Positions 1 through 64,000 are shown, counted from the first letter of the stretch. The stretch: 64,000 bases of DNA from a candidate division WOR-3 bacterium (GCA_965648905.1 CBFGIT010000006.1:32001-96000), one strand, 5' to 3'. Made by a program: numbers and translations. The notes: generated by a model from the sequence alone, not told the origin.

Positions 1-2
1 AA

Positions 3-344
3 CTGCTTTCGTGCTGCGGGCTGGTGTGCAATGAGTGTCCGGCCTATGTTGCCCGCAAGCGGGGCGACGACACAATCCGGCGCGAGGCTGCGGCCACCTG
101 GTCTGAACTTTACGGCGCTGATATCAAGCCCGAAGACATTAACTGTGACGGCTGCACGGCACCGCTCGGCGTGCACTTCTCATTCTGGCATGAGTGTCCG
201 GTCCGCCCCTGCTGCCTTAGTCACGGTATCGACAACTGCGGGCTCTGCCCTGACTATCCCTGCGACCAGCTCAACGAACTGCACGAACTCGCCCCATCGG
301 CCCGGCTCAATCTCGACGAAGTTCGGGCCCGGCTCGAACAATAG
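3..344 (+). CDS. Cys-rich DUF3795-like protein, 5' end lies outside the window
   Basis: Frame is open from base 3 (LLSCCGLVCNECPA). It contains CDGC, CPVRPCC and NCGLCPDYPC motifs typical of DUF3795. Confidence 0.8.
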   Translation: MLSCCGLVCNECPAYVARKRGDDTIRREAAATWSELYGADIKPEDINCDGCTAPLGVHFSFWHECPVRPCCLSHGIDNCGLCPDYPCDQLNELHELAPSARLNLDEVRARLEQ

Positions 345-396
345 CAGGTCGGAATCAACGCTGCCTTGCTCTGGTAGATGGTGTCATCCGGCAGGC

Positions 397-426
397 TTGA
401 CCCCGCTTCGGTCCGGAGAGTATAAT
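397..426 (+). promoter_or_regulatory. sigma70-like promoter of the DOMON gene
   Basis: TTGACC-N18-TATAAT, followed by an AAGGAG RBS before ATG 465. Confidence 0.65.
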
Positions 427-464
427 TTGGCTTTGGAACTGCAACTGCAAAAGGAGTAGACCAC

Positions 465-1103
465 ATGCGATTACACCTCACCCTGGCCCTGCTGCTCGCA
501 AGTACCCTGGGTCCGGCCCAGCCGGTCCCGCTCGTGCCTTACGACCCGAACATGGAAGACCGGGTGAGTGTCGACGGTTTCGTTGACCTCGAAGACGAGG
601 AGTACCCCGGGTTCTTTGTCGACAAGGCCTCAGGCCTCACGGTTCACTGGGGCTACGACGACAGCCTGCTCTACGTCGCGCTTGAGACCAAAGGCAAGGG
701 CTGGCTGGCCATCGGGTTCGGCTCGGCCAAGATGCACGAGTCGAACATGTTCATCGGCTTCTATACTGATGATTCGGCCGAGGTCTACAACCACGTCGGC
801 GCGAACTACACCCACGGCCCGACTCAGGCCAAGGACAGCAGTGAAGTTGATTGGGACTGGGACATCGACTTCGACGATGAAACCGGCGTGACGACGATGG
901 AGTTCTCCTATCCGCTGAGGTTCCCGGCCTACCCCGGACTGGCGATTCCCGGGCTTGTGCCTGACGATACCTATGACCTGATTCTGGCCCAGAACACCAA
1001 GTCAATCTCACTTGCGGCCAAGCACACCCACAAGTCGGTCCTCAAGTTCCGCACCGCACCCAAGCCCGTTCCTGCGGCACCGGCCGAGAGCAAGGAGAAG
1101 TAG
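465..1103 (+). CDS. Secreted DOMON-domain protein
   Basis: Signal peptide, GWLAIGF and DMFIG-like (NMFIG) DOMON motifs, C-terminal His (KHTHK). Confidence 0.75.
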   Translation: MRLHLTLALLLASTLGPAQPVPLVPYDPNMEDRVSVDGFVDLEDEEYPGFFVDKASGLTVHWGYDDSLLYVALETKGKGWLAIGFGSAKMHESNMFIGFYTDDSAEVYNHVGANYTHGPTQAKDSSEVDWDWDIDFDDETGVTTMEFSYPLRFPAYPGLAIPGLVPDDTYDLILAQNTKSISLAAKHTHKSVLKFRTAPKPVPAAPAESKEK

Positions 1104-1132
1104 CCAGCCCTGCCGACCGTCCTGCTCCCGGG

Positions 1133-1160
1133 TTGACTTCTGTCAACCGGCCGGTATTGT
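1133..1160 (+). promoter_or_regulatory. sigma70-like promoter of the PPIase operon, overlapped by a palindrome
   Basis: TTGACT-N16-TATTGT, 10 nt before ATG 1171. GGTTGAC-TTCT-GTCAACC (1131-1148) covers the -35. Confidence 0.5.
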
Positions 1161-1170
1161 CTAGTTTCAC

Positions 1171-2493
1171 ATGCGCACTTCAGTGTTACTATTGATTGCC
1201 CTGTTCGCCGCCTGCGCGGGCCCGGACCGGCAGAACGTCGCGGTCGTCAACGGCGAGCCGGTCACCGCGGCCGAACTGGCTTCCAGTCTGCCGCTCGGAA
1301 TAGATTCAGGCCAGAGTCTTGATTCGGTCCGCCGCCAGGTGCTCGACAAGTACATCAGCAAGAAACTGCTGGTCCAGGAAGCACTGAGACAAGGGCTCGA
1401 CAAGGCCATCCGCTATCGATTGGAGCTCGAAGAACGGTCGCTGGTCAATCAGGAGCTCTACAATGACGTGGTCGAGTCCGGTAACCGACTGAGCGACCTT
1501 GAGGTTCAGAACTCGTACAAGCTCCTCAAGACCGAGGCTCATGTCAAACGAATCGTTGTCCGGGCCGAGACCCTGGCGCATCGGATTGCCCGCGAGTTCC
1601 AGGCCGGGGTACCGTTCGAGAGTCTGGCGGTGCGCTACTCGGTGCACCCGTCAGGCCCGGCCGGCGGCGATATGGGTTACGTTTCCCCTTTTCACATCGA
1701 CGAACCGGTCCGTTCGGTTGTCCTGGGACTGAAACCGGGCCAGCTCTCTGAGCCGATTCGGACCGGCGACGAATACGAGCTCGTGCTTCTGTCCGATACC
1801 AGACCCAGCGAAAAACCAGTTCCGCCCCTGGGCGAGTTCCGTCAGGAGCTTGAGTTCCGACTCAAGCAGCAGCGCCGCCGCGACCTGGCAACCGAATTCC
1901 TGGCCAACCTGCGCAGCCGGCTCGAGTTCAACCCTGCCGGACTCGACATTCTGTGCCGGCCGGTCGACTCCATCACCGAAGCAGAAAAGGAAGTCCCGGT
2001 TGCGGTCAAGGACGGCAGCAAGTACGTCAAGGTCGGACGGCTGCTTCACGTTGCGGCCCGGTTCCCGCCCGCGCTCGACACGGCCATGCGCCACTACGCC
2101 ATCAAGCGGGAGGTCGAGGAGGACCTGCTCTACGAGGAAGCCCGCAGCCGTGGTCTGGACCGGAAGCCCGAGGTGACCCGAGCCCTGGAGCGCCGGCGTG
2201 CCGACCTGCTCTATGAGGCGCTGTACAAACAGGAAGTCGCAGACCGGGTTGAGGTCACGGACGCCGCGGTTTTCGACTACTGGCGGACCCACCGTGACAA
2301 GTTCCCCGACCCGGACTCAAACGCGGTCGTCGGCCTGATTCGCAACCGGCTGCAGGCCGAGCTGCGCGATATGCGGTTACAAGAGTATCTGGCCGGGCTG
2401 CGTTCCCGGGCGCGTATCGAGGTCAATGAACGACTATTGGCCACCGTTCGCCGGGACAGCCTGAAGCCGACTCGGGTCAGGGGCAGGAGATGA
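1171..2493 (+). CDS. PpiC/parvulin-type peptidyl-prolyl isomerase lipoprotein
   Basis: Lipobox FAAC, VAVVNGEPVT SurA-N-like start, FESLAVRYS..GGDMG rotamase motif. Confidence 0.85.
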   Translation: MRTSVLLLIALFAACAGPDRQNVAVVNGEPVTAAELASSLPLGIDSGQSLDSVRRQVLDKYISKKLLVQEALRQGLDKAIRYRLELEERSLVNQELYNDVVESGNRLSDLEVQNSYKLLKTEAHVKRIVVRAETLAHRIAREFQAGVPFESLAVRYSVHPSGPAGGDMGYVSPFHIDEPVRSVVLGLKPGQLSEPIRTGDEYELVLLSDTRPSEKPVPPLGEFRQELEFRLKQQRRRDLATEFLANLRSRLEFNPAGLDILCRPVDSITEAEKEVPVAVKDGSKYVKVGRLLHVAARFPPALDTAMRHYAIKREVEEDLLYEEARSRGLDRKPEVTRALERRRADLLYEALYKQEVADRVEVTDAAVFDYWRTHRDKFPDPDSNAVVGLIRNRLQAELRDMRLQEYLAGLRSRARIEVNERLLATVRRDSLKPTRVRGRR

Positions 2494-2540
2494 AGCCGAC
2501 CAGCACGCCCGGAGACGAAAGGCCCGGGCAAGGAGGAACA

Positions 2541-3437
2541 GTGCAAGAAGCCACATACCGAACGCGACCTGCGGCAATCATCAGTTACCTTTTCGGCGTC
2601 GCCGCTTTGGCCGTGGCCGCCTGGTTCGCAGGCTGCGGCAGCCAGAATGACCGTCTGCCCGGTTCGGGCGGCCCGGTCCTGGCTCAGGTCAATACCGACC
2701 GGCTGACCAAGGCTGACCTGGACAGCCTTGCGCCCGAAGGGTACGAGTTCGACGAGACCAACCTGCGCCAGATTCTCGACAAGTGGGTCTCCAATTCGCT
2801 GATGTACCAGGAAGCGCTCAGCCGGGGTCTGAACAAGCGCCCGTCAGTCATCAGACACATGAAGCGGCTCGAACGAGACTACCTTGTTAACGAACTGCTT
2901 GAAGAGGTGACCGCTGACGCCCGGGTCGGGGTCACCGACGTGATGGCCTACTACAACCAGCACAAGGACGAGTTCAGCTACGAAGTGAAGATTCAGCGCA
3001 TCATCGTTCCCGACTCGATGATGGCGGTACAGACGCTGGCCGACATCAAGGCCGGGGGCGATTTCACCAAGCTGGCCAAAGAACGCTCCCGCGACATGCT
3101 GCTTGAGGGCGGGCAGGAGTCGCGCTACTTTGCCCGGGACGTGGGCGACCCGCGGATGGGAGGTGACCCGCACCTGGCCGAAGTCATCTTTGCCCTTGCA
3201 CCCGGACAGGTCTCGGACGTTGTCCGGACCCAGGAAGGCTACCAGATTGTGAAGCTGGTCGACCGCAAGAAGGTGAAGGCCGAGACCAGTCTGGCCGATG
3301 TCAAAGACCAGATTGAGGCCGTGCTCAACTACCGGCGTAGTCAGGCGATCGTTGACAGTATCCTGTCCGAGCTGCGGGCCCGAGCCAAGATTGAAATCAA
3401 GCCCGACGCCTACTTTGCCGAGCCCGGCCGCAAGTAG
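2541..3437 (+). CDS. PpiC-type peptidyl-prolyl isomerase lipoprotein
   Basis: Lipobox FAGC, DFTKLAKERS and GQVSDVVRTQEGYQIVK motifs. Start moved to GTG 2541 after an AGGAGG RBS. Confidence 0.85.
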   Translation: MQEATYRTRPAAIISYLFGVAALAVAAWFAGCGSQNDRLPGSGGPVLAQVNTDRLTKADLDSLAPEGYEFDETNLRQILDKWVSNSLMYQEALSRGLNKRPSVIRHMKRLERDYLVNELLEEVTADARVGVTDVMAYYNQHKDEFSYEVKIQRIIVPDSMMAVQTLADIKAGGDFTKLAKERSRDMLLEGGQESRYFARDVGDPRMGGDPHLAEVIFALAPGQVSDVVRTQEGYQIVKLVDRKKVKAETSLADVKDQIEAVLNYRRSQAIVDSILSELRARAKIEIKPDAYFAEPGRK

Positions 3438-3457
3438 CCGCTATCGGGTTTCTGCCT

Positions 3458-4741
3458 TTGACTCGCCTCCTGGGTCTGTTCGTTCCGGCTGTTGCTCTGG
3501 TCTTGGTCCTGCCGGCCACGCTTCCGGCGGCACCGGCGGACAGCCTTGTTGCCGTTGTCGGCGAGCAGGTGATTCTGGCCGGCGAGCTTGAGCAGGCGGT
3601 TGACTTCCTCCGAATCGCTGACCCGGACACAACCAGGTCCGACTCCGCACTCCGCGCCGACGTACTCCAGCGGATGATTGACGACCTGCTCCTGCAGGAG
3701 CAGGCTCGGAAAGAGACCATCGACGTCGCCAACGCCGAGGTTCAGGCCGAGGTCGAGGCGAGCATCGCGGCACTGGTCGAACGGTTCGGCGGCGAAGACC
3801 GGTTCAAGCAGGCGCTGGCTGAAGAAGGGCTGACTGAGCGAATCCTGCGCCAGCGCTACACCGACGAAGCCCGCCGTAAACTGATTGCCCGTCGACTGAT
3901 GGATAAAGAGGGTCTGACCCAAATCTACATTTCGCCGACCGAGGCCGAGCGATTCTATGGCGAGCACCGCGATTCGATCGCCTTTGTACCTGGCCGGGTC
4001 CGGCTCGCACACATCCTCATCACCATCACGCCCGGCCCGGTGGCCGAATCACTGGGCCAGCGCCGGATCAGTGAGGTGCTCGATGTCCTGGCCCGGGGCG
4101 GCGATTTCGCGGTAGTCGCCGGCTCGTTCTCTGAAGACAGAAAGACTGCGGCCAAAGGCGGCGACTGGGGCTGGGCCAGGCTGACCGAGCTGCCCCAGGA
4201 GTTCGCGCTCGTGCTCAGCCAGCTCAAGCCCGGCCAGATTTCGCCGCCGTTCCGGACGCTTGACGGCTATGTCACACTCCGGCTCGAAAGCCGGGCCGGG
4301 GACCGGGTCCGCTTCCGCTCGATCCTTATCCGCGTTCCGGTCACCCGCAACGACACAATCTGGGCCCGACGTGAGGCCGAGGCAATCCGTGCCCGGGCCG
4401 CAGGCGGGGCAGCCTTCGACTCGCTCGCCCGCGCGCACTCCGGCGACCCGGTTACCGCTGATTCGGGCGGTTACCTCGGTGAGTTCCTGGTTGCCGGTTT
4501 GACTCCGCCGTTCGACTCGGTCGTAGCTCGTCTTGACTCGGGTGACGTGAGTCAACCGGTTCTCTCTGACCACGGCTTCCACATCATCAAGGTCCTGGCC
4601 CGGCAGCCGGAACGGATGATGTCCTATCTTGAGATGCAGGACGGCATCCGAAACTACCTGTACCAGCAGAAACTGGCCGAGCGGCTCCGGTCCTATCTGA
4701 ACCGTATCGCCGACCGGGTCTTTGTACGCCGCTTCAGCTAA
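3458..4741 (+). CDS. surA: SurA-like periplasmic chaperone/PPIase
   Basis: Signal peptide, DSLVAVVG SurA-N domain and two parvulin domains (FAVVAGSFSED..GGDWG; FDSLARAHS..GGYLG..GFHIIK). Confidence 0.85.
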   Translation: MTRLLGLFVPAVALVLVLPATLPAAPADSLVAVVGEQVILAGELEQAVDFLRIADPDTTRSDSALRADVLQRMIDDLLLQEQARKETIDVANAEVQAEVEASIAALVERFGGEDRFKQALAEEGLTERILRQRYTDEARRKLIARRLMDKEGLTQIYISPTEAERFYGEHRDSIAFVPGRVRLAHILITITPGPVAESLGQRRISEVLDVLARGGDFAVVAGSFSEDRKTAAKGGDWGWARLTELPQEFALVLSQLKPGQISPPFRTLDGYVTLRLESRAGDRVRFRSILIRVPVTRNDTIWARREAEAIRARAAGGAAFDSLARAHSGDPVTADSGGYLGEFLVAGLTPPFDSVVARLDSGDVSQPVLSDHGFHIIKVLARQPERMMSYLEMQDGIRNYLYQQKLAERLRSYLNRIADRVFVRRFS

Positions 4742-4760
4742 CTTCTTCCCTGCCGGCAGG

Positions 4761-4789
4761 TTGACAGGCCGGCCATCAAGACCGATAAT
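4761..4789 (+). promoter_or_regulatory. sigma70-like promoter
   Basis: TTGACA-N17-GATAAT, 16 nt upstream of ATG 4806. Confidence 0.6.
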
Positions 4790-4805
4790 CTGGTGGTAGA
4801 CTGCC

Positions 4806-6371
4806 ATGCGGTGCATTCTGGTTCTGCTGTCTCTGGCTGCGGCCCGGCCGCCAGCCGACTACCTCATCGTCACCCCGGCCCGGCTTGCGCCCGGGTTTGA
4901 GCAGCTCGTCCACTGGAAGACGCGCAAAGGGCTCTGGACCGAACTCGTGCCCATCGAGACCGTGCTTGCCCGGTCACCAGGCCGGGACCGGGCCGAGCAA
5001 CTGCGCAATTTCATCTGTCGCTGGCACGACAGCCTCGGCACGAGCCGGGTGCTACTGGCCGGTGACACCGCGGCCGTGCCCACGCGCATGGCCGCAACTC
5101 CGGGCAACCTCACCGAACTCTCGCCCTGCGACATGTATTTTTCAGACCTCGACCGCGACTGGGACGCCAACGGTAACGGCCGATTCGGCGAAGAGGCGGA
5201 CAGCGTTGACATGTACGCCGATGTTGACGTGGGCCGGGTGGTTGTCAGCGACACGGCACAGGCTCGTGCAGTCGTGGGCAAGTGGCTTGAGTTCGAGCTT
5301 GGGCCTGAGCCCGGCTACCTGAGAAGACTGCTGATGGCCGGGGATTCGCTCAGCCTCACGCTGCCCACCGGCTGGCTTGTCGGCCGGCTCTCCAGTCCGC
5401 CGGCTCGTCAGGAACTCCCGGAATCACTCAACTCCGGATACCAGTTTGTCTCTCATGTCGGCCACTCTGACGGCACAATGCTTCTGGTCGGCACTCAGGT
5501 CGTGCTCGACCTGGCCGATGTCTACAACCTGCAGAACCGCAGCCGGCTCAACGTTTTCCTCACGGTCGGGTCCCAGGCCGGAGCCGTTGACCGGCCGAGC
5601 ATCGGCACTGCTCTGCTTGCCCAGCCGGATGCGGGCAGCATTGCGGTGCTGGCCAACTCACGGGCCGGCTGGCTTGGTCGGAGCGAAATGCTCAGCCACC
5701 TGTTTCTTGCCCGGTTCTTCGCCACCGATACTCTGTACGAGATTGGCCGGAACTTTTCCTGTGCCAGGAACAGCTATGTGCCGCTGGCTCGGACCGACCG
5801 CTACTGGCGTCAGACTCTCTATGTGTGGCACCTGCTGGGCGAGCCGAACCTGCCCTGCTGGAAAGATACGGCCCGAACCTTCGATGTCACCCACCCGGTT
5901 GTACTTGACACCGGGCTTCAGGACTTCCCGGTTGAAGTGCGGTCAGGTGGAGTACCGGCTCGGGCATTCGTCTGCCTCTGGCAGGAGGACCAGGTTTACG
6001 AACGCTGCTGGATTCAGGGCAGCGGGAGTATCACGATTTACCCGCGTGTGCCGGGCGAACTGCTGGTCACGGTCACCGGCCCTGACCATCGCCCTTACCT
6101 GGGCAGTTGTGGTATTGCTACTGCCAGTGCTGAGCCGCGCGCGAGCAGACCGACGCGGTGTCTCTGTCTGCCGAGCCGAGCCGGTGTCGTTGTTCAGGCC
6201 AGCCAGCCGGCAGAGGTCAGAGTCTTCGATGCTCTGGGCCGCTGCGAGCGGCATTGGATGTGTCTGAAACCAGACGCGCGGCAGGAACTGTCGCTGCGGC
6301 CCGGACTCAAGTTCATCGTCTTCAGCACCACAGACGGCTCTTTCTGTCGCAAGGTCGCAGTCCTGAGATAG
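4806..6371 (+). CDS. Peptidase C25 (gingipain-like) homologue, no propeptide, catalytic Cys replaced by Ser, degenerate T9SS-like CTD
   Basis: DYLIVT, VLLAGD, CDMYFSDLD..WDANGNG.FGE, VGR, GH and LLGEP motifs. C-terminal VFDALGR...RKVAVLR. Confidence 0.85.
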   Translation: MRCILVLLSLAAARPPADYLIVTPARLAPGFEQLVHWKTRKGLWTELVPIETVLARSPGRDRAEQLRNFICRWHDSLGTSRVLLAGDTAAVPTRMAATPGNLTELSPCDMYFSDLDRDWDANGNGRFGEEADSVDMYADVDVGRVVVSDTAQARAVVGKWLEFELGPEPGYLRRLLMAGDSLSLTLPTGWLVGRLSSPPARQELPESLNSGYQFVSHVGHSDGTMLLVGTQVVLDLADVYNLQNRSRLNVFLTVGSQAGAVDRPSIGTALLAQPDAGSIAVLANSRAGWLGRSEMLSHLFLARFFATDTLYEIGRNFSCARNSYVPLARTDRYWRQTLYVWHLLGEPNLPCWKDTARTFDVTHPVVLDTGLQDFPVEVRSGGVPARAFVCLWQEDQVYERCWIQGSGSITIYPRVPGELLVTVTGPDHRPYLGSCGIATASAEPRASRPTRCLCLPSRAGVVVQASQPAEVRVFDALGRCERHWMCLKPDARQELSLRPGLKFIVFSTTDGSFCRKVAVLR

Positions 6372-6822
6372 GCCCGGGCCCTTGTCCGGCTTGTACGCTG
6401 AGGCCTGGCTTCATGCTTCTAACTCCATCGCAAGAAGGTCTGCGTTCTCGGCCGACCGGACAGCTTCCTAAGTTACGTATTGCTGAGGTTTAGGGCCTGA
6501 GGCCGTGTCTTAAGTCCGGCTTCGGCCCCGGTATCAGAAGCGACTCCGGGAACCACTCCCCCTGCCAGCTCGATCAGCAGACTCGAGAACAGGATGCCAT
6601 CTGCTTGGCTCGGCGGTCCCACTCGCGAGCAGGACAGCGTGATGCGGGCTACACTAGACAGCGAGGACAGCAGCAGGCGCATGAACGTTGGGACATGCAG
6701 GCTGGCGGCCGTGCCGGACTCCGCGTTGAACTTCAGACCTGTTGCCAGGTTCGACAGCACTGGTCAGGCCAGCATCCGGGACGAGGTGACGGCCAGGCGC
6801 GAGCCAGCAATCCCGGTTGCCG

Positions 6823-7626
6823 CTACGGATGACTGACAACTGACAGAAGAGCTTGAGACAAACCGAAGAACGACTCGGGCACAAGGTTTTCAGCCCGCTG
6901 GTTCGGTGCGACGCCACAAGCGGTCAGCACCAGAAGAGCCTGCTTCTTGCTCAGGTCGAATCCGACTGCAAGGTTGTTGAGCATGGTCTTGCGCCGTTGG
7001 CTGAAGCAGACCTTGACTACGCGCCTGAACCACGCCTCATCCTGTACTGCAAACAACGGTTTTTCCCGCCGGGTGATTCTGATTGCGGTCGAGACTACGT
7101 CGGGTCTTGGTTTGAACCGGTTCGGCTCGATGTTGAACAGCCGCTCGCGCTCGGTGAGGCGTTCGAACAGCACGGTCGGTACGCCGTAGGCTCTCCTGCC
7201 CGGTTGAGCCAGCAGCCGCTGAGCAAACTCACGCTGGACCGTGACCACCGCGCTGGCCCATGTGTCGATGTAGTCAAGCAGGCGGAATAGCATCTGGGAG
7301 GCGAGGTTATAGGGCAGGTTTCCCATAACCTTCAGACCGCAGCCGGGCCTGAGGTCATAAGTCATGAAGTCGGCGTGAACCAGCTCGAATCTGGGGCTGG
7401 CTCCGAAGGCTGCCGCAAGGCCGGCGGCCAGCCGCTCGTCAAGCTCGACCGCAATGACCCTGGCGCCGGTGTGAATCAGACGGCTGGTGAGAATCCCCTT
7501 GCCCGGCCCGATTTCGAGCACCGTGTCGAGCGGGCCGGCCCCAAGCGCGGCGACCAGCGCGTCCGCAGTCGGCTCGTGCGTGAGGAAGCACTGGCCAAGG
7601 CCTTTGCGTGGTCGGACGTGTTTCAA
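6823..7626 (-). CDS. rsmA: 16S rRNA m6,2A dimethyltransferase
   Basis: LGQCFL, VLEIGPGKG, GNLPYN, FKPRPDVVS, FSQRRKT and RAENL motifs. Start moved to TTG 7626, after the tatD stop. Confidence 0.93.
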   Translation of the reverse strand: MKHVRPRKGLGQCFLTHEPTADALVAALGAGPLDTVLEIGPGKGILTSRLIHTGARVIAVELDERLAAGLAAAFGASPRFELVHADFMTYDLRPGCGLKVMGNLPYNLASQMLFRLLDYIDTWASAVVTVQREFAQRLLAQPGRRAYGVPTVLFERLTERERLFNIEPNRFKPRPDVVSTAIRITRREKPLFAVQDEAWFRRVVKVCFSQRRKTMLNNLAVGFDLSKKQALLVLTACGVAPNQRAENLVPESFFGLSQALLSVVSHP

Positions 7627-7643
7627 GGGGCGAGGAATCGAGG

Positions 7644-8435
7644 CTAGATACGATAGCAGCGGCGGGCGTTGTCCGAAAGCACAAGGGACAGGGCCTTGGC
7701 ATCCTCGGAAAGGACCCGAGCCAGTGCCTGTACCGTCAGCCTGATGTGCGCCGGCTCGCACCGGTTTCCCCGTTCCGGTATCGGGGCCAGGTAGGGCGCG
7801 TCGGTTTCAACCATCAGCCGGTCTTTGGGGAATCCACGCAGGATGTCGAACAGCTTGGTCTCGCCATAGGTGATATTGCCGGCGACCGAGATGAACAGCC
7901 CCTTTTCCGCTGCCCACTCTGCGGTCTTTCGGTCCCCCGAGAAGCAGTGCAGCACCCCGGCATAGTGGCCGTGTTCGTCAACTATCGCCCGGGCCCGGCC
8001 GGCAGCGTCGCGGATATGGATGACCATCGGCATGTCAATCATCCGGGCCAGTTCAATCTGGGCGTGGAATGCGGTCTCCTGATTCGACCGAGACGAGATA
8101 TTGCGGAAGAAGTCGAGTCCGATTTCCCCGATTGCCTTGACTTTCGGGTCGATGCACATGTCTTTCAGAGTTTGGACGTCCATCGGGCGGAATCGGTCTG
8201 CCTCGTGCGGATGCACGCCGATAGCACAGTAGACATCGGGCCGCTGTCGGCAGAGCGCGACCGCCTGCTTGCTGTCCGGCACGCTCTGGCTTGCCGTCAT
8301 GATGCCCTGGACACCGGCCTGCTGGGCCCGTTTGAGCACGACCGTAAGGTCGCCGGCAAACTGCCCGTCAGTCAGATGACAATGGGAGTCGAAGAACCGC
8401 AGGCCGTCATCATCCGCTCGGACGCGCCGTGCCAT
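7644..8435 (-). CDS. tatD: TatD family hydrolase
   Basis: DSHCH, GVHPH, IGEIGLD, IHIRDA, LHCFSG and ETDAPYL motifs. Confidence 0.95.
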   Translation of the reverse strand: MARRVRADDDGLRFFDSHCHLTDGQFAGDLTVVLKRAQQAGVQGIMTASQSVPDSKQAVALCRQRPDVYCAIGVHPHEADRFRPMDVQTLKDMCIDPKVKAIGEIGLDFFRNISSRSNQETAFHAQIELARMIDMPMVIHIRDAAGRARAIVDEHGHYAGVLHCFSGDRKTAEWAAEKGLFISVAGNITYGETKLFDILRGFPKDRLMVETDAPYLAPIPERGNRCEPAHIRLTVQALARVLSEDAKALSLVLSDNARRCYRI

Positions 8436-8437
8436 GA

Positions 8438-10444
8438 CTAGGAGACCGAACTGCCCGGCGCAATCGGGCGGTCCGGCACGAGGAGCGCCATGCTGTCACT
8501 GCTGACCGCGGCCAGCAGCATGCCGTTCGACTCGACTCCGCGGATTCTTGCCGGCGCAAGATTGGTCACGACAACGATGCTCCGGCCCACCAGCTCTTCC
8601 GGTTTGTAGGCCCGGGCAATGCCCGCAACAATCTGACGCTGCTCAGTACCGAGGTCAATCTGGAGCTTGAGCAGTTTGTCGGCGCCGGGCACGGGCTCAG
8701 CCGAGACCACCCGGGCGACTTTGAGTTCCAGCTTCTTGAATTCATCAAACGAAATCATGTTCTTCTCCTTGGTTGGCGCTGCCGGCGGGGTCTCTTTCCG
8801 GCCGAGCTTGTCGACCTGAACCTTGATGGCCGCCTCGTCGATCTTGCCGAACAGGACCTCGACCGGCCCGAGCTCTACGGGCAGCTCGGCCCGGGCAGCA
8901 TCATCCCAGGTGCGCCGGCCCAGCCCGAGCATGGCTCCGAGTTTCCGACTGGTGTAGGGGAGAAACGGGTAGAGCAGCACTTCAAGACACGAAACCAGTC
9001 GCAGACAGGTAGTCATGGTTCGGTCACAGCGGTCGCGGTCCTGTTTGAAGCTCCGCCAGGGTGCCGAATAGTCAAAGTACCGATTGCCCCGGGCCGCAAG
9101 GGTCATTACCTCACGCGCCGCATCTTTGATGCGATAGCTGTCAATCAGCTCGCCGAGCCGCGCGGGCGCCGCCTCGATCGCCTTGAGGACCTCAAGTGAA
9201 CTCTCGTCGTCAGCGCTGACCCGCGGCACCCGACCTTGGTAGTTGTTCTTCAGGAACACCGCGACCCGGTTGACGAAGTTGCCCAGCACATCGGCCAGCT
9301 CGTTGTTGTTCCGGGCATGGAAGTCACGCCAGGTGAAATCCACGTCTCGGTTCTCAGGCAGGTTCACTGCCAGCGCATAACGCAGCGGGTCGGCGGCAAA
9401 CTGCTTCAGGTAGTCTGGCAGCCATACTGCCCAGTTGCGCGAAGTCGAGAGCTTGTCGCCTTCAAGGTTCAAGAACTCGTTGGCCGGGATGTCGGTCGGA
9501 AGCACAATGCCGCCGTGGGCCATGAGCATCGCCGGCCAGACAATTGCATGGAACACGATATTGTCCTTGCCGATGAAATGGACGAGCCGGGTGTTCTCGT
9601 CGTGCCAGTAGTCCTGCCATCGGTCCGGCTGTCCTTTCTGCTCGGCCCATTCTTTGGTCGAGGAGATATAGCCGATCGGCGCATCGAACCAGACATACAT
9701 CACCTTGCCTCTGGCCTCAGGCAAAGGCACTGGCACGCCCCAGGCGAGGTCGCGCGTGACCGAGCGGTCAGCCAGACCCCGGTCAAACCAGCCTTGGCAG
9801 AACCGTCTGACATTGGGCTTCAGGTTGTTCTTCGACCCGATCCAGTCCCGGAGTCGCGGCTCGAACTTCGACAGGGCAAAGAACCAGTGGGTTGTCTCCC
9901 GTACCTCTGGAGCAGCGCCGCAGGTCTTGCACTTCGGCCCGATGAGGTCGAAAGGCTCAATCCACTTGCCGCATGCCTCACACTGGTCTCCGCGTGCGCC
10001 CGGCGAGCCGCAGGCCGGACACGTCCCTTCCACGTACCGGTCGGCAAGAAACATCCGGCACCCCGGGCAATAGAGCTGGCGCGTGGTCTGGGGCTTCAAA
10101 AACCCCTGGTCATAGACCCGGAGAAAAAAGTCCTGGGCGGTACGGTGGTGTATCGGCAGCGAGGTCCGGGAGTAGTTGTCGAACTCGATGCCGAACTCCT
10201 CGAACGAGCGCTTGATTGACGGATGGAACCGGTCAACGATTTCGCGCGGGCCAACCCCGGTCTGCTGGGCTGCCAGGGTTATCGGCACGCCGTGCTCGTC
10301 CGAACCGCAGATATAGACCACGTCCGACCCTTTGAGTCGGTGGTATTTCACAAAGATGTCGGCGGGCAGATAAGCGCCGGCCAGGTGGCCGAAGTGGATT
10401 TCCCCGTTGGCATAAGGCAGGGCGCTTGTTACCAGAATCTTCAA
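8438..10444 (-). CDS. metG: Methionine--tRNA ligase with C-terminal tRNA-binding domain
   Basis: TSALPYANGEIHFGH, Zn knuckle CPGC/CPAC/CEAC/CKTC, YVWFDA, KLSTS, Trbp-like C-terminus. Start moved to TTG 10444. Confidence 0.96.
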   Translation of the reverse strand: MKILVTSALPYANGEIHFGHLAGAYLPADIFVKYHRLKGSDVVYICGSDEHGVPITLAAQQTGVGPREIVDRFHPSIKRSFEEFGIEFDNYSRTSLPIHHRTAQDFFLRVYDQGFLKPQTTRQLYCPGCRMFLADRYVEGTCPACGSPGARGDQCEACGKWIEPFDLIGPKCKTCGAAPEVRETTHWFFALSKFEPRLRDWIGSKNNLKPNVRRFCQGWFDRGLADRSVTRDLAWGVPVPLPEARGKVMYVWFDAPIGYISSTKEWAEQKGQPDRWQDYWHDENTRLVHFIGKDNIVFHAIVWPAMLMAHGGIVLPTDIPANEFLNLEGDKLSTSRNWAVWLPDYLKQFAADPLRYALAVNLPENRDVDFTWRDFHARNNNELADVLGNFVNRVAVFLKNNYQGRVPRVSADDESSLEVLKAIEAAPARLGELIDSYRIKDAAREVMTLAARGNRYFDYSAPWRSFKQDRDRCDRTMTTCLRLVSCLEVLLYPFLPYTSRKLGAMLGLGRRTWDDAARAELPVELGPVEVLFGKIDEAAIKVQVDKLGRKETPPAAPTKEKNMISFDEFKKLELKVARVVSAEPVPGADKLLKLQIDLGTEQRQIVAGIARAYKPEELVGRSIVVVTNLAPARIRGVESNGMLLAAVSSDSMALLVPDRPIAPGSSVS

Positions 10445-10451
10445 GTCGCAA

Positions 10452-10479
10452 AGGATACCCACCGGAGTCTCCAAGTCAA
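10452..10479 (-). promoter_or_regulatory. sigma70-like promoter of metG, probably leaderless
   Basis: Minus strand TTGACT-N16-TATCCT, 7 nt before the TTG start. Confidence 0.55.
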
Positions 10480-10490
10480 GCCGGTCAGAC

Positions 10491-10518
10491 TTGACCTTGG
10501 CCTGATTGTCCCTAGACT
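10491..10518 (+). promoter_or_regulatory. sigma70-like promoter of the receiver gene
   Basis: TTGACC-N16-TAGACT, 8 nt before ATG 10527. Confidence 0.55.
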
Positions 10519-10526
10519 GAGGCAGT

Positions 10527-10916
10527 ATGGATACGAAGAAGAAGCACATCTTCGTGATTGACGATGATGGCAGTGCGCGCCTGCTCCTGCGCAAGATACT
10601 TGAGCCGGCCGGCTATCGCGTGTCCGAGGCGAAGAACGCGCTTGAGGCTTTCAACATCGACCCGAAAGACCCGCCCGACCTTGTCCTGCTCGACCTGGCC
10701 ATGCCCGGCATCAGCGGCCACAAGGTTCTGGCTTCGTTCAAGTCGGACGCGAGCTTCAAGGCGCCGGTTCTCATTGTCTCGGCCCACACTGACCCGGACA
10801 GCACCCAGGCCGTGGCTGCGGCCGGTGCCGACGGGTTTGTCGCCAAGCCGGTACGACGTGAGCAGTTGCTTGCCATTGTTGCCGACCTGCTGGCCAAACG
10901 CGACGCACGGCCTTAA
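10527..10916 (+). CDS. Stand-alone response regulator receiver (CheY-like)
   Basis: IDDD, DLVLLDLAMPGISG, SA and KP receiver motifs. No output domain. Confidence 0.92.
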   Translation: MDTKKKHIFVIDDDGSARLLLRKILEPAGYRVSEAKNALEAFNIDPKDPPDLVLLDLAMPGISGHKVLASFKSDASFKAPVLIVSAHTDPDSTQAVAAAGADGFVAKPVRREQLLAIVADLLAKRDARP

Positions 10917-10999
10917 CCGACCTAGTCCGATTGGCACGAACGGTCAGATTGCCGGACTCGAACCACCCGGTCATAAGCCAGCATGAGGAGTTCTGAAGG

Positions 11000-11980
11000 A
11001 TGATACTTGCCGTTGCCGAACAGCGCGAAGGCGTGCTCAAGAAAGTGACGTTTGAGGCTCTGCTTGTCGGCTATGCGGCCGCCAGGCAGCGGAACGAGGA
11101 ACTTGCTGCGGTTGTTGTCGGCTCAGATGTCGCCGGTCTCGCCAATCAGATTATCCGGTTCGGTGTGTCCCGGGTCCTGACGCTCGACACACCTGAACTC
11201 GAATACTACACTCCGGACCGCTGGGCCGGCGCAATCGCCGAGCTGTGTCAGGAGTTAGAGCCTTCGCTGATTGTCACCAGCGCCACGCTCCAGGGTCGGG
11301 ACCTTTCCGCCTCGCTTGCTGCCCGGCTCGAATCGGTGCTGGTTCCCGACTGCATCGCCTTTGAGTTTGACGAGCAGGGCCGGCTGATCCTCACCCGTCC
11401 CATTTACGCCGGCAAGGCGCTCACTCGGGTCAGGACTCCGGCCGACGGCACGGTTGTCATCTCGATGCGGCCACGCGCGGTCGGGTCCCAGCCCGAGACC
11501 GGAACCGAGGCCCCGGTCGTTGCCGCGAATCTGAAGCCGGCTGAGTTCCGCACGCGGGTCGCGGAAATCGTCCGTGCCGTGACCAAGACGGTCGAGCTCA
11601 CTGAGGCTGATATTGTCGTCTCGGGCGGCCGGGGCATGAAAGGTCCGGAGAACTACGTGATTCTCGAAGAACTGGCCCAGGTTGTCGGCGCCGCGGTCGG
11701 CGCCTCGCGTGCCGCCGTGGATGCGGGCTGGCGCGACCACCAGTTTCAGGTCGGGCAAACCGGCAAGACCGTTGCTCCCTCGCTCTACATCGCCTGCGGC
11801 ATATCCGGCGCGATACAGCATCTGGTCGGCATGATCAATTCCAGGTGCATCGTTGCCATCAACAAGGACGCCGAAGCGAACATCTTCAAGGTCGCGGACT
11901 ACGGCATTGTCGGCGACCTCTTCACGGTCGTGCCGATGCTCACCGAGGAGTTCAGGAAACTGAAAGCTCAGGGAGGCTAG
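11000..11980 (+). CDS. etfA: Electron transfer flavoprotein alpha subunit
   Basis: ADIVVSGGRG, GASRAAVDAGW, QVGQTGK, GISGAIQH and AINKD motifs. Confidence 0.95.
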   Translation: MILAVAEQREGVLKKVTFEALLVGYAAARQRNEELAAVVVGSDVAGLANQIIRFGVSRVLTLDTPELEYYTPDRWAGAIAELCQELEPSLIVTSATLQGRDLSASLAARLESVLVPDCIAFEFDEQGRLILTRPIYAGKALTRVRTPADGTVVISMRPRAVGSQPETGTEAPVVAANLKPAEFRTRVAEIVRAVTKTVELTEADIVVSGGRGMKGPENYVILEELAQVVGAAVGASRAAVDAGWRDHQFQVGQTGKTVAPSLYIACGISGAIQHLVGMINSRCIVAINKDAEANIFKVADYGIVGDLFTVVPMLTEEFRKLKAQGG

Positions 11981-12012
11981 GCTGCTCGTCGGCCCGGCCG
12001 GCTCCGGCACAC

Positions 12013-12462
12013 ATGCCTAACACCAAGCAGACCGACGTCGCCGAAGTCTTCGATGTTCTGGCTCGGGTGCTCGACATCTCGGAACCACCGGTAGCCCGAT
12101 GCCGCTTGCTCTCCTCAGGCTTTGGCCCTTCGCACATGCTCAAGACCGAGGCGGAACTGACCGGAACCAGGGCCTGTCTGGGGTGCGGCAACTGCGTCGA
12201 CATCTGCTCCCTGCTTGCTCGCGAGCCGGCCCGACTGAAGAAGACCGCTCAGCGCACCTCGCTTGCGCTTGAGACCATGGTCGGCACTGACTGCGACCGC
12301 TGCTATGCCTGTGTCATGTCCTGCCCGCAGGTTGATACGACTCTGAAGCACTACATCGTTCGCACGCGTACGGTCGAGCAGATGAAGCACCTGCTTGAGC
12401 GGCTGGCACCGACCGACGACTACTACCTGGATGCTTTCCTTGAGGAGGCAGAGAATGGCTGA
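12013..12462 (+). CDS. Small 4Fe-4S dicluster protein
   Basis: CLGCGNCVDIC and CDRCYACVMSCP motifs. Start moved to ATG 12013, after the etfA stop. Confidence 0.8.
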   Translation: MPNTKQTDVAEVFDVLARVLDISEPPVARCRLLSSGFGPSHMLKTEAELTGTRACLGCGNCVDICSLLAREPARLKKTAQRTSLALETMVGTDCDRCYACVMSCPQVDTTLKHYIVRTRTVEQMKHLLERLAPTDDYYLDAFLEEAENG

Positions 12463-13141
12463 GGCCAACCTGATTGACATCTACATTACCGGCGAGCATC
12501 ACCAGGTCCCGGATTCGCTCACCATCCTGCAGGCGTTTGAGTACGCCGGGTACAAGCTGGTGCGCGGAGTCGGGTGCCGGGGCGGGTTCTGCGGCGCCTG
12601 CGCCACGGTTTACCGCCTGCCCGGTGACTACCATCTCAAGTTCGCGCTCGCCTGTCAGACCAAAGTCGAACCCGGCATGCAACTGGCAATGGTGCCCTTC
12701 TACCCGGCGCACCGTTCGAGCTACCGATTATCCGAGCTCAAGGGCGAACCACGCGAAGTCCTGGACCTTTACCCTGAGCTGCTCCGCTGTTTTGGCTGTA
12801 ACACCTGCACCAAGTCCTGCCCACAGGACATCGACGTGCTCGGCTACGTCTCGGCGATGGTACGAGGCGACATCCCGGCTGCGGCCGACATCTCATTTGA
12901 CTGCACCATGTGCGGGCTGTGTGTTTCCCGCTGCCCGGCGGAACTCGTGAAACACAACGCGGCCCTGCTCTGCCGGCGCATCTACGGTCGCAATCTCGCG
13001 CCCCGGTCTGCGCATCTGGCGAAGCGCTGCGACGAAATCAAGGCCGGGAAGTTCAAAGAAGATATGGCTGCGTCCAAGAAGCTCTCCAAAGAAGAGCTGA
13101 AGAAACGTTATGCTGCCCGCGACATCGAACCTGGCGAGTAA
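12455..13141 (+). CDS. SdhB/FrdB-like iron-sulfur protein (2Fe-2S plus 2x 4Fe-4S)
   Basis: CRGGFCGAC...LAC, CFGCNTCTKSCP and CTMCGLCVSRCP motifs. GAGGAGG RBS before ATG 12455. Confidence 0.88.
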   Translation: MAEANLIDIYITGEHHQVPDSLTILQAFEYAGYKLVRGVGCRGGFCGACATVYRLPGDYHLKFALACQTKVEPGMQLAMVPFYPAHRSSYRLSELKGEPREVLDLYPELLRCFGCNTCTKSCPQDIDVLGYVSAMVRGDIPAAADISFDCTMCGLCVSRCPAELVKHNAALLCRRIYGRNLAPRSAHLAKRCDEIKAGKFKEDMAASKKLSKEELKKRYAARDIEPGE

Positions 13142-13150
13142 GGAGCGACG

Positions 13151-14755
13151 ATGAGCTATCCATCTTCAATGCAGGATTCGCTGGCCAAGGTCGTCGCTTC
13201 CCGCGAGCGGAGAATGTCCGAGCAGTTCCCCAGGGCGACCGCGGAGGAGAAAGAACAAGTCCTGAAAGAGAACCACCCGGACTACCGGGCGGAGACATTT
13301 GCCACCGTGCGGGTCGGGCCCAATGCCGGTGACCGGACGCCGAAAGAGCTGGCACTGCTGCTTGAGGCCGACAGTCTGCTCGACCCGGCGCAGATGAAAC
13401 TCGATTCGCCTGACTACCTGGCGGACGTACTTGTCATCGGCGGCGGCGGAGCCGGGTGTGCTGCTGCCATTATGGCGGACTCAGCCGGCGCATCGGTCCT
13501 GATTGCGACCAAGCTCAGGCTCGGCGACGCCAACACGATGATGGCGCAGGGCGGGATTCAGGCCGCGGACAAGGAGAACGACTCGCCGCTGACACACTAC
13601 CTCGATGTGATGGGCGGCGGTCACTTCGCGAACGACCCAGACCTGGTCGAAGCACTGGTGACCGACGCACCGGAGTCGCTCGCCTGGCTCGAGAGTCTGG
13701 GCGCAATGTTCGACAAGAATCCGGACGGCTCAATGAAGACCATCCACGGCGGTGGCACCTCACGCCGACGGATGCACACGGCCCGCGACTACACCGGCGC
13801 CGAGATCATGCGCACTCTGCGCGACGAAGTCCGCTCGCGCGACCGGATCACGATTCTTGAGTTCTCACCCGCGGTCGAACTGCTGACCGACGGCAGCACA
13901 GTGACCGGCGCGGTCCTGCAGAATCTGAATCTCGGTCGTTACACCGTGGTCCGGGCCAAGACGGTCATCATCGCGACCGGCGGCTCAGGCCGGCTCCACT
14001 ACCAGGGTTTTCCGACGTCGAATCACTACGGCGCGACGGCCGACGGCCTGGTCCTCGCCTACCGCGCAGGCGCACGCCTTGCGTTCATCGACACAATGCA
14101 GTACCACCCGACCGGCGCGGCATTTCCGCAGCAGATTCTCGGTCTGCTTGTCACCGAGAAGGTTCGCTCCATCGGCGCCCAACTGGTCAACTCCGATGGC
14201 GAGCAGTTCATCTTCCCTTTGGAGACCCGCGACGTCGTCGCCTCGGCGATTATCCGCGAGTGCGGCCGGGGTAAGTGCATTACTACGCCAACCGGGGTTC
14301 AAGGGGTCTGGCTCGATACGCCGATGATTGAAATCAGGCGTGGCCCGGGCACGGTCAAGCGTGAACTGCCGGCGATGGTGCGCCAGTTCGGTCGGCATGG
14401 CATCGACATCGCCAGGGAGCCGATGCTCGTCTACCCGACGCTCCACTACCAGAACGGCGGCGTCGAAATCAAGCCGGACTGCACCACCTCGGTTCCGTAC
14501 CTGCTGGTGGCCGGCGAAGCGTCCGGCGGCGTTCACGGCCGGAACCGGCTGATGGGCAACTCGCTGCTCGATGTTATCGTGTTCGGCCGCAGGGCAGGCA
14601 CGGCTGCGGCAATCGCGGCTCAGGAACGCAAGGGCGATATCAAGCTTGGTCTTGCTCATGTCGAACGCTGGCGCGCGGAACTGAAGGCCAAAGGCCTGAC
14701 CCCTGAGGTCAAGTCACCCCTGCTCCTGCCGGACTACACCCGCAAGGAACCCTGA
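13151..14755 (+). CDS. SdhA/FrdA/NadB-family flavoprotein
   Basis: GGGGAG, AQGG, ATGG, QYHPT, TRDVV, HYQNGG and HGRNRLMGNSL motifs. Confidence 0.9.
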   Translation: MSYPSSMQDSLAKVVASRERRMSEQFPRATAEEKEQVLKENHPDYRAETFATVRVGPNAGDRTPKELALLLEADSLLDPAQMKLDSPDYLADVLVIGGGGAGCAAAIMADSAGASVLIATKLRLGDANTMMAQGGIQAADKENDSPLTHYLDVMGGGHFANDPDLVEALVTDAPESLAWLESLGAMFDKNPDGSMKTIHGGGTSRRRMHTARDYTGAEIMRTLRDEVRSRDRITILEFSPAVELLTDGSTVTGAVLQNLNLGRYTVVRAKTVIIATGGSGRLHYQGFPTSNHYGATADGLVLAYRAGARLAFIDTMQYHPTGAAFPQQILGLLVTEKVRSIGAQLVNSDGEQFIFPLETRDVVASAIIRECGRGKCITTPTGVQGVWLDTPMIEIRRGPGTVKRELPAMVRQFGRHGIDIAREPMLVYPTLHYQNGGVEIKPDCTTSVPYLLVAGEASGGVHGRNRLMGNSLLDVIVFGRRAGTAAAIAAQERKGDIKLGLAHVERWRAELKAKGLTPEVKSPLLLPDYTRKEP

Positions 14756-14782
14756 TGTCCTCCACTCAATTGCCCTCCTGAG

Positions 14783-15862
14783 ATGGACTTCTGCTTGTCC
14801 GAAGACGCCGAAATGGTCCGTCAGACCGCGCACGAGTTTGTTCGGCGCGACCTGCTGCCCCACGAATCCAAGTTCCTGAACACCAAAGACGAGGCTGAGC
14901 GCAGGGCAATGGTCCAGGCGGCGACCGAAAGCCTGAGAGAGATGGGCCTTTACTCGGCTGGCGTGCCTGAGGAGTTTGGTGGCGGCGGGCTCGGGCCAGT
15001 CGAGACTTGTCTTATCGCGGAAGAACTCGCCCACACGTTGATACCCGTCGAGTGGGGCGAGCTGACACCCCTGCTCTACGAATGCTCTGACGCCCAGCAG
15101 GCTGCGTTCCTCAAGCCAGTAGTCGAAGGCACTAAGACCTACGCGCTCGCGTTCCAGGAACCCGAGCGTTTTCGTGACCCGGCGTCGATGAAGGCGACTG
15201 CTGTCGCCAGGGAACACAACTATGTCCTGAACGGCACCAAGCTGCTTTCGCGTGCCGGCGCTGACTTCGCACTCGTGTTCGTGAAGGCACCAGAAGGTCC
15301 GACCTGCTTCCTTGTGGACTCGGAGACGGCGAATGGCGAAGTGCGAGAGGCGAACGGCGTCCCGGTGCTTGCCCTGTCCGGTTGTGCGGTCAGCCAAGAC
15401 CGGATGCTGGGTCAGCCCGGCAAGGCACTGCAGCTCGGCCGCAAGTGGTTTCCACTCGCCCGCATCACGCGAGCTGCTGCCATTCTTGGTGCCTGCGACC
15501 GACTGCTTGAGGTCAACGCCCAGTATGCCCACGACTGGAACTCGCTCGGCCGGCCGATTCACGAACGCGCCTCAATCCAGCAGGCCATTGCCGACATGGC
15601 CGGTGACGTCGAAGCCCTGCGCTGGCTGGTCTATCATGCTGCCTGGCTTGCATCTGAGGGCAAGAAGGTCGACTATGACTCGATGCTGGTGAAGGTCCAA
15701 GCGCATAAGGTCCTCACCGACACAATCAACCGCTCGGTTCGCATCCACGGCGGGACAATGCCAGCGATTGCCGAATGGCTCTCCAAAGCCGCATCCGACG
15801 ATGCCTCCGACGTCCTTCGGTTCGCGGTGAGCCGCGAGACCATCTCGCGCCTGCTCCCTTAG
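14783..15862 (+). CDS. Acyl-CoA dehydrogenase-like protein with a divergent C-terminus
   Basis: VPEEFGGGGLG, AFQEP, YVLNGTK, IQQAIADM and RIHGG motifs. The usual RD..I.EG tail is missing. Confidence 0.82.
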   Translation: MDFCLSEDAEMVRQTAHEFVRRDLLPHESKFLNTKDEAERRAMVQAATESLREMGLYSAGVPEEFGGGGLGPVETCLIAEELAHTLIPVEWGELTPLLYECSDAQQAAFLKPVVEGTKTYALAFQEPERFRDPASMKATAVAREHNYVLNGTKLLSRAGADFALVFVKAPEGPTCFLVDSETANGEVREANGVPVLALSGCAVSQDRMLGQPGKALQLGRKWFPLARITRAAAILGACDRLLEVNAQYAHDWNSLGRPIHERASIQQAIADMAGDVEALRWLVYHAAWLASEGKKVDYDSMLVKVQAHKVLTDTINRSVRIHGGTMPAIAEWLSKAASDDASDVLRFAVSRETISRLLP

Positions 15863-15882
15863 GCCGCTGCGACAGACATCCG

Positions 15883-15916
15883 AAAAAACTGCCGGGGCAG
15901 AGAACCTGCCCCGGCA
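15883..15916 (-). terminator. Intrinsic terminator between convergent genes
   Basis: TGCCGGGGCAG/CTGCCCCGGCA stem with a T6 tract on the minus strand. Confidence 0.8.
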
Positions 15917-15934
15917 ATGGTATCTGGCTTCTAA

Positions 15935-18900
15935 CTAGCGGACTACAAGTTTGCTGCTCAGGGTCTTGTCCTGAGTCGCGAGCTTGCAGAAGTAGACGCC
16001 TTTGGCCACGGCCTGACCGTTGTTGTCGTCCAGGTTCCAGACCAGGCTGTTGACCCCGGCCTTGACCTTGCCATGGAACAACGTGCGGACCAGCCGTCCG
16101 CTCTGGTCATAGACGGCGAGTTGAATTGGCCCGCCCGACGCAACAGCATAGCTGACCTTGGCCTGGAACTGAGCCGGATTGGGCGTGGCCTGCAAAGCCA
16201 CGTGCAGCACCGGAGCAAGCGGGTCCAGCCCGTCGATGCCGGTCGCCCCGCCCGACACGAACATCAGGGCGTTGTGGATGACCAGGGCCCAGTCGCCCTG
16301 ACGCTCCGGCGTCGAGTACGAGCCCGGATACATGTTCGTACCCGCGACCTTCTGATTCGAACTCACGGCCACATAAGGCCGACCATCGCTCCAGCGTGCG
16401 ACCGACTCCGCGGTCGAGATGAACGTGCCTGAGGCCATGAACTGGTCCTGCACCGAGCTGACCCCGGCCATGATTGGATGGGCAGGGTTGGTCCAGCCCA
16501 GTCCTGAGGCCTGGTGGGTGTTCGTGCCCGGGTTGATGGTTGCGTAGGCACCGGTCATGACCCGGCCGGCCATCGCCCAGCCCGAAGTATACGAGAAGTT
16601 GGCAAGCACCACGCCGCCGCCCGCATCAACGTAATCGGCCAGCACGTCGCCCAGCCCGGACGGACTCTGGTAGGGGTAGTTCGAATGGGCGCCGACCGCG
16701 TCGTACGACTGCAACTGCTGCAAGGTCGGGGTCCCGGTCTGACCGTCGAAGTAGTCAACCGAGTCACCCAGGGCCTGGAGTCTGACCCCGAGGGTCGTGT
16801 CAGGGGCGCCGTAGTCAGAGTAGATCCAGAGCACCCGAATCTGCTCGACCGCGGTCGTCGTAATGTGCATGGTATCATTCCGGCGGTTCTCGTCGGGCGG
16901 GCAGTTGTGGAACATCGTCACCAGGTAGCTCGTGCCTGAATCACCGACCTGCCATGAGCTCGGAAACGCCAGGCTGCGTGTTCCCATCTCGGGCACGCTG
17001 TCAACCGCGACCGAGTCGGAGTAGACGCTGGTCCCGGCTGAGTCGATGCGGCAGTATGCCATGAAGCCGCGCTCGGTGTAGTCGGTCGAACGCAACGTGA
17101 TCCGCGGCGTCACCGCGGTGTTGGCCCGCACCCTGGTTCCGATATTTGCACCGGCCACCGACACGTCGTGGCCCCGCGTCGTGGTTGACTTGCGGAGCGT
17201 GTCATTGCGGCGGTTGGTGTCGGGTGAGTAGAAATGCCAGAAGGTCAGGTCATAGGTTTGGGAACCCGGCCCGACGTTCCAGTTCGGGAAGGTCACGGTA
17301 TCGACCCCGGCCGAGTCGAGCAGGGTTATCGTTGCGCTCTGAGTATAAATCGTCGTACCCAGTGATTCGACCTGGCAGTGGACCTGCACGTTCGGCTCGG
17401 GATAGGTTCCCCGGTTCTTGACGATGCAGACCGGAGCCAGCGGCGTGCGCGGCTCGATCTTGTCCAGCGGCGCCACGACCTTGTCCATCGCCACGTCGTG
17501 CCGCGGCCCGGGCAGGGGCGTGTTCTCGATGCAGCGCATCGCATCGATGCGGCCCGTGCCGTAGGTGTTGTTCTTGGGCTGGGTCCCGCGCGGCAGCACC
17601 GAGTTCTGCATTATCTCGTCGACGTCCTCGGGCAGCAGACTCGGGTTCTTCTCCAGCATCAGGGCACAAACCCCGGCCGCGCACGGCGTCGCCATCGAAG
17701 TTCCGGACATCTGGGTATAGCCGCCGCCCAGTCGAGTCGAGGTAATGTCCACACCGGGCGCAGAGAAGCTGGGCTTGAGAAGTCCGGGCGGGTAGTGGTA
17801 GTCAAAGTATGGGTCGATCGTGTCCCAGGTCACCGGGCCCCAGGAAGTGAAAGACGCGTAGTTGTCGTTGTTGTCGGTTGCACCGATTGAGATTGAACCG
17901 GACAGGCCGCCGGTGGTATCGGCCGGATGCTTCCACGGGTCCGGGCAGTGGCCCGGGCAGCGCAGATTGTACGGCGGACTCGAAGAACCCTCGTTGCCCG
18001 CGGCGATGAAGTAAGGCAGGCCTGCGGCCGCGACGTTGGTGACCGCCGCACGCCAGACTGCCTGACGCGGACTCCATGAGCGGATGATCCAGCCGAGGCT
18101 CATGGTCAGCAGGTGCGCGTGATTCGCCGGCGACAAGGGCGGCGCGACGCAGAACTGCATCGAGTTCAGCACGGTGTTCTCGGCAATCGTGTCCGGGTAT
18201 GGCTGGCTGATGCTGGTCTTGGTCCTAGTGCTCATTATCTGCGCTTTCGGAGCCATGCCGGTCGTGTCGCCGCCGGTCCCATTACCGGCAACAGTGCCGC
18301 AGGTGTGCGTGCCGTGGCCGTGCGCGTCCATCGGGTTGTTGTTGTTCTGCTCGAAGTTCCAGCCGTGGTACGGGTAGTTCGGGTCGGTCCACATGTGCCC
18401 GGCCAGATCCGGGTGGGTGTAGTCGCAACCGGTGTCGATGTCGCCGACGATTACGCCTTCGCCGGTGTAGCCGTAGACGTACCAGACCGAATCAGCTTTC
18501 ACCTTGCGCACGTTCCACTCGACCGTGAACGTGCCATCGGTCACGTCCCGGGCACTCGTTGCCGGCGCAAGACCCAGTGCGTTCTCGGTCGGGATGAGGT
18601 CCCACTGCACGAACCAGACCTCGTCCCGGTCGGCCATGCGGTTGATTACCTCGGGCGTTGCTTCGCAGTAGACCGCGTTGACAATCCATAGCGGCCGGAT
18701 TTCAGCGACCTTGCCCGACGCCTCGAACGAGCGCAGCTCGGACAGCAGTCCGGCCTGGTCAAGCGCGGCCATCTCCTTGAGCGCGTTGACCGTGGTTTCC
18801 CAGCGCTGCGGTTTGTCCTTTATCGTCCGGATGATGTTCTCGCCATCGAGCTGGTGCTTGAGGGCAATCAAAACCCCAAGCCGCTCAAGCCCGTCAACAC

Positions 18901-18988
18901 GGGCCATCTGCTCCTTGAGCGCCGGCTCAATCAGTCCGGCTGATGCAAGGGCAGTCACTGCTGCCAGAAGAGACAGCACGTACTTCAT
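15935..18988 (-). CDS. Secreted S8 subtilisin-like protease with Ig/CARDB-like repeats and FlgD/T9SS-like CTD
   Basis: Signal peptide, catalytic triad GDIDTG / HGTH / GTSMA, AAGNEG, C-terminal YDQSGRLVRTL..GVYF..KLVVR. AGGAGG RBS. Confidence 0.93.
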   Translation of the reverse strand: MKYVLSLLAAVTALASAGLIEPALKEQMARVDGLERLGVLIALKHQLDGENIIRTIKDKPQRWETTVNALKEMAALDQAGLLSELRSFEASGKVAEIRPLWIVNAVYCEATPEVINRMADRDEVWFVQWDLIPTENALGLAPATSARDVTDGTFTVEWNVRKVKADSVWYVYGYTGEGVIVGDIDTGCDYTHPDLAGHMWTDPNYPYHGWNFEQNNNNPMDAHGHGTHTCGTVAGNGTGGDTTGMAPKAQIMSTRTKTSISQPYPDTIAENTVLNSMQFCVAPPLSPANHAHLLTMSLGWIIRSWSPRQAVWRAAVTNVAAAGLPYFIAAGNEGSSSPPYNLRCPGHCPDPWKHPADTTGGLSGSISIGATDNNDNYASFTSWGPVTWDTIDPYFDYHYPPGLLKPSFSAPGVDITSTRLGGGYTQMSGTSMATPCAAGVCALMLEKNPSLLPEDVDEIMQNSVLPRGTQPKNNTYGTGRIDAMRCIENTPLPGPRHDVAMDKVVAPLDKIEPRTPLAPVCIVKNRGTYPEPNVQVHCQVESLGTTIYTQSATITLLDSAGVDTVTFPNWNVGPGSQTYDLTFWHFYSPDTNRRNDTLRKSTTTRGHDVSVAGANIGTRVRANTAVTPRITLRSTDYTERGFMAYCRIDSAGTSVYSDSVAVDSVPEMGTRSLAFPSSWQVGDSGTSYLVTMFHNCPPDENRRNDTMHITTTAVEQIRVLWIYSDYGAPDTTLGVRLQALGDSVDYFDGQTGTPTLQQLQSYDAVGAHSNYPYQSPSGLGDVLADYVDAGGGVVLANFSYTSGWAMAGRVMTGAYATINPGTNTHQASGLGWTNPAHPIMAGVSSVQDQFMASGTFISTAESVARWSDGRPYVAVSSNQKVAGTNMYPGSYSTPERQGDWALVIHNALMFVSGGATGIDGLDPLAPVLHVALQATPNPAQFQAKVSYAVASGGPIQLAVYDQSGRLVRTLFHGKVKAGVNSLVWNLDDNNGQAVAKGVYFCKLATQDKTLSSKLVVR

Positions 18989-19139
18989 TGGTCAATCCTC
19001 CTGGATTGGTGGTTTGTGTTCGGATCGACAGATGCCAGAACCGTAGTCGCCTCCAGTTGACATCGCCGGTGCTGGTAGTCCAGTAGATAATTCTCCTCTG
19101 GAAACACCCGCAGTCAAGACAAGACATGCGGCACGGGTT

Positions 19140-19167
19140 TTGACTCGGTCTGGAACCAGGCTATATT
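19140..19167 (+). promoter_or_regulatory. sigma70-like promoter, probably leaderless
   Basis: TTGACT-N16-TATATT, 8 nt before the in-frame GTG 19176. Confidence 0.55.
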
Positions 19168-19175
19168 CTCGTACT

Positions 19176-21695
19176 GTGTCCGCCACTCTGTTCGTTCTGG
19201 TCCTGAACCTGGCAGCTCCTGTGGTTCGGTCTCTTCCCGATACGGTCGTCGTCCGCGACTGGGTTGTGTGTGGGCCATTCGCCGTCGGCCCGCGCGAGGG
19301 TACTACGGGCGCGGTCGAAGACCCGACCACGTTCCGGCCGGCCCCGGGCGATACGTTCCGTTCGAGTCTTGTCCAGGGCGGCATTACTGTCGGCCGCAAG
19401 CGGAGCGTTGACTCGCTGGGTTGGCTTGAAACCGGTTATCAGGACGTGCGCTGGGACTCCATCATTCAGTACTACGGCACGGCCGGTATCGTCTGCGCCG
19501 GCTATGCCTATGCCGAGTTTGAATGTTCCTATGCCTGCCGTGGCCTTGCTGTGGCCACCAGGCTGGGCGGGTTTGTGCTCAACGGCAGGAGCTATCTGGG
19601 CGACGTGTACGGCAATGGCTGGTTCCGAACTCCGGTCCAGCTAGACTCTGGCACCAACCGCGTGCTCTTGCGTATCTCGGGCTACGGTGACGAACGGGTT
19701 CGGTTCCAGCTCGTGCCCGTGTCCTCACCGGTCAGCATCGTGAAGCAGGACGTAACCGCGCCGGACATGGTTCCGGACTCTGGCCAGGCAGCCTGGTTCG
19801 GTATCCCGCTTGTGAACAACACGGCTGACCGCATCAGTCAGGTCAGGCTGCAACTGAAGCTTGTGACCGATTCGGTCGTTGCCGAGGCCACTGTCCATGA
19901 CCTGCCCGGTCTCGGGGTGAAGAAAGTTCCGCTCTTTGCCCGATTCCCCTCTTTGCCGTACGACTCGGGCGGTCTGAGGCTCGTGGTCTCTGCCAACCCG
20001 AGTGACACGACAACTGACTTCGGTCATCCGAGCGAGACCCTGTGCCTGCCGTTCCGCAGACCTGACCAGCCGCAACGCCAGACCTTTCTGTCTGCCATCG
20101 ACGGTTCGTGCCAGTACTACGCCGTGACGTACCCTGAAGACTTTGACCCGTCACGCCGCTACCCGGTCATCTTCACCCTGCATGGCGCTGGTGTCGAGGC
20201 CTGGGGCCAGGCCAATGCCTACAAGCAGAAGAACTGGGCCTTTGTCGTCGCGCCAACTAACCGGAGGCCTTACGGGTTCGACTGGCAGGACTGGGGCAGG
20301 CTCGATGCTATCGAAGTGCTTGACACCGTTCTTTCCCGCCTGCCGATTGACCCGGACCGGGTCCTGCTCTGTGGCGGGTCCATGGGCGGGCACGGGTGCT
20401 GGCACGTGGGACTGAATCATCCGGACCGGTTCGCAGTTCTTGCACCTCAGGCCAGTTGGCCCACGCACCAGCTCTACGTGCCGTGGTTCCTGCAACGCAG
20501 TGCCGTTTTCGCTCAGCCGGGCCAGCTTGCGGTCCGCGACCGAGCCCTGCGTTCGGACAACGTGCCGGCCCTGCTCGGCAACGCCCTCAATCTGCCCTGT
20601 TTCATCCTGCACGGCGGTGACGACGACAACGTGCCGACCCTGCACGGCCGGAACTTCGCGCTCTGGCTCGACGAGCTGGGCCAGGAGTTTGTCTACCGTG
20701 AGGTGCCGAATCGCAAGCACTGGTGGACTGACGAGAGTCTCGGCATCACGGTCGCGGACGACACGGCCCTGATGAGCTACATCAAGGACAAGCGACGGGT
20801 TCAGGGCCCGCGCCGTGTCCGGTTCAGGACCGGTGACCTGGGCACGTCCCACCGCGCCTACTGGGCGGACATCGAGCAGGCGAGCACGGTCGGGCAGGAC
20901 GCAGCCATCGAAGCCTGGGCTGATGACTCGACCGTCCGAGTAGTCACGGAGAACGTGGCGCGGTTTCGCCTCAGCCTTGATGGCCTGTCTTTTTCCCGCA
21001 CCCGCATCCGGGTCGAGGTCGATGGTCAACCCATCGGCAGGGCCTTCGAGCTGCCATCACATCCGGCATTTCGGCAGGTCAGTGGTCGATGGTTCGCCGG
21101 CGAAGCGCAGTCCAGTCGTCTGACCAAGACACCGCGGGCCTATGGCCCGTGTAAGCAGGCGATGATGAAACCGTTTGTCCTTGTCTATGGCACGCAGGAC
21201 CCGTCCCTTGCTGACTTCCTGCGTCACACCGCAACCCAGGAAGCACTGCGCTGGTGGTTGATTGCTAACGGCACAACCGAAGTCCTGCCTGACTCCGAAG
21301 TAACCGACTCGATTGTCGCGAGCCGCAACCTCGTTCTGTACGGCGGTCCGAAGGAGAATTCGGCAACGCGGCGCATCGGGTCCGAATTCCCCGTACGGGT
21401 CAGGTCCGGCCACTTGTTCCTCGGCAGAAAGGACCTGGGCGACAGTCTGGCTGCGATGTTCGTCTACCCGAATCCTCTGAACCGCAGCCGCCTGGTACTC
21501 GTGCGCCTGGGCACTGACGCCGAGCACACGCGCCTATCCACGTTCTGGGGCGTGCTCAGTTCGAGCGCCGGCATCCCGGATTTCATGGTCTTTGACAAAC
21601 GGGTGCGCCGATACGGCTGGGCCGGTGTCCGGGCCGCGGGGTTCTTCGGCCCGGACTGGCAGCTCGACCACGGCTCGACGTTCCTGGAACGCTAG
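19176..21695 (+). CDS. Secreted alpha/beta hydrolase (S9 prolyl oligopeptidase/esterase-like)
   Basis: Hydrophobic N-terminus, LHGAG, GGSMGG nucleophile, HGGDDDNV Asp, HWW His. Confidence 0.82.
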   Translation: MSATLFVLVLNLAAPVVRSLPDTVVVRDWVVCGPFAVGPREGTTGAVEDPTTFRPAPGDTFRSSLVQGGITVGRKRSVDSLGWLETGYQDVRWDSIIQYYGTAGIVCAGYAYAEFECSYACRGLAVATRLGGFVLNGRSYLGDVYGNGWFRTPVQLDSGTNRVLLRISGYGDERVRFQLVPVSSPVSIVKQDVTAPDMVPDSGQAAWFGIPLVNNTADRISQVRLQLKLVTDSVVAEATVHDLPGLGVKKVPLFARFPSLPYDSGGLRLVVSANPSDTTTDFGHPSETLCLPFRRPDQPQRQTFLSAIDGSCQYYAVTYPEDFDPSRRYPVIFTLHGAGVEAWGQANAYKQKNWAFVVAPTNRRPYGFDWQDWGRLDAIEVLDTVLSRLPIDPDRVLLCGGSMGGHGCWHVGLNHPDRFAVLAPQASWPTHQLYVPWFLQRSAVFAQPGQLAVRDRALRSDNVPALLGNALNLPCFILHGGDDDNVPTLHGRNFALWLDELGQEFVYREVPNRKHWWTDESLGITVADDTALMSYIKDKRRVQGPRRVRFRTGDLGTSHRAYWADIEQASTVGQDAAIEAWADDSTVRVVTENVARFRLSLDGLSFSRTRIRVEVDGQPIGRAFELPSHPAFRQVSGRWFAGEAQSSRLTKTPRAYGPCKQAMMKPFVLVYGTQDPSLADFLRHTATQEALRWWLIANGTTEVLPDSEVTDSIVASRNLVLYGGPKENSATRRIGSEFPVRVRSGHLFLGRKDLGDSLAAMFVYPNPLNRSRLVLVRLGTDAEHTRLSTFWGVLSSSAGIPDFMVFDKRVRRYGWAGVRAAGFFGPDWQLDHGSTFLER

Positions 21696-21701
21696 ACGCG
21701 G

Positions 21702-22571
21702 TTGACTACGCTCACGCTCCGCTCTCCGGCCAAGGTCAACCTCGGTCTCTGGGTGGGCCCCATGCGTCCGGACGGGTATCACGACATTGTCACCATCGTC
21801 GCTCCAATCGAGCTCGCCGACACGGTCACAATCAGGCAGATACGATTCGGCGTCGAGGTTCGGTGCGACTCGCCAGTGGTTCCGTCCGACGAGCGCAACC
21901 TTGCCGGGAAGGCTGCCCGAGCTTTCTTTGCGGCAGCCGGCATCAATTCCGGTTGCCGTATCAGCATCCGCAAGAGGATTCCGGTTGGTGGTGGTCTGGG
22001 AGGCGGCTCATCAAATGCGGCCACGACCCTGCTCGGACTCTCCCGCCTGTTTGGGTTTCCCCTGTCCGCGGCTGAGCTCCGTCGCCTCGGAGCAAAGCTC
22101 GGCAGCGATGTCCCGGCGTTCCTCCTGGGTGGTCCCTGCGTCGCCCGCGGCCGCGGGGACAGGCTGCGCCGCATCAGGCTGCCCCACCTGACGCTGCTGC
22201 TGTACTTCCCGGGACACGGGGTCTCGACAGCCTGGGCCTATGCTGCGCTCGACCGCTGGCGCGCGGCCCGCGCGGACTTGACACCGCTGCCGTTTTCGCC
22301 TAGACTTCTCGGCCTCTACCTGAGGCGCAACGAGCCGGACAGGGCCGCTCCGTTGCTGGTCAACAGCTTTGACCCGGTCGTGTTCCGTCGCTACCCGAAG
22401 CTCGAGCGAGCAAGAAGCCTGCTGCTCGCCGGCGGTGCGGACGCAGCGTGCCTTTCCGGTTCCGGCAGTACGGTCTATGGCCTGGTGATGAAGCAGGACT
22501 GGAAAGACCCGATGGCCGAGCTGGCCCGCCACGGTTTCCCCTGTTTCAGAACTACCACCGTACCCGCATAA
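21702..22571 (+). CDS. ispE: 4-diphosphocytidyl-2C-methyl-D-erythritol kinase
   Basis: SPAKVNLGL, DGYH, KRIPVGGGLGGGSSNAA, LGSDVP and LSGSGSTV motifs. Confidence 0.95.
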   Translation: MTTLTLRSPAKVNLGLWVGPMRPDGYHDIVTIVAPIELADTVTIRQIRFGVEVRCDSPVVPSDERNLAGKAARAFFAAAGINSGCRISIRKRIPVGGGLGGGSSNAATTLLGLSRLFGFPLSAAELRRLGAKLGSDVPAFLLGGPCVARGRGDRLRRIRLPHLTLLLYFPGHGVSTAWAYAALDRWRAARADLTPLPFSPRLLGLYLRRNEPDRAAPLLVNSFDPVVFRRYPKLERARSLLLAGGADAACLSGSGSTVYGLVMKQDWKDPMAELARHGFPCFRTTTVPA

Positions 22572-22594
22572 GATTGTCTGGTCTGATGATGTGT

Positions 22595-22669
22595 TGGGGC
22601 GTCGTTCAACTGGCAGGACCCAGGACTTTGGATCCTGTTATGAAGGTTCGAGTCCTTCCGCCCCAGCCA
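22595..22669 (+). tRNA. tRNA-Gln (TTG)
   Basis: Acceptor stem TGGGGCG/CGCCCCA, anticodon arm CAGGA-CTTTGGA-TCCTG, T-loop GGTTCGAGTCC, encoded CCA. Sits in the usual ispE-tRNA-Gln-prs context. Confidence 0.97.
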
Positions 22670-22709
22670 CGATGAACCGGCCTGTGGCCGGTCAGCAGAG
22701 AAGGCAAAG

Positions 22710-23657
22710 ATGCAAGGACAGATGAAGGTGTTCAGCGGCCGGGCCAACCAGCCCCTGGCCAGGAAAATCTGCGCTCACCTCGACGTGCCCCTGGGCAACG
22801 CCGACATCAGGAACTTCGCCGACGGCGAAATCCGGGTTAACATCCGCGAGAGCGTGCGCGGCAGCGACGCTTTCGTGGTCCAGCCCACCCATCCGCCGGC
22901 CGACAACCTGCTTGAACTATTGCTGATGATCGATGCGCTCAAGCGAGCATCGGCCGGGCGTGTCACCGCGGTCATTCCCTATTACGGCTATGCTCGTCAG
23001 GACCGCAAGGACCAGCCCCGCGTACCGGTTTCGTCCAAGCTCATCGCCAATCTGCTGGAGCGCGCCGGCGCCGACCGGGTCCTGGCCATGGAGCTGCACG
23101 CGGAGCAGATTCAGGCGTTTTTCGACATTCCGGTCGACCATCTGTACTCGACCCCGGTGCTGGTTGACTACCTGAGCAAACGTGACACCGACCGGATGGT
23201 GATTGTGGCTCCGGACACGGGCCGAGCCAACCGTGCCCGCGGTTTCGCCCGACGACTGGGCGACAACATCCCGATCGCCATCATCGACAAACGCCGTCCC
23301 GAGCCCAACCGGGCCGAGGTAATGAACCTGGTCGGTGAAGTCGCCGGCCGCGATGCCCTCATCTTCGACGACATGATTGACACCGGCGGTACGCTGGTCG
23401 GCGCGGCCGATGCGCTGCTCGCGAGCGGCGCGCGCAGCGTTGCCGCGGTCGCAACCCACGGTATCTTCTCCGGCCCGGCGATCGAACGGTTGACAGCGTC
23501 ACGTCTGAGCGAGGTCGTCGTCACCGACACCATCGACCAGTCCCGGTCCAGCCGGGTCGATCGACTCAAGATACTCACCGTCTCAACCCTGCTCGCCGAG
23601 GCAATTCTCAGAACCAATCGCGGCGAGTCGGTCAGTTCGCTTTTCATTGGAACATAA
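22710..23657 (+). CDS. prs: Ribose-phosphate pyrophosphokinase
   Basis: FADGEI, PYYGYARQDRK and DDMIDTGGT motifs. Confidence 0.97.
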   Translation: MQGQMKVFSGRANQPLARKICAHLDVPLGNADIRNFADGEIRVNIRESVRGSDAFVVQPTHPPADNLLELLLMIDALKRASAGRVTAVIPYYGYARQDRKDQPRVPVSSKLIANLLERAGADRVLAMELHAEQIQAFFDIPVDHLYSTPVLVDYLSKRDTDRMVIVAPDTGRANRARGFARRLGDNIPIAIIDKRRPEPNRAEVMNLVGEVAGRDALIFDDMIDTGGTLVGAADALLASGARSVAAVATHGIFSGPAIERLTASRLSEVVVTDTIDQSRSSRVDRLKILTVSTLLAEAILRTNRGESVSSLFIGT

Positions 23658-23669
23658 GAGAGGAATAAC

Positions 23670-24404
23670 ATGGCATACACAGTCAAAGCCGTTGTCCGTG
23701 TCGAAACCGGCAAGAACCCGGTACGCCGTATGCGACGTGCCGGCAATCTGCCGGCGGTGATGTACGGTCACGGCGACCCTTCCCTGATGCTCACCCTGTC
23801 CGCGCACGCCTTCGACCTCCTGCTTGAAGAACTCAAGGGCCACAGTCCGATTGTCGACGTCGAAATCGACGGCCAGCCGCCGACGAAGTGCGTCATCAAG
23901 ACCATGCAGCGCAACCCGATTACCGGTGCACTGCTGCACGTTGACTTCCAGAAGGTGCACCCGCACGAGAAGATTACCATGAACGTGCCGGTCATTGTCA
24001 AAGGCAGTGCCGAAGGGGTGAAGCAGGGCGGTATGCTCGACCACGTCATGCGCGCCGTGCCGGTCCGGGCGACGATCGACCGAATCCCCGAGCACTTCGA
24101 TGTCGACGTCACCCACCTGAAGATTGGACAGAGCATCCACGTCAAGGACCTTGGCCGACCCGAGCTCGAGTACGGTGTACCGCTTGACTCGTCGGTCGTC
24201 ACCGTCCTCAGTCCGCGCAAACTGACCGAGGTGCCGACTGCCGCCGAAGCCGCGGCCGCTGCCGAAGCCGCCCCGACCGAACCCGAAGTTATCAAGGAGA
24301 AGAAAACCGCTGAGGAAGAGGGAGCCGGGGAAGAAGACAAGGGCAAGGCCAAAGGCGGCAAGGAAGAAAAGAAGCCTGCGACCAAGGAAGAGAAGAAGAA
24401 GTGA
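23670..24404 (+). CDS. rplY: 50S ribosomal protein L25/Ctc
   Basis: PAVMYG, HVDF and GVKQGG motifs, long Ctc form with a charged tail. Confidence 0.95.
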   Translation: MAYTVKAVVRVETGKNPVRRMRRAGNLPAVMYGHGDPSLMLTLSAHAFDLLLEELKGHSPIVDVEIDGQPPTKCVIKTMQRNPITGALLHVDFQKVHPHEKITMNVPVIVKGSAEGVKQGGMLDHVMRAVPVRATIDRIPEHFDVDVTHLKIGQSIHVKDLGRPELEYGVPLDSSVVTVLSPRKLTEVPTAAEAAAAAEAAPTEPEVIKEKKTAEEEGAGEEDKGKAKGGKEEKKPATKEEKKK

Positions 24405-24474
24405 GCCGAACTTCTGGTTACCGGTCCCCGATTGCCGGCTGGCAGAACTCAGGCTGGGCAATGCTGCTTGAGGA

Positions 24475-25086
24475 TTGGGGCTTCCCTGCTTGACGATCTT
24501 CGGCCTCGGTAACCCTGGTGAACGGTACGCGCGTACCCGGCATAACATTGGTTTCATGGTAGTCGATGTCCTGTCTCGACGGCTGCACGCGCGCTTTCGG
24601 CATCAGCCGGGCTGTCTGGTGGCCCGTAAGGAACACGCCGGTCGCCCGCTGGTGCTCGTCAAGCCGCTGCGCTACATGAACGAGTCGGGCGTGGTCGTGA
24701 AAGAACAACTAACCCGGGAGCCAGATGAATTCCTCGCGGTATGCGATGACCTGGCCCTGCCGTTTGGTCGGCTGCGCCTGCGGCCCAAGGGCTCAGACGG
24801 CGGCCACAAAGGTCTCGGCTCAATCATCTATCACCTGGGTCGAACCGACTTCGCGCGTCTGCGTATCGGCATCGACGCGCCCGGGCCTGGTGAGGACGGC
24901 ATCGACTATGTGCTCAACGACTTCCCCAGTGAGCAGGCAGCCCGGCTGCCTGAGGTGCTCGACCGCGCGGCCGACGCCTGCCTTACCGTTGTCACCGGCG
25001 GACTCGAACTGGCCATGAACCGCTTCAACCCGTCCCTTGACGCCGAGTCAAGCGAGTCGTCCGGCGTGGAGCGTCCGGTATCATGA
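24475..25086 (+). CDS. pth: Peptidyl-tRNA hydrolase
   Basis: GLGNPG, TRHNIGF, YMNESG, DDL, GGHKGL and RLRIGI motifs. The start may be TTG 24490. Confidence 0.95.
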   Translation: MGLPCLTIFGLGNPGERYARTRHNIGFMVVDVLSRRLHARFRHQPGCLVARKEHAGRPLVLVKPLRYMNESGVVVKEQLTREPDEFLAVCDDLALPFGRLRLRPKGSDGGHKGLGSIIYHLGRTDFARLRIGIDAPGPGEDGIDYVLNDFPSEQAARLPEVLDRAADACLTVVTGGLELAMNRFNPSLDAESSESSGVERPVS

Positions 25087-26132
25087 AAGTCGGCATCGTC
25101 GGCCTGCCCAATGTCGGCAAGTCCTCGCTCTTCAACCTGCTGACCGCGGGCTCGGCCAAGGTCGACCTTTACCCGTTCACGACCATCGACCAGAACGTTG
25201 GGGTCGTGTTCGTGCCGGACGAACGGTTGGAGCGCATCGGCGAAATCCTCAAACCCGAGAAGCTCACCCCGGCGCACGTTGACTTCGTTGACATCGCCGG
25301 GCTGGTGAAGGGTGCGAGTGCCGGTGAAGGACTGGGCAACCGGTTTCTCGCTCATATCCGCGAAGCCGACATCATCCTGCACATCGTGCGCAACTTCGCA
25401 TCGGCCGACATTCCTCACGTTTTCGACTCGGTGGACCCGGACCGGGACGCGTCCATCGTCGAGGCCGAGCTGGCCCTTGCCGACCTGGTGATTGTCCAGA
25501 AACGACTCGAACACGTTCGCAAGGAACCCAAGTCATCGGAGCAGCAACTTCTGCTCCACGCACTCGAGTCTGCGTACTCCGCCCTTGGGTCCGGTAATGC
25601 GCCCGAGCTCGACCCGGAGCAGCGCCAGGCGCTCAAGGGGCTCGGCCTGATTACGGTCAAGCCGGTTGTCTATGCGGTCAACTGCTCGGACTCGGTGCCG
25701 GCCAACCCGGCGACGTTTCCGCGCACCGCGGCCCGCACCAACCTGCTCTTCTCGGCCGCGCTTGAGGTCGGCATGGCTACGTTCGACGAGCCGGACAAGG
25801 TTGAACTGCGCTTGAGCCTTGGGCTCGCGTCTGAAGGCCCCTCCGGGATTGTCGCCCGGTGCTTTGTCGCCCTTGACCTGATTCGATTCTACACCGTGAA
25901 GGGTCCGGAGTCGCGGGCCTGGGCCGCGCCGCGCGGCACGACCGCGGTCGAAGCTGCCGCGATGATTCATACCGACCTGGCCCGAGGCTTCATCAAAGCG
26001 GACGTTGTCACCTACCACGACCTGGTCACCGGCGGCGACTTCCATGCCTGCCGGGACTCAGGCCGCGTCAAGACCGAAGGCCCCGGCTACGTTGTTCAGG
26101 ACGGCGACGTCCTGCTCATCAAATTCAAGTGA
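25083..26132 (+). CDS. ychF: Redox-regulated ATPase YchF
   Basis: GIVGLPNVGKSS, YPFTTI, DIAGLVKGAS.GEGLGN.FL and TGS domain IHTD..GFI motifs. Confidence 0.95.
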   Translation: MKVGIVGLPNVGKSSLFNLLTAGSAKVDLYPFTTIDQNVGVVFVPDERLERIGEILKPEKLTPAHVDFVDIAGLVKGASAGEGLGNRFLAHIREADIILHIVRNFASADIPHVFDSVDPDRDASIVEAELALADLVIVQKRLEHVRKEPKSSEQQLLLHALESAYSALGSGNAPELDPEQRQALKGLGLITVKPVVYAVNCSDSVPANPATFPRTAARTNLLFSAALEVGMATFDEPDKVELRLSLGLASEGPSGIVARCFVALDLIRFYTVKGPESRAWAAPRGTTAVEAAAMIHTDLARGFIKADVVTYHDLVTGGDFHACRDSGRVKTEGPGYVVQDGDVLLIKFK

Positions 26133-26204
26133 GACACGAATCCTGCCTGCCCGGCTGTATTCGTCATCCGTTATTGGTAGTTCGTCATTTCCCAAGGAGG
26201 TAGT

Positions 26205-26585
26205 TTGAACAGCTACGAAATCGCAATGATCGTTGACCCGAACATGCCGGAAAAGGACGTCCAGCAGTTGGCCCGTGAAACCAGAGACCTGCTGGTCAGG
26301 AACGGTGCCGGCGCGGTCGCAGACGAGCGCATCGAACGCCGCGCGCTCGGCTATCCTATCAAGCGGCACGCCGAGGCCAACTATATCTTCATCGCCTTCA
26401 CCGGGCCAACCACGATTCCGGACAAGGTTCGACTCGAGATGAAGCACCGCGAGGGTCTTCTGCGCATGGCGTTCATCGCCAAGCCGTTGAGCACGGAACC
26501 CAGTGCCGAACCGTCTGCCGTTCCGGAGAACACGCCGAGCGAGCCGGTACCGGCTGAGCCGGCGCCGGAGGTGACGGGTGGCTGA
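26205..26585 (+). CDS. rpsF: 30S ribosomal protein S6
   Basis: YEIAMIVDP, RRALGYPIK and LLR motifs. AAGGAGG before a TTG start, followed by ssb. Confidence 0.9.
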   Translation: MNSYEIAMIVDPNMPEKDVQQLARETRDLLVRNGAGAVADERIERRALGYPIKRHAEANYIFIAFTGPTTIPDKVRLEMKHREGLLRMAFIAKPLSTEPSAEPSAVPENTPSEPVPAEPAPEVTGG

Positions 26586-27048
26586 CGCTGAGCGCGGCCC
26601 CCGCGGCCCGAGCGCACCCCTGCGCCTGGGCAGCCTGAACGTTGTCATCCTGCTCGGCCGCGTCACGATGGACCCGGATCTGCGCTATACGCCTAAGGGC
26701 TCGGCCGTGCTCAGCTTCAGAGTCGCGGTTGACCGGGTCTGGAAGGACAAGGCGACCGACGAATGGAAGCGCGAGGCGTCGTTCTTCAACGTTAACATCT
26801 GGGGTCAGGCAGCCGAGCGCTTGAGCGAGACCATGCGCAAGGGTTCGGCCGTGCTGGTCGAGGGTCAACTTCGGAGCCGAACCTACGATACCCAGTCGGG
26901 CGAGAAGCGCACCGTTGTCGAAATCTGGTCCACCCGCACCCAGGTGCTTGACAAGACCGGCCCATCGGCGGAGACGGGCACGCCTGCCGGCCCGGTTGAG
27001 GAAGAACCAGACATACCCAAAGAACAGCTCGACGACATCCCGTTCTAG
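26578..27048 (+). CDS. ssb: Single-stranded DNA-binding protein
   Basis: LNVVILLGR..DPDLRYTP, KGSAVLVEG and C-terminal DDIPF. Confidence 0.96.
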   Translation: MADAERGPRGPSAPLRLGSLNVVILLGRVTMDPDLRYTPKGSAVLSFRVAVDRVWKDKATDEWKREASFFNVNIWGQAAERLSETMRKGSAVLVEGQLRSRTYDTQSGEKRTVVEIWSTRTQVLDKTGPSAETGTPAGPVEEEPDIPKEQLDDIPF

Positions 27049-27069
27049 CCCGGCAGCTTTCAGGAAACA

Positions 27070-27101
27070 GGTCGGGCGGGAGTATTGACTCCCGCCCGAC
27101 C
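27070..27101. terminator. Perfect hairpin between convergent ssb and gdhA
   Basis: GGTCGGGCGGGAGT-ATTG-ACTCCCGCCCGACC. Confidence 0.75.
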
Positions 27102-27118
27102 GGTCTTGCAGAGCTTCG

Positions 27119-28477
27119 CTACACGACGCCGTGGTCAATCATCGCGTCGGCGACCTTGACGAAGCCGGCGATGTTCGCACCGTTGACGTAGTTGACGAAC
27201 TTGCCCTCAGTGCCGTACTGGACACACTGGGCGTGGATCGCCTTCATGATACCCTGGAGCCGCTGGTCGACCTCTTCGCGGGTCCAGGAAAGCCGCAGAC
27301 TGTTCTGCGACATCTCCAGACCTGAGGTAGCGACGCCGCCGGCGTTGGCGGCTTTGGCCGGCCCGTAGAGAATCTTGGCGTCCAGATAGGCTGCCATCGC
27401 CTCAGGCGTTGAAGGCATGTTGGCACCTTCAGACACGACGAACACGCCGTTCTTCAGCAGGTTGGCGGCGTCTTTGCCGTTCACTTCGTTCTGGGTGGCA
27501 CTCGGGAAGGCACAATCGGCCTTGTAGTTCCAGAGCGGGTTGTAACCGAGTTTCGGGTCAGCCGGTGTGTAGACCACGCCCTTGTACTTTCGCGCGTACT
27601 CCTCGATGCGGCCGCGCCGGACGTTCTTCAGCTCCATGACGAACGCCAGTTTGTCCTGGTCGATGCCCGCTTCATCATAGATGCAGCCGTTGGAGTCGGA
27701 CAGCGTTACGGCCTTGCCGCCGAGCTGGTTGATTTTCTCAACCGTGTACTGGGCGACGTTGCCCGAGCCCGACACCAGGCAGACCTTGCCCTTCATCGAG
27801 TCACCGCGCGTCGCGAGCATCTCCTGGGCGAAATACACTGCGCCGTATCCGGTCGCTTCGGGTCGGATTAGCGAACCGCCCCAGTTTCGGCCCTTGCCGG
27901 TCAAGACGCCGGTGAACTCGTTGCGCAGCTTCTTGTACATTCCGAACAGGAACCCGATTTCCCGTCCGCCGACGCCGATGTCACCGGCGGGCACGTCGGT
28001 ATCTGGGCCGATGTGACGGAACAGCTCGCACATGAAACTCTGGCAGAACTTCATCACTTCGTTGTCCGACTTGCCCTTGGGGTCGAAGTCCGAACCGCCC
28101 TTGCCGCCGCCCATCGGCAGCGTGGTCAGGGAGTTCTTGAATACCTGCTCGAATGCCAGGAACTTGAGGATGCCCAGGTTGACGGACGGGTGGAACCGCA
28201 GGCCTCCTTTGTAGGGACCGATGGCGGAGTTCATCTCGATTCTGAACCCGCGGTTGACCTGAACTTCGCCCTTGTCGTCGAGCCATGGCACGCGGAACAT
28301 GATTACCCGCTCCGGCTCGGCGATGCGTTCGAGCACCTTGTGCTTCCGATACTTCGGGTTCTTCTCGATGTACGGCACTAGAGACTCAGCCACTTCGCGA
28401 ACCGCCTGGTGGAATTCCTTCTCACCGGGATTCTTCGCGATAATGCCTTCCATGAAGGCATTTACTGCATCAGACAT
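27119..28477 (-). CDS. gdhA: NADP-specific glutamate dehydrogenase
   Basis: EFHQAV, GPYKGGLRFHPSVN, GGGKGG, DVPAGDIGVG, RPEATGYG and SGSGNV motifs. AGGAGG before ATG 28477. Confidence 0.95.
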   Translation of the reverse strand: MSDAVNAFMEGIIAKNPGEKEFHQAVREVAESLVPYIEKNPKYRKHKVLERIAEPERVIMFRVPWLDDKGEVQVNRGFRIEMNSAIGPYKGGLRFHPSVNLGILKFLAFEQVFKNSLTTLPMGGGKGGSDFDPKGKSDNEVMKFCQSFMCELFRHIGPDTDVPAGDIGVGGREIGFLFGMYKKLRNEFTGVLTGKGRNWGGSLIRPEATGYGAVYFAQEMLATRGDSMKGKVCLVSGSGNVAQYTVEKINQLGGKAVTLSDSNGCIYDEAGIDQDKLAFVMELKNVRRGRIEEYARKYKGVVYTPADPKLGYNPLWNYKADCAFPSATQNEVNGKDAANLLKNGVFVVSEGANMPSTPEAMAAYLDAKILYGPAKAANAGGVATSGLEMSQNSLRLSWTREEVDQRLQGIMKAIHAQCVQYGTEGKFVNYVNGANIAGFVKVADAMIDHGVV

Positions 28478-28563
28478 TCTGTCCTCCTGATTAGGTCTGT
28501 CCAGACGGTAAGAATAGAACTGAAAAAGGGTGCTGTCCTGTCGGCGTTGGAACGCCGACGGCA

Positions 28564-28591
28564 ATTATAGCCCGGAGAGGGGCAAGGTCAA
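28564..28591 (-). promoter_or_regulatory. sigma70-like promoter of gdhA
   Basis: Minus strand TTGACC-N16-TATAAT. Confidence 0.65.
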
Positions 28592-28692
28592 CAATGCGCG
28601 TTGCCTGTGAGCAGCCGGCTCGAACTCACCCCGGTGCCTTGTCCCGTAGACTCGGTCGAGGCAGAGACTCAACGCGACTACCTCCAACCCCT

Positions 28693-28733
28693 GGAAAAGA
28701 GGTCCGCGCCCCGCGGGGGGGGCGGGCGCGGAC
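28693..28733 (-). terminator. Terminator after the second GDH gene
   Basis: GTCCGCGCCC/GGGCGCGGAC stem followed by CTCTTTTCC on the minus strand. Confidence 0.6.
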
Positions 28734-28765
28734 TGCGGGAGGACAGACCCGCTCAGGACAGACCA

Positions 28766-30082
28766 TCACGGAAATATGCCGCGTTCCTTGTAGACTTTCT
28801 CGAGTCTTGTCAGAGCAACCACGTACGCTGCGGTGCGCCAGTCGACGTCGTACTGCCGGGCTGCTTCACGCACGCGTCCGTAGGCCGCGACGATACGCTT
28901 GTAGAGTTTGCAGTCCACCTCTTGGAGCTCCCAGGATTCGCTGCGCTTGTTCTGCAGCCACTCGAAGTAGCTGACGATGACGCCGCCCGAGTTGCAGAGG
29001 ATGTCGGGCAGCAGGTCGATGCCCCTCTCCTTGAGAATCCGGTCACCGTCCGGGTCGGTCGGCCCGTTGGCACCCTCGGCGACAAGCCGGACGTTGAGCA
29101 GCGGCGCGGTTGAGGCGGTTAGCTGGTTCTCAAGCGCCGCCGGGATCATGATGTCGGCCTTGGTCCTCAGGAAGGCAAGGTGCGTCGAAGCCCGGGCCTT
29201 CTGGTAGCCGGCAACACCGCCCCGGGCCTTGACGTGGCGAGCCAGGTCGTCAGGGTCAATCCCGGCACTGTTCTCAATTACGCCGGTGACATCCTCGACG
29301 GCAACGAGCCGAGCGCCAAAGGGCTTGAGCAACCGGGCGGCCCAGGAGCCGACGTTGCCGAAACCCTGGACGGTGTAGGTGGCCGCTTTGAGGTCAAAGT
29401 TGTGGTCCTTGGCCCATTCGCGAATCATAAAGACCACACCCTGGCCGGTCGCCTTTTCGCGGCCGAGGCTCCCGCCGGCCTCAATCGGCTTGCCGGTGAC
29501 GACGTGCAGCATCCGCTGCCGTTCGTGGGCCGGCATCATTGACTGGTAGGTATCCAGAATCCAGGCCATGATCTGGGCGTTGGTGTTGACATCCGGGGCC
29601 GGAATGTCGTACTCGGGCCCGATGGTGTTGCCGAGGGCAAACGTGAAGCGGCGCGTTATCCGCTCGAGCTCGGTGAGCGAGTACTTGGAAGGGTCGATCT
29701 GAATACCACCCTTGCCACCGCCAAACGGGATGTCAGCGATGGCCGACTTCCACGTCATCCAGGTGGCCAGCGCGCGCACTTCGTCGATGTCCACGGCCGG
29801 ATGGAATCTCAGTCCGCCCTTGAAGGGCCCGAGCGCGTTGTTGTGCTGCACCCGATAGCCGGTGAAGACCTCGATCCGACCGTCGTCCATCTTCACCGGG
29901 AAGTGGACGACTACCTCGTTCATCGTTGTGGCCAGGATTCGACGGATGCTCGGGTCGAGCTTCATCAGGTCTGCGGCCCGGTTGAACTGAGTCGTCACGT
30001 CGTCATAGACGCTGCGTTTTCGAACCTCACCACCCGAGACCCGGGACCGGCGGCTGCGGGTTACTGCTGTTGTCACACTCAT
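28766..30082 (-). CDS. Glu/Leu/Phe/Val dehydrogenase (likely catabolic NAD-type GDH)
   Basis: GYRVQHN, GPFKGGLRFHP, MTWK, GGGKGG, DIPAPD, VVTGKP, QGFGNVG and EGANGP motifs. Start moved to ATG 30082. Confidence 0.93.
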   Translation of the reverse strand: MSVTTAVTRSRRSRVSGGEVRKRSVYDDVTTQFNRAADLMKLDPSIRRILATTMNEVVVHFPVKMDDGRIEVFTGYRVQHNNALGPFKGGLRFHPAVDIDEVRALATWMTWKSAIADIPFGGGKGGIQIDPSKYSLTELERITRRFTFALGNTIGPEYDIPAPDVNTNAQIMAWILDTYQSMMPAHERQRMLHVVTGKPIEAGGSLGREKATGQGVVFMIREWAKDHNFDLKAATYTVQGFGNVGSWAARLLKPFGARLVAVEDVTGVIENSAGIDPDDLARHVKARGGVAGYQKARASTHLAFLRTKADIMIPAALENQLTASTAPLLNVRLVAEGANGPTDPDGDRILKERGIDLLPDILCNSGGVIVSYFEWLQNKRSESWELQEVDCKLYKRIVAAYGRVREAARQYDVDWRTAAYVVALTRLEKVYKERGIFP

Positions 30083-30164
30083 CTCTTCTCCGTTCTTCTG
30101 TTCGGTCGCGGTGCGGTCGCAAGAGCCGGGCAGGGTTGCTGACCCGGCGGTCGCTGCACCCTGC

Positions 30165-30515
30165 CTACCGGTACTCCTCGCAGTGCCAGACGCCGGTATC
30201 AGAATTGCGGATGGCACAGTCGTCACGGTTCTCGCAGTTGACGCACAGACCCTTGTACTTGTCCCACTCCTCGAGGTCCTGCAGAGTTGGCGACTGAACC
30301 TCGACCAGTTGCTCTTCGGCAACCGGCGGTACGTAGCAGTCGAACTCCTCGCAGAACAACACCGGCTGTTCGGTGTTTCTGATGTACCCGCAGTTCTTGG
30401 CATGGTTACAGGTCGAACACAACCCGCTGGGGAGCTTGACCTCAGGAGCAGGCCGGTGGGGCTTGGGCAGACTGGGCTTGACTGCTGCTCGACGTCTCGT
30501 TGTGACTACTGACAT
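30165..30515 (-). CDS. Uncharacterised 116-aa protein with two Cys4 modules
   Basis: GLCSTCNHAKNC..FCEEF and GLCVNCENRDDC..HCEEY. GGAGG RBS; first gene after the sigma54 promoter. Confidence 0.8.
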   Translation of the reverse strand: MSVVTTRRRAAVKPSLPKPHRPAPEVKLPSGLCSTCNHAKNCGYIRNTEQPVLFCEEFDCYVPPVAEEQLVEVQSPTLQDLEEWDKYKGLCVNCENRDDCAIRNSDTGVWHCEEYR

Positions 30516-30605
30516 GGCGAACCTCCATTTCTTTCTCGCTCAGCCACAAGCAATAGGCCGTTGGGCTGAGTCATTACTAGTCTAGTGAACATCTGCCCAC
30601 CAGAG

Positions 30606-30622
30606 TGCAAGCACCATGCCAA
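30606..30622 (-). promoter_or_regulatory. sigma54 (-24/-12) promoter
   Basis: Minus strand TTGGCATGGTGCTTGCA with exact GG-N10-GC spacing, next to an NtrC-type activator gene. Confidence 0.85.
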
Positions 30623-30728
30623 GACGTGAAGGCGGCGTGAGAGCCGAAGCTAGTGCATAACTGACACTTTTCCAGTATGATACAAGACTGACTCTGCTTC
30701 GATGCGACTCGGCGGCAGTCAGGTAAGC

Positions 30729-30761
30729 GGGGAATTATTCCCCGGCGGGGCAATTATCCTC
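30729..30761. promoter_or_regulatory. Tandem palindromic enhancer-like sites (putative bEBP UAS)
   Basis: GGGGAATTATTCCCC and GGGGCAATTATCCTC, about 105-140 nt upstream of the -24 element. Confidence 0.6.
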
Positions 30762-30771
30762 AGAGATGCTT

Positions 30772-32113
<1,342 letters not shown>

Positions 32114-32124
<11 letters not shown>

Positions 32125-33844
32125 CGCTCTGCTCCCGTCTTGAGGCCGTCACCGGCAGCAGCACGCGGAAGACCGAGCCTTTGCCCGGTTCGCTGCTTAC
32201 CTCGATGCGACCGGCGTGGCCGGTAACGATGCCGTGGACGACCGGCAGCCCGAGACCGGTACCTTCGCCCACGCCCTTGGTTGTGAAGAATGGCACGAAT
32301 ATCTGACGCTTGATGTCCTCACTCATGCCGATGCCGGTATCCTCAACCGCCAGGACAACATAGCCGTCCTCGTGGGTCGTACGGATCGTCAGCCTGCCGC
32401 CGCGCGGCATCGCCTGGATGGCGTTGACGACCAGATTGATTAGCACCTGGTGCAACTGCCCCGGGTCGGCAACGATGTCGGGCAGGTCGTTACCGTAGAC
32501 GCGGACCAGCTCGACGTCCGACTTGGCGCACCGCGCGCTCAGGAAGTACAGCCCGTCCTGAATCAGCTCGTTCAGTGCGACCCGGGTCTTGGTTGGCGGC
32601 TTTTGGCGGGCGAAAAGCATCAACTTCGACACGACCTCACGGGCGTGGAGCGCGGCGTCGACGATCTTCTGCACGTCGCGCGCCGCGGAATCAGGCAGCC
32701 CTGGCGTCTTCTGCACCAACTGGCCAAAACCGAGGATACTGCCCAGCGGTTCGTTCAGCTCGTGTGCCACACCTGCGGCCAGTTGTCCGATGGTCGCGAG
32801 CCGGTCCGCGTGGCGCAGTTGCGCCTCGAGCCCGACCCGCTCCTCTTCAGCCTGCTGGTGTTCAAGCATCAAGGCGACCTGCTTTGCCACCGCGTCAATC
32901 AGACTCCGCTCCTCATTCAGAAACGGCCCCTGGTCCAGGTCCGGCATGGTCTGCGAATAACACACTTCCACCACGCCGCGCTGCTGACCCCGGACAACCA
33001 CCGGGGCCGACTGCACGTGTGGACCGCCGAAATCGCCGGCGGTGAATACCGCGCCGTCAACGATAATCCGCGCCGATGCCAGATGCGGATAGAGCCACGC
33101 CGGCGGCAGCAGTGCAACAACGCCCTGCAGGCGTTGGGCGAGCGTTGCGCCGGTCTGCTCAAGCACCCGGTCAATGCCATAGAGGCACGTCAGTTCCTTC
33201 ATGCGCTCACGGAGTGCCGCCTGGGCCCGGCGATCGGCCAGGGCAACGCCAATCGTCTGTGCCACCCCTTCGTAGAAGCTGATGTCATAACGGCGGAAGA
33301 CCGCGGGCTCGCGGTCCCAGAACAGCACCAGCCCGTGACTGTCCTCGCTCACCGCAAAACGGATGATGGCGAGCGAGCGGTGCGACGCGTCAATGTTCAC
33401 CTCAACCCATCCCCCGGGCGAGGACAGTGAGATTGACTTTGACGTATCGTCGGTCCAGAAGCTGCCGTTGGCGGTGAAGTGAGCCGACGACCGGTCCACC
33501 TCCCCGAACATGACGCGCTGACACAGCAGCGTGAGTCCCGGCGTATCTCCGGCACAGGCGGCCGACTCAGGCTCGACCCCAGATTTCCTTGTTCTCATGC
33601 TGAATCGATAAGAGTTCCGGTCACCACTATGGAGCACGCCGCAGAAGAACCGCCGGCCGTCATTGACTCTGATTTCGACCTGATCAACCTCCGAGAACTC
33701 GACCAGCAGCCTGAGCACTTCGCGGACGAACTCGATCCGAGGTACCCCCTGATTTGCCGAACGGAGGATCTCCCGAGTCAGACCACTGAACTCCTCGGCA
33801 AGCTGGTGGGAGTAGTCAGGACCATCACTCGAGTCAGGCTTCAT
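32114..33844 (-). CDS. Cytoplasmic sensor histidine kinase with GAF-like N-terminal domains
   Basis: AHELNEPL H-box, NLVVNA, DTGIG, PFFTTK and GTGLGL motifs. No clear TM helix. Confidence 0.93.
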
Positions 33845-34012
33845 CCTGTTCCCTCGGTCGCACTCGAATTGACCAATGCGGGTCTGTTGCCCGCATGAAA
33901 CTGCGGCAGTCGGCCGCGGCGGTCGTAGCAGAACGTTCCAACTCTGGTCTTGCCCGGATAATTCTTGACTCTCTGGTTAGTGCTGTCACGGCGGGTCCGA
34001 GCGCCGCACAAG

Positions 34013-34040
34013 ATTATAGTCCTGAGCCAACCAGGGTCAA
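34013..34040 (-). promoter_or_regulatory. sigma70-like promoter of the HK-RR operon
   Basis: Minus strand TTGACC-N16-TATAAT. Confidence 0.65.
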
Positions 34041-34446
34041 CTGCTGCGAGCTAGTCCTGGCCCAAAGACTAGTTTACATATACTGTAACCCATCAGCTAC
34101 CGATGTATCAGACTAACCATTTGGTATGCTGCGACTTAGTTCGATACCACATTTCCGGTGGGGACAGTCCCCCCTGCCACTTGCAACGCGGCTTTGCTCG
34201 TCGCCATGAGAGTGGCTTGACCGGTCTTGGGCGGCGCTGCTCTGGCTGACGCCGGCTCTGGTGCTCTCCTTGCCGAGATATCTGTCGCTCTGTCTGTCGC
34301 TCTGTTCCTGGCTCGGCTCCTGGCCGGCTGAGCCGAACCGACCTGCGCTCGGACCGAAACTCTGGCCGTGATTCCGACCGTGGCTCTGACCGTGATTGGC
34401 ACCGCTGCTTGCCTTGGGTCAGGTCCGGTTGTTCGAGGCATTACGC

Positions 34447-34474
34447 TTGACATGGTCTGGCTCCGGGTTATATT
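34447..34474 (+). promoter_or_regulatory. sigma70-like promoter of the type I R-M remnant
   Basis: TTGACA-N16-TATATT, then GGAG before GTG 34526. Confidence 0.6.
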
Positions 34475-34525
34475 TGCCGCTGTATGCTGGCAGAGGCTGC
34501 TAACCGACGGACTGGAGACTAGAGA

Positions 34526-34738
34526 GTGGCCAGAACCAAGGTCGTGAAGAAGAGCGGCAACGGTGCGAACGTCGGGCCTCTGCTGAGACTGCGAATCGCA
34601 AACCGGATGCAATCCTGTACCCTGGCCGCCATCCGCGACGCGCTGTTGCCGAAGCTGATGAGCGGGGAAATCGAAGTCGGACAGGCAAGGGCGTCGGACA
34701 AGTCAGACCAGTCGGACAAGGATAGCCGGAATGGGTGA
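34526..34738 (+). pseudogene. In-frame fusion remnant of hsdM (N-terminus) and hsdS (C-terminus)
   Basis: ARTKVVKKSGNGANVG resembles an HsdM N-terminus (..NGANLG). TLAAIRDALLPKLMSGEIEV is the typical HsdS C-terminal helix. Confidence 0.75.
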
Positions 34739-35299
34739 GCTGATTCCGAAGCACGGCGGGTATCGGAAACTGAGGAGCTTTCAGGTTGCTCAGCAGGTCT
34801 ACGACCTGACAGTGGAGTTCTGCGACCGGTTCATCGAGAAGCGGTCGCGCACGCACGACCAGATGGTGCAGGCGGCCCGAAGCGGCGTGCAGAACATCGC
34901 CGAGGGCAGTATGGCTTCGGCTACCTCGAAGAAGACCGAGCTGAAGCTGACCGGCGTGGCACGCGCAAGCCTGGAGGAGCTGCTGTTGGACGTGGAGGAC
35001 TTCCTGCGCCAGCGCGGGCTGAAGCAGTGGCGCAAGGACGACCCGAGAGCGCTGGAGGTGAGAAGGCGCTACCGGTCGGACAAGTCAGACCAGTCGGACA
35101 GGTCAGACGCGTCGGACCGGTCAGACATGTCGGACCCGGAAACCGCGGCCAACACGCTCGTCTGCCTCATCAACCAGGCGAGCTACCTGCTCGGCAGGCA
35201 ACTGGAGAAGCTGGAGCAGCAGTTTCTGGAGGAGGGCGGGTTCACGGAGAGGCTGTACAGGAGTCGGACGAGTAGGACGCGTCGGACAGGCCGGACAGA
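34693..35299 (+). repeat. Three arrays of the 9-mer TCRGACnnG
   Basis: 34694-34720 (3 units), 35076-35138 (7 units) and 35264-35299 (4 degenerate units). Confidence 0.85.
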
Positions 35300-35306
35300 T
35301 GCCTGA
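34731..35306 (+). CDS. Four-helix-bundle protein (23S rRNA IVP/Avd-like) with suffix domain
   Basis: GGYRKLRSFQ, RTHDQMVQAARSGVQNIAEG, ARASLEELL.D.EDFL and FLEEGGFTERLY motifs. Confidence 0.9.
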   Translation: MGELIPKHGGYRKLRSFQVAQQVYDLTVEFCDRFIEKRSRTHDQMVQAARSGVQNIAEGSMASATSKKTELKLTGVARASLEELLLDVEDFLRQRGLKQWRKDDPRALEVRRRYRSDKSDQSDRSDASDRSDMSDPETAANTLVCLINQASYLLGRQLEKLEQQFLEEGGFTERLYRSRTSRTRRTGRTDA

Positions 35307-35475
35307 GCGGTTCAGCGAATCCACTGTCGAAGACGCGGCCCTGGTTTGGCTGGCAGAGCTAGGCTGGGTAGTCAAGCACGGGCCGGGCATATCGCCTGAC
35401 GGCGATACCCTCACTCTGTTCGTCTCCTCTTGGGAGAGGAACAGCTAATGCGAGGTCGTCCTGCTGGAGCGGCGG
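35299..35475 (+). pseudogene. hsdR N-terminal fragment with premature stop
   Basis: MPERFSESTVEDAALVWLAELGWVVKHGPGISPDG..ERNS*CEVVLLER matches the start of type I HsdR. TAA at 35446; similarity is lost soon after. Confidence 0.8.
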
Positions 35476-35503
35476 ATGCCGCGGCCAGACTGTTTTTCAG
35501 GCA

Positions 35504-38500
35504 CTAGCGCTGGAGCACGAGTTTCTGCGCGAGCGAGTGGCGGCCTGCGGTCAGACAGAGGGTGTAGACTCCGGCAGGAAGGTTGCGGAGGTCAAGAGGC
35601 AATGACGAAGTCCGAATGACGAATGACGAGTGCAGGACGAGCCGACCGGAGACATCGAACAGGGAGAGGACAGGATTTGAGGCGTCGAGGATTCGAGGGT
35701 TCAAGTGAATGGTCGCAAAGCCGGGGCGCAGCGGGTTGGGCGAGATGCGCATGAGGCTGGACGCATCAGGCATCATGTCGGCCTGGGTACCTTCTCTGGC
35801 GTCCAGCGCAGGTCGTGACGTGTGAGGCGTCGTTCCTGGCGTGTAGCGCCAGAACTCCAAGGTCTTGTTGCCTTTGAGCGCGAACAGGCAGTCGTGGGTT
35901 CCGACGATGTCTGCCCCGGCCTTGACCTTCTTCGACTTGCCTGAGCTGCCGAGAAGCGGCATCGGCTCAAGTTCGGTCCAGGAGTCCAGTTCCGGGTCAT
36001 AGCGCCAGAACTCTTGGGTATTCCCGCCTTTGAGGGCATAGACGTAGCGGTCGAGCACTGCGGCACTGCCGCCGTCTTTGGACTTCTTCTTCTTGCCGGA
36101 GGCGCCGATGAACGGCATCCCGGTCAACTGGCGTGAGAACCAGGTGTCGGTTATCGGCTCGTAGGCGAACAGTTCATGGAAGTTGGCCTTGTGGCAGTAG
36201 ATGATTCCGAACTCAGCCGGGACAACGCCAGCCGGCGCGTAGGTGAGCCACGAGCCTTTCGGGTACTTGTTCGTGCGCCTCAGGCCGAACGGTGCTTCGG
36301 GCATTGTGCGCCAGGAGTCGCGCTCGATGTCGTAGAGCCAGAACTCGTTCTTGTCGCCTTTGAGCAGATACAGCCGGTCCGGGTACTCGCCGAGGTCGCT
36401 GACGTAGACCATGTCGGTCCCGCCTTTGACCTTCTTGTTGCTCATGCCGAGCGGGATATCGGCCATCTGGTGCCAGGAGTCCTGACTCGGAGAGTAGCGC
36501 CAGAAGCCCTGGGTGTTGTTGCCTTTGACTGCATAGACGTAGTTGCCACCGGCTGCTCCGACCGCACCCTTGCCTGGTTTTCTGCCTTCACGACCGTCAG
36601 GAATCGAGGCGAGCGTGGTCCAGGAGTCGCGTTCGATGTCATAACGGTAGAAGTCCTGAGTCTTGTTGCCTTTGGCTGCGTAGATGTAGCTGCCAGCACA
36701 GGCAAGCCAACCACCGTCTTTTACCTGCTTGGACGAAGGCAACAAAGGTATCGAGGTCTTTTCGAGCCAGCCAGGTGCGTTGCCAGCACTGACCGTGAAA
36801 ACGTTGCGAGCTGAGTCGTTTGCCGGCACAAGGTCGTGGTCCAGCGCGGTCCAGGCAAGGGTAGTGTAGTTGCCAGCCGGACCAGCAGTCCAAGACCGGG
36901 TGAAGGAATGGTCGCGCGTTTCCCCTGGGTTCAGTGCTACGTCGGTCTCGGTCGTGTCAAAGACAACGGTCGTGCCGGTGATGACCAGCCGAACCGGAAA
37001 CAGCACCGGAACCGAGCCAGAGTTGCGGAGCCGAACCTGCGGGGTCACGACCGTGCCTGCGCCAATTGTACCTGCAGGTGCGATGATTGTGCTGAGTTCC
37101 ACGTCCAGGACCCTAACCTCAACTTGGCCTATAGACCGGTCGTTGTTCGGCCGTGAGTCAATCGCCAGTTCGGTAGAACACGAAACCGCATAGGTTCCGC
37201 GTGCACCGGCAGTCCATGCCGGGAAGGTGACGTGTAGATGCGTTCCTGGCGCATGATTCACCACTGAGGCGGTCTGGTCATAGCCTGAGCCGACCTTCAT
37301 GCGCACCGCGTAGGATTCAGGCATGTTGCCGTAGTTGTACACGGTGCACGCAGGCACGACCAATGTGCCGGAATCGACCTGGCCTAGCGGCGCAATGACT
37401 TGGGTGCAGCCCACGTCGTGCTGGGGTGGTCGCAGTACAGTTACTGATCCTGACTGGCGGTTATTCGCCTGAACCAGGTCACCGGTGAGTTCGGTCGAAC
37501 AGGAAACCATATGGGTCCCAAGCTGAGTCACGGCCCAGTCCGGGAATGTGACGCGGATCGTCGTGCCTGGTGCATGGCCGGAGACCGTGGCGGTCTGGTT
37601 GTAGAACGCGCCGACCTTCATGCGTACCTGATAACTCTCGGTAGTCGAACCCGGATTTGCTACTGAGCATGTCGGCGTCACGGTCATGCCTGAATCAACT
37701 ATGCCTGAAGGTGAAAGCAGGCGCTGGCAGGCAACATCGCGCACGCGTACGGTCACATTGCCGGTGGCGAGGTTGTTCACCGGTACCATATCACCGGTGA
37801 GCATTGTGGTGCAGCGCGTGGCGAGCGTGCCGCGCGGCCCTGCGGCCCAGTTAGTGAACGTGACCGTGGTCGAGGCCCCGGATGCGAGATTGGTCACGGT
37901 CTGGGTGTTCGAGTATCCGCCCTGGATATCGAAGCGGACGTTGAAGGTTGCTGGGGCGGTGCCATTGTTGCGCACATTGGCCTGCGGTGCGATAGTAGCT
38001 CCTGAGTCAACCGTGCCGGTTGGAGCGATAATGGACAGAGTCTGCGCGTCGAGCACCCGGACCGTGACCGAACCTGAGGCTTTGTCATTGGCTGGCGTCA
38101 CGTCGGACGAAAGCTCGGTCGAACAGGTCACGGAGAACGTGCCCCGGGGCCAGGTCGAGTAAGCCGGAAACGTGACGTGGAGCTTCGCGCCCGGCGCGTG
38201 GTTTGTCACCGATGCGGTCTGGTTGTAGAAGCCACCGACTTTGCAGCGGACGTTGTACGACTCAGTGCTCGTGCCATAGTTGTAGACCGTGCAGGCCGGA
38301 GTAACCGATGCGCCGGAGTCGATTGTGCCAGTAGGTGCGACTACTACGGTCGCGCCGACATCGCGGACCGGAGCGACCACAATCACATCCTCAAGCGGGC
38401 CTTTGTCATTCCAGCCCCAGGCGACGTTGCGGCCGCGCGCGCGGTAGAAGTACGTTCCCGCCGCCTTGCCGGTGAAGCTGTACATGGTGTCGGTGATATT

Positions 38501-40309
38501 CGAGGAAATGGTCGTGCGGCCGGAGAAGCTCGGGACCGGCCAGACGTCGTCGATGTAGACGCCGGTGCCCAAGGTGTTGTCGTCGGTCATGTAGCGGAAC
38601 CGGATGAACACCGACTTGCCGACCCATGGGGAGAGCGAGTACGCCCGGCGCACCCAGCCATTCGAATTGCCCGTGAACCGGTCGTGGAGCTGAACCCATT
38701 CCTTGCCCTCAAGCGACACCTCGGTCGTGACCACGTCGTAGTTGGTCTCGGTGTTGTACCATATCCAGTAGCGCAGGCTGTCGCCGGGCTGGACCGGGTA
38801 CGGGTCTTTGGTGACGATGTAGTTCGCGACGTTGTTGCCGTTGCGGAGCTGGAAGCTATAGCTGCCTGAATGGCGCTGGGCCGTGGCGAGCACCGCGCCC
38901 ATCGTGTCCCACCTTGTGAACCCGGACTCAAAGCTGTCAAGGATGACCGACAGCCCGGTCAGCTCTTCGAGTTCCCAGCGGTCCGGATGGTTGTGCTCGG
39001 GACGAGTCGGGGTCCAGTGCAGGGTGAAGTTGGGGCCGACCGTGTCCATCGGCGCGAGGATGGGCCGCGGCACTCTGCCTTCAAGCGTGGCGATGATTGA
39101 GTCGGAGCGGAGCATCTGGTACCACGCGCCCTTGAAGTTCTGAGTCTGAATGTGGTCGAGCTGGCTGGTGTTCTGGTAGAACGCGGTGCCGACCTCGACC
39201 GTGTACGACATGCACGGAAACCCGCCGATGTAGTGGGCCCAGCCATACATCCAGTCGTCTGAGCCGCAGTTGGTCGGGTAGAGATAGTTCGACTGCTGGG
39301 GCGTGTAGTACCCGCCACCGAGGCGCTGAATCTGGGCCGCCATGCCCTGGCCCAGGTTGCGCAGGTAGACCGAGTCAGGGGTCAGCTCGCCGTGGCCATA
39401 AGGCCAGAGCACCAGCTCGCTGTATGAGTGGTAGGAGATGACCGCCACGAACGTGCGCTGCTTGAAGAACTCGCTGAGGTGGTAGATTTCCTTGCCCCAC
39501 CCGCCTGAGCCGCCGAAGAAGGTTTCGTTCGAGGGCAGGTGCGACGTCGAAGAACCGGACACAAGCGAACCCCAGTCGCCCATCCGGTTGCCGTTGCAGC
39601 AACCGTTGTAGTCACGGTTCGGGTCACAGCCATAGCTGCTGCCGAACGGCTGGCGGTCCTTGCGCCACGACCGCTGGGCCGGGTAATCATAGACGTAGCC
39701 GTCGACGTTGATGACCGGGAAGATCCATGTCTCATGGGTGTTGATGAAGTTCCGGAAGTCGACGTTGGACGAGTAGTTGCGTGCCAAGGTGTCGAGGATG
39801 TGGCGGCACACCTGGGGCGTGGCCCACTCGCGGGCGTGATGCAAGCCGACGTAGAGCAGCTCAGGCTCATCCTCGTCCAGACCCGGGTTGTCGCTCAGCT
39901 TCACGCAGTAAATCCACCGGTTCTCGTGGGTCGTGCCGATGCTTTCCAGTCGGCAGATAGAAGAGTAGTTTGTACAGAACCAGCGCATCACCCGCACCAG
40001 CGAGTCATAGGACTGGTAGTAGCCATCGAGCATCGCCTGCTCCGCAGCCTTATCCACGTCCGGCACCACGACCGTGTTCGCCAGGCCGCAGGCCAGCACC
40101 CGGTCAAGGTCTTGCTCGTCCAGCATCAGGTCATATGACGTTCCTATGTCGGCGCCGGCAATCGTGATTGACGTGCCCTTGAAGTCAAGGTGCCGGCGCA
40201 GTTCTTCGTAGGAACGGGCCTGGACCCGGACGATGAGCTGGCGTGGTGCAGCCGAGACTGCGGCAGCGAACGCGGCAAAGACGAGGACAAGCAGAAAGGA
40301 ATTCTTCAC
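35504..40309 (-). CDS. Secreted M14 zinc carboxypeptidase with jelly-roll domain, 5 CARDB-like repeats, Kelch-like propeller and T9SS-like CTD
   Basis: HHAREW, NVDG, DPNRD, YHSY and TVE motifs; repeated DV..I.AP.G..DSG units; KG[NG]xTxEFWRY blades; SPNP..DVSGR..GVY..QKLVLQR. Start GTG 40309 after AAGGAGG. Confidence 0.9.
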   Translation of the reverse strand: MKNSFLLVLVFAAFAAAVSAAPRQLIVRVQARSYEELRRHLDFKGTSITIAGADIGTSYDLMLDEQDLDRVLACGLANTVVVPDVDKAAEQAMLDGYYQSYDSLVRVMRWFCTNYSSICRLESIGTTHENRWIYCVKLSDNPGLDEDEPELLYVGLHHAREWATPQVCRHILDTLARNYSSNVDFRNFINTHETWIFPVINVDGYVYDYPAQRSWRKDRQPFGSSYGCDPNRDYNGCCNGNRMGDWGSLVSGSSTSHLPSNETFFGGSGGWGKEIYHLSEFFKQRTFVAVISYHSYSELVLWPYGHGELTPDSVYLRNLGQGMAAQIQRLGGGYYTPQQSNYLYPTNCGSDDWMYGWAHYIGGFPCMSYTVEVGTAFYQNTSQLDHIQTQNFKGAWYQMLRSDSIIATLEGRVPRPILAPMDTVGPNFTLHWTPTRPEHNHPDRWELEELTGLSVILDSFESGFTRWDTMGAVLATAQRHSGSYSFQLRNGNNVANYIVTKDPYPVQPGDSLRYWIWYNTETNYDVVTTEVSLEGKEWVQLHDRFTGNSNGWVRRAYSLSPWVGKSVFIRFRYMTDDNTLGTGVYIDDVWPVPSFSGRTTISSNITDTMYSFTGKAAGTYFYRARGRNVAWGWNDKGPLEDVIVVAPVRDVGATVVVAPTGTIDSGASVTPACTVYNYGTSTESYNVRCKVGGFYNQTASVTNHAPGAKLHVTFPAYSTWPRGTFSVTCSTELSSDVTPANDKASGSVTVRVLDAQTLSIIAPTGTVDSGATIAPQANVRNNGTAPATFNVRFDIQGGYSNTQTVTNLASGASTTVTFTNWAAGPRGTLATRCTTMLTGDMVPVNNLATGNVTVRVRDVACQRLLSPSGIVDSGMTVTPTCSVANPGSTTESYQVRMKVGAFYNQTATVSGHAPGTTIRVTFPDWAVTQLGTHMVSCSTELTGDLVQANNRQSGSVTVLRPPQHDVGCTQVIAPLGQVDSGTLVVPACTVYNYGNMPESYAVRMKVGSGYDQTASVVNHAPGTHLHVTFPAWTAGARGTYAVSCSTELAIDSRPNNDRSIGQVEVRVLDVELSTIIAPAGTIGAGTVVTPQVRLRNSGSVPVLFPVRLVITGTTVVFDTTETDVALNPGETRDHSFTRSWTAGPAGNYTTLAWTALDHDLVPANDSARNVFTVSAGNAPGWLEKTSIPLLPSSKQVKDGGWLACAGSYIYAAKGNKTQDFYRYDIERDSWTTLASIPDGREGRKPGKGAVGAAGGNYVYAVKGNNTQGFWRYSPSQDSWHQMADIPLGMSNKKVKGGTDMVYVSDLGEYPDRLYLLKGDKNEFWLYDIERDSWRTMPEAPFGLRRTNKYPKGSWLTYAPAGVVPAEFGIIYCHKANFHELFAYEPITDTWFSRQLTGMPFIGASGKKKKSKDGGSAAVLDRYVYALKGGNTQEFWRYDPELDSWTELEPMPLLGSSGKSKKVKAGADIVGTHDCLFALKGNKTLEFWRYTPGTTPHTSRPALDAREGTQADMMPDASSLMRISPNPLRPGFATIHLNPRILDASNPVLSLFDVSGRLVLHSSFVIRTSSLPLDLRNLPAGVYTLCLTAGRHSLAQKLVLQR

Positions 40310-40375
40310 AGGGCCTCCTTGGGCAGTTATGTGTGACCGGTTCTGGACTCTCACTATCCAGCCAGTGCAACCAAG

Positions 40376-40404
40376 ATTCTAGGTCGGGCCGGCTCAGCGG
40401 TCAA
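40376..40404 (-). promoter_or_regulatory. sigma70-like promoter of the M14 gene
   Basis: Minus strand TTGACC-N17-TAGAAT. Confidence 0.6.
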
Positions 40405-40498
40405 CGACGGTAGCGCAGGCTGAGCCGGACAGGCCAGACGCCGGGCTTGGCAAAGGAGATGAGCCTGCTAACATCTGCTGTCGCAGCACAAGACCGTC

Positions 40499-41593
40499 AT
40501 GAACCAGCAGCCAGAATACTCAAAGACCTTTGATGCCCAGATACGCGACCTGTTCCAGCGTGCCTGGCAGCAGTCCCTGCTTGACCCGGGCCGCGCCCTG
40601 TTCTTTGCCCGAACCCTGCGCAGTCAGCGCCGCGCTGCTCGACGACGCAAGGACTGGGAGGCCAAAGGTGTGCATGTGCCGCCGCTGGTCATCGTCAGCG
40701 TCACCAACCGCTGCAACCTGAACTGCAGGGGCTGCTATGCCCATGCGCTGAGGACTGCGGCCGAAGGAGAACTGGAGCCGCAGAAGTTCCGCTCGGTGCT
40801 TGACGAGGCGCGTGAGCTCGGAGTGTCAATCATGCTCCTGGCCGGCGGTGAGCCGCTGCTGCGGCCCGAGGTCATTGACGTCACCAGGGACTTCCCGGAG
40901 ATAGTCTTTCCGGTCTTCACCAACGGCACGCTGATTGACGACCGTTGGATTGAGCGGTTCAGGAAGCAGCGTAACATCATCGCGGTCGCAAGCATCGAAG
41001 GCGCGGAGGCCGAAACCGATGCCCGCCGTGGCGAAGGCATCTACGCCCGGCTCAAGTCGCTTGCCGGCCGCGTGCAGGGCACGGGTATCTTCTGGGGGTG
41101 CTCCCTGACCGTGACGCAGCAGAACTTCGCGGTGCTGACGCAGACCGAGTTCATCCGACGGCTCATCAAGGCCGGGTGCGGCGCGTTCTTCTTTGTCGAG
41201 TACGTGCCGGCCCGGGCCGGCACCGAGGAGTTGACCCTGCTCCCGGAGCAGAAGACCGAGCTTCTCTGCCGACTCGACCGGTTCCGCGCCGAACTGCCCG
41301 CGCTCTTCATCGGCTTTCCCGGTGACGAAGAGCAGTTCGGCGGCTGCCTGGCCGCGGGCCGAGGATTCGTGCACATCAGCGCATCGGGTCGGGTCGAAGC
41401 CTGCCCGTTCGCGCCTTTCTCCGACACAAGCATCAAGGACATGTCTTTCAGGGAAGCGCTCCGCTCCAGCCTGCTTGCGACCATCCGTGAAAACCACGAC
41501 CGACTCAAGGAGACCAGGGGCGGCTGTGCACTCTGGGCCGAACGCAAATGGGTCGCGGGCCTGCTTGCGCCCGACTCACCGGCCCACGACTGA
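40499..41593 (+). CDS. Radical SAM protein with SPASM/twitch-like C-terminus
   Basis: CNLNCRGC, GGEPLL, FTNGTL and GCLAAGRGFVHI..G.VEACPF motifs. Confidence 0.92.
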   Translation: MNQQPEYSKTFDAQIRDLFQRAWQQSLLDPGRALFFARTLRSQRRAARRRKDWEAKGVHVPPLVIVSVTNRCNLNCRGCYAHALRTAAEGELEPQKFRSVLDEARELGVSIMLLAGGEPLLRPEVIDVTRDFPEIVFPVFTNGTLIDDRWIERFRKQRNIIAVASIEGAEAETDARRGEGIYARLKSLAGRVQGTGIFWGCSLTVTQQNFAVLTQTEFIRRLIKAGCGAFFFVEYVPARAGTEELTLLPEQKTELLCRLDRFRAELPALFIGFPGDEEQFGGCLAAGRGFVHISASGRVEACPFAPFSDTSIKDMSFREALRSSLLATIRENHDRLKETRGGCALWAERKWVAGLLAPDSPAHD

Positions 41594-41596
41594 CCG

Positions 41597-43402
41597 CTAT
41601 CGGTTCCCGACCCGCCAGAACAGCAACGGCTGCAGCCGGCCAATCCGCCTGCCCTGCATTCCCGAGCCGGCGCGAAACGCCTCCAGCACCTGACCGACGC
41701 CGGGCCCGAGTTGTGCACCAGCGTCAAGACCCGGGCTCGGGGAAGCTGGGACGGTTCCTGTTACTTCCTCGGGGCTGACTAGCACCGACTCTGCTTTGCC
41801 TGCCCGGCTCAAAGCCTCGGAAAGCCCGGATAGCCCCTGCATGAACCGCTCGCCGATGCCCAGGGCCACGGCATAGACATAGTACTCCTGCCAGATGACG
41901 GAGAGCTCGAGCGGCGCCTGCTCGATTGCCGAGAAGTCAACCAGAAACCGCCGGAAGCTCTGCCAGCGCAGGTGCTCGTAGTAGGCAGGCGGACTCCAGC
42001 GCAGAATCGCCCGGCCCAGGTACGAGTACACGGCGCTGCTGAGCGCGAACGTCGCAAACATCAGAACCACCCGGAGCCGGAACGACAGGTCGATCGAGAT
42101 GAGCACGAAGTTGAAGGGCACGAGGAGCCAGACCAGCGCCGTGGCCAGGGGCGCAACGAGGCAGAAAACCTGGTACGCGATCGAACTGGCCGGCTCCAGA
42201 AAACCGATGCCCAGCTTGGTCCACCACCAGTACCGGCCCTCTTGGCTCATCTGTTTGAGCCAGAACAGAAACGCATCCGGCTTCTCCGTGGCGTAACGCC
42301 GGACGTCTTCAGCAGTGACAAAGCTCCGGCCCGCACTCACTCTGGTGAAGTAGTAGTCGATGACCTTCCGGCTCAGCTCATCAAGGTCACTGACCCGGTC
42401 CGGATGGGCCAGCACAAGACCGCGGCCTGCGCCGGTGCGCGCGTCACCCGGTATCAGGTCAAGCGTACCTCTGCGCGCGGCGTCGACCAGGGTTGCAAGG
42501 GTCGCGTCCAGGGTTTGCTCGGGCAACTCGGTCAGGTCCGGGGCCTGGCGCATGATCGGCGGCACAGCCAGAGGGGGAACAAGCTCGGGCGGCTCGCGCT
42601 CGTACAGCGCCTCGTGGCTGACGCGCGGTTCCCGACCATAGAGAAGATAGAGCACCAGCAACAGGACCAGCGGCAGCACCAGCAAACCAAGCCCGAAGTA
42701 GCGTCGCAGTGGTCCAGCTTCATCTGGTTCAGGTGGCATATCCTGTTCAATCGTAGGTGTGCTGGTTTCCACTTCTTGCATCAGTCCGGGCGTCCGCGGT
42801 AAGTCCTCGAACACGCCCGGGTCGGTCAGAACGTCGACGGTCAGTTGGTCGCCCCGTTCTAGGTCGTAGCGGATGAACGAGCCGCTCCTGCGGTCCTGGC
42901 TCACCAGGAAGTCAGCGCTGTCGGCAAGCTGAAAAGTTCTGGTCGCCGCCTTGGGCAGGCGTAGTTCCACCGTTGCCCGGGCAATCGAACCGCCGGCGTG
43001 GCCGACAACCGGTACTCGTACATGTGCAACGTCATCGTAGCACCGGACCGCGCGTTTGACCGTCAGGTCGATATGATAGCGTCTTGCCTGGTCTGTAGCG
43101 CGCGGCACCCAGGCCACGGTCAACGCTCCAGCTTCGTATCTGACGTCAACTTCATTGCCCGGCACGCGGTCATGTCCGTCATGCCCGGTCAGGCCATTGA
43201 AGAGCACCCCGCTATCGTGATACAGAGCCGGGAAACTCAGGCGCACGCGGCGGTGCTTGCCTTCGAACCGACAGGTCAGCTCCTGTACCACATGGGCGCT
43301 GCCGTCCGAAGACAGCTCGACCACGGTCCTGATAGCCGGGAACGACACGCCGGCCAGAGTCAGCGCAGGCAGCAAGAACAGGCCAGCGAACCGGCGAATC
43401 AT
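41597..43402 (-). CDS. DUF2207-like membrane protein
   Basis: Signal peptide, LSSDGSAHVVQE, TM helices, EREPP and WQSFRRFL..WQEYYVYAVALG motifs. Confidence 0.82.
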   Translation of the reverse strand: MIRRFAGLFLLPALTLAGVSFPAIRTVVELSSDGSAHVVQELTCRFEGKHRRVRLSFPALYHDSGVLFNGLTGHDGHDRVPGNEVDVRYEAGALTVAWVPRATDQARRYHIDLTVKRAVRCYDDVAHVRVPVVGHAGGSIARATVELRLPKAATRTFQLADSADFLVSQDRRSGSFIRYDLERGDQLTVDVLTDPGVFEDLPRTPGLMQEVETSTPTIEQDMPPEPDEAGPLRRYFGLGLLVLPLVLLLVLYLLYGREPRVSHEALYEREPPELVPPLAVPPIMRQAPDLTELPEQTLDATLATLVDAARRGTLDLIPGDARTGAGRGLVLAHPDRVSDLDELSRKVIDYYFTRVSAGRSFVTAEDVRRYATEKPDAFLFWLKQMSQEGRYWWWTKLGIGFLEPASSIAYQVFCLVAPLATALVWLLVPFNFVLISIDLSFRLRVVLMFATFALSSAVYSYLGRAILRWSPPAYYEHLRWQSFRRFLVDFSAIEQAPLELSVIWQEYYVYAVALGIGERFMQGLSGLSEALSRAGKAESVLVSPEEVTGTVPASPSPGLDAGAQLGPGVGQVLEAFRAGSGMQGRRIGRLQPLLFWRVGNR

Positions 43403-43408
43403 GACCTG

Positions 43409-43436
43409 ATTATCAGCACCAACCCGCCACGGTCAA
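43409..43436 (-). promoter_or_regulatory. sigma70-like promoter, leaderless
   Basis: Minus strand TTGACC-N16-GATAAT, 6 nt before ATG 43402. Confidence 0.6.
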
Positions 43437-43774
43437 GCCAGGCTGTCAGCCCCAAGATGCGACCCGCTGTTCCAGACCCTGCTGCTGCCGGAGTCTATTG
43501 CGGACACGACGATGTCAGTAGTCAGAAGCAGAATGACGGGGGCCAGGTCCGGCACAGGGGGATTGGGGAGAGGTCGTTCCCTGGGCCGCAGTTGGCTGTG
43601 AAGTGACCTGACTTGCCGGTGGTCGAGTACACCGTCGTCTGCCTGTCTGCGTTGGCGGTTGTCGGGGCGTCGGTCGAGGTCTCTGCTCAGCTTCGGCTTC
43701 AGCGATGCCAACTCAGATGCGGTCTGTCTGCCGCGGTTGACTATCGCTGAGCCTTACCTAGAGTGTAGCAGCTT

Positions 43775-44365
43775 ATGTCCTATGTCCAGGGCATGCACAT
43801 TGCCGACCTTGACCTTGATGGTTTGGCTCTGCTTGTTCTTGAGAACAGGTTGTGTTTTGTCTGTTCGTTGCTTGAGGACGAGCGCCGGTCTGATTTCGCC
43901 GGGGTCGAGTGTCAGGTGCGGCCTGAGGCCCTGAGACGGCTGGTGGCCGATGAGCGGTCCGGCGTGAAGGTGGCGGTGCAGGATGGCAGGGTTGTCGGCT
44001 ATGCCGTGTTCGGCCGGCCCGAGTTGTTCCCGAGCCGGACGCGCCTGGGGTTTGAGTTCGACGACACCGGGCTGCTCATCGCCGCGCTCTACGTGACCGA
44101 GCCGGCAAGGCAAGCCGGTGTTGACGTCATGTTGTTGTTGGAGATAATGGACTTTGCCATTGAGGCAGGGTACGAGATTGTCCAGGCGGTCTGTCGGACT
44201 GATGACCGGTCAGGCCCGGAAGGTCCGATACGCCTGTTTGAGGCCGCTGGGTTCAGATTGACCGAGCCGGCTAACGGCTTGGCAAAGGCTGAGATTAGTC
44301 TGGAGGAATGGGCCGAGCGGCAGGAGACCGACGACGAGGAAAGCGGCCCGAATTCGGACATATGA
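43775..44365 (+). CDS. GNAT-family N-acetyltransferase
   Basis: DGRVVGYA, IAALYVTEPARQAGV and LFEAAGF motifs. Upstream TTGACT-N16-TAGAGT at 43737-43764. Confidence 0.78.
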   Translation: MSYVQGMHIADLDLDGLALLVLENRLCFVCSLLEDERRSDFAGVECQVRPEALRRLVADERSGVKVAVQDGRVVGYAVFGRPELFPSRTRLGFEFDDTGLLIAALYVTEPARQAGVDVMLLLEIMDFAIEAGYEIVQAVCRTDDRSGPEGPIRLFEAAGFRLTEPANGLAKAEISLEEWAERQETDDEESGPNSDI

Positions 44366-44369
44366 TATT

Positions 44370-44457
44370 GAGGGGCACGGAGTCAGCGAAGTTACCAAGG
44401 CTCGGTCACCTTATTCGACCTCGGATTCGCGAGCTCTCGTGACCCCTCTTTCCTTTT
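44370..44457 (+). other. Conserved ~80-nt hairpin element, copy A (candidate ncRNA or cis element)
   Basis: Long bulged stem GAGGGG-CACG...CGTG-A-CCCCTC with apical GGCTCGGTCACC and a T-rich tail. Homologous to copy B. Confidence 0.55.
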
Positions 44458-44473
44458 GCTGGTGAGCCGGGGC

Positions 44474-44923
44474 ATGTCTTCTCAATCCGAGACCCGCCAC
44501 CAGTTTCGCGTTCGCACTGCAACAGTCGAAGTCAACACCCGGGGATTCTGTGACGTCATCGACATCACTGCCGAAGTGCGACGCGCTGTCGCTGGTTCCG
44601 GCATCCGCGATGGCATAGTATGCGTAGCCAACCCCGGCTCAACCGCGGGCATCACGACCATTGAGTTCGAGGCGGGTGCGGTCGAGGACTTGAAGGAGGC
44701 GCTCGAGAGGATTGTGCCGCAGAACCGACGTTACCGTCACGACGATGCGTGGCAGGACGGCAACGGCTTCGCCCATCTGCGCAGCGCACTGGTTGGAGCG
44801 TCGAGGTCGCTCCCGGTGAAGGATGGCATGCCGGTTCTTGGCACCTGGCAGCAGGTGATATTGGTGGACTTCGATAATCGGGACCGGCGTCGGCAGTTGG
44901 TCGTCACAGTGGTCGGAACATGA
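44474..44923 (+). CDS. yjbQ: YjbQ/UPF0047 family protein
   Basis: DIT, GSTAGITTIE, YRHD..GNGFAHLRS and LGTWQQVILVDFD motifs. Confidence 0.92.
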   Translation: MSSQSETRHQFRVRTATVEVNTRGFCDVIDITAEVRRAVAGSGIRDGIVCVANPGSTAGITTIEFEAGAVEDLKEALERIVPQNRRYRHDDAWQDGNGFAHLRSALVGASRSLPVKDGMPVLGTWQQVILVDFDNRDRRRQLVVTVVGT

Positions 44924-45038
44924 AAAGAACCAAGACCGGCGCATGATGATTTCGCCGTGAGGCTGTACCAAGTTGTGAGCAGGGGTCTTGGCGCGCTTGG
45001 CCCAGAAGTCCGAAGCCGGGCTGCATCAGACTCGCACG

Positions 45039-45124
45039 AAAAAAGTGAGAGTCACGAGCAGTCCAGTGTCACGGCAATCTTGGTGACCGAGCCGATTCTT
45101 GATACCGAACTGTCGTGCTCTCAC
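45039..45124 (-). other. Conserved ~80-nt hairpin element, copy B (candidate ncRNA or cis element)
   Basis: Minus strand GTGAGAG-CACG...GGCTCGGTCACC...CGTG-A-CTCTCAC-TTTTTT. Confidence 0.55.
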
Positions 45125-45211
45125 TAATCTTAGACGGCCCGGGCGGCAGAAAGGTTCGCCGGCTTTCCCGGCCGTTTGGTCACCAAGAGTATTCTAGCCC
45201 CATTTACTGAG

Positions 45212-46477
45212 ATGTCAAGATTTCACGACCTCGCAATAGTGGGCGGAGGAGCGGCCGGACTGGCTTGCGGCGTGGCCGCGGTACGTCTTGGGCTGAACGT
45301 GGTAATCATCGAGCGCAACTCAACTTGCGGCCGTAAGCTCGCCCTGACCGGTGGCCGCAAGTGCAATTTCACCCATGCTGAGACGCCTCATGCCATGGTG
45401 GCCCGGTTCGATTGCGCTCCTGAGCGGATTATGCCTTTGCTACGCCGATTCCCGTATCAACGGATAGTTAAGTTCTTCGAATCGCTGGGGATAGCTGCCC
45501 GCATTGACGATGAGGGCTGCGTCTGGCCCTCGCGGGCCGATGCTTCCGGAATCGTTGATTCCCTGGTCGGTGAGCTTGTCCGCGCTCGAACAACCGTGAT
45601 TGTCGCAGCACGGGTGGTCGGGCTTGATGAAGGTTGGTCGGTGAGGCTTTCTGACGGTCGGCGCATCAATGCCAGAAACGTCTGTCTTGCAACTGGCGGC
45701 GCGAGCTATCCTCATACTGGTTCGACTGGTGACGGGCTGAGCCTGGCAGGTCGACTCGGGCTGGTGACCGTGCCGTGGTTTGCTGCCCTTGCCTCGCTCA
45801 GAACCAGGGAGAACCTGCGCGAGCTTGCCGGCATCTCTCAGCCGCGCGTGGACATGTCGCTTCTGGTCGGACCGAGCCGGGAGTCGCTTCAGGCCGTGCG
45901 TCGTGCTCAGGGCCACTTCATCTTCGCCCACGAGTACATATCCGGCTCCAGCGTTCTGAACCTATGCGGGTTTGCGGCCCGGGCTCTGGCCCAGTGTCGG
46001 CACGTCGTACTGCAAGTTGACTGGGCGCCGGACACGCGCCAGGATGAACTTGCCGCCCAACTTGCAACTGCCCGAGTCAATCGGCCCAGGGCAAAGCTTG
46101 CAACTGTCCTGGCGAGCTTTGTCTCACGGCGACTGGCGACCCGGCTTTGTCAGATGGTTCGGGTTGACCCGGACCGGCTGATGGCCGGATTGACGCGCCG
46201 CGATGCCGAGGCGATTGTGCGTGCGCTCAAGAGCACCGACCTCGAAGTCGTTGGTACTGAGCCGCTCGAGCGCGCCACCGTTGTCGGCGGAGGAGTGAGC
46301 CTTGATGAGGTTAACCTGCTGACCATGGAGGCGAAGCGGCGTCCGGGACTCTATCTTGCCGGCGAGATGCTCGACCTCTGGGCCGAGACCGGGGGGTACA
46401 ACCTGCACTTTGCCTGGGCATCAGGCATCGCTGCGGCTGAGGCAGCAGCGGGTCGGGCGCGGGCGGAGACCGCTTAG
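45212..46477 (+). CDS. HI0933/BaiN/YhiN-family flavoprotein
   Basis: IVGGGAAG, GRKLALTGGRKCNFT, LATGGASYPHTGSTGDG, GGV and GGYNLHFAWASG motifs. Confidence 0.92.
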   Translation: MSRFHDLAIVGGGAAGLACGVAAVRLGLNVVIIERNSTCGRKLALTGGRKCNFTHAETPHAMVARFDCAPERIMPLLRRFPYQRIVKFFESLGIAARIDDEGCVWPSRADASGIVDSLVGELVRARTTVIVAARVVGLDEGWSVRLSDGRRINARNVCLATGGASYPHTGSTGDGLSLAGRLGLVTVPWFAALASLRTRENLRELAGISQPRVDMSLLVGPSRESLQAVRRAQGHFIFAHEYISGSSVLNLCGFAARALAQCRHVVLQVDWAPDTRQDELAAQLATARVNRPRAKLATVLASFVSRRLATRLCQMVRVDPDRLMAGLTRRDAEAIVRALKSTDLEVVGTEPLERATVVGGGVSLDEVNLLTMEAKRRPGLYLAGEMLDLWAETGGYNLHFAWASGIAAAEAAAGRARAETA

Positions 46478-47805
46478 TTCAGGGCAGTGAGCTTGGCTTT
46501 GCTTGTGACCGAGCCCGGAACATGCATCTGTACGACGTAGACACCGGTGCTCGGGGGCAGGAAGCGGTACGAGTATCGTCCCGCACCGAGCTCGGCATCA
46601 ACGAGCGTCTCGATGACGCGACCGGAATTGTCGAGCACGCGCAGCTCGACCAGGCCGGACTTGACCAGCTCAAACGCAATCGTCCTCCGGCCGCGGCCTG
46701 AGGTCGGCAGCACGGCAACAGGCCGAGCCAGGACCGCCCCGGGCTGGTCTTCAAGTCCGACGCCATTGCGTGTGCGCACTTTCATTGAGTCCACGGCCAT
46801 GTTGCCGGCTACGTCTGAGGCGCGGACGAGAATCCAGTATTCAGCATCGCCGACCAGGCCGCTTGCCCACTTGCCGTTTACGTCCGAGGACTCGATGATT
46901 GAGTCACCGTCGGTGTTGGTGACGATGAAGTAGTAGTTGCGATAGTCGTAGTCACCTTGGGAGCGGCAGGTGTTGTCGCGCTTATAGACGACGCTGACGT
47001 CCGAGCCGTTCAGGATGTTCGAGAACTGGACGCCAATCGTCCACGGTACGACGACTAGGCCGTCGGCGCGACGAATCATGTAGTCGAGCTGGTAGGGGGC
47101 GAGTTTGTCCCAGGTCGCGTTCCCGGTCGAGACCCCGGTCTTGTCGTAGACCTTGGCGATGATGTCAACGTCGCCGACCACCGAGTCGGGATTCAGGTAG
47201 CTGTTGTTGGCATTGTCCCGGCAGATTGCGAAGCGCCAGCTCGACCGGGTATTCTCAAACACTGGCACCTCGGTGTCGGTGTTCGGCTGAATAATGGTGA
47301 GCGGGTTCTGGATGAACCACCAAGTGACGTTGGGAAAACGCATCCAGGTCGCGCCGGTATCGGAGATACGGGCGAAGTGGCAGTGATCAAAGGTCGCGGC
47401 AATCGGCCACGCAACAAGATAGCCAATGACTTCGCCCTCCTGCACCTCGTCGCCCACGTTCCTGTGCCAGCGGGCCGCGTCAATGTGGGCGTAGAGCCAG
47501 CCTTCGGCCCGGCCGGTGAAGTCCGGACTGGTATCGCAGACCGCGAGCCGGTAGTGCAGCTCGGCCTGAATCGTGCCCCACCCTTTGACCCAGCCGTGGC
47601 GGACAGCCCGGACCTCAGAGCCCGAGGTGTCGGGGGTGATGACGTCGATACCGTTGTGGAAGTAACCGCCGCTGCCGTAGTTCTGGTAATTGCCCCAGTT
47701 GTTGCCCATCGGATGGACAACGTTGACCGGCGGAATCGGCCAGTTCGTGGCAAGAGCAGCCCGGGCAAGCAGCACGGAAAGCAAGAGCAATCGAGTGATT
47801 CGCAC
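46474..47805 (-). CDS. Secreted M23-like metallopeptidase with T9SS-like CTD
   Basis: Signal peptide, HNGID, YAHI, VQEGEVIG and HCH motifs; CTD LDNSGRVIETL..GVY. Start GTG 47805 after GGAGG. Promoter TTGACA-N16-TAGAAT at 47867-47894. Confidence 0.75.
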   Translation of the reverse strand: MRITRLLLLSVLLARAALATNWPIPPVNVVHPMGNNWGNYQNYGSGGYFHNGIDVITPDTSGSEVRAVRHGWVKGWGTIQAELHYRLAVCDTSPDFTGRAEGWLYAHIDAARWHRNVGDEVQEGEVIGYLVAWPIAATFDHCHFARISDTGATWMRFPNVTWWFIQNPLTIIQPNTDTEVPVFENTRSSWRFAICRDNANNSYLNPDSVVGDVDIIAKVYDKTGVSTGNATWDKLAPYQLDYMIRRADGLVVVPWTIGVQFSNILNGSDVSVVYKRDNTCRSQGDYDYRNYYFIVTNTDGDSIIESSDVNGKWASGLVGDAEYWILVRASDVAGNMAVDSMKVRTRNGVGLEDQPGAVLARPVAVLPTSGRGRRTIAFELVKSGLVELRVLDNSGRVIETLVDAELGAGRYSYRFLPPSTGVYVVQMHVPGSVTSKAKLTALN

Positions 47806-47911
47806 GAAGCCTCCGAATATCATTCTGTTCGTCTGGTAGTGCAGCCGGCCTATCCGGCTGCACCATATTCTAGGTCGCAGCAGGACGGTGTCAAAGCCCG
47901 CCATTCGCCGT

Positions 47912-47939
47912 TTGACCCGTCCGACAGCCGCGCTATAAT
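47912..47939 (+). promoter_or_regulatory. sigma70-like promoter of glmM-glmS, probably leaderless
   Basis: TTGACC-N16-TATAAT, 8 nt before ATG 47948. Confidence 0.65.
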
Positions 47940-47947
47940 CAGCAGTC

Positions 47948-49324
47948 ATGCTTCCCCCAATCTTCGGGATCTCCGGGCTGCGCGGCGTGGTCGGGCAGGA
48001 CCTGTTGCCTGAGACCGTGACCCGGGTCGCGGCCGCGTTCGGTGCCTTTGTCGGGCCGGGCACGGTCGCAATCGGCCGGGACACACGTACCTCGGGCGAG
48101 ATGATGCTTGCGGCCGCAACCGCCGGCCTGCTTTCGACCGGCTGCGAGGTCGTGGACCTGGGTATCTGTCCGACTCCGACCGTGCTGCACTATACCCGGC
48201 TTTCGCGGCTGGCCGGGGCGATTGCCCTGACCGCGAGCCACAATCCCGAGCAGTGGAACGGGATGAAGTTCGTCAGCCGGGACGGCGATTTCATCTCTCC
48301 GGAGGAGCTGGCCGCGTTTCGCAAACTGGTCAAAGCCGGACCGCCCCGTTACGCGGGGTGGGACGGAGTGCGGCCGGTCAAGACTAATCCCAACGCAGTC
48401 TATGCCCACGTCAACGCCATCATCGGCAACCGGCTGTTTCGGGACATTCGCACTGCGGTCATCGGCCGCAAGCTCAAGGTGGGCGTGGATGCGGTCAACG
48501 GCGCAGCCTCGAATGCCGCGCTCCAGCTCGTCGATGCGCTCGGGGCCGAGCCGGTCAAGCTCTACTGCTCGATTGAGCCGCGCAAGCCACTCGGGTTTCC
48601 GCGTCGGCCTGAGCCGACCGCCGAGAATATCACCGACCTCTGCAACTTCGTCAAGGAGCGCAAGCTCGACCTGGGTATCGCCTTTGACCCGGATGGCGAC
48701 CGGTTCAGTTGCGTGGACGAGACCGGTACGGCGCTGGGCGAGGAAGCGACCATTTGTCTGGCCTGCAAGTACGTCCTTGCCCGACGCAAAGGGCCGGTCG
48801 TCGTGAACCTCTCGACCTCGCGCGCGGTGGATGAGGTCTGCGCCGGTTTCGGCGTCGCGGTTGAACGGACTCCGGTCGGAGAGGCTTCGGTGGTCGAGCG
48901 GATGAAGGCGGTCAACGCCGTTGTGGGCGGAGAAGGAAATGGCGGCGTGATTTTGCCCGAGCTCAATCTGACCCGGGACGGTCTGGTTGCCGCGGCGACG
49001 GTTATGGGTCTGCTGAGCGAGAACAGCGGGCCACTTTCCGCCATCCGGCAGGCATTGCCGGCCTTTGTCATGGTTAAGATTACCCTGCCGATGAATCGGG
49101 ATGATTTTGCCGCCCGCCTGGACCGGCTCGTTGCCGAGTTCAGCCCGGCTCGGGCCGACCGACACGACGGGCTGAGGCTGGATGGTGATGACTTCTGGCT
49201 GCACTGCCGGGTCTCCAACACCGAGCCGATTGTCCGGATTATCGTTGAGACAAGGGAACAGGCACGGGCCGTGGAGCTGGCCGAGCGGGCGCGGGGCGTA
49301 CTCGCGACGCAGGAGAAGGCCTAG
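47948..49324 (+). CDS. glmM: Phosphoglucosamine mutase (alpha-D-phosphohexomutase family)
   Basis: TASHNP, DPDGDR, GGEGNG and RVSNTEP motifs. Directly upstream of glmS. Confidence 0.85.
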   Translation: MLPPIFGISGLRGVVGQDLLPETVTRVAAAFGAFVGPGTVAIGRDTRTSGEMMLAAATAGLLSTGCEVVDLGICPTPTVLHYTRLSRLAGAIALTASHNPEQWNGMKFVSRDGDFISPEELAAFRKLVKAGPPRYAGWDGVRPVKTNPNAVYAHVNAIIGNRLFRDIRTAVIGRKLKVGVDAVNGAASNAALQLVDALGAEPVKLYCSIEPRKPLGFPRRPEPTAENITDLCNFVKERKLDLGIAFDPDGDRFSCVDETGTALGEEATICLACKYVLARRKGPVVVNLSTSRAVDEVCAGFGVAVERTPVGEASVVERMKAVNAVVGGEGNGGVILPELNLTRDGLVAAATVMGLLSENSGPLSAIRQALPAFVMVKITLPMNRDDFAARLDRLVAEFSPARADRHDGLRLDGDDFWLHCRVSNTEPIVRIIVETREQARAVELAERARGVLATQEKA

Positions 49325-49327
49325 CCC

Positions 49328-51154
49328 GTGTGCGGCATCGTCGGTTACGTGGGTCCGCGTGACCTGTCGAACGTCATCCTTGTCGGGTTAGAGCGGCTGG
49401 AGTACCGCGGGTACGATTCCTGCGGCATCGCCACGGTCGACTCAGGCAGCATCACAATTCGTAAGACCACGGGCCGGTTGAAGCAACTGAAGGACATCCT
49501 GGCCCGGCAGCCGGTCAAAGGCAGCGTCGGTATCGGCCATACTCGATGGGCGACCCACGGCCGCGTAACCGATGAGAACGCTCATCCGTTTGCCGACTGC
49601 ACGGGTACCATCGCTCTGGTGCACAATGGCATTGTCGAGAACTACCGGGAGCTGCGCGAGCGACTCATCAAGCAGGGCCACCGGTTCGTGTCCGGGACCG
49701 ACACCGAGGTCGTGGTTCATCTGATTGAGTCGTACTACCGGAACGACCTGGCCGTCGCGATTCGGCGGGCTGCGGCCGAGCTCGCGGGTTCTTTCGCCCT
49801 GGCCGTGATCTCGGTGCGAGAGCCGGACAGGCTCTTTGCTGTGCGGACCGGTTCGCCGCTGGTTATCGGTCGGGGTCGGCGTGAATGCGTGCTGGCGTCG
49901 GATGCGCCGGCGCTGGTGGGAATCGCCCGCAGGATGATGCCGATGCACGACGGCGAAATCGCGGTCGTGTCGCGTGATTCGGTCCAGGTTACTGACCTTG
50001 CCGGTCGGCCGGTCGAGCACGAGTTCACCGCTCTGGAGCTGAAGACCAGAGCGATGTCGAAAGGCAGATACCCGCACTTCATGCGCAAGGAGATATTCGA
50101 GCAGCCCAGGGTCATCAGCGAGAACATCGAACGCCGGTTCCGCGACCGCGCGGTCGTGCTCGACCCGGAGTTTCTCTTTTATCCGGACGAGGTCGAAAAG
50201 GTTGAACGGATTGTCATTCAGGCCTGTGGGACGTCGTACCATGCCGGGCTGGTCGGCCGATACTACTTCGAGAAGTTCTGCCGGATTCCGGTCTCGGTCG
50301 AAATCAGCTCGGAACTGCGAACTTCGGAGTACGTCTACGACGGCCACACCTTGATGGTGCCAATCAGCCAGTCAGGCGAGACTGCGGATACGCTCGCTGC
50401 GCTGCGCGAGGCGAACCGGCGCGAGATTCACTCGCTCGCGGTGCTCAATACCAGACGGTCGTCGATTGACCGCGAGGCCAGTTCCTCGGTTTTCATCCAT
50501 GCCGGACCGGAAATCGGGGTTGCCTCGACCAAGGCCTATACGGCGCAGATTTTCACGCTGCTCAGTCTGGCCCTGTACTTCGGCCGGATTCGTAAGTCGA
50601 TTTCGGACGAGAAGTTCGACGAGATTGCGGCCCACGTGCGCCGGCTGCCGGAGCAGTTGACCGAGGTGCTCGGTCTGGACAAGCGGATTCGTGACGTGGC
50701 GGGTCGGCTTTCGTTCGCCCACGACTTTCTGTTTCTCGGCCGGGGCATCAACTACCCGTCGGCGCTTGAGGGTGCGCTCAAGCTCAAGGAGATATCCTAC
50801 GTGCATGCCACCGGCTACCCGGCCGGCGAAATGAAGCATGGACCGATTTCGCTTGTCACTGAGAATGTGCCGGTGATTGGGATTGCTCCGCGCGACTCGG
50901 TGTATGACAAAATGGTTTCGAACCTGGCCGAGGCGAGGGCGCGCAAGGGCCGGATTATTGCGGTCGGGACCGAGGGCGATACTGCTCTCGCCGAATTGGC
51001 CGAGACCGTGTTTTCGGTTCCGGAGATGCCGGAGTATCTCTCGCCCATCGTTGTTGCCCTGCCCCTGCAATTGCTCGCATATCATGTTGCGGTCCTGCGT
51101 GGCTGCGACGTAGACAAACCCCGTAACCTGGCCAAGTCGGTCACGGTTGAGTGA
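49328..51154 (+). CDS. glmS: Glutamine--fructose-6-phosphate aminotransferase
   Basis: MCGIVG, LEYRGYDS, GHTRWATHG, SQSGETADT and KPRNLAKSVTVE motifs. Confidence 0.97.
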   Translation: MCGIVGYVGPRDLSNVILVGLERLEYRGYDSCGIATVDSGSITIRKTTGRLKQLKDILARQPVKGSVGIGHTRWATHGRVTDENAHPFADCTGTIALVHNGIVENYRELRERLIKQGHRFVSGTDTEVVVHLIESYYRNDLAVAIRRAAAELAGSFALAVISVREPDRLFAVRTGSPLVIGRGRRECVLASDAPALVGIARRMMPMHDGEIAVVSRDSVQVTDLAGRPVEHEFTALELKTRAMSKGRYPHFMRKEIFEQPRVISENIERRFRDRAVVLDPEFLFYPDEVEKVERIVIQACGTSYHAGLVGRYYFEKFCRIPVSVEISSELRTSEYVYDGHTLMVPISQSGETADTLAALREANRREIHSLAVLNTRRSSIDREASSSVFIHAGPEIGVASTKAYTAQIFTLLSLALYFGRIRKSISDEKFDEIAAHVRRLPEQLTEVLGLDKRIRDVAGRLSFAHDFLFLGRGINYPSALEGALKLKEISYVHATGYPAGEMKHGPISLVTENVPVIGIAPRDSVYDKMVSNLAEARARKGRIIAVGTEGDTALAELAETVFSVPEMPEYLSPIVVALPLQLLAYHVAVLRGCDVDKPRNLAKSVTVE

Positions 51155-51192
51155 CCGTCGTTCAGTTCCGGGCCGCGGCGGTCCTACGTGGT

Positions 51193-51222
51193 TTGACAGT
51201 AGTGCCCGGGTTGGGGTATACT
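51193..51222 (+). promoter_or_regulatory. sigma70-like promoter of the large C25 gene
   Basis: TTGACA-N18-TATACT followed by a leader of about 115 nt containing a hairpin. Confidence 0.6.
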
Positions 51223-51343
51223 TAAGATGAGGCGTCGAAGCATGACGGAACCAGTGGGAGCCGCTGCGCAGACCGGTGTCCGGTCCCCGGTCGGCACGAC
51301 TCCCCAGAACCAGCGATGGCACCTATAAACTACTGGAGGCTCT

Positions 51344-54300
51344 GTGAAGCGCTATCTTAGTCTGGCAATGCTGCTTGCGGTTATCACCGGGGCACGGGCC
51401 AGCACGTGGTCCGGCAACTTCCGTTTCTCGACCGGCACGATTGACCTTTCCACGACGACAAGAGACGGCAGGACATTCGTTCTGGTGAACCCGGGTCCTC
51501 AGCCGACACCCGGGCTCTATGCGGTACCAGGCGCGGAGCCAGGCAAGCCACTGCTGCCGGCATGGAGTTTCACAGTCGTCATCCCTCAGGGCATGCGCGT
51601 GGCCGGCGTCGAGGCCGTACCGGCCAGCACTCAGCAATTGCCTGGACGATGCGAGGTGTTTCCGGCTCAAGAACCGGTGCCGGCATCGGTGCGCGAGCTG
51701 CCTCCGTTCCGGCCCGGCGACGCTTCAGTCTACGGGTCGGACAACGCCTATCCCGGCGTGAGCGCAACCGTCAGTCCGGTCGGGATCAAGTCCGGGTTCA
51801 GGCTGGTGACGGTGACGCTCCATCCGGTTCAGTACCATCCGCTTTCCGGCCGACTGGTGCTGGCAACCGAGCTTGCAGTCAGACTGACGTTCGAACCTGA
51901 TCCGACCGCGCAGCCGGAGCGTCTGACCCGGGCCCAGCTTGAGAACTTCGGCGACGCGGTTCGGGCCTTGGTCTACAATCCGAACGACGTAGCCCGGTAC
52001 GCGCCGGTTGAGCGGCAGACCGACTGGGGCAACATTGACTACATCATCATCACCAACGATGCGCTCCAGAACGAATTCGCTCCGCTGGTCCGATGGCGGA
52101 CCAAGAAAGGCTACCGGACCGAAGTCAGGACCGTTTCCTGGATAAGCGCGAACTACCCGGGCCGCGACAATCAGGAGAAGATCCGCAACTTCATCCGTGA
52201 CTACTACAACAACCAAGGCACGCGCTGGATTCTGCTCGGGGGCGACCATACGGTCGTTCCGACCCGCCTGGCCCGGGCAGTGGTCGGCAGTTACACCGGG
52301 GACATCGCCTGCGACCTTTACTACGCAGACCTGCAATGGTCATGGGACGGTAACAACAACAACATCTTTGGCGAGTCAGGGGTCGACACGGTCGACCTCT
52401 ACTACGACCTGTACGTCGGCCGGGCGTCGGTCGAGACCGCAACCGAAGTACAGACGTTCATCAACAAAGTCCTGACCCACGAGAAAAACCCGCCGACCGA
52501 CTACCTCCGTCGGATGCTCCTAGTCGATGCCCTGCTCTGGTCCGGATACAACCACCAGCAGTCAAATGATTCCATCGCCAACATCACGCCGGCAGGCTGG
52601 ACTGACGTATTCATGCACGACCCGGTTGGGACGACCATCGTGCGTGACTCATTGAACAACGGTTTCCAGTTCTGCCACATGGTTGGTCACGGCAACGAGG
52701 TTGGCATCTACAACGGCGGAACCGCATACTACGGCAACGGCGCGGTGCCCGGTCACAACAACGGCCCCCGGGTCGGGCTTATCAACTCAATTGCCTGCTA
52801 CCCGGGGTGCTTTGACTACTCGGTCTCTGATTGTCTTGCTGAGCTGAGCCACAATTGTACCACCGGCGGCGCACTGGCAGTTATCTTCAACTCCCGGTAC
52901 GGCTGGGGGCAGCCGCCTTCGATGGGGCCGTCAGAGCGGCTCGACATCAGGCTCTACGACTATTTCTTCAATCACGACACGATGCCGATGGGCATCACTC
53001 ATGCTTTGTCAAAAGAAGTCTACCGCGACTGGGCCATGAACCAGCAGGTCTGGCGCTGGTGCTACTACGAACTGAACCTGTTCGGCGACCCGCTACTCTT
53101 GATGTACGAGAACGTGCCCGCCGCACTGAATGCGTCGTTCACCAGCCCGATTGCGCTCGGCAGTCAGAACTTCACGGTCACGGTGACCTCGGGGGCCAGC
53201 AACGTCAACATGGCGCTGGTCTGTCTCTGGAAGGGCAGCGAGGTGTACGACCGGAACTATACCAACGCCTCGGGACAAGTGACCTTTTCGATCAACCCGG
53301 CGACCGGTGGCTACATGTACGTGACCGCGACCAAGCCGAATTACCTGCCGGACGAAGACTCCTGTGAGGTGATCGCCGGCTCGACCGACGTCGGCCCGAC
53401 CCGAATCGTTGCTCCACTCGGGACGCTCGATTCGGGCACCGTAGTCACGCCCAGCGTCTGGGTGAAGAACTTCGGCAGCCTGTCAGCTACCTTCCCGGTG
53501 ACGATGCGTATCGGCACCGGCTATAGCGACAGCAGGACGGTAACCAATCTGGCACCGCTTGATTCGGCCCAGGTCTGGTTCAACAACTGGACCGCATCGC
53601 CGCGTGGCACTCATGTGGTTCGGTGCAGCACCGGCTACTCCCAGGACCAGAATCGCGCCAACGATACACTCTCGCGCCCGGTCTCGGTCCGAGTCGTTGA
53701 CGCGGCGGCAATCCGCATCGTTTCGCCCACGGGCGCGGCTGACTCGGGGACGGTCATCACGCCCCGGGCCTGGGTGCGGAACTGCGGAACCGGCATCGCC
53801 TCGTTCAATGCGACATTCAGCATCGGCACCGGCTACAATGACGTGCGGGCGGTCAGCAACCTTGGCTCAGGCGACTCAGTACTGGTCAGTTTCAGCGACT
53901 GGACCGCAGGGCCGTGTGGTGCGCACGCTTCGCGCTGTACGGTTGCGCTGGTCGGCGACATGGTCTCAGCCAATGACCTGGTATCGGGCACGGTCACGGT
54001 CGGGGTCGTTGATGTTGCTCTGACGCGGATTGTCGCACCGGTCGGTGCGATTGATTCCAAGCAGGTCATTGTCCCCGCATGTACGGTCGCCAACAACAGC
54101 ACGACCGCACAGGCTTACAGCGTCAGGCTAAGCATCGGCACCTGCTATGACCGGGTCGTGAATATCGCCGCCCATCCACCGCTCTCCAAGCTGTTTGTTC
54201 AGTTCCCGCCGTTTGCCGACTGGCCGCGCGGCACGCATCAGGTGACCGCGTTCACTATTCTGCCCGGAGACCAGGTTCCGGCCAACGATACGGCCCGCAC

Positions 54301-56545
54301 CGCGATCACGGTCAGCGTCAAAGACGTTGCCTGTGCCCGATTGCTGGAGCCGTTCGGCACCTATGACTCGGGCACGACCGTCACGCCCGCCTGCTCTCTT
54401 GACAACTTCGGCAGTGCGGCCGTGACCTACTCGGTACGGATGCGGATTGGCTCGGTCTACAGCCGGGCTGCGACCGTGACCAACCACGCGCCCGGGACCC
54501 GCGTCTATCTGTCGTTCCCGAACTGGGTTGCCAGCCCGGTCGGCAACATGCTGGTTCGCTGCTCGACCGAGCTGGCCGGCGACTGTCGCAGCGCCAATAA
54601 CCGGCAGACTACGGTCATCACGGTTCGGAGTATGGGCGGCCACGACTTGAGCTGCACGCACATCCTTGCTCCGGTCGGCCAGGTGGATTCGGGCGCACCG
54701 ATTACACCGGCATGCACGGTGCGCAACTACGGCGGCTTCACCGAGGACTACACCGTGCGGATGAAGATCGGCTCGGTGTACAATGAGGTGGTTGCGGTTG
54801 CCGGCCACGCGCCGGGTACGAGTCGAGCAATTGACTTTCCGGAATGGCGCGCCTGGCCGGTCGGGCCGGCGGTCGTCACCTGTTCGACCGAGCTCGGAAC
54901 CGACAACACGCCGCTCAATGACCGCACCGTGGGCAGCTTCGTCGTGCTGCGGGCCGGGCCGGATGTCGGCTGCACCCGGGTCACGTCGCCGGTCGGGCCT
55001 TATCCTGAGGGCCGCATCGTCGCACCGGCCTGTTCCGTCTTCAACTTTGGCAACGCGCCAGCAACCTATGCTCTGCGGCTGACAATTGACACGCTCTACG
55101 ATTCGACCGTGACGATTACCGACCACGAGCCGGGCACTGCCCGTCATGTCTGGCTGCCGGTATGGGTCACCCGGCCGGCTGGCAGCTACACGGTCACTGC
55201 CTACACGATGCTGGCCGGGGATCTGGGTCCGGGTAATGACACAGCTCGAAGCCAGTGTGTCGTGCTGCCGCCTTCGGTCAAGCCCTGGTCGGAACGGACG
55301 CCGATGCCGCTGCCATCTTCGGTTCGGCCGGCCGGCGATGGTGCCTGGCTTGCTTATCATGCGGGACGCGACGTCGTCTTTGCGGCCAAAGGCAACAAGT
55401 CGAACGACTTCTACCAGTACAACCCGAACACCGACGTCTGGCTCCACCTGACATCAATCCCGATGGGCGTCTCGAACCGGTATGCAGGCAAGGGCGCATG
55501 CGGCACGACCGACGGAGCCGAGTATGTCTATGCGGCCAAAGGCAACAACACAGCCGAGTTCTGGCGCTACAGTGTCGCTCGCGACTCATGGGCGGCGCTG
55601 GCCGAAGTACCGCTGGGCCCAAGCCGCAAGAAGCTGAAGGGCGGCGGGGATATGGTCTTTGTGCCGGGTGATACCGACTTCGTCTATCTGCTCAAAGGCC
55701 ACCGCAATGAGTTCATGCGCTACCGCATTGATACTGACACGTGGGAATTACTTGAACCCGCGCCGACCCAGGGTCGGCCCAAGTGGGACAAGGGTTCATG
55801 GCTGGTCTATGACCAGGCCGGGGCGCTCTACGCTCACAAGGCCAAGTACCACGAGCTCTGGGCTTTCGACCTGACTATCGACCGCTGGGACACGTCTCGT
55901 CACCTGACGGGCATGCCCCAGGTCAGCCGTCAGGGACGAAACAAGAAGTCCAAGGACGGCGGCTGCGGTACCTTCTACGCCAACATGCTCTACTCACTCA
56001 AGGGCGGCAACACTCAGGAGTTCTGGCGCTACGCGATTGACGGCGATTCGTGGACCGAGCTCGAGACCCTGCCGGTCTATGGTGCGACGCAGCGGGCCAA
56101 GAAGGTGAAGAACGGTGCCGACATCGCCAGTGACGGCCAGGGCCTGCTCTTTGCCCTGAAGGGCAATAAGACGGTTGAGTTCTGGTGCTACACAATCATG
56201 GGCGGATTTGCCGGGTCCGGTTCGATTGCGCCTGACGCCAGCGAAGGTGTGATGGCGGAAAGGAATCCTGCCTCGCATAGCGGCGCGGGCATTGTGCGCG
56301 TCTTCCCGAACCCGCTCCGCAACGGCTTCGTGACAATCAGACTGAGTGGTGAGCCGGTCAAGTGGCCAAGTGGTTCGGCAAAGGTCAGGATTGTCGATGT
56401 CTCGGGCCGTGTTCGGCAGACTGCAACCTGCAACCTGCATACTGCCGTTCAACTCGACCTGCGTGCGCTGCCGGCTGGGGTCTACACCCTGCAACTGACC
56501 GTCGGCGACCGCTCGGTCAACCAGAAGCTGGTGATTCAGCAGTAG
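51344..56545 (+). CDS. Secreted gingipain-like C25 cysteine peptidase with propeptide, 6 CARDB-like repeats, Kelch-like propeller and T9SS-like CTD
   Basis: Propeptide PGKPLLP, DYIIIT, LLGGD, catalytic GHG and IACYPG, LFGDP; repeats and propeller as in the M14 protein; VFPNP..DVSGR..GVY..QKLVIQQ. Confidence 0.92.
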   Translation: MKRYLSLAMLLAVITGARASTWSGNFRFSTGTIDLSTTTRDGRTFVLVNPGPQPTPGLYAVPGAEPGKPLLPAWSFTVVIPQGMRVAGVEAVPASTQQLPGRCEVFPAQEPVPASVRELPPFRPGDASVYGSDNAYPGVSATVSPVGIKSGFRLVTVTLHPVQYHPLSGRLVLATELAVRLTFEPDPTAQPERLTRAQLENFGDAVRALVYNPNDVARYAPVERQTDWGNIDYIIITNDALQNEFAPLVRWRTKKGYRTEVRTVSWISANYPGRDNQEKIRNFIRDYYNNQGTRWILLGGDHTVVPTRLARAVVGSYTGDIACDLYYADLQWSWDGNNNNIFGESGVDTVDLYYDLYVGRASVETATEVQTFINKVLTHEKNPPTDYLRRMLLVDALLWSGYNHQQSNDSIANITPAGWTDVFMHDPVGTTIVRDSLNNGFQFCHMVGHGNEVGIYNGGTAYYGNGAVPGHNNGPRVGLINSIACYPGCFDYSVSDCLAELSHNCTTGGALAVIFNSRYGWGQPPSMGPSERLDIRLYDYFFNHDTMPMGITHALSKEVYRDWAMNQQVWRWCYYELNLFGDPLLLMYENVPAALNASFTSPIALGSQNFTVTVTSGASNVNMALVCLWKGSEVYDRNYTNASGQVTFSINPATGGYMYVTATKPNYLPDEDSCEVIAGSTDVGPTRIVAPLGTLDSGTVVTPSVWVKNFGSLSATFPVTMRIGTGYSDSRTVTNLAPLDSAQVWFNNWTASPRGTHVVRCSTGYSQDQNRANDTLSRPVSVRVVDAAAIRIVSPTGAADSGTVITPRAWVRNCGTGIASFNATFSIGTGYNDVRAVSNLGSGDSVLVSFSDWTAGPCGAHASRCTVALVGDMVSANDLVSGTVTVGVVDVALTRIVAPVGAIDSKQVIVPACTVANNSTTAQAYSVRLSIGTCYDRVVNIAAHPPLSKLFVQFPPFADWPRGTHQVTAFTILPGDQVPANDTARTAITVSVKDVACARLLEPFGTYDSGTTVTPACSLDNFGSAAVTYSVRMRIGSVYSRAATVTNHAPGTRVYLSFPNWVASPVGNMLVRCSTELAGDCRSANNRQTTVITVRSMGGHDLSCTHILAPVGQVDSGAPITPACTVRNYGGFTEDYTVRMKIGSVYNEVVAVAGHAPGTSRAIDFPEWRAWPVGPAVVTCSTELGTDNTPLNDRTVGSFVVLRAGPDVGCTRVTSPVGPYPEGRIVAPACSVFNFGNAPATYALRLTIDTLYDSTVTITDHEPGTARHVWLPVWVTRPAGSYTVTAYTMLAGDLGPGNDTARSQCVVLPPSVKPWSERTPMPLPSSVRPAGDGAWLAYHAGRDVVFAAKGNKSNDFYQYNPNTDVWLHLTSIPMGVSNRYAGKGACGTTDGAEYVYAAKGNNTAEFWRYSVARDSWAALAEVPLGPSRKKLKGGGDMVFVPGDTDFVYLLKGHRNEFMRYRIDTDTWELLEPAPTQGRPKWDKGSWLVYDQAGALYAHKAKYHELWAFDLTIDRWDTSRHLTGMPQVSRQGRNKKSKDGGCGTFYANMLYSLKGGNTQEFWRYAIDGDSWTELETLPVYGATQRAKKVKNGADIASDGQGLLFALKGNKTVEFWCYTIMGGFAGSGSIAPDASEGVMAERNPASHSGAGIVRVFPNPLRNGFVTIRLSGEPVKWPSGSAKVRIVDVSGRVRQTATCNLHTAVQLDLRALPAGVYTLQLTVGDRSVNQKLVIQQ

Positions 56546-56566
56546 CCGGCCGGGAGCAGATTGACG

Positions 56567-56596
56567 AATCAGGGCGGCCTTCGGGCCGCCCTGATT
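56567..56596. terminator. Terminator hairpin with UUCG loop between convergent genes
   Basis: AATCAGGGCGGCC-TTCG-GGCCGCCCTGATT. Confidence 0.8.
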
Positions 56597-56651
56597 GTTC
56601 AGGATGCAGGCGAGAGCGCCGGTACGGTCTGGGCGGGCGCGCTGCCTGGTT

Positions 56652-56966
56652 CTAGACCTGAGCCGGCACCGACTCCGGCTCAGGTACCGGCTCGGCCTCG
56701 ACCGTGGTCTCGGGCGCTGGCTCGGCTGTGGACTGAATCGGCGCAGTCTGTGCCTTGGCGAGTGGGCCGGCCGCGTTCACCTGGGCCAAGGCTTCGCGGA
56801 TAAGCCGGATGCGGGATTCAACCGAGAGCCTCCGGTTGAGAATCAGACGCCACGAATCACGGAGGCGGCAGAGCCCGCCCTCGCTCTTCAGGTCGGCGTA
56901 GGCCAGTCTCACACCCAGTTCCTTGCAGGCCTGCTCCAGCGCATCAAGGGTCTTCTTTGTGCTCAT
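56652..56966 (-). CDS. Small hypothetical protein resembling an IrrE/ImmA N-terminal region without HExxH
   Basis: LGVRL..GGLCRL..LILNRRLS..RIRLI pattern and Pro/Glu tail. ATGA overlap with the upstream gene. Confidence 0.65.
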   Translation of the reverse strand: MSTKKTLDALEQACKELGVRLAYADLKSEGGLCRLRDSWRLILNRRLSVESRIRLIREALAQVNAAGPLAKAQTAPIQSTAEPAPETTVEAEPVPEPESVPAQV

Positions 56967-57922
56967 AGCCAGTTCATCTCCTCATACCATCGAATTGTCT
57001 TGGACATGCCGGTCTTGAGGTCATACTCAGGCACGAAACCCAGCTCGGTTCGTGCCTTGTCCGAGCTTGCCACCCAGCACGGCTGGGTCAGCTCCCGGGC
57101 CTTGTCCGGGTTGAAAATCGAGCCGTTGCGGGCGGTCTTCTCACTCAGCCAGGCCGCAGCGTGCACGAACCAGCGGGGCAGCCTCACGGAGACGGGCCTG
57201 GAGCCGAAAGCTGAGCCCAGGATTCCGGCCATGTCGTTGAACGTGTAACACTGGCCGTCGGTGACATAGTAGACCGTGCCTGAAGGTACGTCGCGTTCAG
57301 CCGCCAGTGCCGCAGCCCGGACTGCATCGCTGACATAGACGGCGGAGAAGCTGCCGCCGAACACTGGCACCAGGCCACGTTTGGCCCAGCGCAGGAGTGC
57401 AACCAGGTCCTGGTCGCGTGGGCCATAGACCGCAGGTAGCCGGAGAATGACCGACCGGAGCTGATTGCATAGGTCTTGAAGCACCGCTTCGGCTGCCAGC
57501 TTGCCCCGGCCATAGCGGCTGACCGGCTCGGGTGGTTGAGCTTCGCAGCGCGGCTCTTCAGGACTCGGAGCCGGACCACCTGCAGCCGCGCTTGAGAAAA
57601 GGACAAACCGCCGCACCCGCGCGTCGATGCACGCCTGAGCCAGGAGTCTGGTGCCGGTGCAGTTGACCTGCTCAAAGTCACGTGCGTCGCGCACGCTTGC
57701 CCCGAGGTGGAAAACGACCTCAATGCCGTCTGCGGCCCGGTGCAGCGACTCGGAATCGCGCAGGTCGCCGTAGACAAGCTCCACTTGGGACGAGATGTGA
57801 GTCAGCCAGCGCAGGTTGCTGGTCCGGCGCACCATCCCGCACACCGAATGGCCGAGTTCGAGCAGATGCTCGCATAGATGCGAGCCGATGAAACCGTTGG
57901 CCCCGGTGACGAGCGTCTTCAT
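56963..57922 (-). CDS. NAD-dependent epimerase/dehydratase (extended SDR)
   Basis: VTGANGFIG, SS, YGRGK and VYGPRD motifs. Confidence 0.92.
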   Translation of the reverse strand: MKTLVTGANGFIGSHLCEHLLELGHSVCGMVRRTSNLRWLTHISSQVELVYGDLRDSESLHRAADGIEVVFHLGASVRDARDFEQVNCTGTRLLAQACIDARVRRFVLFSSAAAGGPAPSPEEPRCEAQPPEPVSRYGRGKLAAEAVLQDLCNQLRSVILRLPAVYGPRDQDLVALLRWAKRGLVPVFGGSFSAVYVSDAVRAAALAAERDVPSGTVYYVTDGQCYTFNDMAGILGSAFGSRPVSVRLPRWFVHAAAWLSEKTARNGSIFNPDKARELTQPCWVASSDKARTELGFVPEYDLKTGMSKTIRWYEEMNWL

Positions 57923-57925
57923 GCT

Positions 57926-58801
57926 CTACCCGTGCCGGCCGGTCTTCACGTTCCTGCCGGGCCGGGACAGCTTCGGCGCAATCTCGCGTTCGTAGTACTC
58001 AAGGCACTGCAGCGCTGCTTCCCTGGGCCGGACCTCGAACACAACCAGCGCACTCGTCCGGGCCAGCAGCCGGAAGAACGGAAGGAAGTCGACGTTGCCT
58101 CGCCCCAAGACCTGATGCTCGTCGCGCTGCCCGGAATTGTCGTGGACGTGACTGTGGAAGATGAGTGCTTGATGCTTCCTGAAGAACTCAAGCTCCCGGG
58201 CCCGGGGCGCTGGCGCAAGCGTGTTGATATGGCCGATGTCAAGACACAATCCCAGGCTGCCGCCGAGAACCTGGTCGAGCACCCGGAACGTCAAGTCATA
58301 GCGGAACCCGCCGACGTTCTCGACGCACAGGCGCGTGGTCCTGCCCGCGTGCTCTTTCAGCTCCAGCAGAAGCTCGGTCAGCATGGAACGATAGTAGTCC
58401 GGGTACTGCTGATGCGTGAACCCGGTTCCGGTTGAAGTGCCGTAGTTCATGTCGTGGCCCAGGTGCATCACGACAGTGGCGATTTCGGTGTCTGCGGCCC
58501 GATCGAGCAGACGCTTCAACTCGGCCACGCCGCACCGCCGGACGCGTTCGTTCGTGACAAAGAACGACGGCCCTTCCCAGGCGTGAAGGGCCAGGGTCAC
58601 ATTGTGCCGCCGGCAGGTGGTGCGGATTCTGGCCCGTTCGCGGGCACGGGCCAACTGCTGAAGGAAATGGACGTTGCCCAGGTTCAGCTCCAGCACTGCC
58701 AGCCGGCGGCCAGCGGCGAAAGCGACCGCTTCGGTTGCGTCGGTGAAATCGAACAGGACCTGTACGCCGAGGCGCGGCCGCAGCAGCTCAGCCAGATGCA
58801 C
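57926..58801 (-). CDS. Sugar phosphate isomerase/epimerase (xylose isomerase-like TIM barrel)
   Basis: LH, MHLG, VEN, LDIGH, HVHDNSGQRDEH and VFE motifs. Start moved to GTG 58801. Confidence 0.88.
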   Translation of the reverse strand: MHLAELLRPRLGVQVLFDFTDATEAVAFAAGRRLAVLELNLGNVHFLQQLARARERARIRTTCRRHNVTLALHAWEGPSFFVTNERVRRCGVAELKRLLDRAADTEIATVVMHLGHDMNYGTSTGTGFTHQQYPDYYRSMLTELLLELKEHAGRTTRLCVENVGGFRYDLTFRVLDQVLGGSLGLCLDIGHINTLAPAPRARELEFFRKHQALIFHSHVHDNSGQRDEHQVLGRGNVDFLPFFRLLARTSALVVFEVRPREAALQCLEYYEREIAPKLSRPGRNVKTGRHG

Positions 58802-58807
58802 GTGCCG

Positions 58808-58836
58808 ATTATACGTCGTGGCCCGGGGCAAGTCAA
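58808..58836 (-). promoter_or_regulatory. Near-consensus sigma70 promoter, leaderless
   Basis: Minus strand TTGACT-N17-TATAAT, 6 nt before GTG 58801. Confidence 0.7.
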
Positions 58837-59056
58837 AGCACGAGACGCGCCGGGCGTTTCCTCGTGTGTCGGACCGCGCGGCAAGCTCGGCCCCACGGCT
58901 CAACCTCGGGCAACACTCACCGCCGACACTGTCGGCCCTGCACGCTCTGGCGCGCGTTCTGCGGCACGAAGCAACGACAACACGAGTGAGCAGATGGGCT
59001 CGTCCCCGATCAATCCGCGAGTAGCACAGCGGCGCGGTTTGCTGTATGCTACAGGT

Positions 59057-60448
59057 GTGAAGACCGTTGCTGTCGTCGGCGCCGGGCTGGCCGGGTGCGA
59101 GGCAGCACTACAGTGCGCTCGCCGCGGCGTGCCGGTGCAACTGTTCGAGATGCGGCCCGGTCGAATGACCGAGGCGCACCGAACCGGAGACCCAGCCGAG
59201 TTGGTCTGCTCCAACTCGCTCAAGTCCTTGGAACCCACGAACGCACACGGCCTGCTCAAGGCCGAGCTGCGTATCTATGGTTCGGTGCTGCTCGAGTGTG
59301 CTGAGCGGGCACGCATACCGGGCGGCAAGGCGCTGGTTGTCGACCGGAAGCGATTCTCGGCCGAGGTACTCGACGAACTGAGTCGCGCCGGCGTGCCGGT
59401 CGAGCAGGATGAGGTTACCGGGCCTGGGTCTGGGTCCGGCCCAACCGTTGTTGCCACCGGCCCGCTGACGTCCGGGCCGATGGCCGATGCGCTGCAACGC
59501 CTGCTTGGAGCTGAGCGCCTCTTCTTCTACGACGCGATTGCGCCGATGCTGGAGGAAGAGTCGCTGGACCGAAGCACCGTGTTCGAGGGCTCGCGCTACG
59601 GTGCAGGAGCTGATTACCTGAACTGCCCGATGACTGAGACCGAGTACGACCGGTTCGTGGCCGCGCTGCTTGAAGCAGAGCTGCATCCGCTGCACGAGTT
59701 CGAGACCGCGCCTTTCTTCGAGGGTTGTCTGCCGGTCGAGGAGATTGCGCGCCGTGGTCGGCTGGCGCTGGCGTTCGGGCCGATGAAGCCGGTCGGGATT
59801 CTCGACCCGCGCACCGGCCGGCGGCCGTTTGCGGTCGTGCAACTGCGGCGCGAGAATGCGACCGGAACGATGTACAACATGGTCGGTTTCCAGACCCGGC
59901 TCAGACACGCCGAGCAGGAGCGCGTGTTCCGGCTGATTCCCGGGCTGGAGCACGCACGGTTCCTGCGCTACGGCAGCATTCATCGGAATACGTATCTTGA
60001 CGGCCCGCGGGTACTGGACCCGACCCTGCAGACGCGAGCCCGGCCTGACCTGCTTGTTGCCGGGCAGTTGACCGGCGTTGAGGGTTACGTTGAGTCGATT
60101 GGTGCCGGGCTGGTGGCGGGCGTGAACGCAGCGCGTCTGGCATTGGGGCAATCGCCGTTGACCTGGCCGACCACGACGATGCTCGGCAGTCTGCTGGCAT
60201 ACGTCGCAGGCTTGACGGGTCGAGGGGCTGTCGCCGCTGGCCCTCGATTTCAGCCGATGAACGCGAACTTCGGCCTGCTGCCGCCTGCGGCCGCGCCGCA
60301 CCGAGGCTGGCGCCGCCGACAGATACTGTCTGAGTCAGCATTGACCGTGGCCCGGGAATTCGGCAGAATGGCAGGTTCTGAGCCGATTGCAGGCCGGTCA
60401 CTTTGCCGCAACGGAAATGGAGGAAGTCGTGATGAAACCGCTGCCTGA
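59057..60448 (+). CDS. trmFO: tRNA (uracil-54) methyltransferase TrmFO
   Basis: VVGAGLAGCEAA, AELVCSNS, ATGPLTS, FFEGCLPVE, FGPMKPVG, GVEGYVES and FQPMNANFG motifs. Start GTG 59057. Confidence 0.95.
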   Translation: MKTVAVVGAGLAGCEAALQCARRGVPVQLFEMRPGRMTEAHRTGDPAELVCSNSLKSLEPTNAHGLLKAELRIYGSVLLECAERARIPGGKALVVDRKRFSAEVLDELSRAGVPVEQDEVTGPGSGSGPTVVATGPLTSGPMADALQRLLGAERLFFYDAIAPMLEEESLDRSTVFEGSRYGAGADYLNCPMTETEYDRFVAALLEAELHPLHEFETAPFFEGCLPVEEIARRGRLALAFGPMKPVGILDPRTGRRPFAVVQLRRENATGTMYNMVGFQTRLRHAEQERVFRLIPGLEHARFLRYGSIHRNTYLDGPRVLDPTLQTRARPDLLVAGQLTGVEGYVESIGAGLVAGVNAARLALGQSPLTWPTTTMLGSLLAYVAGLTGRGAVAAGPRFQPMNANFGLLPPAAAPHRGWRRRQILSESALTVAREFGRMAGSEPIAGRSLCRNGNGGSRDETAA

Positions 60449-62120
60449 GAAGACAACCGAGATGATGGACTGGGCCTGGACTGATTTTGGGCCTCACTAT
60501 GCCGAGCTTGCCGGCCGCGAGTTGACCGCGGCCACGGCTGAGCAGTTCCTGTCGGACTGGACCCGGCTGCACGACCGGGGCGAGGAAGTCGGCTCGCGCC
60601 TGTCAGTTGCCAAGGATGCCAACACCGCGGACAAGGATGCTGAAGCGAGGTTCAATCGCTTCATCGAAGAAGTCTACCCGAAGATGCAGGAGGCCGAACA
60701 GCAGCTCAAGGACAAGCTGCTCAGAAGCGGCACCAGGCCGGCCGGTTTCGAGCTGCCCCTGCGCAAGATGCAGACCGAGGCTGCCATCTACCGCGAGAAG
60801 AATCTGCCCCTGCTGGTCGAGCAGCAGAAGTATAACACCGAGTACGGCAAGATTGTCGGCAGCCAGGCCGTCGAGTGGGAAGGCAAGGAAGTTACGGTCA
60901 CTCAACTGCGGCCCGTGCTCTTTGAGCCCGACCGGGCCCGGCGTGAGGCGGCATGGCGGCTTTCGTCCCAGCGCCAGCTTGCCGACCGGGACGGAATCAA
61001 CCAGCTCTGGCAGAAGTATCTGAAGCTGAGGCTTGAACTGGCCGCCAATGCCGGATTTCGTGACTACCGCTCGTTTCGCTGGCAGGAGATGCTGCGGTTT
61101 GACTATTCTCCAGAGAACTGCCGCGAGTTTCACCAGGCGATTCTCGAGGCCGTGGTTCCGGCCGCAGGCCGAATCTACGAGCGGCGCAGGAAGCGACTGG
61201 GCGTGGACCGGCTGAGGCCATGGGACCTTGACGTTGACCCGATGGGCCGACCGGGGCTCTCACCGTTCCGGACTCAGGGCGAGTTTCGTTCCGGAGTCCA
61301 TTCGATGCTTGCCCGCGTGGACGCAGAAATCGGCAGTCAGTTCCGAACCATGATGGATGAAGGTCTGCTTGACCTGGATAATCGAAAGAACAAGGCACCG
61401 GGCGGATACTGCACTTCTTTCGATGCAGTTGGCAGGCCGTTCATCTTCATGAATGCGGTTGGTTTGCACGGCGACGTGATGACCCTAATACACGAAGCCG
61501 GCCATGCGGTACACAGTTTCGCGGCTCACCGGCTTCCCTGGTTCCAACAGCGGCAGGTCGGTATGGAGTTCGCTGAGGTCGCGTCCATGGGTATGGAGCT
61601 CCTGGCCTCGCCCTTCCTCGCCCGGGACCAGGGCGGGTTCTACTCGAAGGACGATGCCGAGCGTGCCTTCCGCGATACGCTTGAGCGGAATGTCCAGTTT
61701 TGGCCGTACATGGCGGTGGTCGACGCGTTCCAGCACTGGGTGTACGAGAACCCGACTGATGCCATGAACCCGGACAACTGCGACCGACAGTGGTTTGGGC
61801 TCTGGGAGCGGTTCATGCCGGGCGTGGACTGGACCGGGCTCGAAGCCGAGTGCGCGACCGGCTGGCACAGGAAGCTGCACATTCACATGGTTCCGTTCTA
61901 CTACGTGGAGTACGGTCTGGCTCAACTGGGGGCTTGCCAAGTCTGGGCCAATTCACTGAACGATTATGCCGGCGCGGTACAGGCGTACAAGCGCGGTCTG
62001 GCTCTGGGAGGTACCAGGTCTCTGCCCGAGCTGTATTCGGCCGCCGGGGCGCGATTTGCATTCGACGCGGCCTCGCTCGGCTCGGTCGTCGGCCTGATGT
62101 ATCAGAAGCTCGAAGACTGA
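60432..62120 (+). CDS. pepF: M3B oligoendopeptidase F-like
   Basis: LRPWD, KAPGGYC, HEAGH, EVASM and HIHMVPFYYVEY motifs. Confidence 0.9.
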   Translation: MKPLPEKTTEMMDWAWTDFGPHYAELAGRELTAATAEQFLSDWTRLHDRGEEVGSRLSVAKDANTADKDAEARFNRFIEEVYPKMQEAEQQLKDKLLRSGTRPAGFELPLRKMQTEAAIYREKNLPLLVEQQKYNTEYGKIVGSQAVEWEGKEVTVTQLRPVLFEPDRARREAAWRLSSQRQLADRDGINQLWQKYLKLRLELAANAGFRDYRSFRWQEMLRFDYSPENCREFHQAILEAVVPAAGRIYERRRKRLGVDRLRPWDLDVDPMGRPGLSPFRTQGEFRSGVHSMLARVDAEIGSQFRTMMDEGLLDLDNRKNKAPGGYCTSFDAVGRPFIFMNAVGLHGDVMTLIHEAGHAVHSFAAHRLPWFQQRQVGMEFAEVASMGMELLASPFLARDQGGFYSKDDAERAFRDTLERNVQFWPYMAVVDAFQHWVYENPTDAMNPDNCDRQWFGLWERFMPGVDWTGLEAECATGWHRKLHIHMVPFYYVEYGLAQLGACQVWANSLNDYAGAVQAYKRGLALGGTRSLPELYSAAGARFAFDAASLGSVVGLMYQKLED

Positions 62121-62143
62121 AGGACCCAGACCGGACAAGATGA

Positions 62144-62172
62144 GCAGCGGGAGAGGAATCCTCTCCCGCTGC
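62144..62172. terminator. Hairpin between convergent genes
   Basis: GCAGCGGGAGAGG-AAT-CCTCTCCCGCTGC. Confidence 0.75.
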
Positions 62173-62189
62173 AATGGTGTTCGGGCTGA

Positions 62190-63035
62190 CTAGTCGGCGG
62201 GCTTGACGGTGTAGGGCAGAAGCCAGCCGTTGAAGTCGTAGGGTTGGTCCGGGGTCGAGAGCGTGGTCGAGGTCATCAGGTCGAAGATGGCGAACTTGAA
62301 GCCGGAAATGAGCTGAGCCCGCCAGGTTCCCTGGAAGATGCCGTTGCCCTGATAGGTGAACTCGGGTCGGACGTAGAACGGCCAGACCAGGATGAAGGTG
62401 TGCAGGAACGCACGGCCACTCGTAGCGTCGGTGTACAAGGTTACAGTCAGGCTTTCGGCCGGAGTGAACGATATGAGGCTGTCGAGTCGGAAGAAGCTGG
62501 CGAGCGGGTCCCGCAGTACGATGTTTCTCAGCGCACTCGCGATGCGAACGCTATCAATCGAAACCGTCTGAGCCGAGTCAGACCGGCCGGTGGCCAGCGA
62601 AATCCGTTTCAGCTTCCAGCCGCGGTCGGTGTCCGAGACCTGGCCGTCGCGTCGGAAGATGGCACAGAGCTTGACCGTTTCGACCACGTCTTTGACCCAG
62701 CGGACGGCGGTCGACTCTGATGTCCGCGCCCAGATGAACAGGTCGCCGTAATTGTGCTGGGACCATTCGACCCAGCCTGAGTCACCAACTACTTCGACCT
62801 TGAGACCGGGTGCGGTGTCGTGGGTCTGAGCGCCGCGCCACCAGAACACCACGGTTGTGTCGTCGAGCAGGTTGCCGGTTGAGTCGCCGTTCGTGCCAGC
62901 CGGGAAATGAGTTGTGTCGGACCGTACCAGGGTCTCAAGCGCGGCCTTGTCCTTGGCCACGTCCTGCTTCTTACAGGCAAGACTCACTACGAGCGTTGCT
63001 GCAACGAGCAGGGTCAGGATCATGGTTCTGTTCAT
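62190..63035 (-). CDS. Uncharacterised lipoprotein
   Basis: MNRTMILTLLVAATLVVSLAC lipobox and AAGGA RBS. No family recognised. Confidence 0.75.
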   Translation of the reverse strand: MNRTMILTLLVAATLVVSLACKKQDVAKDKAALETLVRSDTTHFPAGTNGDSTGNLLDDTTVVFWWRGAQTHDTAPGLKVEVVGDSGWVEWSQHNYGDLFIWARTSESTAVRWVKDVVETVKLCAIFRRDGQVSDTDRGWKLKRISLATGRSDSAQTVSIDSVRIASALRNIVLRDPLASFFRLDSLISFTPAESLTVTLYTDATSGRAFLHTFILVWPFYVRPEFTYQGNGIFQGTWRAQLISGFKFAIFDLMTSTTLSTPDQPYDFNGWLLPYTVKPAD

Positions 63036-63085
63036 CGAACGTTCCTTTCTGGTTGCATTGGAATGTTGTCTGTACGGGTTGTGCT

Positions 63086-64000
63086 TCATCGGCTCAGAAC
63101 TACTTTGCCAGTTGCGCAGCCCCGGCTGGTTTCCAGCCGCACGAAGTACGTGCCCGCCTGCACCGACCGGACATCCAAGGCGAATGATGCGTCTGCCCCG
63201 AGTTCTGACCGCATGAGCACGCGACCGAGCGCATCACAGAGCAGAAGAGTGCTGCCTGGTGTTGCACTGCCCCTGAGCCATCCTCGAACCGGAGTCGGCA
63301 CAAGGAGCGTCGGCGGCTGCAGTAGTGTCGGTGACCCGGTTTCCATGTTGACGGTCGTGTCGCCGATGGCGAACGGCCGCGGTGTCACGGACGAGCGTGC
63401 TCCCTGGGGGCCGGTGACGGTGTAGCGCAGGAAGCAGTCAGGCGAGGTTGTGCCGGTGGGCACAGTCCACTGATACCGGCCGTTGTTGCGCAGGCTGTCG
63501 ACGACCAGTTGCCAGGGGCCGCCTGCGCCCTGGGTCGAGAGTTCCAGCCGCACGCGGGTTGACTCCGCGTCTGGCGCCGAACTCCACCAGTCGACGAACT
63601 GAACCGAGCCATTCTTGAACTTCTCGCCGCCGCGCGGGAAGACTGGGAAGACGCCTAGGCTCTCAGCCGGGCTTGCCTCGCGGAATGCGTGTGGATAGTT
63701 CCGGTCATTGGGCCAGTTCCCCTCGCGCGTCACCAGTGCCATGTCAGGCAGGCCATTGTGGTCGATGTCGGCACCGACGCGAAAGGCCGAGTATGTACTG
63801 GGTCGGTTGAGCGGGAACTCGGCCGCCTGAGTCCAATTGCCGCTGCCGTCACCGGTCCAGATGCGCACCAGTCCACGCCTCAGCCCGCACAGGTCCACAA
63901 ACCCGTCCGCGTTCATGTCACAGAGTTGAGTCGCATAGAAGCTGTCAACCGCTGGCAGGTTGCCCGAGCGGCTCTGCCAGCGGCGGCTGGATTCGTCCCA
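63086..64000 (-). CDS. 3' part of a secreted FG-GAP/VCBS-repeat protein with T9SS-like CTD
   Basis: DMNADGFVD and DIDHNGLPD repeats, FPRGGE..W Ig-like domain, CDALGR..GTYFVRL..KVVLSR. The frame continues off the window. Confidence 0.78.
   Translation of the reverse strand, partial: WDESSRRWQSRSGNLPAVDSFYATQLCDMNADGFVDLCGLRRGLVRIWTGDGSGNWTQAAEFPLNRPSTYSAFRVGADIDHNGLPDMALVTREGNWPNDRNYPHAFREASPAESLGVFPVFPRGGEKFKNGSVQFVDWWSSAPDAESTRVRLELSTQGAGGPWQLVVDSLRNNGRYQWTVPTGTTSPDCFLRYTVTGPQGARSSVTPRPFAIGDTTVNMETGSPTLLQPPTLLVPTPVRGWLRGSATPGSTLLLCDALGRVLMRSELGADASFALDVRSVQAGTYFVRLETSRGCATGKVVLSR

Follow-up and report, generated by a model that had tools for sequence, protein, structure and literature searches.

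We uncovered two diverged copies, here termed A and B, of a previously undescribed, family-restricted small RNA with a predicted hairpin structure, which lie in inverted orientation on either side of the yjbQ gene in a 64,000-nucleotide stretch of DNA (hereinafter, the window; Table 1). The reading that we consider probable is that B is a stand-alone gene for a small RNA of ~85–90 nt, which is expressed from a stress promoter and acts in trans, and that A is an old, diverged duplicate that now serves as the terminator of the preceding GNAT acetyltransferase gene. The case for this reading draws on the homology and distribution of the RNA, the covariation in its stems, a promoter that B has in common with chaperone genes and the contexts in which its homologs are found.

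Table 1. Features of the hairpin locus (positions counted from the first nucleotide of the window; R1 and R2 are the two covariance models, CM, described in the text)
Feature	Position	Strand	Remarks
GNAT acetyltransferase gene	43775..44365	+	Pfam PF00583; stop codon 4 nt before hairpin A
A, diverged paralog of B	44370..44457	+	Hairpin 44370–44448 plus U-rich tail; CM 58.6 bits (R1), 36.4 bits (R2)
Apical motif of A	44399..44410	+	Same 12-mer as in B; exact match
yjbQ (UPF0047)	44474..44923	+	Pfam PF01894; between A and B
B, predicted stand-alone small RNA gene	45037..45124	-	Hairpin 45124–45045 plus U-run to ~45037; CM 91.5 bits (R1), 92.2 bits (R2)
Apical motif of B, GGCUCGGUCA(CC)	45082..45093	-	First ten bases kept in nearly every copy
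Predicted promoter of B	45130..45159	-	GAACC 45157–45153, 17-nt spacer, GTCTAA 45135–45130
Possible second promoter, sigma-70-type	45191..45218	-	TTGACA-N16-TAGAAT; 11/12 consensus match vs 0.4 expected
HI0933-like flavoprotein gene	45212..46477	+	Pfam PF03486; divergent from B; most constant neighbor of the RNA

Both hairpins are present in the window with the positions and layout that the first-pass annotation had claimed for them, namely as homologous, inverted structures with a shared apical 12-mer, each succeeded by a run of Ts. The outer stem of A is formed by GAGGGG/CCCCTC and is followed by the tail TTTCCTTTT; that of B, read on the minus strand, is formed by GTGAGAG/CTCTCAC and is followed by TTTTTT. 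The differences between these two stems are indeed compensatory, as had been asserted. Common to A and B is a CACG/CGTG helix with a bulged A on its 3′ side, the two halves of which are set apart by a near-identical distance (CACG to CGTG, 62 nt in A and 61 nt in B). At the apex both display exactly the same 12-mer, GGCTCGGTCACC, of which there are only four copies in the whole 3.0-Mb genome; the identity of the 12-mer is thus as described, but the ATT that was said to follow it directly is found 2–3 nt further on. Outside the conserved motifs the arms of A and B are ~50% identical, and BLAST recovers no match between the two. On folding, A attains −38.8 kcal/mol (z −3.3) and B −42.7 kcal/mol (z −5.0), with none of 200 shuffles being as good in either case, and the MFE and centroid folds agree.

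The relationship between the two hairpins and their homologs was probed with two covariance models: R1, which was built from 22 aligned copies with A included in its seed, and R2, for which 24 B-type copies were taken, all of them from other genomes, so that both of the window copies were left out. R2 recovers the B of the window with an E-value of 2e-23 and the A with an E-value of 9e-8 (in the 64-kb window). Since a model comprised solely of B-type copies detects it, A is a true, if diverged, homolog of B. R1 finds only these two copies in the window's own genome. When the region was compared by BLAST with 40 relatives, the B hairpin was recovered at 73–87% identity in 22/24 genomes of the same family, in which it is better conserved than the neighboring yjbQ. 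With R1, at least one copy was found in 43/44 family genomes, including all 29 of the high-quality ones; small genomes have one copy, members of genus g10 have 3–11, and at least 20 genomes possess a single copy, B, with no detectable copy in cis to a gene. R1 has no matches in 22 genomes from four sister families of the same order. In a phylum-wide sample, for which strict search filters were applied as they were to any sample of more than 40 genomes, it detects copies in 14/14 genomes of the family and in 0/136 genomes outside of it. In total, the homologs amount to about 100 copies, which together with the covariation presented below bear out the earlier suggestion of a family of small structured RNAs.

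The family also appears to be new. A search of the whole window against Rfam 15 yielded nothing other than a tRNA at 22595, and in a permissive scan of positions 44200–45300 the best match, mir-4887, scored 24.4 bits against a threshold of 70; accordingly, the first-pass impression that no known RNA family is involved stands. Literature searches, together with Rfam 15, likewise furnished no description of this RNA. The SRP RNA and the 6S RNA were rejected as identities for A and B, as the genome's own versions of these sit elsewhere (RF00169 at C25:25086–25184, 59.1 bits, and RF00013 at C3:11348–11523, 59.8 bits).

The consensus structure is a single long hairpin with a stem of ~30 bp, in which a bulged A and then an invariant GCACG/CGUG helix come after the outer stem; a bulge of one base separates that helix from a middle stem of 10 bp, and the hairpin is capped by a large, asymmetric apical loop, within which are GGCUCGGUCA, also invariant, and a short helix, CGGU/GCCG. 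In a MAFFT-based alignment of 22 copies, 95.5% of the cells pair and 12/24 pairs display compensatory changes. A larger alignment of 64 distinct copies, which was fitted to the model and whose members, being relatives, are not independent, agrees with this smaller one: 93.1% of its cells pair, 12/24 pairs are changed on both sides, double-change cells number 168 (shuffles, 50.6), and covariation scores 0.340 as compared with 0.161, with 0/500 shuffles reaching the former value. Control structures slid by 1–3 columns pair at only 31–49%. Amid the covarying stems that adjoin it, the GCACG/CGUG-A-C helix remains invariant. The alignment also polarizes the RNA: G–U cells (176) exceed A–C cells (25), and the fraction of paired cells drops from 93.1% on this strand to 83.0% on the opposite one. 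Hence, the RNA strand can be taken to be the minus strand for B and the plus strand for A, in agreement with the prior assertion that the G–U pairs of B favor the minus strand, which folds at −42.7 kcal/mol as compared with −37.9 kcal/mol for the plus strand. A TTT or longer run follows the stem in 36/44 B copies and in 14/15 A copies. Two other identities were considered and rejected: a small peptide encoded by B, because the lengths of its orthologs vary by 1–4 nt rather than in multiples of three, and an attC-like element, as no R″/R′ core sites were seen on reading the sequence by eye.

A further claim of the first-pass annotation, that each hairpin has its own −10-like box, needs to be divided. 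The hexamers in question, TATGAT in A and TAAGAT in B, are each positioned 9 nt ahead of the CACG. The hexamer of A shares bases with the GNAT stop codon and is missing from the A copy of G001, a genome of the same genus that has GCAGCAGACT there; for these two reasons we regard it as a coincidence. Moreover, the A of the window matches neither of the two promoter types found in this family, the heat-shock-type and the sigma-70 type. That of B does mark a promoter, although one of the alternative-sigma kind, since TAAGAT overlaps a conserved GTCTAA box. Two blocks are conserved upstream of the B-type copies, GAACCnT (positions −22 to −16) and GTCTAA (0 to +5): among the copies scoring at least 60 bits, GTCTAA (at least 5/6 positions matching) is found in 35/43, with GAACCnT lying 22 nt upstream of the box. 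GTCTAA ends 2–5 nt before the start of the covariance-model match, which itself begins 2 nt ahead of the first stem pair, placing the box 4–7 nt before the stem.

When a position weight matrix was derived from 34 B promoters outside the window's genome, its best match genome-wide was the promoter of the window's B, with 24.0 bits. Other high-scoring intergenic sites are situated before the genes for GroES, Hsp20, a Clp AAA+ ATPase and a 1-Cys peroxiredoxin (genes assigned by Pfam). Across the family, the motif (C/T)GAA(T/A)C-N16/17-GTCTAA is found upstream of groES in 30/30 loci, at a distance of 90–177 nt, and upstream of hsp20 in 28/29 of the loci with enough upstream sequence, at a distance of 28–77 nt; the identities of groES and hsp20 were confirmed by Pfam. 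Genome-wide, there is no enrichment of matches to the matrix (37 sites of at least 13 bits vs 51 in a reversed control) or to a strict promoter pattern (4 sites vs 13 in the control), and the case for a regulon therefore rests on the conserved sites and not on counts. Because its promoter is common to groES and hsp20, B can be placed in a heat-shock-type regulon, its predicted promoter being the chaperone-type, alternative-sigma promoter of the family and not a sigma-70 −10 element. The possible second promoter of the sigma-70 type, both hexamers of which are identical in G001, is located ~60 nt ahead of B, where it overlaps the HI0933-like gene at its start.

With respect to the cognate sigma factor, a gene for a sigma of ECF size adjoins groES in genera g2 and g3 and in G046 (genomes G003, G016, G023, G002 and G046), and its product is a candidate for recognizing the chaperone promoter. 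This sigma evolves fast, and its best match in G000, an ECF by Pfam at C52:720–1256, is 29% identical and of uncertain orthology. We rejected two other ECF sigmas for this role: that of an operon coding for a sigma, an anti-sigma, a protein X and a Spy-like protein, which is found in 44/44 genomes, has promoters of its own that are sigma-70-like; and that at C2:144144 has a similar promoter but is present in only 18/44 genomes.

The gene neighborhoods of the RNA differ between its subtypes. The HI0933-like gene adjoins the best RNA copy in 24/29 loci, and the canonical B is divergent from it. Downstream of the canonical B there is a convergent gene, variously yjbQ, an AsnA-like gene or an unknown ORF, whose stop codon is 0–50 nt off, and no gene on the strand of the RNA. 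Thus, by its gene context, the canonical B is predicted to stand alone as a gene and to share its terminator. Several genera show the arrangement GNAT-A-yjbQ-B-HI0933. The yjbQ gene, whose presence among relatives the first-pass annotation had proposed to check, is best described as a variable passenger and not an obligatory partner: in G001 it is absent from between A and B, which are tail to tail and 156 nt apart with no gene separating them, and UPF0047 genes are found elsewhere in 5/5 genomes checked (G001, G004, G014, G003 and G012). The alternative that had been floated, of a leader and antisense pair acting on yjbQ, retains some merit for A, which ends 25 nt before the start of yjbQ, but not for the pair as such, given the disposition in G001 and the lack of a same-strand gene downstream of B.

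The A-type subfamily, with 15 aligned copies from six genera, is situated upstream of yjbQ or after the GNAT gene, the latter directly so in G000, G001, G014, G015 and G005; usually, a U-run comes next and then yjbQ. In genus g10, 9/9 distinct A-type copies that precede yjbQ have a TTGACA-N17-TAnnnT element ending ~7 nt before the stem. In the window, on the other hand, the GNAT stop codon lies just upstream of A, A has no promoter of its own and the 25-nt gap to yjbQ is too short to hold one, for which reasons A is most simply read as the putative terminator of the GNAT gene, included at the 3′ end of its transcript, where it would limit read-through into yjbQ. A third type of association, the C-type, is seen in genera g5, g13 and g15, in which copies of the hairpin without a U-run are placed 7–19 nt before the start of a gene for a periplasmic protein of the Metal_resist/LTXXQ (Spy/ZraP-like) group, in an operon coding for an ECF sigma, a zf-HC2 anti-sigma, a membrane protein and, after the hairpin, the Spy-like protein. 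G000 has such an ECF/Spy-like operon (C33:15599–17673) without the hairpin. Finally, two weak copies are found behind a heat-shock-type promoter and before a DUF1801 gene, and in G004 there are three copies of the RNA in tandem, each with its own promoter. The A-type, C-type and DUF1801 copies are therefore upstream of, and co-directional with, a gene, as expected of leaders, whereas the universal B is not. As a side observation, the leader copies of the C-type and DUF1801 contexts fit a role in cis or in protein binding as well as one in trans.

These contexts bear on two explanations that would dispense with a functional RNA. One is that A and B are merely long intrinsic terminators, in part bidirectional, that separate convergent genes and have been kept by descent. 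Both are indeed stems succeeded by a U-run, B is placed between convergent genes, in many genomes immediately against the stop codon of the gene that faces it, and A begins immediately past the GNAT stop; nonetheless, we hold this explanation to be very improbable, as it leaves unaccounted for the conserved promoter at a fixed distance from B, of the kind shared by groES and hsp20, and B has no upstream gene on its own strand that it could terminate, the neighbor there being divergent. Furthermore, no variation is seen across 15 genera in the sequences of the loop and the helix, even as the conservation of the flanking protein genes falls to 45–70%, the additional copies have their own promoters, inclusive of the three in tandem in G004, and the C-type copies are without the U-run. 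The other, which had been offered in the first-pass annotation, is that of a REP/MITE-like mobile element with the hairpins at its two ends and yjbQ as its cargo. In its favor are the inverted orientation of the hairpins around a single gene and the absence of yjbQ from between them in G001. This has the least going for it of all the explanations and can in effect be set aside: there are only two copies in a 3.0-Mb genome, their position is syntenic across several genera, no transposase is found nearby, the arms have diverged to the point of escaping a BLAST comparison, and the compensatory changes preserve pairing in an RNA, with a strand bias, in hairpins that end as terminators do.

The reading that we favor, with B as a stand-alone small RNA, entails the following course of events. 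B would be transcribed on the minus strand from the GAACC-N17-GTCTAA promoter, with its 5′ end at ~45124, at the foot of the hairpin; and given that groES and hsp20 have the same type of promoter, its synthesis would accompany that of the chaperones when the cell is stressed by heat or by damage to its proteins. The hairpin and its U-run would also terminate B's own transcript. The working surface of the RNA is likely to be comprised of the bulged-A GCACG/CGUG-A-C helix and the apical GGCUCGGUCA, through which it would either pair with mRNAs or bind a protein in trans. For its part, A would form the 3′-terminal part of the mRNA of the GNAT gene, and its hairpin and U-run would attenuate read-through into yjbQ.

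As to how B might act in trans, base pairing is a tentative proposal, to which we give slightly less than even chances. In G000, the 11-mer complementary to the invariant loop occurs 27 times vs 11 for a control, and is similarly raised in relatives; none of these sites coincides with a start codon, and each either lies in coding sequence, where its codon phase is fixed, or belongs to one of the RNA genes. A complementary 11-mer inside the GNAT gene was rejected as a target because it is not conserved. Duplexes with the groES leaders of 14 genomes were not significant (mean z −0.54). The 5′ end of B, as predicted, is paired in the outer stem and does not form a free seed, and a search of G000 (a 99.6%-complete genome) returned no match to Hfq. 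Action by the binding of a protein is somewhat less likely still. A search for CsrA in the same genome also returned no match.

Related to the latter is an alternative in which the hairpin is at heart a recognition module for an RNA-binding protein or a ligand, working as a cis leader on the yjbQ, Spy-like and DUF1801 mRNAs, with B as a stress-induced decoy reminiscent of the Csr/Rsm systems or GlmY. It can draw on the four transcriptional contexts in which the hairpin is found (stand-alone, behind a sigma-70 promoter before yjbQ, as leader in the Spy-like operon and behind a heat-shock-type promoter before DUF1801) and on the invariance of the GCACG/CGUG-A-C helix amid covarying neighbors, which suggests sequence-specific recognition of that helix. 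We consider it unlikely all the same. In the genomes with B alone, at least 20 in number, there is no detectable cis copy on which a decoy could bear, and decoy action on homologous leaders is hence not the general function of the RNA; further, the searches of G000 recovered neither CsrA nor Hfq, the RNA shows no consistent linkage to any candidate binding protein, and the hairpin, for which the MFE and centroid folds agree, has no apparent alternative fold or expression platform, being itself the terminator. A more specific scenario, which is rather doubtful, is that free copies of B compete for a putative protein with identical modules embedded in mRNAs, that is, the leaders of yjbQ, of the Spy-like chaperone in the ECF-sigma operon and of DUF1801, and thereby form a post-transcriptional arm of the heat-shock response. 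What such a protein would recognize are the two invariant features, namely the helix with its bulged A and the loop with GGCUCGGUCA. If true, this would couple the signaling of cytoplasmic protein damage to envelope-stress genes in a phylum that apparently lacks Hfq and CsrA.

Returning to the reading of B as a stress-induced small RNA, the closest known kind is the stress-sigma-dependent small RNA, although none of the examples named below is related to it in sequence, fold or partner genes. Such RNAs are known mainly from Proteobacteria. In common with them, B has its own promoter of the stress-sigma type, shared with the regulon genes groES and hsp20, a U-run in most copies and a convergent downstream neighbor. 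The parallel is most evident for the CcsR1–4 or "cuckoo" RNAs of Rhodobacter sphaeroides and its relatives, which are reported to be homologous small hairpins of variable copy number with a conserved loop that depend on RpoHI/RpoHII, with some copies derived from 3′ UTRs and others driven by sigma-70 (PMC8034643). As in the present family, copies with a heat-shock-type alternative-sigma promoter thus coexist with 3′-UTR and sigma-70 ones. However, the two are from different phyla and have no relationship in sequence or in Rfam; the cuckoo RNAs have two hairpins with CCUCCUCCC anti-Shine-Dalgarno loops and a DUF1127 partner, whereas here there is one long hairpin with a GGCUCGGUCA loop, the neighbors are HI0933-like, yjbQ and GNAT genes and Hfq was not found.

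The sigma-E-dependent RNAs (MicA, RybB and MicL of Escherichia coli, and FoxI/FoxJ of Fusobacterium) are likewise stand-alone genes in a stress-sigma regulon. In contrast to these, the promoter of B is common to the genes for the cytoplasmic chaperones GroES and Hsp20 and not to outer-membrane repair genes, the 5′ end of the RNA is buried in a stem with no free seed, Hfq was not found and no porin or lipoprotein target was identified. The C-type copies recall a different precedent. CpxQ is a small RNA cut from the 3′ UTR of cpxP, and these copies are tied to a gene of the same CpxP/Spy family, being in one operon with the Spy/ZraP-like gene. Unlike CpxQ, they are 5′ of the gene and not in its 3′ UTR, are limited to three genera and show no sequence similarity to it. 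Ordinary intrinsic terminators and REP elements, too, have a GC-rich stem followed by a U-run between genes, but not the combination of a ~30-bp covarying stem, an invariant loop, an own promoter, a family-wide distribution and only two copies in the genome. Finally, B differs from the CsrB/RsmZ sponges in having no repeated GGA motifs in its sequence, and there is no CsrA match.

With this RNA, an uncultured lineage without described RNA regulators gains a family of small RNAs that is well supported and open to testing. An example that functions without Hfq, and in which one module is reused as a stand-alone gene, a 3′ end and a 5′ leader, would broaden the picture of stress-sigma-dependent small RNAs, and the family offers a clean model for how the duplication of a small RNA gene can carry it into new transcriptional contexts. 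A by-product of the analysis is the chaperone promoter of this lineage, GAAnC-N17-GTCTAA, as found before groES and hsp20, along with the candidate sigma encoded beside groES.

A promoter-like motif of the form GAAnC-N17-GTCTAA, which typically precedes the homologues of B (the B-type copies), is found throughout the family, upstream of groES in 30 of 30 loci and upstream of hsp20 in 28 of 29 (L241-L270, L312-L341), with a long groES leader of 90-177 nt. It appears to be the heat-shock promoter of this lineage. In several genera, groES is adjoined on the opposite strand by a fast-evolving gene for a sigma factor of ECF size, and we propose its product as a candidate for the sigma factor acting at the GTCTAA promoters. 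One in-frame TGA lies within the match in three genomes of the genus g12 (G048, G020 and G045).

Among the ECF systems in the genome of the window (G000) are the following two. In all 44 family genomes, an ECF sigma factor, a zf-HC2 anti-sigma factor, a membrane protein and a Spy/ZraP-like protein share a conserved operon, which in several of these genomes has hsp20 within 2-4 kb. In G000, the Spy-like gene carries in its 3′ UTR (C33:17680-17740) a mini-hairpin, CTGACGGCTCGGTCAG, which contains the invariant apical-loop 11-mer of the sRNA and directly precedes the terminator. The ECF sigma factor of the second system, a sigma/anti-sigma pair, is present in only 18 of the 44; directly upstream of the pair is TGTAACATT-N-CGTCTTA, probably an autoregulated ECF promoter.

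A sigma-70-type match, TTGACA-N16-TAGAAT, overlapping the start codon of the divergent HI0933-like flavoprotein gene, is situated some 60 nt upstream of B. Both hexamers are identical in the same-genus genome G001, with a different spacer. This site may be a second promoter of B or belong to a bidirectional promoter shared with the HI0933-like gene.

Coordinates of promoter matches and sigma factor genes
Feature	Location	Strand	Remark
GAAnC-N17-GTCTAA of groES	G000 C20:35294-35323
GAAnC-N17-GTCTAA of hsp20	G000 C10:61028-61057
ECF-size sigma gene adjoining groES	L258:2592-3179 (G003)
ECF-size sigma gene adjoining groES	G016:C1:223113-223697
ECF-size sigma gene adjoining groES	G002:C1:138348-138914
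ECF-size sigma gene adjoining groES	G046:C2:8594-9175
ECF sigma/zf-HC2 anti-sigma/membrane protein/Spy-ZraP-like operon	G000 C33:15599-17673
TGTAACATT-N-CGTCTTA	G000 C2:144103-144132
ECF sigma/anti-sigma pair	G000 C2:144144-145216
TTGACA-N16-TAGAAT	window 45191-45218; L048:1408-1435	(-)	11/12 consensus match

Some relatives bear multiple B-type copies. In G004 (C11; L039:1372-1736), three stand in tandem between the HI0933-like and GNAT acetyltransferase genes, each with a U-run; copies 2 and 3 each have a GAACC-N17-GTCTAA promoter, and copy 1 matches GTCTAA at only 3 of 6 positions. Another three, with a common extended upstream sequence, occur inside 3 kb in G054 (C69:34000-40500; L163), one of them followed by an ORF that, judged by eye, resembles a Cas6-type protein.
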